This document shows positions 1-19,280 of a stretch of DNA of 19,280 nucleotides, piece by piece. Made by a program: the position numbers and the translations under genes. Origin of the DNA: Candidatus Heimdallarchaeota archaeon (lineage in GTDB: Archaea > Asgardarchaeota > Heimdallarchaeia > JABLTI01). The stretch's first letter is position 1; each line of letters opens with the position of its first letter. The stretch is from NCBI GenBank assembly GCA_019058275.1, contig JAHLVW010000054.1, forward strand, positions 1 to 19,280. The letters run 5' to 3'. The notes below the pieces were generated by a model. It made no database searches, had not been told where the DNA came from, and saw only the letters and a program-made list of their open reading frames with translations.

Positions 1-419
1 GTATTATTATCAAGGATTTGATCAGTATCAGCTATGTCACTAGCAGATTCTTCAATTACTAATTGATTTACTTCATTAGGATAATTAATTCCAATAATAA
101 TTGCTTGGAATTTCTCGTTATTATGAGTAATATCAGTATAAAATATAACTCGTCCATCAATTCGATCAATCTTAGTCTCAGCTAATAGAGTACTATTTGT
201 TTTTATTAATGAGAGATTGTTTTGATGAATTGGTTGATAAAAAGTAAATCTCCCATCTGCAACATTGTATGTCTCCCTATTTAGATCATATGTTGCTAAA
301 ATCATAGGATAGCTAGCTCGCATTCCACCAAGAAAGGCTACTGTGAAGGCTACTAGTAGCACAATGGAAAATGATCGAAATTTACTTACCAAAATCTCCC
401 TAAAGATTTTTTTCGTCAT
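1..419 (-). CDS. ABC transporter permease, MacB/FtsX-like (N-terminal part; runs off the window)
   Basis: Translated by hand, absent from the ORF track: ATG at 419 gives MTKKIFREILVSKFRSFSIVLLVAFTVAFLGGMRASYP... This is a basic amphipathic start, one TM helix, then a soluble domain. It lies 14 bp downstream of a LolD/MacB-type ATPase and stays open to the edge. Confidence 0.8.
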   Translation of the reverse strand, partial: MTKKIFREILVSKFRSFSIVLLVAFTVAFLGGMRASYPMILATYDLNRETYNVADGRFTFYQPIHQNNLSLIKTNSTLLAETKIDRIDGRVIFYTDITHNNEKFQAIIIGINYPNEVNQLVIEESASDIADTDQILDNN

Positions 420-433
420 GATTTTCAATTCTT

Positions 434-1162
434 TTATTCACCAACCATATTTGCAGAACTATTTTGTGGTTGCTCTTCAATTTGTTCAATTTTACCCATT
501 CGAAGATGAAATACTCTATCAGAATATTGAGTGATGTTTAAATCATGGGAAACAACAATAAAGGTAATCTTCTCTTGTTGATTCAAATTCCTCATTAATT
601 CTGCGATGCTTTGACCTGTAACAAAATCTAGGTTGCCAGTTGGTTCATCAGCAACAACAATTTTTGGTTTCTTAACTAAAGCACGAGCAATAGCTACTCT
701 CTGTTGTTCTCCACCAGATAATTGACTAGGAAATCTATCTTCCTTTCCTTTTAAACCAACTTGTTTGAGTAATTCAAATGAACGTTCTTTAATTTCAGTT
801 TTTGATTTAATACCTTGGAATTCTAAAGCCAAACCAACATTCTCCCAAGCTCGAAGACTTGCTACGATATTAAAGAACTGAAAAATCCAACCAACATCAT
901 TTCGTCTATAACTATTCAATTCATCTAAAGAATAATCTGTGATTTTGTTACCATCAACAAGTACCTCTCCAGCTGATGGACGATCTATTCCTCCAATCAT
1001 GTTCAGGAGAGTGGTTTTTCCAGCACCAGAGGGACCAAGGATAACTACAAATTCACCTTTACGAACAGACAAGTTTACTCCATCAAGAGCAAATATCTCT
1101 GTTTCACCAAATTTAAAAGTGCGTTTAAGATTCCGGGTAGTGACAATTATATCTTCATTCAT
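434..1162 (-). CDS. ABC transporter ATP-binding protein, LolD/MacB (MJ0796-like) family
   Basis: Walker [10 protein letters not shown]-loop IFQFFN, signature [15 protein letters not shown], Walker B/D-loop [12 protein letters not shown]-loop VSHD. Confidence 0.95.
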
Positions 1163-1270
1163 CTTTACTTATTCCTTTTTTGGGAAAAATAACTCCATAA
1201 TTATATCAGCTAAGACATTGAAAAACATCTTCATTTCCTTACTTTATTGAAAAGAATAGTCTACGCAAGA

Positions 1271-1278
1271 TTTAAATA
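1271..1278 (+). promoter_or_regulatory. Candidate archaeal TATA box in the divergent ABC/thermosome intergenic region
   Basis: TTTAAATA about 90 bp upstream of the thermosome ATG. A second candidate, TTTTAAAT, lies near 1339, and AGGTG (Shine-Dalgarno-like) at 1356-1360. Confidence 0.35.
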
Positions 1279-1370
1279 TCAATACAAATCACAAAAAAGC
1301 GCTCAAGAAGAGCAGAGGACTAGTCAAAAAAAATCCTATTTTAAATTGTAAAAACAGGTGTAAGTATAAA

Positions 1371-3026
1371 ATGAGTTTAGTAAACATTGGTGGGCAACCA
1401 GTTTTGCTCCTCAAAGAAGGAACCGAGAGAACCACTGGAAGAAACGCTCAAGCAAATAACATTGCAGCTGCAAAAGTTATTGCTGAAGCCATTCGATCCG
1501 CTCTTGGACCAATGGGATTAGATAAAATGCTTGTAGACTCCTTCGGTGACGTTGTTATTACTAACGATGGTGCCACCATTCTCAAGGAGATGGAAATTCA
1601 ACACCCAGCAGCTAAATTCGTTGTTGAGCTTGCTAAAGTTCAAGACGATGAAGTTGGCGACGGTACTACTACTGTTGTTATTATTGCTGGTGAATTACTA
1701 AAACAAGCTGAAGAACTTATCGCTCAAGATGTTCATGCTAGCATTATCGTTGACGGTTATCAAAAAGCCACTGTCTTAGCCTTGAAAAGCTTAGATAAAA
1801 TGGCTATTCAAGTTGATATTTCTGATAAAGCCATGCTCAAGGAAAGTGTCAAAACCGCTATGAGCAGCAAGGTTATTGCTGGTCACAGTGACTATCTTGC
1901 TGATTTGGTTATCGATGCTGCTTTAATGGTTACTGTTGAAGAAGACGGTATGAAAGTTTGTGACATTGATAATATCAAGATTGAAAAGAAGAAAGGTGAA
2001 TCTATCAAGGAAACCGAATTGATTAAAGGTATTGTTCTTGATAAGAGCGTTGTTCATTCTGGCATGCCTAAAAAAATCGACAAGGCTAAAATCTTACTTA
2101 TTGATGCTGCTATTGAAATTTCCAAGACTGAATTCGATGCTAAAATCAACATCACCAATCCTGATCAAATGAAATCTTTCCTTGATCAAGAACAAGCCAT
2201 GATTGAAGATATGGTTAACAAAGTCATCGACTCTGGTGCTAATGTTATTCTTTCTCAGAAAGGCATTGATGATCTTGCTCAACACTTCTTCGCTAAGAAA
2301 GGTATTCTTGCTGTCAGACGTATCAAGAAATCTGACATGGAAAAACTCACTATGGCTACTGGTGCAAGCATTGTTACCCGCATTGATGGTATTGAAAAGA
2401 GTGACTTAGGTCAAGCTGGTATTGTTGAAGAACGCAAAATCGCTGATGATGACTTCGTTTTCGTTGAGGGGTGCCCAAACCCTAAGAGCGTTAGTATTAT
2501 GATTCGTGGTGGTAGTGACTTAATTGTCGATGAAGCTGAACGCTCCATTCATGATTCACTCTGTGTTGTCAGAAACATTATCCAAGATGGTTTAGTTGTT
2601 CCTGGTGGTGGTGCTCCACAAATCTTCCTCTCCCGTAAGTTGAAAGAATATGCCAACACTCTTGCTGGTAGAGAACAACTTGCAGTTGAGAAATTTGCTG
2701 AAGCCCTTGAAATCATTCCTAGAGCATTAGCTGAAAACGCTGGTCTTGATCCTATTGACGTTTTAGTTGCTTTAAGAGCTACGCACGACAAAGGTGAAGT
2801 CACTGCTGGTGTTGATCTCAAAACTGGTAAACCAACAGATATGGTTAAACAGAAAGTCTTTGAACCAATTAGTGTTGCTCGTCAAGCTATTTCTTCAGCC
2901 AGTGAAGCAGCCCAAATGATTCTAAGAATTGATGATATCATCGCTGCAAGATCAACTGGTGGTATGCCCGGTGGACCTGGTGGACCTGGTGGTCCTGGTG
3001 GTATGCCTGACATGGATGATTATTAA
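1371..3026 (+). CDS. ths: Thermosome subunit (group II chaperonin, CCT/TCP-1 family)
   Basis: [36 protein letters not shown] motifs and a GGM-type C-terminal tail; codon choices typical of a highly expressed gene (GGT, GCT, GTT, ATC, AAC). Confidence 0.98.
2958..3008 (+). repeat. In-frame 9-bp tandem repeat (GGTGGWCCT x3) flanked by GGTGGTATGCCY, encoding the chaperonin GGMP(GGP)3GGMP tail
   Basis: ggtggtatgccc ggtggacct ggtggacct ggtggtcct ggtggtatgcct read directly. Confidence 0.9.
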
Positions 3027-3033
3027 AACTAAT

Positions 3034-3067
3034 CTTCCTCCCTCTTTTTTTCTTTTATTTTTCTTTC
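3034..3067 (+). terminator. Oligo-T/pyrimidine tract, archaeal-type terminator of ths
   Basis: ttcctccctctttttttcttttattt immediately after the TAA, between convergent genes. Confidence 0.6.
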
Positions 3068-3092
3068 TAAAAGAAATTATTTTGAGATTTGC

Positions 3093-3569
3093 TCATATTT
3101 TACTTATCATTATGAGAGCTGCTTCTCCATCGCTATAATATTTCTTTGAAACCTTAAATGGAATGTATCCTAGTTTCTGATAGAGGTCTATTGCTGCTTG
3201 ATTTGATTCCCTTACTTCCAAATAAACTTCTTTTATATCCCTAAGTCGCATAGCATCAGTTGCTGCTTGCATCAGCTTTACTGCTATTCCCCTTCGTCGA
3301 TATTTTGCTAAAATTGCTATTGATATGATATGTCCTTTTTTGCATATACCAAAACCGTAGTTTGATAACCCCTTCTCAATTCTAGTCATTTCATATCCAG
3401 CAATATCACCAGTATCATCCATTACAGCAACACTAAACCCTTCTGGGAATTTTGAAGCAATATCTATGAAAAAGAATCTTGGGTAATTTTCCGGCAGACA
3501 ACTTCTGTTTACGTTTTGCACAGCTTCAATATCTGTTTCTGGATTGAATCGTCTTACACGATAAGTCAT
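3093..3569 (-). CDS. ard1: Protein N-terminal acetyltransferase, archaeal Ard1/Naa10 (RimI-like GNAT)
   Basis: CLPENY substrate motif, GHIISIA, acetyl-CoA motif RRRGIA, LEVRESN..AI.LY, YYSDGE. Confidence 0.9.
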   Translation of the reverse strand: MTYRVRRFNPETDIEAVQNVNRSCLPENYPRFFFIDIASKFPEGFSVAVMDDTGDIAGYEMTRIEKGLSNYGFGICKKGHIISIAILAKYRRRGIAVKLMQAATDAMRLRDIKEVYLEVRESNQAAIDLYQKLGYIPFKVSKKYYSDGEAALIMISKI

Positions 3570-3777
3570 TCTTTACACTCACAGGAGTATTTTCTTCCTT
3601 ATCTACATTTTACACTATAGAATCGAGCGTGGGTATCATTTTATAGGTTTTTCTAAAAGTATTTTTTTAGGTGAAAAGGCTGCTTCCTCAAAAAAATAGT
3701 AATTTCATAAGAAACTTAAAAATAAATAGTAGTGAATCTATTCAGAAGACACGAATTACTTACTAAGAGGTATTTTT

Positions 3778-5325
3778 TTGGATTCCAAACGGGATAAAAA
3801 GCAATCAAAACAAAACGAAGAAAATTATCCTTCTCAATTGCTTGAATATTGTTGGAATTGTGGTTCAAAATTAACTAGTGATGAATGGTGTGATGATTGT
3901 AAAGTACCCATAAAGGAAGATGTAAAGTTAGAGGTTTTAAGTCGAACATCTTCTGATGAATCAATTAGATGTTGGAGATGTAAAGGAACCACTTCAGGAG
4001 ATATTTGTGGTATTTGTGGAAGTCCAATTACGAAACAAGGAGTTGAACTCCTAAAGGAAGCAGTGAAAACACAAGTATTTGAACAAATTCCATTAGAAGA
4101 GGAATTTGTTTTCATTCTTTCCCCGAAAGACAGACAAGTTATCAAAACCAATGTTCGATTCTTTAAGTTGGAAGCAATTGTACAAAAACACTTTCAAGTA
4201 GTTAATGCTGCCTTAACGAATTTTGGTCCTGAAATCATCGTTCATATGCCTGAAAACCTTGAAGTATTTGATAGTTTTGAAAACGAAAGCTTGCTCATTG
4301 AAAATTACCTTAGACCAATAATACGTAAAACAAAACTATCTTCAGATTCAAAAAAATACGCTATTATGCGATTCTTTTACTGGATACCAGAAGACACCAC
4401 CAAGAGATTTGCTTTCAATAAGATTCGCTGGAAACTGTTACTATTACTGTTGACCTTCTGCACTATTTTTCTCTCTAGCTGGCTATATTATCGAGAAATT
4501 TATGCTGTGATAACTATTAACAAAAATATCTTTGTTGATGTTTCTATTTTCACCTTTATACTTTTAGCAATCATCTTTACACATGAACTGGGACATGTAC
4601 TAATACAACGCTTGAGAAAAATCAAACTTTCTCTCCCTTTCTTTATCCCGCTACCTCCAACTCCGGGATTGTTAAGCTATTTTATGTTGGGATCTGCCGG
4701 GGGTTTCATTAGAGTTATAAATCCACTACGAAAAAGAAATGATTTATTTGATTTGTTTTTGCTTGGACCTGTTTTTGGATTGACACTGTCAATAGGAATT
4801 TACATCGGAGGTATTGCTTTACCATACATCCAAGACAAGAGTTCTCTTACGACTGAAACGTTAGAGAGAATTGAACAAATGCAAAATTTTGATCCTTTCC
4901 TTTTAATGGGGTGGTTTTTAGATTGGTTTGGTACTAACACAGACATTTCTCCGTCATTCAATCCTGAAACCCAAGTGAAATTCTTACATCCTTTAGCTTA
5001 TGCTGGATTAGTTGGAATAATATTAAACGGGATTAATTTTTTGCCAGGTTCGATACTTGATGGTGGATTCATGTTAGGAAGTCTTGTTAATGAAAAAGTC
5101 TCTCGAGTATTTTCTTTTATTTCTGCACTACTTATTATGTTAAACTATAATACCTGGACCCTAGGAATCTTAACAATGTTTGTTCCCTTAAATGTTTATC
5201 AAACACCCATTACAAATGAAGCAGTGCCAGTACATTGGACAAGGTATATTATCGAAGCGTTTGCAATACTGATAGCCATAAGCTGCTTACCATTGACCAT
5301 TTTCTTCTTCATTTCAAACAATTAA
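3778..5325 (+). CDS. Site-2 protease (peptidase M50) with N-terminal double zinc ribbon, paralog 1
   Basis: CWNC..CDDC and CWRC..CGIC; HELGH within a TM segment; NFLPGSILDGG; multiple TM helices; TTG start preceded by GAGG. Confidence 0.88.
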   Translation: MDSKRDKKQSKQNEENYPSQLLEYCWNCGSKLTSDEWCDDCKVPIKEDVKLEVLSRTSSDESIRCWRCKGTTSGDICGICGSPITKQGVELLKEAVKTQVFEQIPLEEEFVFILSPKDRQVIKTNVRFFKLEAIVQKHFQVVNAALTNFGPEIIVHMPENLEVFDSFENESLLIENYLRPIIRKTKLSSDSKKYAIMRFFYWIPEDTTKRFAFNKIRWKLLLLLLTFCTIFLSSWLYYREIYAVITINKNIFVDVSIFTFILLAIIFTHELGHVLIQRLRKIKLSLPFFIPLPPTPGLLSYFMLGSAGGFIRVINPLRKRNDLFDLFLLGPVFGLTLSIGIYIGGIALPYIQDKSSLTTETLERIEQMQNFDPFLLMGWFLDWFGTNTDISPSFNPETQVKFLHPLAYAGLVGIILNGINFLPGSILDGGFMLGSLVNEKVSRVFSFISALLIMLNYNTWTLGILTMFVPLNVYQTPITNEAVPVHWTRYIIEAFAILIAISCLPLTIFFFISNN

Positions 5326-5428
5326 TAAATAAAGTTGTTTGTAAAATAAAAATTTGCAAGTGAATGATAGTCTTTATATCAGTAATTGATACTGCTAGTA
5401 CGTAGTAGCTGCATATAGAGGAATTTTA

Positions 5429-6988
5429 GTGTCAACAGAAGAACCAAATAATTCACCCCCTTCCAAAGATGAAAAAGAAAACGAGGAAGAAAAGGAAGTA
5501 AAAGGGATAGGTGATTCATCAGAAGTTCAGTTTTGCTGGCACTGTGGAGCTGATATTAGTTTTCAAAAGAAAGATTATTGCGAAAAATGTAATGCCCCCT
5601 TAAGTGAGCAATTAAGGGCAGAGCTTTTAAACCGTCAAGAGCCAACCCAAAGTACAAAGTGTTGGCGTTGTGGTGGAACAACATCAGGTGATGTTTGTGG
5701 CATATGTGGCGCACCACTTACAAAACAAGGTTTTACAGAATTAGAGCAGTATAGAAAAATAGAAGTAGAACAGATTGTTTCAGAAACAATCTCTGTTTTC
5801 TCACCTAAAGATCGTGGATATGTTCCTGTTGAATTGTCTTTTGAGGAATTATCAGAAATAGTTGCCAAATATGTTACAATAATTGATAAAGCAAATAGTC
5901 AAACAACTGGATTGCTATACTATGTTAAGAGACCAGAGAATAGTAATGAAACATTCGCTAAATTAAGAAGCGATTCAATGTTAACTGAAAAGAACTTAAA
6001 GGTAATTATCCGTAATGAAAAAATCTCTCCTGAAGTAAAGCAAGTTGCGCTTAGATTTTATTATTGGAAACCGGAAACAACAAAAGAACGCTACAGTATT
6101 AGATCCATTGGTTGGAATATTGGATTATTTGTAGCAACTATTGTTACAGTATCCATCGCTGGTTGGCAATTTACCAAATCACTGTATACTGAATACGGTT
6201 TCGAGGGAAAACCAGCTTTAGATGTCTTCCTATTTACATTATCAATAATGGGAATTTTAACAATTCATGAATTAGGACATTACTCTGTCTCGAGATTAAA
6301 GAAGATTGATGCATCCCTGCCGTACTTTATTCCCATTCCACCTTTACCTGGTTTTCAAACATTAGGTACTTTTGGAGCTCTAATAAGACAAAAAGAACCT
6401 TTAGCAACAAGAGATGATCTATTTGATATTGGTATTTCAGGACCTGCAGCAGGATTTCTAGTAACTATTCCAGTGTTTATTATTGGTTTAAAGCTATCAT
6501 ATGTAATAGATATTCCACTTGATACGACTGCTGTAGACCCAATTGATATTCCTACTGTGTTACTTATGGATGCTCTAGTATTATTTGGGCAATTTACAAG
6601 AATATTACCCTACTTTGATCCAACAGTTCAAACTGTAGCAATGCATCCAATGATGTTTGCAGGATACGTAGGAATGCTTCTTACAGGTTTGAATCTCATG
6701 CCTGTTTCTCAATTGGATGGTGGTCATACATCTCGAGCAGTTTTCGGACATATTCCACACAGAATAATTTCAATGGTTTTTGCTTTGCTACTAGTACTTA
6801 ATCCCTTTACAAGATACTTCGGCTTATTTGTCCTTTTGATGAGTTTTACTCAGCATCCAGGATCAACAGATGATGTCTCATCTGTTCATTGGTCAAAGTA
6901 TGTTTATATCATCTTAGGCTTTATTATCGGAATTATTTGTCTTCCATTGCCAATCAATTTGATTATTTCATTCTTCACACCAGCTTAA
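5429..6988 (+). CDS. Site-2 protease (peptidase M50, EGY-like group) with N-terminal double zinc ribbon, paralog 2
   Basis: CWHC..CEKC and CWRC..CGIC; HELGH; LPYFIP, GTFGA, LFDIGISGP, NLMPVSQLDGGH; GTG start preceded by GAGG. Confidence 0.92.
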   Translation: MSTEEPNNSPPSKDEKENEEEKEVKGIGDSSEVQFCWHCGADISFQKKDYCEKCNAPLSEQLRAELLNRQEPTQSTKCWRCGGTTSGDVCGICGAPLTKQGFTELEQYRKIEVEQIVSETISVFSPKDRGYVPVELSFEELSEIVAKYVTIIDKANSQTTGLLYYVKRPENSNETFAKLRSDSMLTEKNLKVIIRNEKISPEVKQVALRFYYWKPETTKERYSIRSIGWNIGLFVATIVTVSIAGWQFTKSLYTEYGFEGKPALDVFLFTLSIMGILTIHELGHYSVSRLKKIDASLPYFIPIPPLPGFQTLGTFGALIRQKEPLATRDDLFDIGISGPAAGFLVTIPVFIIGLKLSYVIDIPLDTTAVDPIDIPTVLLMDALVLFGQFTRILPYFDPTVQTVAMHPMMFAGYVGMLLTGLNLMPVSQLDGGHTSRAVFGHIPHRIISMVFALLLVLNPFTRYFGLFVLLMSFTQHPGSTDDVSSVHWSKYVYIILGFIIGIICLPLPINLIISFFTPA

Positions 6989-7092
6989 TAAGTGTGAAGT
7001 GGAATCTTTTCTTCAAATCAGAATAATTAGACACTTTTTATACAAAATGAAATCTTGTACAAACACATTTGTCAACTATTGGAGCTATTCAA

Positions 7093-8022
7093 ATGGAAGA
7101 AACGCAGCCATGGATAAGTTATAACGATAAGGAAATGTATAAATTACTTTACAAACCATTCAAAATTTATGGAAAACAATTTTTGAAGTACTTCTTTCTA
7201 GCACTTATTCCTGAATTTATTCTCTTTGGAATAAGTCAAATAGTCATCATAGAATTATCAGTGCGAAACTATATCCATGGACCAGTCATTGAATTTATTA
7301 TGGATTTTATTGGTGAAACTAGAAATCAAAGAGAAAACATGATGACAGCTTTTGCTTTTCTTTTGTTACTAGCGTTTATTGCTATAATGTATAGAAGTTC
7401 TTTGTTGTCAAATATAACATGGAAAACTATTGAGGAAGGGAAAGCAAATGTCTTTTGGGTAATAGATAGAACATTTAGAAAAACCAAAGAAATTTTGTTA
7501 CTCACTTTATTCTTAATCACAATTGCAGCGTTGCCTTTTGTATTAATATTACTAGCAGTGATACTTCAAGGTAGCACGTTCTTATATGCCTATATTTTTG
7601 GTTGGATGACAGTTATGCTAGCTGTAGCAATTCCAGTAATTTTCTATGGAAGAATATCTATGTTCATTGCAGGTATGAGCAAAGATAATCTACATGTTGG
7701 AGTAGCAATACAAGCTTCTTGGCGATTATCTTCTCAGAAAAATTATATTAGAACTACAACAGTCTTCATAGTCTTTGCTACACTTGGACTTTTCTTACCA
7801 TGGGGTTTAAGTTTATACATCACACAAATTTATACTGGAATTTGGATCCAATTTGGCATGATATTTGTAAGAGGACTCTTTTATCCACTATTTGATATTG
7901 CATTTACTTTAACATATATGAATGCAGAATATATTGCCATTGAAAAGGCAGTTTTTAGTGAATCTATTAAAGAGCAAAGAAAGCTGTCCAAAATGAGAAT
8001 TGAAAATAGCTCAAGTGAATAA
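7093..8022 (+). CDS. Polytopic membrane protein of unknown function (about 6 TM)
   Basis: Long ORF with alternating hydrophobic segments and an 'AIQASWRLS' amphipathic motif. ATG 7093 follows GGAG at 7081 and is preferred over TTG 7069. Confidence 0.75.
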   Translation: MEETQPWISYNDKEMYKLLYKPFKIYGKQFLKYFFLALIPEFILFGISQIVIIELSVRNYIHGPVIEFIMDFIGETRNQRENMMTAFAFLLLLAFIAIMYRSSLLSNITWKTIEEGKANVFWVIDRTFRKTKEILLLTLFLITIAALPFVLILLAVILQGSTFLYAYIFGWMTVMLAVAIPVIFYGRISMFIAGMSKDNLHVGVAIQASWRLSSQKNYIRTTTVFIVFATLGLFLPWGLSLYITQIYTGIWIQFGMIFVRGLFYPLFDIAFTLTYMNAEYIAIEKAVFSESIKEQRKLSKMRIENSSSE

Positions 8023-8041
8023 TAGAAAACTTGAGTGTTTT

Positions 8042-8620
8042 TTATTCAGATGACGTATATTGAGGTAATTTTGCCAAGAGATTTTTTTTCTTAAGGAAAT
8101 CATACAAGGAGGTTATAGTTTCAATCAGTGTATTCTTTTGTTCTTCATCTGAGATGGTGTCTAAACTTATCTCTAGTTGTAATACTTCTTCCTTAGAATT
8201 CTTGACGCTTTTCATAATCTCATCAACATCTTCCTCATTGTTAGAATTGTAAAATGTGGTAAAAGAGTCATCTCCACCATATAATTCTACAGTTAAGAAT
8301 TCATGGTCTCGAGGTAATTGCATAAATTTAGCTAAATGACTCTCGTTAATTTTTTTGGTGGTTAATGAAAAAACACAAAACAAACCATCTAATGAAAAAC
8401 CAATTTCGCCATATGGAAAGATAATAGTAGGATTAGCATAGAAACTTTCATCCCAACCATCATTTAACCGTATAAAGTTACCATGGGAATTATCTAAATC
8501 AATATCAGGTATGACATTTTCAAGTTGAAGAGCAATACGCTCAATGGATTGCCACATATGATTAAGTAAATCATGGATTTTTTCTTTATTATCTCTAAGA
8601 AAATTCTGTAGATCCTTCAT
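8042..8620 (-). CDS. DUF3201-like archaeal protein
   Basis: IHDLLNHMW, GNFI...GW....Y.NP, GEIG, YGG....FYN resemble my recollection of DUF3201 proteins. ATG 8620 follows AGGAAGG and avoids overlap with the upstream gene (ORF track start 8650). Confidence 0.6.
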   Translation of the reverse strand: MKDLQNFLRDNKEKIHDLLNHMWQSIERIALQLENVIPDIDLDNSHGNFIRLNDGWDESFYANPTIIFPYGEIGFSLDGLFCVFSLTTKKINESHLAKFMQLPRDHEFLTVELYGGDDSFTTFYNSNNEEDVDEIMKSVKNSKEEVLQLEISLDTISDEEQKNTLIETITSLYDFLKKKNLLAKLPQYTSSE

Positions 8621-8640
8621 CTTTATCCTTCCTATTTTTT

Positions 8641-9525
8641 TTACAACCATTCTACTTTTGAAGGTTTTCTTGATACAAATGTTCTAAATTTATGTTTTGG
8701 ATAACCAACTATTAACACTTGATAGATTTGATTATCATCAGGTAAATTGAGTATCTTGAGTATTTTTGGATTGAATTTAGCATAATAGGTTAAATAACCA
8801 ATAAAGCATGAACCTAAACCATAACTTTGGGCTAAGATCCTAAAATAGTCAGAAGCAAGAGTGCAATTATCTTCAGGAACATATCCCTTTTTGTGGGAAT
8901 GAAACACAACTACTGCAGGTGCACCATGGAATAGATAATCTTTTCCTTCTCGAAAACCATCAAGCATACGCTGAAAACGTGGTCGAGTACCTTGGGCTTT
9001 ACGAATAGTTGATCTTTTACCGATTAGCTTAGCAAAGAATCTGAAAAATGGACTGTCTATTTTTTTCAGAAAACTAACAATAGTTTTTTCGCTTTCCTCC
9101 TTTAAAAGAGCAATAGTCTCAGGATTATGGATAAGAGAAATCTCAACATTTTGTGAATGATGACCTGTAGGTGAATAGCGAGTAACATCAACTAGCTTTT
9201 CAAGGATCTCTTTTTTGATTGGTTTCTTTAGGAATTTTCTTGTACTACGAATAGATTTCAAGTAGTAATACATTTGATCTCCAAAATTAACTGGTAAGGT
9301 TAGATTATCTTTGATAAAGCCAAAATCATCTGCAGGCATAGTTTTATGACTAATTGCTTGTTCTGGACAAATAGAAACACAGTGACCACAATCGTGACAT
9401 CGAGGATTTGGCATATAGGTGGATTTCTCTTCTGAATTGAGCTCGAAACAGTCTCGAGGGCAAATTTCAATACACGCTTTGCATCCAATACATAATTCTT
9501 GATTTACAACTATCTTGTTATCCAT
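8641..9525 (-). CDS. Nitroreductase family protein with N-terminal 2x[4Fe-4S] ferredoxin domain
   Basis: CIGCKACIEICP and CHDCGHCVSICP; FMN-binding IRSTRKF, SPTGHHSQ, GLGSCFIG, VGYP. Confidence 0.93.
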   Translation of the reverse strand: MDNKIVVNQELCIGCKACIEICPRDCFELNSEEKSTYMPNPRCHDCGHCVSICPEQAISHKTMPADDFGFIKDNLTLPVNFGDQMYYYLKSIRSTRKFLKKPIKKEILEKLVDVTRYSPTGHHSQNVEISLIHNPETIALLKEESEKTIVSFLKKIDSPFFRFFAKLIGKRSTIRKAQGTRPRFQRMLDGFREGKDYLFHGAPAVVVFHSHKKGYVPEDNCTLASDYFRILAQSYGLGSCFIGYLTYYAKFNPKILKILNLPDDNQIYQVLIVGYPKHKFRTFVSRKPSKVEWL

Positions 9526-9606
9526 TCTAGTACCAGCCTTCTATGTTTATCTGATTAGCAGCTGTTTTAAATTTTTAGAAAAAGCGAGGGAATGTTAATC
9601 ACTTAA

Positions 9607-10506
9607 TCATCCCTTAACTGGGCAGAATGCCAGGCCATCTGGGTGAATTCCAACATCAATTGTATCAATGACTTTCAGTGTTTTAATGTCAATAACAGAT
9701 ATATCATTCGTTTTGTTATTGGCTACGTAAGCAAGATTGCCTTTAGCATTAAAGACTGTTCCACCAGGCCAAACTCCAACAGGAATACGTTTAATCTCTC
9801 TATGGTTTTCGACTGTAACAATAGATAAGGTGTTTCCTTCTCGATTTGGTATGAAAGCGTATTTTCCATCTCTACTAAAGGTTACTCTAATTGGTACTCT
9901 ATCAGTTGAAATTCTCGCATATAATGCATTGTTTGAGGTTTCAATTACATACACAAGATCATCATCTTGATTAGCACAATACAGCCACTTGCCATCTGGA
10001 CTGATTGCAATTCCTTCTGGACTTCTACCAACAGGAATATGAGTTATCCATTCAAATGATTTTGTATCTAATATTGAAACCGAATTAGAACCAATATTTG
10101 AAATGTAAGCTTTGGACCCATCTGGCATTAGAGCAGTCATATGACTCATCCTTTTAGCTTCAATAACTTTCTCAACTTCATCTTTCTGAACATCGATAAT
10201 GAAAACTTTATTCGCATAAGTAGAAGCTAGAACAACCTTTGAGCCATCAGGGAGAACTGCAGATTCATGAGGAAATCGAAACTCATCATGTTTTATAATA
10301 GTAATTCTCTCAAGCTTTTTCATATCAAAAACTTCAACAGTATTTGCACCAGCACAAGAGATGTAAGCCTTGACACCATCCGGTGTTACAGATACTTCAT
10401 GAGGGCTTCTACCCACACTGATGGTTTTAACCACTTTTCTGTTGGGTTCATCAACAAATGAGACAGTATCTTCATCTTTATTTAAAACTATCAAGTAATC
10501 GGTCAT
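9607..10506 (-). CDS. YVTN/YncE-family seven-bladed beta-propeller protein
   Basis: About 42-aa repeats of the form I.VG..P.G...SPDG...Y.AN.....V.VID; no signal peptide. Confidence 0.88.
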   Translation of the reverse strand: MTDYLIVLNKDEDTVSFVDEPNRKVVKTISVGRSPHEVSVTPDGVKAYISCAGANTVEVFDMKKLERITIIKHDEFRFPHESAVLPDGSKVVLASTYANKVFIIDVQKDEVEKVIEAKRMSHMTALMPDGSKAYISNIGSNSVSILDTKSFEWITHIPVGRSPEGIAISPDGKWLYCANQDDDLVYVIETSNNALYARISTDRVPIRVTFSRDGKYAFIPNREGNTLSIVTVENHREIKRIPVGVWPGGTVFNAKGNLAYVANNKTNDISVIDIKTLKVIDTIDVGIHPDGLAFCPVKG

Positions 10507-10626
10507 AATTCATCACGTTAACATTATCAAATAAAATATGTCATTTTAGAGTTTTTCCTAGTAAAATTTAATTAAATACTTTTTTTATACAACTACTATG
10601 AAAAAAGAAGGAATAAACTTCCTAAT

Positions 10627-11580
10627 TTATTCATCAGCATATTCTAATTGTACTTCCATTTCTGGTTCCGGGTTTATTTCCTTAACCCAAGCTAATACCC
10701 ACTTTCTGAAAAATGATTGAGCTAAAACAATCGAGATTATAGCTGGAACTATGAGAAAGAACACTGACAAAGTAATTGCCTGAGGATGACTTACTTCAAT
10801 ACCTCCAGTATTCAAATTCTCCAAAAGTGTAATAATATCACTTAGAGAGATTCCTGCCATCAGTGAACTAAAAGCAAAATGCACTATTAGAACAATTGGT
10901 GTTAATATTACAGAGTAACGATAGAGAAAGAAGAAGAAGAAGGAAGTAACGAGAAACAGCAAACCAATGACTAAGATGGACCATTCAGTCGCGAAAAGCT
11001 GCATAGCACCTGTTAAAAAGATCAACCAGAAAGCTGTTAGTTTGAAACGAACTAAAGATTCCTCAGAAAAAGCATAAACTCTTGTTGGTACTGATTCAAA
11101 ATTAGCAAGAAAATAGAGGAGAATAGAAAGTAACAAACTGATTCCCAAAATTAAGGAATAAAGCGGTGTTAGATCTCGCATAAATGGTGCTTGATAAATT
11201 TGAGTGACTCCTAAAGAGACTATTTGTAGGTAGAGTAGGAAAACAGTTGCATAACCAATGATTTGCACTTTACGATCATCTGTAATGAAAGCAGAGAATC
11301 TAGATTCCTTATAATTAAAAGAGGATAAGAATAACAGTAAAATGGAAATGAAAGCAAAAAGGGAAAGAACGGAAAGTAACCAACCAAAGAACAGTTGATA
11401 GCCCATTGCCCTTGAATAAGTATTAGTATCAAAATAAGGCATTACTAGAAATAAGACAGACAAAACAAGTTCAATAATCATAATCAAAGGAAAAATAGTT
11501 AATCGAAAAAACTTCAGCTTGATACTTTCATTAATCATGGAATTATTGCTCCTTAAATAATCATAAGATGATATAGACAT
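10627..11580 (-). CDS. Polytopic membrane protein of unknown function (about 8 TM)
   Basis: 317-aa highly hydrophobic ORF with an acidic C-terminal tail; start uncertain (second ATG 13 codons in). Confidence 0.75.
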   Translation of the reverse strand: MSISSYDYLRSNNSMINESIKLKFFRLTIFPLIMIIELVLSVLFLVMPYFDTNTYSRAMGYQLFFGWLLSVLSLFAFISILLLFLSSFNYKESRFSAFITDDRKVQIIGYATVFLLYLQIVSLGVTQIYQAPFMRDLTPLYSLILGISLLLSILLYFLANFESVPTRVYAFSEESLVRFKLTAFWLIFLTGAMQLFATEWSILVIGLLFLVTSFFFFFLYRYSVILTPIVLIVHFAFSSLMAGISLSDIITLLENLNTGGIEVSHPQAITLSVFFLIVPAIISIVLAQSFFRKWVLAWVKEINPEPEMEVQLEYADE

Positions 11581-11984
11581 TCTAAAGAGTCTTTCTACGA
11601 ATTATTAAAAACTAGCAAAACCAAATCTGAACAAGAAAACTATCAAAAACATTGGATTTTACTCTTTTTTGGATGTTTTAAAAGAAAAAATGATAGAGAA
11701 TACTTGAAAAAAACGATTAAAATTGCTGGGGAGAATGATCACTTTTTACATGAACAGTTTATTCATTAAAAATGCATAACTTTCTTTTTATAATTGCAAA
11801 GTTTTTTTTGCCTGAGAAGTTTACAGAAAATTTTTCTCCTTGGAAAAAGTTTCTTAGGTTTTTATCTTACTTCTTTGGCGAGATTTTTGTTTTTAATTCC
11901 GACAAAAAAGAGATTTTGAGAAAATAAGGATTTGTATGCAATTTAAAGTGAAAACAAGGAAAGAAAAGTCAACGTAAGTAAGCC

Positions 11985-12031
11985 TTTTGATATATCTTTG
12001 AGAGTATATAATTAAGAACAACACTGAGGGT
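11985..12031 (+). promoter_or_regulatory. Candidate TATA elements and Shine-Dalgarno for the 361-aa gene
   Basis: TTTTGATATAT at 11985-11995, TATATAAT at 12005-12012, and GAGGGT 9 nt before ATG 12041. Confidence 0.4.
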
Positions 12032-12040
12032 ATAGAAAAA

Positions 12041-13126
12041 ATGTCTAAAAATACGGTTAACTACTCAACTGAAAACTTTTCTGTAAATAGATTACCGGTG
12101 GGAATAGACTTCTCTAAAACAAATGTCATAAATTTACAAGAAAATGTGGGAAATAATAAAGAGAATTTTGATAAGGAAATTAGAGCTGAGCTTGTAAGTT
12201 TTAATAGGGTTGATAAAAGTGTTAGGCCATATAGAAGTAAAATTTCACTCGGTTCATACATCTCCAAAGAAAACCTACAAAAAATCCTGAAGAAGGAACA
12301 AAAAGATAGAAGCTACTTTGGAATGTTAGAATATGTAAGAAAGAACGATAGAACAACCATTGCTATCAGAGAGGATTTTGATCTCTTACGAGATTTCTTC
12401 CCATCCGAATTAGTTATGGAAGTTGAAGATTTCTGTTATAGAAGCATTTCTAAAGTGGAGAAAGCTATTATCGAAAGAGGGGACAAGAAGCTAACTCCAA
12501 GAAAGAGAAGAGGATACATCTTGGCAGTCTTTCGATCAGTTTGCAGAAAAAATGGCAGAAGATTTACTGAAGAACTACTGGAGGAAATTAATAACCGATT
12601 TGATTACGAACGAAGAATCAAAATATTCGAAGTTTGTAAAGCGGAAAATGACTTGATAGGTTGGAATTTAATCACTAAAAAACCGGAGAAGGCACTTAAT
12701 GATTTACGAGTCTTTTACTTGAATGTTATAAATAATATTAATCGGTTAAAAAGCGACCCAATAATTGCCAATAACAAAGAAAATATGGAAATTGTTACTA
12801 TAACACAAAAGTTCATCACCGATTTTACAACAGCAAAAGACAAGAAGAAAGAACTTACAAAATTAATTAAGCACCAAGATCTTGATTTTGCCTCGAGGCT
12901 CATTATTTGGGTAATTGCAAAACATTTCGCTCAAGAAAAACATAATTTGAATTTTAAAAATCCAGAAGAAGTTCCTGGTTGGTCAACACTGTTCTTAGTC
13001 GAAAGTCCAGATATTGCTGAAAAAAAGGAGCCAATTCCAATTCGATCGATGAAATACATTTTCTGGGCATCGTTTAGCTTACGTAATAAATTAAAAGAAT
13101 GCAAATTACATCCAGAGGATAAATGA
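12041..13126 (+). CDS. Hypothetical protein; possible highly divergent TFB/TFIIB cyclin-fold protein without zinc ribbon
   Basis: The long ORF with an SD is clearly a gene. KLTPRKRRGYILAVFRSVCRKNGRRFTEELLEEI resembles TFB repeat 1 and DFASRLIIWVIAK resembles repeat 2. The family assignment is by eye only. Confidence 0.45.
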   Translation: MSKNTVNYSTENFSVNRLPVGIDFSKTNVINLQENVGNNKENFDKEIRAELVSFNRVDKSVRPYRSKISLGSYISKENLQKILKKEQKDRSYFGMLEYVRKNDRTTIAIREDFDLLRDFFPSELVMEVEDFCYRSISKVEKAIIERGDKKLTPRKRRGYILAVFRSVCRKNGRRFTEELLEEINNRFDYERRIKIFEVCKAENDLIGWNLITKKPEKALNDLRVFYLNVINNINRLKSDPIIANNKENMEIVTITQKFITDFTTAKDKKKELTKLIKHQDLDFASRLIIWVIAKHFAQEKHNLNFKNPEEVPGWSTLFLVESPDIAEKKEPIPIRSMKYIFWASFSLRNKLKECKLHPEDK

Positions 13127-13170
13127 TCAAAAGTAACTGATAAAATGAATTAAAATTAGATTGTGTAAAG

Positions 13171-13203
13171 AAGGGATGTGTTTTTTTAACCGTTCCTTTT
13201 TTT
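13171..13203 (+). terminator. Hairpin plus T-tract downstream of the 361-aa gene
   Basis: AAGGGATG (13171-78) pairs with CGTTCCTT (13191-98) with two GU pairs, followed by a T run; another T7 run lies in the loop. Confidence 0.5.
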
Positions 13204-13236
13204 CTGGACCGATATTCCAATGGTGATTGAAATTGT

Positions 13237-13386
13237 TTATCCCTAGCAAGTCACCGCAACGAGTCCGTTGGTGTGGGTCATCTCTGGTCCTCCGCTAGGA
13301 ACAGTTGAGCGGAGGGTTCCCATCTCCTTATAGGGGATAAGGCTGTTGGTGGCATGAAAAATTCTTTTGGTTTTATTATTCATGCC
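13237..13386 (+). ncRNA. Candidate structured non-coding RNA, family unassigned
   Basis: 62 of 110 bases are G+C at 13241-13350, in a very AT-rich intergenic context. Several stems are present, including CCTCCGCT/AGCGGAGG, CAACG/CGTTG, ATCTCCT/AGGGGAT and GTCACC/GGTGGC. GU wobbles favour the + strand. Confidence 0.45.
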
Positions 13387-13570
13387 TTTCTCTTTGAAAA
13401 TAAATGGAATCACTAGTTATCAATACTTTTTCTTCAGTGATTCCTGAAAGTATTCCTTCTAATCCTTCGCTCCTTTTCAAGCGTTCTCTTAAAACAAACC
13501 TCAATGTCCTAATTGTCTATAAAAAGCGTCAAGTGTTGATACCCCTTCTTTTAAATCAAAAAATAGTTCT

Positions 13571-13894
13571 CTAATGCTTCTTTTTAACAGAACGAATGAA
13601 ATCTAACTTCTTGCTAGTAATAGCTTTCTTTTCTACTGCTTCTTTGAACTTCTTGTTCATTAATTGCAATATTTGTCTGGAAGTTTCTGCTTCAACATTG
13701 TGTTTAGCTAGGATTTTTTTAGTACTAACTAAACTATAAGCTTCTTGATGAGAAATTTGTCTTTCTAAAGTTTCTAACATTTCATTTGTAAAGGTACTTT
13801 TGAAGAACAATAAAACACCTCGAATAATAGGTTCTGGAGTACCTGATACAGTATTCATGAAATCTTGGAAGTAATCATTTTCTTGTGCTGCCAT
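13571..13894 (-). CDS. Small hypothetical protein (107 aa, helical, basic C-terminus)
   Basis: Canonical archaeal SD GGTGA 6 nt before the ATG; natural amino-acid composition; AT-rich promoter-like upstream region. Confidence 0.75.
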   Translation of the reverse strand: MAAQENDYFQDFMNTVSGTPEPIIRGVLLFFKSTFTNEMLETLERQISHQEAYSLVSTKKILAKHNVEAETSRQILQLMNKKFKEAVEKKAITSKKLDFIRSVKKKH

Positions 13895-13981
13895 ATTTTA
13901 TCACCAAATTTTATGTAAGTTGTAAGATTGTTTTAATGTAATATATTAAATTCTTAACTAATCTCTTAAAAGATTTGTCTT

Positions 13982-14035
13982 ACTTTCGAAAGTTCCTTTT
14001 TGCTAAATTTTAGCTTATTTTATAGCTAAAATTTA
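13982..14035. promoter_or_regulatory. Operator-like palindrome and inverted repeat
   Basis: Perfect palindrome ACTTTCGAAAGT (13982-93) and perfect 12-bp inverted repeat TAAATTTTAGCT-N8-AGCTAAAATTTA (14004-14035). Confidence 0.4.
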
Positions 14036-14113
14036 ACTTATCTGGATATTTAGTATGTGAAAAGATTAAATAAATATTTGATAAATCTCATTTTTTCATT
14101 ATTTGATGTAACA

Positions 14114-14305
14114 GTGAGATTTTTAAAGCGATTGCAAGAAGGATTGAAACATTCAGAGATTGGTGAAAAGGCTTTCATTGTCGCCCCCCGGCATTGAACT
14201 CCTTTACAAGACCATCTCTGGAAATTGAGCTGTAAAAGATATATTCTTTTTGGACTACTTGTCCCTCTTCTTCGAGGGACATTAGCCATTTTTGTTACCG
14301 TTTAA
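14114..14305 (+). pseudogene. Possible decayed LuxR/NarL-type HTH fragment
   Basis: The frame reads VRFLKRLQEGLKHSEIGEKAFIVAPRH*TPLQDHLWKLSCKR..., colinear with the LuxR pattern L.L...GL...EIAE.LFIS..TV.TH...I..KL; internal TGA at 14195. Confidence 0.25.
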
Positions 14306-14443
14306 TTCTTAATGAGCATAACATACGTGCTACCCGTCTAAATTTTAATTTCTTGAACTTCTTCAACTGATATACAAGCTGTTGAGAATTACCAGAGAAA
14401 CAATTAAAATAGGATTAACTAAAAGTACAACGAAGTGATTAAA

Positions 14444-15211
14444 ATGGGCATATACAAAGATCTCAAGGGAAAGAGAGTCGTCATAACTGGTGGAGCAAGT
14501 GGGATTGGTTTTGCAACTGCTAAGCGTTTTGTAGATGAAAAAGCAAATGTCGTTATCATTGATTGGAATCAAGAAGAGCTCAATCGTGTATTAGCAACTA
14601 TTCCTGAACTCAAGGGAGGAGTGCATGCTGATGTGAGCAATCCAAAAGATGTCGAAAATGCCTTCAAGAAAGTAGATGAACTTATTGAAGGAATTGACAT
14701 ACTGATATCTAATGCTGGGATAAGCTTTCGCAAGCCATTTTTGAAGATAGACTATGAGCAATGGTCAAAAGTTCTTCGGGTTAATCTAGATGGGATGTTC
14801 TTATGTGCGAAAGAAGCTATAGAGAGAATGAAAAAACAACGTTCTGGAGTCGTTTTATTAACAGCATCTACAAATGGAATTGAAGGACATTCATTATATG
14901 CTGATTACAATAGCTCGAAAGCAGGAGTAATCCTTTTGACAAAAACGTTAGCATTAGAATTTGCTCCATGGTTAAGAGTAAATGCAGTAAGTCCAGGTTA
15001 TGTACTAACAGCAATGCAAAAGGCTGAATATACACCAGAAATGCTTGAGGCAGTCAATTCAAAGATTCCTTTGAATCGTCATGCTGAACCAGAAGAAGTT
15101 GCAAGCTTATTCGCGTTTTTGGCTTCATCTGAAGCAGCATATATTACTGGGCAATCAATAGCTATCGATGGTGGAGAAACAGCTGGTCCATACACACCTA
15201 TAGATGAATGA
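14444..15211 (+). CDS. Short-chain dehydrogenase/reductase (classical SDR, probably NAD-dependent)
   Basis: TGGASGIG, acidic residue after beta2 (IIDWN), SNAG, catalytic YNSSK, VNAVSPG, DGG; ATG 14444 or GTG 14435. Confidence 0.95.
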   Translation: MGIYKDLKGKRVVITGGASGIGFATAKRFVDEKANVVIIDWNQEELNRVLATIPELKGGVHADVSNPKDVENAFKKVDELIEGIDILISNAGISFRKPFLKIDYEQWSKVLRVNLDGMFLCAKEAIERMKKQRSGVVLLTASTNGIEGHSLYADYNSSKAGVILLTKTLALEFAPWLRVNAVSPGYVLTAMQKAEYTPEMLEAVNSKIPLNRHAEPEEVASLFAFLASSEAAYITGQSIAIDGGETAGPYTPIDE

Positions 15212-15249
15212 ATAATAACAATTCAAAAACTTTAGGAGATAGAAAAACT

Positions 15250-16041
15250 ATGAATAAAAAGAATGAACGAATTAATGATCTTGTTTCCCTGGATGGGAAA
15301 GTAGCAGTGGTTACTGGAGGAGCTTCTGGTATTGGTTTAGCAACAGCTAAGCTTCTAGCAGAAGTAGGTGCTACTTTAGCTTTACTAGATATCAATGATT
15401 CAGCAGGAAAAGAAGCAGAGAAGCAAATTAGAGAATTAGGTGGAAAAACAAAATACTACAATTGTAATGTAACTTCGGATTCCGACTGCAAGAAATCAGT
15501 TGAAGCAATCCACAAAGAGTTTGGAAAAATAGATATACTCTTTAACAATGCAGGGGTGATGAGACGCAAAAATGTTTTGGATTTAGAGGAATCAGAATGG
15601 GATCTAATGATTGATGTTAACTTAAAATCAATCTATCTGCTTTCTCGACATGTAATCCCAATCATGATTAAAGGTAAAGGTGGGAGTATTATTAACAACG
15701 GTTCTGGTTGGGCTCTACATGGTGGACCAAATGCGGTAGCTTATTGTGCAGCAAAAGGAGGAGTTCTGAACATGACTCGAGCAATGGCCATAGATCATGG
15801 AAAGGATGGTATACGTGTTAATTGTATCTGCCCAGGTGATGTTGATACTCCCCTTTTACGAGGAGAAGCAAAACAATTAGGTGTTGACGAAGAAGAATTC
15901 ATGAAAGAAGCTGCTGATCGTCCGCTCAATCGCGTAGGGGCACCTCGAGATATTGCTCAAGCAGTTCTTTATCTTGCTAGTGACCTTTCAAGTTGGGTAA
16001 CTGGCACATTCTTACTTGTTGATGGTGGAGGTTTAGCATAG
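15250..16041 (+). CDS. Short-chain dehydrogenase/reductase (classical SDR, probably NAD-dependent)
   Basis: TGGASGIG, LLDIN, NNAG, YCAAK, IRVNCICPG, VDGG. ATG 15250 follows AGGAG; the alternative start 15208 overlaps the upstream stop. Confidence 0.95.
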   Translation: MNKKNERINDLVSLDGKVAVVTGGASGIGLATAKLLAEVGATLALLDINDSAGKEAEKQIRELGGKTKYYNCNVTSDSDCKKSVEAIHKEFGKIDILFNNAGVMRRKNVLDLEESEWDLMIDVNLKSIYLLSRHVIPIMIKGKGGSIINNGSGWALHGGPNAVAYCAAKGGVLNMTRAMAIDHGKDGIRVNCICPGDVDTPLLRGEAKQLGVDEEEFMKEAADRPLNRVGAPRDIAQAVLYLASDLSSWVTGTFLLVDGGGLA

Positions 16042-16092
16042 AACAAATGTTCTACTAATAGGTAAATGTGTTTTTTATTGGAGGATCAAGAT

Positions 16093-17487
16093 ATGAATAA
16101 GAAAAAAATAGTTCATCCTTATATTCCGAATTCAGTACCTGAAGTAAAAGCAAAAATGCTAGAAGAAATCGGTGTTAAGGATATTGAGTCATTTTATGGG
16201 GATATACCTGAGAGCTTGAGGTTTAAGGGTGAAATGAAATTACCAAAACCTTTCCCCTCAGAATATGCTCTTGAACGACATGTAATGAATATTCTAGCAA
16301 AAAACAAGACATGTCAAGAATACCTAAGTTTCTTAGGAGGAGACTGTTGGCAACACTACGTTCCAGCAATATGTGATGAAATTAATAGTCGCTCTGAGCT
16401 TTTAACAGCATACGCAGGTGAACCATATGAGGATCATGGAAGGTTTCAAACATTATTTGAGTATGCTAGTATGATGGGCGAACTTCTGGATATGGATGTT
16501 GTGAATGTTCCAACCTATGATTGGGGACAAGCAGCTAGTACCTCAATAAGGATGGCTGGAAGAATTACAGGTCGTAAAGAAATTCTCATTGCAAAAAGCA
16601 TTTCTCCTGATAGACTCGCAATAATTCAAAACTATTGTAGGCCTGTCGTTAAAGTTAAACTAATTGATTATGATAAGAAGACTGGTGAATTAGATCTTGA
16701 GGATCTGAAAGCTAAGATATCACCAAGAACAGCTGGAATTTACTTTGAAAATCCATCTCATCTTGGCTGTATAGAAAGTCAAGGTAAAACTATTGCAGAG
16801 ATTGCCCACAAACATGGAGCATTAAGTATTGTAGGAACGGACCCAATTACCTTGGGCATTCTTACACCTCCAAGCAATTATGGAGCAGATATCGTTTGTG
16901 GTGATGTACAGTCACTGGGTATGCACATGCAATATGGTGGTGGACTTGCTGGTTTTATTGCTACAAGAGATGAAGAGAAATATGTTATGGAATATCCTTC
17001 AAGACTTTTTGGAATTACTCCAACTATTGTAGAAGGTGAATATGGATTCGGTGACGTAACATATGATCGAACATCCTTCCATGATAGAGTGGAAGGAAAA
17101 GAGTTCATTGGTACTTGTGCAGCACTTTGGGGTATAACTGCGGGAGTATATTTAGCACTGGCAGGATCTCAAGGAATGCAAGAATTAGGGCAATTGATTT
17201 TACAAAAATCGCAATATGCTATGAAGAAAATATCAGAGATTAAGGGAGTAAAAATACCATTCCTAAAATCTCCACATTTCAAAGAGTTTGTCGTGGATTT
17301 CAGTGCTACTGGAAAAACTGTAAAAGAAGTGAATAAATCATTACTGAAGAAAGGTATTTTTGGAGGTAAAGATATTTCTAGTGAATTCCCAGAATTAGGG
17401 AATTGTGCTGTCTATTGTGTAACAGAAATACACACGAAGGAGGATATTGACAAATTAGCTCAAGCATTGGCTGAATGTTTGAATTAA
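16093..17487 (+). CDS. gcvPA: Glycine cleavage system P protein subunit 1-like (divergent)
   Basis: HPYIP, SFLGG, HYVP, FQTLFEY.SM, YD.G.A, GADIVCGD.QSLG, YGG, P.RL.G, VTE motifs; ATG 16093 follows GAGG. Confidence 0.85.
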   Translation: MNKKKIVHPYIPNSVPEVKAKMLEEIGVKDIESFYGDIPESLRFKGEMKLPKPFPSEYALERHVMNILAKNKTCQEYLSFLGGDCWQHYVPAICDEINSRSELLTAYAGEPYEDHGRFQTLFEYASMMGELLDMDVVNVPTYDWGQAASTSIRMAGRITGRKEILIAKSISPDRLAIIQNYCRPVVKVKLIDYDKKTGELDLEDLKAKISPRTAGIYFENPSHLGCIESQGKTIAEIAHKHGALSIVGTDPITLGILTPPSNYGADIVCGDVQSLGMHMQYGGGLAGFIATRDEEKYVMEYPSRLFGITPTIVEGEYGFGDVTYDRTSFHDRVEGKEFIGTCAALWGITAGVYLALAGSQGMQELGQLILQKSQYAMKKISEIKGVKIPFLKSPHFKEFVVDFSATGKTVKEVNKSLLKKGIFGGKDISSEFPELGNCAVYCVTEIHTKEDIDKLAQALAECLN

Positions 17488-17518
17488 GGAGAAGCAAAAC
17501 ATAAAGGATGAATTTACC

Positions 17519-19069
17519 ATGACAAGAGAAATCAAAGTAAGAAATTTTCATCAAGCTAAATGGGATGAGCCAGTTATTTTTGAATTAAGCAATAAGGGGG
17601 AACGAGGGATACTATTTCCGGAGATTGAGGAGGAGATAGAAGTCATAGTTGGCGATGGACTTTCTAAATTACCAAAAAACATGATAAGAAAGCAACCTCC
17701 CCAATTACCAGAGCTGTCCCAAATGCAAGTGCTAAAACATTATCTCCGCTTATCTCAACAAACTCTTGGTGCGGATCTAAATGTGGACATTGGGCAAGGA
17801 ACTTGCACTATGAAATATAGTCCAAAGATCAATGAAAAAATAGCTTCGTCTCCCAAACTTACGGAGCTACATCCAGCACAAGATGAAAGTACAGTTCAAG
17901 GAATTCTTGAGATTATCTATAAACTTGACTTGTTTCTCAGAGAAATCTCAGGATTAGATAAATTTACATTCCAACCCGGAGGTGGCGGTCAAGCTATCTT
18001 TGCTATGGTTTCTATGATAGAAGCATACCATGCAGCTAATAATGAAGCTGAACAACGAGACGAAATTATCTCCACGATGTTTTCCCATCCATCTGATGCT
18101 GCAGCTCCTACCGTTAAAGGGTATAAAGTTATTAATATTTATCCAAATGAAGATGGTTTACCAGATGTTGAAGCATTGGAGAAAGCAGTCTCAGAACATA
18201 CTGCTGGGTTGTTAATAACCAATCCAGAAGATACTGGCATCTTTAATCCTAAGATAAAGGAGTTCACTGATATCATTCACAAAGCAGGTGGTATTTGTGG
18301 GTATGATCAAGCTAATGCTAATGGTATAATAGGAATAACAAGAGCAAAAGAAGCAGGTTTTGATATGAGTTTCTTTAATCTTCACAAAACCTTTTCTTCG
18401 CCACATGGTTGCGGTGGTCCAGCCACAGGAGCATTAGGTGTAGCAAAGGAATTTATAAAATATCTTCCAGTTCCTCTAGTAGAATTTGAAAAAGAGAAAT
18501 ACTATTTCAACTACGACCTTCCCAAGAGTATAGGTAAAGTTAGAGCTTTCTATGGAGTAATTCCAGCTATTGTGAAAGCATATTCATGGATAATGAGCTT
18601 AGGAAGTGAGGGATTGAAAGAAGTTGCTCACATAGCTGTTCTCAACAACAATTATCTTCTTAAGAAAGTGTTGGAAATTCCTGGTGCTAGTGCACCATAT
18701 GCGAAAGGTAGACACAGAATAGAACAAGTACGTTATAGTTGGGAAGATCTTTACAAGGATACAGGAATAACAACAGAAGATGTTACCAATCGAATGGTTG
18801 ATTTCGGATTTCACATGTGGTCATCGCATCATCCCTTTATTGTCCCACAACCATTTACTCTTGAACCAACTGAATCTTACGCGAAAGCTGAAATCGATGA
18901 ATACATAGCAGGATTAAAGAGAGTAGCTAAAGAAGCGTATGAAAATCCAGAGATAGTTAAAAACGCTCCTCACCAAAGTGTTGTTCATAAAATTGACCAT
19001 GATCCGTTAGATGATCCTAATAGATGGGCTATAACTTGGAGGGCTTACTTAAAGAAAAACAAAAAGTAA
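17519..19069 (+). CDS. gcvPB: Glycine cleavage system P protein subunit 2-like, PLP-binding (divergent)
   Basis: LPELS, GTCTMKYSP, HP.Q....VQG.L, TNP, YDQAN, PLP-lysine motif NLHKTFSSPHG.GGP, A.LNNNY, EPTES. Confidence 0.88.
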   Translation: MTREIKVRNFHQAKWDEPVIFELSNKGERGILFPEIEEEIEVIVGDGLSKLPKNMIRKQPPQLPELSQMQVLKHYLRLSQQTLGADLNVDIGQGTCTMKYSPKINEKIASSPKLTELHPAQDESTVQGILEIIYKLDLFLREISGLDKFTFQPGGGGQAIFAMVSMIEAYHAANNEAEQRDEIISTMFSHPSDAAAPTVKGYKVINIYPNEDGLPDVEALEKAVSEHTAGLLITNPEDTGIFNPKIKEFTDIIHKAGGICGYDQANANGIIGITRAKEAGFDMSFFNLHKTFSSPHGCGGPATGALGVAKEFIKYLPVPLVEFEKEKYYFNYDLPKSIGKVRAFYGVIPAIVKAYSWIMSLGSEGLKEVAHIAVLNNNYLLKKVLEIPGASAPYAKGRHRIEQVRYSWEDLYKDTGITTEDVTNRMVDFGFHMWSSHHPFIVPQPFTLEPTESYAKAEIDEYIAGLKRVAKEAYENPEIVKNAPHQSVVHKIDHDPLDDPNRWAITWRAYLKKNKK

Positions 19070-19092
19070 GTCATGTAAAAAGATGATCTGAT

Positions 19093-19280
19093 TTGAAGAA
19101 AGTAGGTCTAATTGTAAATCCTATTGCTGGCATGGGTGGTAAAGTTGGTCTTAAAGGAACAAATGGCTTAGAAATTATTGAGAAAGCTAAATCCCTTGGA
19201 GCAAAACCGGAAACACCCAAGCGAACAATGGAAGCATTGAATAGACTTACCTTCCTTAAAAATGAGATTGAGTTAATAAC
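19093..19280 (+). CDS. ATP-NAD kinase-like protein (COG3199/AcoX-related), N-terminal part, runs off the window
   Basis: Translated by hand, absent from the ORF track: a TTG start gives MKKVGLIVNPIAGMGGKVGLKGTNGLEIIEKAKSLGAKPETPKR..., with the family's NPIAGMGG.VGLKG signature. Confidence 0.85.
   Translation, partial: MKKVGLIVNPIAGMGGKVGLKGTNGLEIIEKAKSLGAKPETPKRTMEALNRLTFLKNEIELI

What the first reader, a model, noticed from the sequence alone, without database searches (positions are those of the whole stretch)
14444..19280. Operon of a pocket-remodelled GcvP heterodimer, two SDRs and a COG3199 kinase: candidate uncharacterised cleavage pathway
Seen: five tightly packed co-oriented genes. 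The PLP machinery of GcvPB is intact (HKTF lysine, the Asp of YDQAN, the ring-stacking His, CTMKY). Motifs near-invariant in true glycine decarboxylases are replaced: GcvPA TAYTPYQPE.SQG becomes TAYAGEPYEDHG, and GcvPB SAHGTNPAS becomes FSHPSDAAA, QPAAGAHGE becomes QPGGGGQAI, DGAN becomes DQAN, and PHGGGGP becomes PHGCGGP. Established: the YTPYQ and HGTN segments contribute to the active site, and gcvP normally sits with gcvT/gcvH, neither of which is in this window. Inference: this is a P-protein paralog decarboxylating a different amino acid, perhaps a hydroxylated or sugar-derived one, with the two SDRs oxidising or epimerising the substrate or product.
Basis: partly seen in the sequence, partly recalled or inferred. 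Interest (0 to 1): 0.78.

Follow-up and report, generated by a model that had tools for sequence, protein, structure and literature searches.

The report
Glycine-decarboxylase look-alike catabolic operon
This Asgard archaeon carries, besides its normal glycine-cleavage genes, a widely shared five-gene operon that databases wrongly label "glycine cleavage"; it most likely breaks down a hydroxylated amino compound, and collagen's sugar-decorated hydroxylysine is the best candidate.

Summary
Window 14444-19280 encodes SDR, SDR, a GcvPA-like and a GcvPB-like subunit, and the first 62 codons of a NAD-kinase/DAG-kinase-fold protein cut by the contig end. Every quoted motif is present.

The same genome has a canonical gcvH-gcvPA-gcvPB cluster and gcvT elsewhere. 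The window's pair belongs to a separate, strongly supported, slowly evolving clade (65-87% identity) spread across Asgard and other archaea and more than 10 bacterial phyla.

In 80 related loci, PA+PB travel with an SDR (74) and the kinase-fold gene (53). None has gcvT or gcvH within 10 kb. Two Clostridia, including the isolate Clostridium collagenovorans, have the module but no H, T or canonical P.

In several bacterial phyla the module sits among GH2 beta-galactosidase, GH63 alpha-glucosidase, GalK/GalT, sugar importers and proline-specific peptidases. That set fits glucosyl-galactosyl-hydroxylysine.

A structure model docks the kinase-fold protein on PB (ipSAE 0.75, best control 0.00).

NCBIfam scores both subunits above its GcvPA/GcvPB cut-offs, so the mislabel is systematic. 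I found no paper describing the module. The substrate and chemistry remain inferred.

This scan had already flagged the same module on other DNA, with similar follow-up readings.

The parts
14444..15211 (+). SDR1: classical NAD-type short-chain dehydrogenase, 255 aa from the ATG (GTG alternative at 14435). It is the accessory member of the module and is present in many but not all related loci.
   Evidence: Pfam adh_short_C2 2e-61. TGGASGIG and YxxxK motifs are in the translation. The nearest solved relatives are 2,3-butanediol and glucose dehydrogenases. The gene call comes from L009.
15250..16041 (+). SDR2: classical NAD-type short-chain dehydrogenase, 263 aa (the longest ORF starts at 15208). 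It is the most constant partner of the P-like pair.
   Evidence: Pfam adh_short_C2 3e-68. An SDR is present in 74 of 80 related loci.
16066..17487 (+). P-like alpha subunit (GcvPA paralog, 473 aa). The active-site loop YTPYQPExxQG is replaced by YAG-EPYEDHG, and the REQH/ATSNIC signature by RTSF/GKEFIG.
   Evidence: Pfam GDC-P scores 197 bits, against 392 for the genome's canonical copy. NCBIfam GcvPA scores 494 bits (cut-off 364). There are 36 clade-specific substitutions.
17519..19069 (+). P-like beta subunit (GcvPB paralog, 516 aa). The PLP lysine (K290), Asp263 and His190 are kept. Around them there are 25 clade-specific substitutions, including an invariant Cys298.
   Evidence: NCBIfam GcvPB scores 580 bits (cut-off 441). 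The match to 1WYT_B is 1.8e-92. Supporting analyses: tree, AU test, substitutions, invariant columns.
19093..19280 (+). First 62 codons (TTG start) of the NAD-kinase/DAG-kinase-fold protein (COG3199/AcoX type, 371 aa in full). It is cut by the contig end.
   Evidence: The complete gene is in L009:11575-12690 and on G000 contig C102:102-1214. Precomputed Pfam hits are NAD_kinase and NAD_kinase_C. The motifs NPxAGxGG, GGDGT and GIPxGVK are invariant. The fold matches NADK, DgkB and SphK1 at Z 10-11 over residues 1-207. It is predicted to dock on PB.

Best explanation
The five genes form a self-contained, horizontally mobile catabolic module that is not part of glycine cleavage.

Its core is a PLP enzyme built like the two-subunit P-protein. 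It keeps the cofactor machinery, but the side of the pocket that holds glycine's carboxylate is rebuilt. It works with one or two NAD-dependent SDRs and, in about two thirds of lineages, with a kinase-fold protein that docks on the beta subunit.

The substrate is most likely a compound carrying an aminomethyl-carbinol group (R-CHOH-CH2-NH2). The best candidate is 5-hydroxylysine, freed from collagen-type Glc-Gal-hydroxylysine glycopeptides.

Proposed order (inferred):
1. SDR2 oxidises the C5 hydroxyl to the aminomethyl ketone.
2. The P-like enzyme binds the terminal CH2-NH2 as glycine is bound and breaks the adjacent C-C bond. The products would be a glutamyl part plus a C1-amine unit, which is either handed to lipoyl-H where a GCS exists or released as methylamine.
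3. The kinase-fold protein is a dispensable docked accessory: a channeling kinase or a regulator.

What is shown: the separate clade, the conserved pocket changes, the conserved gene partnership, independence from gcvT/gcvH linkage, the glycosidase/peptidase contexts and the predicted PB-kinase docking.

What is inferred: the substrate identity, the order of steps and the bond broken.
For: Separate paralog:
- The genome has canonical gcvH-PA-PB on C61 and gcvT on C96.
- The window PB falls in a non-canonical superclade split from 25 canonical GcvPB by branches with SH-aLRT 99.
- Forcing it to join its own canonical copy costs 333 lnL, p-AU 4e-74.

Pocket:
- The SAHGTNP / DGAN / PHGGGGP versus SHPSDAA / DQANAN / PHGCGGP split is clean.
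- There are 25 (PB) and 36 (PA) positions fixed differently in the two clades.
- The YTPYQ tyrosines correspond to human Y161/Y164, which PMC7259800 labels active site.

Partnership:
- Of 80 loci from Asgard, Bathy-, Kor- and Brockarchaeota and more than 10 bacterial phyla, PA is present in 79, an SDR in 74 and the kinase-fold gene in 53. None has gcvH or gcvT.
- Deeper sister clades keep PA-PB-kinase with a dehydrogenase or amine-catabolic genes.

GCS independence:
- C. collagenovorans DSM 3089 and G394 have the module but no GCV_H, GCV_T or canonical P.

Substrate context:
- GH2 beta-galactosidase occurs in 7 loci and GH63 YgjK-type glucosidase in 4.
- GalT, GalK, sugar ABC or SusCD importers, DPP-IV, S28/S37, M24 and C69 peptidases, amino-acid permeases and sigma-54 activators lie next to or inside the module.
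- The sister clade P0121 repeats the pattern.
- Collagen's glycan is Glc-alpha1,2-Gal-beta1-O-hydroxylysine (PMC8537180).

SDR-first order:
- Five module genomes, including the isolate Neobacillus rhizosphaerae, have no kinase-fold homolog anywhere. The positive control worked.

Docking:
- ipSAE 0.75 against a best control of 0.00. This mark was reached by 58 of 80 solved complexes and 2 of 110 mismatched pairs; the tool says these counts hold only roughly with my own alignments. The three runs agree and the partner pLDDT is 80-81.
Against: - There is no biochemical datum for any member.
- The window itself has no glycosidase, peptidase or transporter beside the operon. The substrate argument is imported from about 10 of 59 bacterial loci.
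- The kinase-fold gene is the constant partner in the deep sister clades, and my model gives it no necessary role.
- A retro-Claisen-type cleavage is unprecedented for this fold.
- 48 of 49 module genomes do have an H-protein, against 34 of 120 sampled Clostridia. Use of lipoyl-H, or a link through glycine, is therefore not excluded.
- The predicted docking surface is as conserved in kinase-less lineages and in the canonical PB as elsewhere, so evolution does not confirm it.
- How much hydroxylysine reaches anoxic sediments is unknown to me.
Confidence: 0.45

Rival explanations
1. Kinase-first route. The kinase-fold protein phosphorylates the hydroxyl of the amino alcohol or hydroxy-amino acid. 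The P-like PLP enzyme then acts as a phospho-lyase or phospho-substrate decarboxylase. This would mirror hydroxylysine kinase + phosphohydroxylysine phospho-lyase, ethanolamine kinase + phospho-lyase, sphingosine kinase + S1P lyase, or PduX + CobD. The SDRs would handle the carbonyl product.
For: - PA-PB-kinase is the constant triad in all non-canonical clades sampled.
- PB and the kinase gene are separated by 23 nt here, by 1 nt at L091 and overlap at L094.
- The phosphotransferase motifs NPxAG, GGDGT and GIPxGxK are invariant.
- The N-domain matches NADK, DgkB and SphK1 at Z 10-11.
- Docking on PB next to the His190 loop is predicted with ipSAE 0.75 against a best control of 0.00.
- The named analogies come from my own knowledge.
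Against: - 27 of 80 loci lack the kinase gene.
- Five such genomes, one of them an isolate, have no homolog anywhere, yet they keep SDR2-PA-PB inside complete glycoside-utilisation loci.
- The SDR, not the kinase, is the most constant partner in the window's own clade.
Confidence: 0.2
2. Same kind of module, different substrate: another hydroxylated amine, or a sugar-derived amino acid. Examples are an aminated sugar acid or polyol, 2-hydroxyputrescine-type polyamines, isoserine, or GABOB-like compounds. Specificity may differ between clades.
For: - Sugar ABC transporters, glycosidases, fucosidase and GFO/IDH-type dehydrogenases occur in some loci.
- The sister clade P0125 sits in a Pot-type transporter plus PuuA/PuuD/aldehyde dehydrogenase polyamine cluster.
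- P0124 and P0126 sit with class-III aminotransferases, a DAO-type oxidase or a TRAP transporter.
- Most Asgard loci give no context clue.
Against: - Within the window's clade and its nearest sister, the recurring set is specifically beta-galactosidase + GH63 alpha-glucosidase + Leloir enzymes + proline-specific peptidases. This matches one known natural conjugate, Glc-Gal-Hyl.
- No amino-sugar deacetylase or deaminase genes were seen among the neighbours.
Confidence: 0.22
3. It is simply a second glycine decarboxylase isozyme, for example for the reductive direction or with other regulation, that uses the genome's H, T and L proteins.
For: - NCBIfam equivalog models score both subunits above cut-off.
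- The PLP lysine, Asp and stacking His are kept.
- Nearly all module genomes also have an H-protein.
Against: - The motifs fixed in all canonical enzymes are replaced by other fixed residues.
- It is a separate clade with its own gene partners and is never next to gcvT or gcvH.
- It is present in two genomes without H, T or canonical P.
- It is embedded in glycoside and peptide utilisation loci.
Confidence: 0.05

Closest known systems
Two-subunit glycine decarboxylase P-protein GcvPA/GcvPB (EC 1.4.4.2; Thermus thermophilus, PDB 1WYT/1WYU/1WYV)
   Same: - Same two-gene architecture and fold family.
- PB matches 1WYT_B at 1.8e-92 and PA matches 1WYT_A at 9.5e-65.
- The Schiff-base Lys, the Asp to the pyridine N and the stacking His are kept.
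   Different: - It is a separate clade.
- The alpha-subunit loop Y95-T96-P97-Y98-Q99 and the beta motifs SAHGTNP, DGAN and GGGGP are replaced by other invariant residues.
- It is never linked to gcvT or gcvH; it is linked instead to SDR and kinase-fold genes.
- It occurs without any GCS in two genomes.
AcoX of the acetoin-cleavage operon acoXABC plus butanediol dehydrogenase (from my own knowledge; COG3199)
   Same: - A kinase-fold protein of unknown role is encoded beside a two-subunit cofactor enzyme that breaks a C-C bond next to a carbonyl.
- SDR-type dehydrogenases make that carbonyl. SDR1's nearest solved relatives are 2,3-butanediol dehydrogenases.
   Different: - There the cleaving enzyme is a TPP-dependent E1 with a lipoyl E2. 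Here it is a PLP P-like enzyme with no carrier gene.
- Homology of the window's protein to AcoX itself was not tested with these tools.
Amino-alcohol kinase + PLP phospho-lyase pairs: hydroxylysine kinase / 5-phosphohydroxylysine phospho-lyase, ethanolamine kinase / phospho-lyase, mycobacterial aminopropanol kinase pathway (from my own knowledge)
   Same: The gene logic is kinase + PLP enzyme + dehydrogenase acting on a vicinal amino alcohol. Hydroxylysine is a known substrate of such a route in animals.
   Different: - The folds are unrelated: class-III aminotransferase lyases and APH- or GHMP-type kinases.
- The kinase is dispensable in a third of the lineages here.
L-threonine dehydrogenase + 2-amino-3-ketobutyrate CoA ligase (Tdh/Kbl) and the alpha-oxoamine synthases run in reverse (from my own knowledge)
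   Same: An NAD-dependent oxidation of a carbinol next to an amine is followed by PLP-dependent cleavage of the bond between the amino carbon and the new carbonyl.
   Different: - The PLP enzyme family is different.
- The acyl acceptor is unknown here. An invariant Cys298 replaces a canonical Gly near the lysine, but its role is untested.

Membership tests
Glycine decarboxylase P-protein, GcvPA/GcvPB (EC 1.4.4.2) | Matches the curated family models above cut-off | tested here: met
   NCBIfam NF001696 scores 494.5 (cut-off 364) and NF003346 scores 580.4 (cut-off 441). Pfam GDC-P is only 197 bits, against 392 for the canonical copy.
Glycine decarboxylase P-protein, GcvPA/GcvPB (EC 1.4.4.2) | PLP-binding lysine, Asp to the ring nitrogen and stacking His in the beta subunit | tested here: met
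   K290 in NLHKTF, D263 in YDQAN and H190 in FSHPS are invariant in 49 clade members.
Glycine decarboxylase P-protein, GcvPA/GcvPB (EC 1.4.4.2) | Near-invariant active-site motifs: YTPYQPE..QG (alpha); SAHGTNPA, DGAN, PHGGGGPG (beta) | tested here: not met
   They are replaced by YAG-EPYEDHG, FSHPSDAA, DQAN and PHGCGGP, each 90-100% conserved in the clade.
Glycine decarboxylase P-protein, GcvPA/GcvPB (EC 1.4.4.2) | Falls within the canonical GcvPB clade | tested here: not met
   The superclade is separate, SH-aLRT 99. The AU test rejects sisterhood with the genome's own canonical copy, p 4e-74 (the group was named after seeing the tree).
Glycine decarboxylase P-protein, GcvPA/GcvPB (EC 1.4.4.2) | Genomic and functional association with gcvH, gcvT (and lpd) | tested here: not met
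   0 of 80 loci have gcvH or gcvT within 10 kb. The module occurs in two genomes with no GCV_H or GCV_T.
Glycine decarboxylase P-protein, GcvPA/GcvPB (EC 1.4.4.2) | Glycine-dependent decarboxylation / aminomethyl transfer to lipoyl-H | not testable with these tools
   Needs an enzyme assay.
Classical short-chain dehydrogenases/reductases (SDR) | TGxxxGxG dinucleotide motif, catalytic Ser and YxxxK, about 250 aa | tested here: met
   Both proteins match adh_short / adh_short_C2 at 1e-52 to 1e-68. The motifs are in the translations, with an Asp after strand 2 (IID / LLD) that suggests NAD rather than NADP (the cofactor reading is an inference).
NAD kinase / diacylglycerol kinase / sphingosine kinase superfamily | GGDG phosphate-donor motif and the two-domain kinase fold | tested here: met
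   - GGDGT, NPxAGxGG and GIPxGVK are invariant.
- Precomputed Pfam hits are NAD_kinase + NAD_kinase_C.
- Atlas clusters carry PF01513, PF20143 and PF00781.
- VIA Z is 11.1 to NADK, 11.0 to DgkB and 10.1 to SphK1, over residues 1-207 only.
Bona fide NAD kinase (NadK/PpnK, EC 2.7.1.23) | Recognised by curated NadK models or close to solved NAD kinases over the full length | tested here: not met
   - No NCBIfam family at E 0.01.
- No PDB sequence match at E 1.
- Foldseek TM is only 0.24-0.35.
- The C-terminal approximately 165 residues are not covered by any kinase match.
AcoX / COG3199 | Orthology to AcoX of acoXABC | not tested
No AcoX sequence or COG model was available.

The most novel reading that the evidence does not exclude
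The P-protein fold has been re-used for a reaction type not known for it: PLP-dependent cleavage of the C-C bond of an aminomethyl ketone. In this reading 5-oxolysine, made from hydroxylysine by the SDR, gives glutamate plus a C1-amine unit. The invariant Cys298 or water would act as acyl acceptor, and a docked kinase-fold subunit would be attached. This would define a new, widespread pathway from collagen glycopeptides to glutamate and one-carbon metabolism, in Asgard archaea and many anaerobes.
Probability: 0.2. Interest if true: 0.9.

Novelty: new variant of a known kind. Interest (0 to 1): 0.72.

Why it matters
1. Annotation. NCBI's equivalog models and most pipelines name these proteins GcvPA/GcvPB. 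Metabolic reconstructions of Asgard, Bathyarchaeota, Aminicenantes, Chloroflexota and Clostridia can therefore count a glycine-cleavage or reductive-glycine step that is not there. In C. collagenovorans the only "GcvP" is this paralog.

2. Enzymology. This is a large, strongly conserved, horizontally spread PLP enzyme family with no assigned reaction. It has a kinase-fold partner family (AcoX type) whose role has been open for decades.

3. Ecology. If the substrate is hydroxylysine or its glycosides, this would be a microbial route for a collagen-specific residue for which I found no described pathway in the papers searched. It would also be a clue to what sediment Asgard archaea eat.

4. Testability. 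Cultured carriers exist: Neobacillus rhizosphaerae CIP 111895, Clostridium collagenovorans DSM 3089, C. hydrogeniformans DSM 21757 and Lutispora saccharofermentans.

Tried and rejected
- Literature searches returned nothing relevant: COG3199; glycine dehydrogenase + SDR + NAD kinase cluster; acoX + acetoin + NAD kinase; hydroxylysine catabolism clusters; 'GcvP-like' terms. One search on 'AcoX' alone was swamped by acyl-CoA oxidase papers.
- The T. thermophilus structure paper was not held. Residue roles therefore rest on PMC7259800 plus my own mapping.
- Pocket modelling against 1WYT was not possible because the tools return no coordinates.
- The AU test with the mixture model on 59 rows did not finish after four calls. 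A reduced 24-row LG+G4 test was used instead.
- I tested whether the predicted PB-kinase interface is relaxed in kinase-less lineages. It is not: identity to consensus is 0.65-0.85 at the interface and 0.70-0.75 elsewhere, similar in kinase-bearing lineages and in the canonical PB. There is no evolutionary confirmation.
- No GH63 was found in the window's own genome by tblastn with one query. This is not evidence of absence.
- No Rfam family and no tRNA in the window.
- NCBIfam and the PDB gave nothing for the kinase-fold protein.
- Considered and rejected:
  - A recent in-lineage duplication of gcvP.
  - A cobalamin-linker (aminopropanol phosphate) biosynthetic role. Sigma-54 activators, permeases and glycosidases indicate catabolism.
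  - Lipid or sphingoid substrates. The proteins are soluble and the importers are sugar- and amino-acid-type.

Full report
**What is in the window**

The contig is from a Heimdallarchaeia-type Asgard archaeon. It carries a thermosome at 1371-3026. Identical proteins are in GCA_019058195.1, and relatives are named Heimdallarchaeota.

From 14444 to the contig end lie five co-oriented genes with gaps of 23-38 nt:
- SDR1, 14444-15211
- SDR2, 15250-16041
- a GcvPA-like protein, 16066-17487
- a GcvPB-like protein, 17519-19069
- the first 62 codons of a kinase-fold gene, from 19093

The same locus on a 2.26-Mb contig (L009) shows the last gene complete at 371 aa with NAD_kinase + NAD_kinase_C hits. 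It is followed by convergent Gar1 and SRP19 genes, so the operon has five genes and nothing follows it. In this assembly the gene continues on contig C102.

**It is a paralog, not the genome's glycine decarboxylase**

The genome has a canonical gcvH-gcvPA-gcvPB cluster on C61 and gcvT on C96. The window proteins are 35% (PA) and 42% (PB) identical to these copies.

Among 31 class-level relatives, a canonical GcvPB was found in 28 and the variant in 14.

In a tree of 59 GcvPB-type sequences, 25 canonical proteins, including the genome's own, are separated from a non-canonical superclade of 34 by branches with SH-aLRT 99. The window protein lies in a tight sub-clade with short branches, and the branching order does not follow taxonomy. 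Its Asgard group sits beside Desulfobacterales and Gemmatimonadota sequences, and Bathyarchaeota sits with Korarchaeum. A reduced-set AU test rejects sisterhood of the window PB and the genome's canonical PB (delta lnL 333, p 4e-74; the group was named after seeing the tree).

Identity within the clade is 65-87% across two domains and more than 10 phyla. This points to strong constraint and horizontal spread.

**The pocket changes are fixed, not drift**

Canonical representatives carry LGSCTMKY, QPAAGAxGE, SAHGTNPA, DGAN and PHGGGGPG. Members of the superclade carry QGTCTMKY, SHP[SA][DN]AA and DQANAN, and in the window's clade PHGCGGP.

Comparing 76 clade members with 25 canonical PB gives 25 positions that are at least 90% fixed to one residue in the clade and at least 80% fixed to another in canonical enzymes. 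Examples are T186/P, S189/A, P191/G, S192/T, D238/T, Q264/G, C298/G, E402/H and H438/F.

For PA there are 36 such positions. The loop AYTPYQPExxQG becomes AYAG-EPYEDHG: the first Tyr is kept, the second is lost, Gln becomes Glu and Gln becomes His. The REQH...ATSNIC signature becomes RTSF...GKEFIG.

The loop is Tyr95-Gln99 of the T. thermophilus alpha subunit. Its two tyrosines align with human Y161 and Y164, which PMC7259800 lists as active-site positions. The PLP lysine, the Asp and the stacking His are invariant.

The net change adds acidic residues (PA E119, E122, D123; PB D238, E402) and basic residues (PA R162, K345). That would suit a substrate with a distal zwitterionic end. This reading is an inference.

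**Conserved partners**

In 80 related loci, PA accompanies PB in 79, an SDR is present in 74 and the kinase-fold gene in 53. No other gene family is conserved, and no locus has gcvH or gcvT within 10 kb.

More distant non-canonical clades keep PA-PB-kinase:
- P0122, with a PucR regulator
- P0125, with a Zn-ADH, an SDR, a Pot-type ABC importer and PuuA/PuuD/aldehyde dehydrogenase homologs
- P0128, with an SDR and a TetR regulator
- P0124, with a class-III aminotransferase and a DAO-type oxidase

The whole superclade therefore looks like amine catabolism.

**Relation to the glycine cleavage system**

48 of 49 module genomes have an H-protein, against 34 of 120 sampled Clostridia. There is thus a positive association. 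Two explanations are possible. The module might use lipoyl-H. Or the association may only reflect a peptide- and collagen-degrading lifestyle in which glycine is abundant.

The association is not obligatory. Clostridium collagenovorans DSM 3089 has the module but no GCV_H, no GCV_T and no canonical P, and only one BPL/LplA-family hit. A second Clostridia genome, G394, likewise lacks H and T.

**Context that points to a substrate**

I tallied Pfam families among the genes flanking the module in non-Asgard loci.

In the first ring, the most frequent family was LacZ-type GH2 beta-galactosidase. It was followed by sigma-54 activators, GH63 (MGH1/YgjK-type) glucosidases, fucosidase, GalT, amino-acid permeases, DPP-IV and S8 peptidases. 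In the second ring, ABC permeases and galactokinase were prominent.

Individual loci are telling:
- L066: SBP-permease-permease-GH2-SDR2-PA-PB-GalT-GalK-M24 peptidase-GH63
- L086 (Bacteroidota): SusC-SusD-GH2-SDR2-PA-PB-GH63
- L079 (Neobacillus rhizosphaerae, an isolate): MFS-GH63-GH2, a divergent sigma-54 activator, then SDR2-PA-PB-SBP-permease-permease-GH2
- L090: S28/S37 peptidase-C69 dipeptidase-SDR2-GH63-SDR1-PA-PB-kinase
- L075: GH2-DPP-IV-SDR2-PA-PB-kinase
- L122, sister clade P0121: TonB receptor-PA-PB-GH63-unknown-SDR-GH2-GntR

In total, GH2 occurs in 7 loci, GH63 in 4 and DPP-IV in 4.

This combination is a beta-galactosidase, an alpha-glucosidase, Leloir enzymes, proline-specific peptidases and an enzyme that needs a primary amine. 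It fits one well-known natural conjugate, the Glc-alpha1,2-Gal-beta1-O-hydroxylysine of collagen (structure as given in PMC8537180). From memory, E. coli YgjK (GH63) accepts the Glc-alpha1,2-Gal disaccharide.

The window's own genome has a GH2 homolog elsewhere, on C22 (37% identity), but nothing of the kind beside the operon.

**The kinase-fold protein**

Its N-terminal approximately 200 residues match NAD kinase (Z 11.1), DgkB-type lipid kinases (Z 11.0) and sphingosine kinase 1 (Z 10.1). The C-terminal approximately 165 residues match no kinase. The phosphotransferase motifs are invariant. It is not a recognisable NadK.

A co-fold with PB scored ipSAE 0.75 in three concordant runs, against 0.00 for three controls. 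The partner pLDDT was 80-81. The mark was reached by 58 of 80 solved complexes and 2 of 110 mismatched pairs, though these counts hold only roughly with my own alignments. No like complex is solved as far as my PDB searches show.

In the model, the C-terminal strand of the kinase-fold protein (353-368) pairs with PB strand 201-208, next to the His190 loop. The model supports binding; it does not show it. The interface is not less conserved in lineages without the kinase.

The gene is dispensable. 27 loci lack it, and five such genomes, including N. rhizosphaerae, have no homolog at all (positive control).

**Mechanism**

I commit to the following, with rough odds.
- About 0.9: the module does not decarboxylate glycine as part of the GCS.
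- About 0.75: it degrades a hydroxylated primary amine.
- About 0.5: the physiological substrate of this clade is 5-hydroxylysine or its glycosides.
- About 0.3: the order is SDR oxidation to the aminomethyl ketone, then P-like cleavage of the bond that corresponds to glycine's C-COO bond.

The last step would give a glutamyl part and an aminomethyl unit. That unit is passed to lipoyl-H where one exists, or released as methylamine.

The main rival (0.2) is phosphorylation by the kinase-fold protein followed by phospho-lyase chemistry.

Both SDRs have an Asp after strand 2, typical of NAD-dependent catabolic enzymes (inference).

**Comparison and novelty**

The family is closest to GcvPA/GcvPB in fold and cofactor site. 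It fails three of the features that define glycine decarboxylase: the active-site motifs, clade membership and GCS linkage. I found no paper that describes it.

The scan has flagged the same module on other genomes several times, and earlier follow-ups reached similar readings. In particular, the hydroxylysine idea was seen there before I tested the gene context myself.

I rate it a new variant of a known kind: a functionally distinct, unassigned subfamily with its own pathway partners.

Noticed in passing
G000 contig C61:141445-142545 (-), locus L098:3081-4187: A second COG3199-type kinase-fold paralog (44% identical to the operon's) lies convergent to, and directly after, the canonical gcvH-gcvPA-gcvPB cluster. 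The arrangement recurs in all same-family relatives whose contigs reach that far, but not in three other Heimdallarchaeia families. The PB residues predicted to touch the kinase-fold protein are similar in the canonical PB, so these proteins might bind P-proteins in general.
   Followed up: partly
window 19093-19280 and G000 contig C102:102-1214: The assembly breaks inside the kinase-fold gene. The rest of the gene starts contig C102, and the two contigs appear to overlap.
   Followed up: partly
window 3778-5325 and 5429-6988 (+): Two tandem paralogous 515/519-aa proteins carry a C-terminal M50 (site-2 protease) domain and a zinc-ribbon-like N-terminus.
   Followed up: no
window 12041-13126 (+), 10627-11580 (-), 7069-8022 (+), 13571-13894 (-): Four ORFs (361, 317, 317 and 107 aa) have no Pfam family, and the two checked have no NCBIfam family either. 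All are gene calls, whole or cut by the locus edge, in the NCBI record. About 0.5 kb of non-coding sequence separates the last one from the operon.
   Followed up: no
G000 contigs C59:6337-6696, C97:21988-22290, C22:38535-38687: There are extra GCV_H-domain hits besides the canonical H-protein. One lies inside a 295-aa open frame. Several Asgard relatives also carry 3-4 H-like genes.
   Followed up: no
L091:3147-16112 (metagenome contig carrying P0125): A distant member of the non-canonical P-like superclade sits in a Zn-ADH-SDR-PA-PB-kinase operon. It is fused to a Pot-type ABC importer and PuuA/PuuD/aldehyde dehydrogenase homologs, which suggests a hydroxylated polyamine as substrate in that clade.
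   Followed up: partly
G000 contig C22:82437-85568 (-): There is a full-length LacZ-type GH2 homolog in the Heimdallarchaeon, 37% identical over 1067 aa to the module-linked GH2 of Neobacillus. A GalK-like match lies on the same contig.
   Followed up: no
L122:10612-11751: A 379-aa protein with a Rossmann-like N-terminus and no Pfam match sits between GH63 and the SDR in the sister-clade operon. It is not related to the kinase-fold protein.
   Followed up: partly
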